Source: Octopus bimaculoides
Taxonomy: Eukaryota
Assembly (NCBI RefSeq): GCF_001194135.2
Contig: NC_069005.1
Span: 8,702,591-8,745,929 of the forward strand
Reading direction: 5' to 3'
Length of the DNA stretch: 43,339 nucleotides
Shown here: positions 1 through 43,339 of the stretch, one piece after another
How positions within the stretch are numbered: the stretch's first letter is position 1
Layout of the letters: the number at the start of each line of letters is the position of its first letter
Made by a program: the position numbers and the translations under genes
The notes under the pieces: model-generated
What the model was told of the DNA's origin: nothing
What the model saw: the letters and a program-made list of their open reading frames with translations, nothing else
Database searches by the model: none

Positions 1-69
1 ATATATATATATATATGTATGTATATGTGTGTGTATATGTAGATATGTTTATATGTGTATGTGTGTGTA

Positions 70-102
<33 letters not shown>

Positions 103-135
103 GTGTATATGTATAGATATGTGTGTGTATGCATA

Positions 136-170
<35 letters not shown>

Positions 171-430
171 GTATACACACACACACACACACACACAGGG
201 GCACAGACACATGTATATACATATATATATATTTGTATGTATATATATATATGCGTATGTATGTATGTATGTATAGATATGTGTGTATGCATATATGTGT
301 GTGTGTATATATATATTTATTAATGTGTGTGTAAATATGCATATATATATATATGAATGTGTTTGTGTGAATATATGTATGTATGTATGTGTATATATAT
401 ATTTATATATGTATGTATGTATGAATATAC
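1..430. repeat. Compound (TA)n/(TG)n/(TATG)n microsatellite, representative of dozens of similar blocks in the window
   Basis: Directly visible; produces the spurious YI/CV/HT ORFs. Confidence 0.98.
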
Positions 431-839
431 GGGTGTGTGGGGGGAGGGAAAAAGAAAGAGGCAAAAACAAGAGTACAACAGGATATTTCTCTATATCCAT
501 CCAACCACCACCACCACCACCACAACCATAACCACCACCGCCACTGCCACTGCTTTCATCATTTGTTCTGGAAAGAAAAACAATCTTCTTAATCAGAGAG
601 GGGAAATAACGATGACAAGAGATTTTTGCCACCGACATAAAGCTATGCAAATGCACATCTGCCTGGTTTGCGTCCATTTAGCCGAGCTAAAAAGCTTTTA
701 GCATGGTTTATCTATCATTGCAAGGAAATGAAACATCTCTGTCTTTCTTCTCTCTGTCCCTGTCTCCCCTCCGTCCTGATTGTTGTCTTACAATGTTTAT
801 TATGTTTGCTAGTCAACTGCAGCTCACCGTCTTGTCTAT

Positions 840-1104
840 GGATGCTTTATGGTTTATTCTCTTCGTCAGTGTTGTTGTCGTTGTTGTCATCATCCTCGTT
901 GTTGTCGTCATTCATTATTTTTGTTGTTATTGGTGTTGTTGTTATAGGATTATGATGATGATGATGATGATGATGGCAGTAGTTGCTGTTATTACCGTAG
1001 CTGTTGTTTATTATTATTGCCAGCATACCCCTCCCCCTCCTACTCATCATCATCATCATCATCATCATTTATTATTAAGTTGTTTATCATCATCATCATC
1101 ATCA

Positions 1105-1150
<46 letters not shown>

Positions 1151-1200
1151 GGATATTACTAAATCTTTGTGCTGTTATTATTGTTGTTGTTAGTAGTGGT
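840..1200. repeat. Compound trinucleotide microsatellite (GTT/GAT/CAT/TAT)
   Basis: Directly visible. Confidence 0.95.
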
Positions 1201-2111
1201 CGCAGCATCATAATTTAGTATTAAACATAAACTAAAAACAGATAGCGAGAAGGGATGCGTGTGTGTGTGTGTGTGCATGTGTTTACATGCCTATATGTGT
1301 ATTTACACAGACACAGACACACACACATACGCACATATGTATGTGTGTATATGTATATATACACACATACATGAATGTGTTTCTCTGTGTGTGTGTATAT
1401 GCCTCCTTACATATGTATGGTTGTGTATGTCCATCCATGTGTTTTTATACATAGCTGTGTGATTATGAGTATGTGTGTGTGTGTGTATTGTGTGCATACA
1501 TGTGTGTATGTATATACATCTATGGACACATACTATGTGTTTATGTGCACATAGGTCTGCATGTATGTGTTTGCGTATGTTTACATGTTCACCTATATGT
1601 ACATACATATATATATATATATGTTTTGTGTACATGTGTGTGTGCGTGTACATGTATACATCTATGTGCATATATGTATGTGCCCATAAGCGTGCGTGCG
1701 TGTTGTGTGTGTGTGTGTGTGTGTTTTTGTGTGTTTTACGTGCTTGCCATGTGAGAAGGCAAGAATAAGTTTTATGACTGCTTCCAAGTTGAGGATTGCA
1801 TTTAAAAGAGGCTGATAATCTTGTTTAGCTGCTGATAAATAGAATAACTTAATCCTAAATCAATTATCAGCTTTCTCATGCAACACTGGCTCTTGTTGTT
1901 GTTCTTGTTCCTATTCTGTATGTATGTGTGTTGTATTGTGCTTGTCTCTCTCTCTCTCTCCCTCCTGCTCTTTCTCTTCATTTATATACATACACACACT
2001 CACATATATATATATATTTGTATGTGTGTGTATATATATTTGTATTTATGTATGTGTGCGTAAAGACACGCAAATATATATATATATATTATACATATGT
2101 GTGTGAGTTTG

Positions 2112-2151
<40 letters not shown>

Positions 2152-2318
2152 GACACACACAAAAATATACTTGAATATATATATATATATACATACGCAC
2201 ATTATATACATGTATGTATCTATACTTGGTACCTGTATTTGCAAATTACTGTAAGTTTTCTTTTGGAGGAAAATTAGTTAAGAATGATACTTTTGCGAGG
2301 TTGTTTTGTAAACAGACA

Positions 2319-2349
<31 letters not shown>

Positions 2350-4064
2350 CAAGAATGAAAGAGAGACCCCAATCCTGTGTGTGTGTGTGTGTGTGTTACT
2401 TCTTTTGTGTGTTTAAAAACAAATATGCAGGTGGTGGGGGAAATAAATGGAAAATAAGTTTTAAAATCTTCCCCTCACAAGAAACAAACGAAAAAAAATT
2501 ACATACATGAAAAAAAACAAACAATAAGGGTATCAACAACATCAACACTAACAACAACAACAATTGGAAGACATGTCAATTATCTTTGCTATTTCAGTTT
2601 TAAAGTTAATTAAAAAATACTTTAAAAATAAACGTTTTTTTCTCCTACATTTTGGCAGTTCAGTGTTGCAGCAGAAGTTCATTATTGTTTGGCTTTGTCT
2701 CTTAAGGAAAACACTGTGTACACACACATACACACACGTAGTAGTGAATACATGCGCACACACACACACATACAAAAATGTTGTCATTTTGTCTTTGTTA
2801 GGTGTGAAAGTCTACTTGGACATGTGTATTTGTGTGTGTGCATACACACACACAACATATATAGTATACATACATGTATGCATGTTTGTATATTCATGTG
2901 TGTATAAATATATATGCATACATCTATAACCATGTTTATATACAAACATACCGACATGTGCATATATGTATGTGTAATGTATGTGCGTATATGATTCTAG
3001 TATGTGTGTGTATATATATATGTGTGTAAGTGTGTTTGTTCCTGTAGATATATGTATATGCATGATATATAATATATACACATATTGTATATTGCATAAT
3101 ATTATATATAATATACACACATAAGTAAATACTTATAAATACGCATTATGCGTAATGCTTTAAAACATACACAAATGTCTATGTGTATGTGTATTTGTGT
3201 TCCATCAGTAATATCCCTCCATCTGAAATGCTACTTACTTAGCCGTTCAATAAATAGAAACTGATGAAATAAATCTCAAAGATGTACTTGACAGGCAAAT
3301 GATTTGATATGTAAACACATGTTGAGACTAAAACAATTATAGCATGCTATACGCAATACACATATTAGTCATTCAAAAGCATACAAAGGCTGTTAAGATT
3401 ACTTGAGGCTAAGTGAAGCAGTGGCATCAATGTGATAAACTAAAGCCTGTTGAAGATGGTGCCTCAACAGAGCTATCATCCTTTGTTTGGAACCAATGAG
3501 AATCTATCAGAATACTTTGAGTTTTGCTAAAAACAACATATAAATAAAAGAATTTAATTGGCGACGTTATCCCAGGAGCTATTGTTTACTAAATAGGGAC
3601 TAAGAATCTTATTTTGTAATGACCTTATTTTCTTCTTTATGTCATGTGCTTTAGTAATGAAGTCCCTTGAGATACACTGGAATAATGTGAGCCATTGATG
3701 GGCCCTGTGGGAGCCTGTAAGCAATGGCATATTGCTCAGAAATTGTTATTTAAAAGGATCAAATAGAATATAGAATTGAAAAGTGAGTTAAACAAACTGT
3801 GAGGATCTGCATTGGTTAGATCTAATCTCTGAATCAAAGATCCTGTGTTGTTGTTGCTTAGTCTCCAAGCCTCATCTGTTTCCAAGCAGGGTAGCATCTC
3901 CCCACAGCCAGGCATGTATTTCAAGGTTGAACACATTATGTATGAACATGCATACTGATTCTATCAAGCCACTCACAGCCCTCAATAAAATGAACTCAGG
4001 ACGTTAAGCTGGGAGAAATGCCACAAATTATTTTAGTCTAGTGTGTTAATTATTTTGCAGGCTC

Positions 4065-4247
4065 ACAGATTTGGTTTCAAATTTTGACACAAAGCAGTCA
4101 GTTCTCGGGGAGGGGGTTAGTCGATTACATTGGCCCCTTGAAAAGCAAAGTTGACTTTGGCAGGATTTGAACTCATAATGTAAACAATCGGAAGGAATGC
4201 TGCTAAGCATTTTTATCCAATGTTTTAAGGATTCTATTCACTCAGTC

Positions 4248-4250
<3 letters not shown>
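4065..4250 (-). mobile_element. tRNA-derived SINE family A (decayed)
   Basis: Contains GTTGACTTTGGCAGGATTTGAACTC and GCTAAGCATT, shared with other family A copies; the B-box-like GAGTTCAAATCC is on the minus strand. Confidence 0.7.
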
Positions 4251-4283
<33 letters not shown>

Positions 4284-4609
4284 CAGAAGAAAAATTTGAA
4301 AGAGAACTTAGCTTTAATTTTCTCTTATGTATTTAAAACTGATGAGAGATGTTGAAGAGAGTATATTTGACTTATTTTTTTTATTTTATTTCTGTTGATT
4401 TATTCCATTTTTTTTTCTTTTCTTGTTTGGCTTTTTTTTTCTTTGGTTTATTCCTTTATGAATATTCCTTAAAGTAATCCCCCCCCCTACCTTCTCACTG
4501 CACCACCTCTACCACTGTTCCTCCACAAAGGAGACAGTCATACGTTCATTAATGAAACACACACAATGAAATTAGCGCTGCTGTGCTATATTAGTTTACA
4601 TGTGGATGC

Positions 4610-5090
4610 CTCATCACCATCATCATCACCACCGTTCTCTTCATCATGATCATAGTCATCATTAGCATCATTACCATCATGATTATCCTGATCAGCATCA
4701 ATTTTGTGATGTTCATGATGATGATAATGATGATTACCATGTTTGCTATCACCACCACAACAATCATCATCATCTGTAGCAGCATTCCTCTTCTTCTTCT
4801 TCTTCTCATCACCACCACTACCACCACCAGTGCTGCCCTCATTACCACCACAAGCACCACCACCGCAATCATCATCACCATTATAGCAATCATCGGCATT
4901 GTCGGCCTCCTCTCTCATCATCATCAGCAGTAGTAACAACAGCAACACCAGTCCCCATTACTGAAACCACCATCCTACTACTACTACTACTATCACTAAT
5001 TTTATTGTCTTCATCATCATCATCATCATCATCACTATATTTCTTTTTGCCATCATCATCATCATTAACTCCATTTGTCTTTCAGTACAG
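4610..5090. repeat. Degenerate (CAT/CAC/CTT)n trinucleotide tract
   Basis: 3-bp periodicity is largely maintained over about 480 bp. Confidence 0.9.
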
Positions 5091-5159
5091 TATCAGCATT
5101 ATTTTAAATTGAATTTCCAAAAGTTGAAAAATGAATCTAGATATTTTTATATAATATAT

Positions 5160-5510
5160 TCATACATATATATTAATACACCGGCTTGTTGTATATAGAC
5201 CTGTCTTCGTCTTTTGTTTTTTTTAAAATTCCAACTATATAGGTCATCAGCTGTCGGACGCCGACGAAGGGAAATAACCCTGAAATCCGGATACGTTCGT
5301 GCTGCAGATCGAGGTGAGAGGGATAACTTCCCTTGGCAAACAGGACACAGTCGTGTGTCGATAAGCCAGCTGGAGGAGATGTCCTCCTGGGGCTAAAAGC
5401 AACAGTAACATCCACCCCTAGGGGTCAGCCACACTTAAGTGGCAATATACTACACTTTATCGTGCAGTTACTGTTAATACTTCATTTAGAGAATTAACAT
5501 TGCTTATATA
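5160..5510 (+). mobile_element. Putative Penelope-like pLTR/retrozyme fragment carrying HHR-1, running into an assembly gap
   Basis: Island clearly richer in GC and CpG than its flanks, containing the hammerhead and several hairpins. No RT or GIY-YIG ORF is visible, so the class is inferred from hammerhead architecture. Confidence 0.5.
5248..5304 (+). ncRNA. Type I minimal hammerhead ribozyme motif (HHR-1), Penelope-like element/retrozyme style
   Basis: Stem I CGGACG 5255-5260 pairs with CGTTCG 5294-5299, extended by CAGC 5248-5251/GCTG 5301-5304. Core CCGACGA 5261-5267; stem II AGGG-aaataa-CCCT 5268-5281; GAAA 5282-5285; palindromic stem III ATCCGGAT 5285-5292; predicted cleavage after A5293 (AUA). 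Confidence 0.85.
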
Positions 5511-6005
5511 NNNNNNNNNNNNNNNNNNNNNNNNNNNNNNNNNNNNNNNNNNNNNNNNNNNNNNNNNNNNNNNNNNNNNNNNNNNNNNNNNNNNNNNNNN
5601 NNNNNNNNNNNNNNNNNNNNNNNNNNNNNNNNNNNNNNNNNNNNNNNNNNNNNNNNNNNNNNNNNNNNNNNNNNNNNNNNNNNNNNNNNNNNNNNNNNNN
5701 NNNNNNNNNNNNNNNNNNNNNNNNNNNNNNNNNNNNNNNNNNNNNNNNNNNNNNNNNNNNNNNNNNNNNNNNNNNNNNNNNNNNNNNNNNNNNNNNNNNN
5801 NNNNNNNNNNNNNNNNNNNNNNNNNNNNNNNNNNNNNNNNNNNNNNNNNNNNNNNNNNNNNNNNNNNNNNNNNNNNNNNNNNNNNNNNNNNNNNNNNNNN
5901 NNNNNNNNNNNNNNNNNNNNNNNNNNNNNNNNNNNNNNNNNNNNNNNNNNNNNNNNNNNNNNNNNNNNNNNNNNNNNNNNNNNNNNNNNNNNNNNNNNNN
6001 NNNNN

Positions 6006-6325
6006 GGTGTCAAAACAGGAAGTGTGTGTAAGGGAAGACAATTCTGTGGGTTTTATACTCTTTAGTTGGAGTTCTGGCCTCTTTGTCAACAGGAAGTTTA
6101 TGTCTGTTCTTAGAGAAACAAGAAGTAAATTTATATGTATTTCAATGGGTAGGCGAGAGAAGGGAATGTGGTCACCAAGGAGTTTGTATGTTAAGAACCA
6201 TTTGAAATTTCTCTATATTTCTCTTTTTGTAGAGAAAGAATATAAAACCCACAGAATTGTCTTTCCTTACACAAATTTCCTGTTTTGACACCACACTTCC
6301 TGTTTAACACATAAACTCTCAGCCT
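6006..6325. mobile_element. Foldback/MITE-like element with 52-bp inverted repeats
   Basis: 6006-6057 is the reverse complement of 6241-6292 at 49/52 positions. Sub-repeat ACAGGAAGT recurs. The left end is hidden in the gap, so no TSD is visible. Confidence 0.7.
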
Positions 6326-6798
6326 TTTTTAAACACAACATGATCCTTAATTCCATGCATCCTAATCTATCTAACAATTATCTACATGGATTACCATTGA
6401 ACTTTAAAAACTCAAGGACAATATAATGTATTGGTATATTTATTTTTTTTTATATATTTTTTATATTTTTGTAAAAAAACATTATTTTCATTTCCCGATC
6501 TTCTGCTTTGTGAACCTTGTCTGAATATTTCCTTTCATCTTTTCTGTCATATGAAAGATCAGAGATGGAAAAAAAAAATTAAGAAGGGATGGAATGAGTT
6601 ATAAGCTTTGAATAAATACTATCTGCTGTGTGTGCTTAGTAGTATATTTTTTTTGTGTGTGTGTGTGAATGCCTGAGTATATTTACATTCACATGTACAT
6701 ATATGATTGTTTACATATGCATACGCCCATATAGTTTCATTTTATGGCTGGTTATGCTTTGTATATTTATATGTTCCAATATGGCTCTTAAATCAACC

Positions 6799-6844
<46 letters not shown>

Positions 6845-7111
6845 ATATATGTATATATATTCTTATATATATACACACATACACACACAAATATGTATGT
6901 ATATATATGCATGTGTATATATGCTTGTGTGCATATGTATATGTGTGCATTTTTTGTGCACGCATATATGTGTGTATGTATATTTGTGTCTATATGGATT
7001 TCTGTATATATAGATATACGAAAATACTTATATATCATTCATATTGAAAATACATATATTTATATTTGTACACACACACACACACATGCACGCGTGCATG
7101 CACACACACAT

Positions 7112-7143
<32 letters not shown>

Positions 7144-8264
7144 CTACAGAAATGCTATTATCCCACTTTGTAAGCAGTTTTTGACACTGACCAAAGAACA
7201 CCATTGAAAATATCCAGACTTTCGAGACAAGTACATAATTAATAGCAGAATAACAGAACACTAACACAACAACAAGAATAACAAAATCATCATCAACAAC
7301 ACTACACACAATAACAACATGAGCCAACGCCACCAACCTGTAGGCTGGCTTCATACAACAATAAACATCACAGAATGCTACTTTTCTTAAAAGTGAATGC
7401 TTTTGCTTCTCTACCTGACCCAACTTTCCTAATTTACCAAATATAACAACATCATATGATGATGATGATGATGATGATGATGGTAATGATGATGGGAAGC
7501 ATCATCATCACCGTCACTTTCTTTAGTGTCGTTGTTGTCGTCATGATCGTTGTCACTCCGTCGTCGTGGTTGTCATGTTTGTCATTGTCACTAGGCAGAC
7601 CACAATCATAATATCAGATCATAACCATCCATTGTCATCAGCCGGTCATTATTTACAAAACGGTAAAAGCAAATTACTGTACCAATAAATAAATAAATAA
7701 ATAAACAAATAAATGCCTAAATATATGAATATATGGTGTCTGTCTGTGTGTATGTGTGTAAATCTGTGTGCATATATACAGCCATACACACACACACACA
7801 TAGTGACAGATAACAAAAAATATATATATGCACACTCACACACAAACACATGTATATATGTATGTAAATATGTATACTTATATCAATGTGTGTGTGTAAT
7901 ATATATATATATATATATATNNNNNNNNNNNNNNNNNNNNNNNNNNNNNNNNNNNNNNNNNNNNNNNNNNNNNNNNNNNNNNNNNNNNNNNNNNNNNNNN
8001 NNNNNNNNNNNNNNNNNNNNNNNNNNNNNNNNNNNNNNNNNNNNNNNNNNNNNNNNNNNNNNNNNNNNNNNNNNNNNNNNNNNNNNNNNNNNNNNNNNNN
8101 NNNNNNNNNNNNNNNNNNNNNNNNNNNNNNNNNNNNNNNNNNNNNNNNNNNNNNNNNNNNNNNNNNNNNNNNNNNNNNNNNNNNNNNNNNNNNNNNNNNN
8201 NNNNNNNNNNNNNNNNNNNNNNNNNNNNNNNNNNNNNNNNNNNNNNNNNNNNNNNNNNNNNNNN

Positions 8265-8309
<45 letters not shown>

Positions 8310-8696
8310 ATATATATAATATAAATATAAACTATACATAATAGATATATTTCTACTATATGTATGAGATCTTATATATATATGTATGTTTATATATATA
8401 TATATAAACTTTGATTCCACTGTGTCCTTCATTAAGAGGAGAGAAGGAAAAATCCCTGAATTCTCCTTCATTAGAGGGAGAGTAGTAAACCAAAACAAAA
8501 CCTTGCATCACCAACAAAAAAATAAAAAAAGGAGAGGAAAATATCAAAAGGAGTAAAAATTTGTTGTGTTGGTTTGTGAGTCGGTTATATCACAAGAAAT
8601 ATACTGGTTCAGATTTTATGTGGGAACATAAAAACAAGTCAATGCACACAAATATAAGCATATATTGCATGCACACACACAAACTCTCATTCCTAT

Positions 8697-8747
<51 letters not shown>

Positions 8748-9124
8748 TATGTAATGTGCACACACACACATACAGAGGGTCAAAAATGCACTCTAATGAA
8801 ACAGACAAGCAAAGTATTATACACGAATAAAATAAAAGAACATTTCAGTAATATACACCCACTAATTATGTTTGGATATATAATAGTATGTTTACGGCAT
8901 TGTTTTTTGTTAATAATATTGATTAGATAATTGATAATTTCTTGATTGATTGTGATTATTGTTGTTTTTATTTAGCCCTGGGTCAGACTTCATCAACTAC
9001 ACACATGATTAAAGGTGTTTTATTCGTGGTTATATCACGTCTTATTGTTTTTTTCTTTTTTCCGGATGTTATATATTGGTCTATCTTGGACTACATAATC
9101 CAATGTGTCTCTTTCTTTATGGTA

Positions 9125-9480
9125 GCAATGTGGTTAAGAAGCTTGCTTTGAAGCCACGTGCACTTTTAGGTTTGACCCCATTGTGTGGCACCTTGGACAA
9201 GTGTCTTTTTCCATAGCCTTAGGTCAACCAATGCCTTGTGAATGAATCTGTGAATGGAAACTGTGTGGAAGCCTTTCATATATGTGCATATGTGTCTTTG
9301 TGTTGGTGTTTGTCCTTCCATTCCACTGCTTAATAACTGCTGTTGGTTTGTTTACAACTCTGTAAGTTATTGGTCCAGAAACAGAGACTGAGAGAATAAG
9401 TACAGCGTTGAAAAAAAGTATAAAGCCAGAGGTCAATCTGTTTACTAGAACCCTTCAATGTGGTGTTCTAGCATGTCATC
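9125..9480 (+). mobile_element. SINE family B (tRNA-like head, CORE-like GGCACCTTGGGCAAGTGTCTT, internal microsatellite)
   Basis: GTGGTTAAGAAGCTTGC...GTGGCACCTTGGACAAGTGTCTT...GGAAACTG; colinear with 32325-32730. Confidence 0.75.
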
Positions 9481-9612
9481 GTCTCCATGAGACTCATCAT
9501 CCGATGATCATACTTCACCACCTTATCCTTGTCTTCCTGGGTCTACCTCTTCTGCAGGTTCCATCCACAGTTAAAGATGGACACTTCTTTACCCAGATGT
9601 CCTTGTCCATAT
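9480..9612 (-). pseudogene. RTE LINE ORF C-terminal fragment
   Basis: Minus strand MHMDKDIWVKKCPSLTVDGTCRRGRPRKT, homologous to the 39232-39530 fragment. Confidence 0.8.
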
Positions 9613-9631
9613 GCATATATATATATATATA

Positions 9632-10025
9632 TTGGTGCAAGAATAACAGTTTGGTTAAGAATCTTGCTTTGCAACTATGTAGTTTTTGGTTCAATTCTAC
9701 TGAATGGTACTTTGGGCAAATGTCTTCTACTACATCCCTGGGCCGACCAATGCTTTGTAACTATTTGGTAGATGAAAACAGCATGGAAGCTTATCATATA
9801 TATATATATATGTGCATGTGTTTCTTTGTGTATGTCTGCCACAATTGCTTGATAACTGGTGTTGGTTTGTTTATACCCCTATTGTAGTTGGGCAAAAGAA
9901 ATTGATCAAATAAGTACCAGACTTTAAAAATAATTACTGGGCTTGATTTGTTTGACTAAACTTTTGATGGTAGTGCTCCAGCATGGCTGCAGGCTTATGA
10001 CTGAAACAAGTAAAAGACAAAAGAT
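9632..10025 (+). mobile_element. SINE family B
   Basis: Head, TTTGGGCAAATGTCTTCTACT, internal (TA)n, and tail GTGCTCCAGCATGGCTGCAG...TGACTGAAACAAGTAAAAGA. Confidence 0.8.
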
Positions 10026-11484
10026 ACTTAAGCATGTATGTACATATACACACACATATATATATGCATAGTACATGTGTGATATATGCACACAAATATA
10101 TTTTTCTATGTATACGTATGTGCATACCATACACACAAGCATGCTAACATTCATACACACAAATGTATGTGCATATCTGTCGCACATAATTTTATGCTTG
10201 TTTATTTATATAGCATTGCACATTGTGTTATGCAATTGTGCACTGAATTGTAATCTAGTTCATCTCAATGTTTCTCTCTTCACTGCCCATGTGGCAATAA
10301 TATTTAAATAAATAAATATAATAATGCTACTAATAACAATAGTAACAACAATAATAATAATAACAATGACAACGACAATAATAATGATGATGATTATGAT
10401 GATAATATTAATGATGATGATGATGATGATAGCAATAACAATAATAATAATAATAATAATCATTTTTATTAGCATAAAAAAGATTAAAGAAACAAAACTA
10501 CCATAAGCACAAAAGATATTGATAATTAAAAAAAAATTAAAACAAAAGCTAGGAGAATAAAAGAATATTTAAAAAGTATAAAGGAAGCAATATAAATATG
10601 CTATTGTTTTGTTCTATATTTTTTGTACATTAATTTTGTTTTTGCATTTTTGTATTGTTTTATTCTTTGGAATATTTTTGAAAAAGCTGGATTTGATTAG
10701 ATTGTTCATAATACCATATAACAGCTTTGATTAATTATGCCACTTCAACATGGCAGCAGCAGCAGCAGCAGTAGTTGTAGTAGTAGTAATAGTAGCATTA
10801 GTAGTAGTAGTAGTCGTTGTAGTAACTAAGTTAATGGTTCTATATTTTGCTAGTATCATTACTCTCCACCTACTTTCACTCTTTGCTAAATTACCCGTCA
10901 CTTCTCTGCACACTCACGTTGTTGCAATTTGCAGTGATACATTTTCTAGATCTGAAATAACATTTTTTTGCCCCCCTCCCCTTCATCCCTCTTCCGCCCA
11001 TATTCTCCAAAACCAAGCTGCTCCAACACCCACCCTGCTTTGGTTAGTCCTATGAAATAAAAATCTTTTGTTTTGAAATGTTCATATTTAGAAATCTTTT
11101 TTTTTTTGCGTTTTTTGGAAAAAAAACAAAAAAAACAATTCCATCATAATTTTTTTGGTACGAGAACTTTTGCTATGTTATGATATTAAGGTATAAAACT
11201 GATGGAACAATCTAAGAGAGTAACAGAATTATGGTACAGCTGATTAGCAAAATAATCAGCTGAGATGAGATGCGTTTCAGGTTTAGGGATGCGATTGGTG
11301 CTCTCTTCCCAGGGAGCCAGCCACAGAAGAAGTTCTGAGTAAAGAGTTAACCTCTACACTGAGCATTCGTTGGATTTGGAGACATCTTTAATGTGGTACC
11401 ATACTCTGTTGTCTGGTTGTTGCTAAGAAAAATTGGTACAAATGAATGACTTCTGAGCACCTTGCCGACTGTGTGAAAACACAT

Positions 11485-11720
11485 GGCCCAGTGGTTAGGG
11501 GTATTTCATCACAACTGTGAGATTGCATTTTCAATTCTTGAACCAGGCAGTATATTGTGTATTTTAAGAAAACACTTCGTCTCATGTTACACGTATGGCA
11601 TGCTGTGCACCTCTATAGACAACGTTGGTTTGATAGAGGCAGTGGGTTGATGTACAACACAACTATTTTATCTCTATAAACAAGTCATCTGTGCAGGTTG
11701 TTCAGCTAAGTATCATAGAA
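11485..11720 (+). mobile_element. Old tRNA-derived SINE of a third family
   Basis: GGCCCAGTGGTTAGGG (A-box-like) and TTTCAATTCTTG (degenerate B-box), then TGTGTATTTTAAGAAAACACTT. Confidence 0.5.
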
Positions 11721-11989
11721 CCTACATCTGTTGTCCATAGCAGGAGAGCCCTCAACAGTGCCAACCATGTTCAGAGTTGTGTCACCAGTGACATATGGAG
11801 ATTGTCGTGTTAGGTGTGCTGCCACATCTGATGCCACCAAATTTCAAAGAGGTGTATAACAAAAGTTTTCCATTAGGATTTGTCATTAAATTAATGAGTA
11901 AGGTTAATGAATTTATAATGAATTTGCCATTTTCGATGGGTGTGCAGTGCACACCTAGCACACCTGGATTATACACCCTGGGTTGTCAC

Positions 11990-12235
11990 CAAGGTACCAA
12001 TGAGTTCAATGAAGAATTTAATATACAGGTAGATGTCCATCAAGGTTCAATCCTCAGTTCTTACTTGTTTATTATAATTTCTCTAAGGTATAATTGAGGA
12101 GTTAAAGACTGGCTTGTCCAAGGAAACTTTTTTATGCTGACGACCAAGTTCTTACAGCTGAATCTTTTTGAAGAATTAGAGGAGAAATTCCAAATCCAGA
12201 TACAAAATTAGAATCTCAGTGTCTTAATGAAAGCG
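11990..12235 (+). pseudogene. Decayed RTE-clade LINE reverse transcriptase fragment
   Basis: NEEFNIQVDVHQGSILSSYLFIII (HQGS at 12038-12049), then after frameshifts YADD at 12133-12144 and AES..EELEEKFQ. Confidence 0.85.
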
Positions 12236-12601
12236 AGTTACTAACTAATCCATTTATATACAAATCTATCCTACTTTCTGTCTGTCTATCTATGCCTGTC
12301 TGCCTACCATCCACCTCTCTATCTACTAATTAATTTATCTGCCTTTGTGTTAATCTAATTATCAATGTCTACCAACCCATCCATCCCTCCCTTTCTCTGT
12401 GTCTGTCTGTTTGTCTCTCTCTCTCATAAAAGGCCTTCCCCATACAAGATGAAACAGTGTAGTTGGACACTTATATTTCTTCTATTCAAATACTTTAATA
12501 TATTTAATATGTTTTAAACTAAAATTAACTACCAAACTAACTGGAGTGACCTAAAAAAAAACCCCAAAAGATAAAACAGAAAAGGAACACAAAATTACTA
12601 A

Positions 12602-12650
<49 letters not shown>

Positions 12651-43339: not shown

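What the first reader, a model, noticed from the sequence alone, without database searches (positions are those of the whole stretch)
5248..5304. HHR-1: complete hammerhead fold with a perfect 8-nt palindromic stem III
All three helices and the core can be drawn directly: a 6-bp stem I plus a 4-bp extension beyond an internal loop, a 4-bp stem II with an AAATAA loop, and the self-complementary ATCCGGAT. The stem I internal loop and stem II loop sit where tertiary loop-loop contacts occur in extended hammerheads (inference). CpGs are retained, suggesting a young or constrained copy.
Basis: partly seen in the sequence, partly recalled or inferred. Interest (0 to 1): 0.88.

Follow-up and report, generated by a model that had tools for sequence, protein, structure and literature searches.

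The report
Lone hammerhead-like motif, imperfect core
A 57-base stretch folds like the dimer-forming hammerhead ribozymes of animal retroelements, but one essential core base is changed, no ribozyme model recognises it and no second copy was found, so it is most likely a solitary, weakened relic of a known kind.

Summary
Helix I is 6 bp with two 4-bp extensions. Helix II is 4 bp with an AAAUAA loop. Helix III is the palindrome AUCCGGAU. The cleavage-site base is A5293. This is the published layout of animal type I hammerheads.

The core is not complete. Box 1 reads CCGACGA, so position 4 is C where the consensus has U. The 10.1-11.1 pair is A-U where the consensus has G-C.

- **Model tests:** No Rfam hammerhead model reports the site, even at E<=10 on 65 bases. 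A model I built from four published retrozyme hammerheads ranks it first in the window, but at only 12.1 bits (E about 0.3).
- **Chance:** The layout with at most one box-1 mismatch occurred 4 times in 440 Mb of composition-matched random sequence. That is about 7e-4 per window, or tens per gigabase genome.
- **CpG:** The motif has the highest CpG density in the window (observed/expected 1.56 against 0.30).
- **Copies and context:** I found no second copy, tandem partner, RT/endonuclease ORF or outside homologue. An assembly gap abuts the element.

Best reading: a solitary, probably young copy of a retrozyme/Penelope-type dimeric hammerhead with a U4C core, weak or inactive. Interest is modest.

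The parts
5242..5245 (+). 5' strand of the outermost helix I extension (GGUC), pairs with 5307-5310
   Evidence: pair probabilities 0.97-0.99 in a 151-nt context.
5248..5251 (+). 5' strand of the 4-bp helix I extension (CAGC), pairs with 5301-5304
   Evidence: probability 0.99.
5252..5254 (+). Internal loop of helix I, 5' side (UGU); the opposite side is U5300. This is the position of loop 1 in canonical type I hammerheads.
   Evidence: for the geometry; PMC4209133 places loop 1 after 6 bp of helix I. The tertiary contacts themselves were not tested.
5255..5260 (+). Helix I, 5' strand (CGGACG), pairs with 5294-5299 (6 bp, one G-U)
   Evidence: probability 0.96-0.97.
5261..5267 (+). Core box 1, CCGACGA: C3, C4 (consensus U4), G5, A6, C7, G8, A9
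   Evidence: C5262 is the deviation from CUGANGA.
5268..5281 (+). Helix II (AGGG/CCCU, 4 bp; 10.1-11.1 is A-U rather than G-C) with the 6-nt loop AAAUAA at 5272-5277
   Evidence: probability 0.98-0.99.
5282..5284 (+). Core box 2: G12, A13, A14
5285..5292 (+). Helix III: the 8-nt palindrome AUCCGGAU (A15.1 to U16.1). As a monomer it gives 2 bp plus a CCGG loop; between two copies it gives an 8-bp helix.
   Evidence: the monomeric helix III has probability 0; the intermolecular helix has probability 0.92-1.0.
5293..5293 (+). A17; the predicted scissile bond lies between A5293 and C5294
   Evidence: Position in the fold. Cleavage was not tested.
5294..5310 (+). 3' strands of helix I (5294-5299), U5300, the extension (5301-5304) and the outer extension (5307-5310)
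5180..5510 (.). GC- and CpG-richer structured block that holds the motif. It begins after TA-rich sequence and runs into the assembly gap.
   Evidence: GC 0.48 and CpG observed/expected 0.77 over 5180-5450, against 0.34 and 0.30 for the window; folding z-score -3.0 on both strands; no other copy in the window.
5511..6005 (.). Assembly gap (N run) directly 3' of the block. It could hide the rest of the element or a tandem partner.
5250..5411 (-). 54-aa ORF antisense to the motif. It is present in the protein collection (UniRef-type source) as a singleton with no Pfam domain.

Best explanation
Positions 5242-5310 (+) are a genuine descendant of the animal type I hammerhead ribozyme carried by non-LTR retrozymes and Penelope-like elements. 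It is present here as a solitary copy inside a block of at least 330 bp that is probably a recently inserted or truncated retroelement fragment.

How it would work (inferred, not shown): helices I and II form within one RNA. The palindrome AUCCGGAU cannot make a stable helix III alone, so two copies pair through it in a domain-swapped double hammerhead. Each would then cut 3' of A5293.

Because invariant U4 is C and 10.1-11.1 is A-U, and because no partner copy lies nearby, this copy is probably slow or dead rather than a working processing site.
For: 1. **Published layout met on every count.** The published layout is helix I 6 bp, helix II 4 bp, helix III 1-2 bp plus a 2-4 nt palindromic loop, with an internal loop after helix I (PMC4209133). 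The motif matches each item.
2. **Natural self-cleaving examples look the same.** In the retrozyme hammerheads, helix III with its loop reads as a 6-10 nt palindrome: mussel ACGCGCGU, axolotl ACACGUGU and ACAUGU, coral ACAGUACUGU. One axolotl motif also cleaves after A17.
3. **Core largely intact.** 10 of 11 fixed core positions are present, and GAAAY / RUH are satisfied.
4. **Rare by chance.** The layout occurred 4 times in 440 Mb of random sequence with one box-1 mismatch allowed, and 0 times with CUGANGA or CCGANGA.
5. **Top model hit.** It is the best hit in the window for model R1, built from four published retrozyme hammerheads. The alignment is full length and in register, with all 12 pairs standard.
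6. **Dimer energetically favoured.** -43.1 kcal/mol against 2 x -19.4 kcal/mol for monomers.
7. **CpG retention.** The motif has the highest CpG density in a strongly CpG-depleted window, which fits a young copy.
8. **Solitary copies are a known state.** 'Solo' retrozyme monomers are described in bioRxiv 10.64898/2026.07.22.740005.
9. **U4C has a natural precedent.** A viroid carries it with considerably decreased activity in vitro yet stays infectious (PMC3088659).
Against: - No Rfam hammerhead model reports the site at gathering score, at E<=10 on 301 nt, or at E<=10 on 65 nt.
- The R1 score is only 12.1 bits, E about 0.3.
- U4 is replaced. In a pairwise mutational scan, mutants of the CUGA turn had low activity apart from the swap of the C-G pair (PMC9901934).
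- Hammerhead-like RNAs with core changes outside an expected genetic context were inactive when tested (PMC3088659 Fig. S7).
- There is no second copy in 43 kb and no RT or GIY-YIG ORF within about 4 kb.
- No homologue turned up in any collection I could search.
- In the monomer, CCG 5261-5263 pairs with CGG 5288-5290 (probability 0.84-0.97), which locks up C3, C4 and G5.
- At whole-genome scale, tens of chance look-alikes with one core mismatch are expected.
Confidence: 0.55

Rival explanations
1. Chance look-alike. The block 5180-5510 is an unrelated structured, GC-richer sequence, for example part of the transcript behind the annotated antisense 54-aa ORF. A long interrupted hairpin with an internal stem-loop happens to carry 10 of 11 hammerhead core bases.
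For: - No Rfam hammerhead hit even on 65 nt at E<=10.
- The custom model gives E about 0.3.
- The core is imperfect, and the 10.1-11.1 pair is not G-C.
- The sequence is single copy, with no retroelement protein nearby.
- The block is equally structured on both strands, z = -3.0.
- A gene model exists on the opposite strand.
- Simulation extrapolates to tens of one-mismatch look-alikes per gigabase genome.
- A review warns that relaxed-core searches gave mostly false positives (PMC6155905).
Against: - The expectation for one window is about 7e-4.
- That figure leaves out the full 8-nt palindrome, the two helix I extensions, the 3/1 internal loop at the canonical distance and the CpG excess.
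- The layout matches published natural motifs point by point.
Confidence: 0.27
2. Working ribozyme with a variant core. Either C4 (with A10.1-U11.1 and A17) is the consensus of a lineage-specific hammerhead family, or this single copy has been co-opted by the host like the intronic hammerheads of amniotes. In both cases it cleaves at a useful rate, as a dimer or helped by the helix I extension and loop 2.
For: - The CpG at C4-G5 and six other CpGs are retained in a genome that has lost 70% of its CpGs. This could reflect constraint.
- A second, weaker hammerhead-like site in the same window (32917-32880, minus strand) shares C4, A10.1-U11.1 and A17. About 0.065 sites of that quality are expected per window with any one box-1 mismatch.
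- A natural U4C hammerhead supports viroid infectivity (PMC3088659).
- Single type I motifs with internally looped helix I extensions can cleave as monomers (PMC6155905).
- A cloned single mussel repeat self-cleaves at about 0.1 per min (PMC7229834).
Against: - The two sites share nothing beyond the core. The second has only a 4-bp helix I with two G-U pairs and sits at a SINE junction.
- Mutational data predict low activity for U4 changes.
- C4 strengthens the competing inactive fold: monomer minimum free energy -19.4 kcal/mol against -17.2 kcal/mol with U4.
- No conservation data exist.
Confidence: 0.13

Closest known systems
Type I hammerheads of metazoan non-LTR retrozymes (coral, mussel and axolotl; Cervera and de la Pena 2020, PMC7229834)
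   Same: - Open helix I of 6 bp, helix II of 4 bp with a 5-6 nt loop, then GAAAY.
- Helix III plus its loop reads as a 6-10 nt palindrome and RUH follows. The mussel motif has ACGCGCGU and one axolotl motif cleaves after A17.
- The motif lies in a highly self-paired segment of a few hundred nt.
   Different: - C instead of U at core position 4.
- A-U instead of G-C at 10.1-11.1.
- U-A instead of C-G at 15.2-16.2.
- No tandem repeat is seen; there is one copy next to a gap.
- No family members are known.
- Rfam does not recognise it.
Minimal hammerheads in the pseudo-LTRs of Penelope-like elements (Cervera and de la Pena 2014, PMC4209133; Lunse et al. 2017 as cited in PMC6765202)
   Same: - Type I topology with a very short, palindromic helix III, and action expected as a dimer.
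- Most copies in a genome are solitary and derive from truncated elements.
- The block begins next to TA-rich sequence, the kind of site some of these elements prefer. This is weak evidence in so TA-rich a window.
   Different: - The minimal motifs usually have a longer helix II (6-8 bp), a shorter helix I, an extra base before 10.1 and a conserved G10.1-C11.1 pair. This motif has the canonical 6/4 layout instead.
- No RT or GIY-YIG ORF and no second pseudo-LTR lie in the neighbourhood.
Natural U4C hammerhead of a viroid (Ambros and Flores 1998, as cited in PMC3088659)
   Same: The same core substitution. Activity is considerably decreased in vitro, yet the viroid remains infectious.
   Different: The viroid motif sits in a replicating RNA under selection. 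Here there is one DNA copy in an animal genome with no evidence of selection or activity.

Membership tests
Hammerhead ribozyme (any type) | Three helices around a junction; for type I, helix I is open and helices II and III are closed | tested here: met
   helices I and II have pair probability >=0.96. Helix III exists as a palindrome; it forms only between two copies.
Hammerhead ribozyme (any type) | Core box 1: C3 U4 G5 A6 N7 G8 A9 | tested here: not met
   Positions 5261-5267 read CCGACGA, so position 4 is C. The other five fixed positions are present.
Hammerhead ribozyme (any type) | Core box 2: G12 A13 A14, the A15.1-U16.1 pair, and H17 (not G) before the cut | tested here: met
   GAA at 5282-5284, A5285 with U5292, and A5293.
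Hammerhead ribozyme (any type) | G10.1-C11.1 pair, the most conserved pair after 15.1-16.1 (PMC3088659) | tested here: not met
   The pair is A5268-U5281. It is still a pair. Natural exceptions exist, such as a U-U mismatch.
Hammerhead ribozyme (any type) | Match to the Rfam covariance models of the hammerhead families | tested here: not met
   No hit at gathering score, at E<=10 on 301 nt, or at E<=10 on 65 nt, where matches of 7-14 bits to other families were listed. I could not run a positive control for these models.
Hammerhead ribozyme (any type) | Site-specific self-cleavage giving 2',3'-cyclic phosphate and 5'-OH ends | not testable with these tools
   This needs in vitro transcription or RNA-end mapping.
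Canonical metazoan type I hammerhead (retrozyme type) | Helix I 6 bp, helix II 4 bp, helix III 1-2 bp capped by a 2-4 nt palindromic loop (PMC4209133) | tested here: met
   Helix I 6 bp, helix II 4 bp, helix III 2 bp plus the CCGG loop, forming an 8-nt palindrome. Natural examples are the same.
Canonical metazoan type I hammerhead (retrozyme type) | Significant score with a covariance model built from experimentally used retrozyme hammerheads (R1: coral, mussel, two axolotl) | tested here: inconclusive
   Best hit in the window and a full-length alignment with all 12 pairs standard, but only 12.1 bits and E about 0.3. The model rests on 4 sequences and has rough calibration.
Canonical metazoan type I hammerhead (retrozyme type) | Conserved loop 1-loop 2 tertiary contacts | not tested
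   Only the geometry (UGU/U internal loop after 6 bp; 6-nt loop 2) was seen. The conserved nucleotides are given in figures I could not read. Mussel motifs lack most of them anyway.
Non-LTR retrozyme | Tandem repeats of about 170-400 bp, each with one hammerhead | tested here: inconclusive
   There is no second copy or self-similarity in the window, but a 495-N gap starts 217 nt after the cut site. Solo monomers are a described state.
Penelope-like element | Hammerhead lies in a pseudo-LTR flanking an RT plus GIY-YIG ORF | tested here: not met
   The stop-to-stop ORF list shows no such ORF. Ten ORFs within about 4 kb have no Pfam match. A truncated solo pseudo-LTR cannot be excluded.
Any repeat family with hammerheads | Other copies with compensatory changes in the helices | not testable with these tools
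   No animal genome collection was available. Pattern and protein-guided scans of metagenome, prokaryote, viral and plasmid collections, and of the protein databases, found nothing.

The most novel reading that the evidence does not exclude
The source animal carries a hammerhead lineage whose consensus core has C at position 4, together with A10.1-U11.1 and cleavage after A17, and which still cleaves as a palindrome-mediated dimer. The motif at 5242-5310 would be a young member, and the weak site at 32917-32880 (minus strand) a decayed one. From a repeat I recognise only from memory, the animal may be a cephalopod. This would be the first animal hammerhead family in which the U-turn uridine is naturally replaced.
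Probability: 0.1. Interest if true: 0.55.

Novelty: new member of a known kind. Interest (0 to 1): 0.3.

Why it matters
If the motif is real, it adds one more animal genome to the many that carry retroelement hammerheads. It also offers a natural U4C/A10.1-U11.1 core in the canonical animal scaffold, which is easy to test against a C5262U version for how far peripheral helices and dimerisation can rescue a damaged U-turn.

It is also a caution for motif reading. A fold that 'draws' perfectly can still miss an invariant base and fail every curated model. As a single, probably inactive copy it changes nothing in the field.

Tried and rejected
1. **Other RNA families.** No Rfam family matches the block. 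I recalled short resemblances of GUUCGUGCUG and CCUAGGGG to RNase MRP RNA, and of GCUGACCCCU to U1 snRNA. I dropped these because the element order is wrong and no model matches.
2. **A minus-strand hammerhead.** A canonical CUGAUGA sits at 5250-5244 (minus strand), but no GAAA partner follows it.
3. **A second copy in the window.** blastn with word size 7 and a 3-mismatch pattern search found none.
4. **Homologues through pseudo-proteins.**
   - The 80-aa antisense ORF has no candidates.
   - The 54-aa antisense ORF is in the collection but is a singleton with no contig on record.
   - An ORF across the second site has no hits.
5. **Public DNA collections.** A degenerate 33-nt hammerhead pattern gave 0 matches in metagenome and viral contigs. 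Protein-guided scans of metagenome, prokaryote and viral contigs gave no relatives. Plasmids gave no match, so vector contamination is unlikely.
6. **Literature string searches.** Searches for the motif and for the SINE-like repeat found nothing relevant. The organism is therefore not identified.
7. **SINE or tRNA origin.** ARAGORN finds no tRNA in the window.
8. **LINE RT fragment.** A suspected fragment at 11792-12094 has no Pfam support.

Full report
**What the window is.** The 43,339-bp window is AT-rich (GC about 0.34) and strongly CpG-depleted (observed/expected 0.30). It is full of TA/TG/CA microsatellites and interrupted by eleven N runs, so it is a draft eukaryotic scaffold. A recurrent SINE-like repeat reminds me of octopus repeats. 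That is memory only, and neither string searches in papers nor protein searches could confirm it. No tRNA and no Rfam family reaches threshold anywhere in the window.

**Checking the observation.**
- Helix I: 5255-5260 with 5294-5299 (6 bp, one G-U).
- Internal loop: UGU on one side and U on the other.
- Extension: 4 bp, 5248-5251 with 5301-5304.
- Helix II: 5268-5271 with 5278-5281, closed by AAAUAA.
- GAA at 5282-5284, the perfect palindrome AUCCGGAU at 5285-5292, and A5293 as the base before the predicted cut.

In a 151-nt context, helices I and II have pair probabilities of at least 0.96. The remark on CpGs is also right. The 57 nt hold 7 CpGs (observed/expected 1.56), the densest spot in the window.

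The core is not complete. Box 1 (5261-5267) is CCGACGA, while the hammerhead consensus is CUGANGA. Position 7 is free, but position 4 is an invariant U of the uridine turn, and here it is C5262.

The 10.1-11.1 pair is also non-consensus. It is described as the most conserved pair after 15.1-16.1 (PMC3088659), and here it is A-U rather than G-C. The rest of the core is present: C3, G5, A6, G8, A9, G12, A13, A14, A15.1-U16.1 and H17 = A.

**Is it more than chance?** I wrote a descriptor using the published canonical layout of animal type I hammerheads. That layout is helix I 6 bp, helix II 4 bp, and helix III 1-2 bp with a small palindromic loop (PMC4209133).
- In the real window the descriptor finds only this site. 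A much looser setting adds one more at 32917-32880, minus strand.
- In 440 Mb of first-order Markov sequence with the window's composition, the strict layout with at most one box-1 mismatch appeared 4 times. It never appeared with CUGANGA or CCGANGA.
- That is about 7e-4 per window. It also implies tens of one-mismatch look-alikes in a gigabase genome.

The estimate ignores the full 8-nt palindrome, the helix I extensions and the CpG excess, all of which make chance less likely. For one window the motif is well beyond chance. For a genome-wide trawl it would not be, on the descriptor alone.

**Independent model tests.**
- *Rfam.* No hammerhead family is reported at gathering score or at E<=10 on 301 nt. 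None is reported at E<=10 on just the 65 nt, where matches of 7-14 bits to unrelated families were listed. I could not run a positive control for the Rfam models.
- *Custom model.* I took four natural retrozyme hammerheads from the constructs in the supplement of PMC7229834 (coral, mussel, two axolotl). I aligned them, built covariance model R1 and searched the whole window with filters off.
- *Result.* The site is the best hit. It aligns end to end in the expected register with all 12 pairs standard. The score is only 12.1 bits, E about 0.3. The other hits are alignments with the middle of the model deleted.

The model tests are therefore weak. The site is the most hammerhead-like place in the window, but it is not a statistically secure member.

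**Comparison with known motifs.** In each of the four natural motifs, helix III and its loop read as a palindrome: ACAGUACUGU, ACGCGCGU, ACACGUGU and ACAUGU. All have 6-bp helices I and 4-bp helices II with 5-6 nt loops. One axolotl motif has a U-U at 10.1-11.1 and cleaves after A17. AUCCGGAU fits this series exactly. Published criteria for such motifs are CUGANGA / GAAAY / RUH. The site meets the last two and fails the first at one base.

**How it would work.** As a monomer, helix III does not form (probability 0). A competing helix, CCG 5261-5263 with CGG 5288-5290, forms instead (probability 0.84-0.97) and buries C3, C4 and G5. A local hairpin, GUCGG-ACG-CCGAC at 5253-5265, is a further competitor.

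Two copies can form the domain-swapped double hammerhead. Helix III becomes an 8-bp intermolecular helix and each helix I forms between the two molecules.
- This structure scores -43.1 kcal/mol.
- The unconstrained dimer optimum is -44.5 kcal/mol.
- Two monomers give 2 x -19.4 kcal/mol.
- The intermolecular helix III has probability 0.92-1.0.

This is the classical mechanism of newt, viroid and Penelope-type hammerheads. These steps are inferred from sequence and energy models. Nothing shows cleavage.

**What the core change means.**
- In a comprehensive pairwise mutational scan, mutants of the CUGA turn had low activity. The only exception was the swap of the C-G pair (PMC9901934).
- Hammerhead-like RNAs with core changes in unexpected contexts were inactive (PMC3088659 Fig. 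S7).
- On the other side, a natural U4C viroid hammerhead is considerably impaired in vitro yet sufficient in vivo (PMC3088659).
- C4 also stabilises the inactive monomer fold: -19.4 kcal/mol against -17.2 kcal/mol with U.

The copy is therefore probably slow or dead. A lineage-specific tolerated variant cannot be excluded.

**Context.**
- The motif sits in a block of at least 330 bp (5180-5510) that is GC- and CpG-richer than its surroundings. The block folds better than shuffles on both strands, z = -3.0.
- On the left the block abuts TA-rich sequence and a long (CAT/CAC)n-type microsatellite. On the right it runs into a 495-N gap.
- Beyond the gap lies an unrelated MITE-like element with 58-nt terminal inverted repeats.
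- There is no second copy in the window, no tandem arrangement, and no RT or GIY-YIG ORF nearby.
- A 54-aa ORF antisense to the motif is an annotated protein in a UniRef-type source. It is a singleton without domains. This hints that the locus was given a gene model, perhaps from transcript evidence, but that is inference.
- Solitary retrozyme monomers and solitary Penelope-type motifs are common in other animals.

**Search for relatives.** The available DNA collections hold no animal genomes. A degenerate 33-nt pattern of the motif, protein-guided scans and BLAST against plasmids all found nothing. Protein searches with ORFs across the locus also found nothing. The decisive test, conservation and covariation in other copies, could not be run.

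**The second site.** 32917-32880 (minus strand) reads UUGU CCGAUGA ACG GGAA CGU GAA ACUCAGAGU A ACGG. It shares C4, A10.1-U11.1 and A17 with the first site.
- Its helix I is only 4 bp with two G-U pairs.
- It has no Rfam or R1 hit.
- It lies at the 3' junction of a SINE-like copy.
- Apart from the core it shares nothing with the first site.
- About 0.065 sites of that quality, with any one box-1 mismatch, are expected per window.

It is a curiosity that slightly raises the odds of a C4-type family. It is not evidence for one.

**Verdict.** The structural observation is real and unlikely to be chance in this window. The claim of a complete hammerhead is overstated. The best reading (about 0.55) is a solitary, probably young copy of the known retroelement-borne dimeric type I hammerhead with a U4C core, weak or inactive. 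A chance look-alike gets about 0.27, and a working variant-core or co-opted ribozyme about 0.13. The finding is a new member of a known kind, and interest is about 0.3.

Noticed in passing
window 32880-32917 (minus strand): A second, weak hammerhead-like site: UUGU CCGAUGA ACG-GGAA-CGU GAA ACUCAGAGU A ACGG. It shares C4, A10.1-U11.1 and A17 with the main motif. It lies at the 3' junction of a SINE-like repeat copy. It has no Rfam hit and no R1 hit.
   Followed up: partly
window 6006-6292: A MITE-like element with 58-nt terminal inverted repeats that are 93% complementary (6006-6063 and 6235-6292). It starts exactly at the right edge of the assembly gap 5511-6005.
   Followed up: partly
window 5250-5411 (minus strand): A 54-aa ORF antisense to the motif is present in the protein collection (UniRef-type source). 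It is a singleton with no Pfam domain, and no encoding contig is on record.
   Followed up: yes
window 32334-32474, 33364-33503, 32917-33010, 26938-26976, 19693-19719: Copies of a SINE-like repeat (..GGCACCTTGGGC..CCAAAGC.TTGTGAGTGGATTTG..GAAACTGAAAGAAGCC, followed by a TA/TG microsatellite). It resembles octopus repeats from memory only. ARAGORN finds no tRNA.
   Followed up: partly
window 16598-16639: This stretch is 83% identical to the tail that follows the second hammerhead-like site (AAACTC.GAGTAA..GTTTTTTTGT.ATAT). That tail therefore belongs to a repeat of its own.
   Followed up: no
window 27584-27721, 35414-35549, 41456-41591: Segments of about 136 nt related at 80% in inverted orientation. 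They are another dispersed repeat family.
   Followed up: no
window 4590-5070: A long, coding-looking tract of CAT/CAC/GAT-type trinucleotide microsatellites lies directly upstream of the block. It yields spurious ORFs on both strands.
   Followed up: no
window 5244-5250 (minus strand): A canonical CUGAUGA box on the strand opposite the motif. No GAAA partner follows, so it does not form a hammerhead.
   Followed up: yes
window 5253-5265 and 5261-5263 / 5288-5290: Two alternative pairings compete with the active core: the hairpin GUCGG-ACG-CCGAC, and CCG with CGG. Both use C5262, the non-consensus base.
   Followed up: partly
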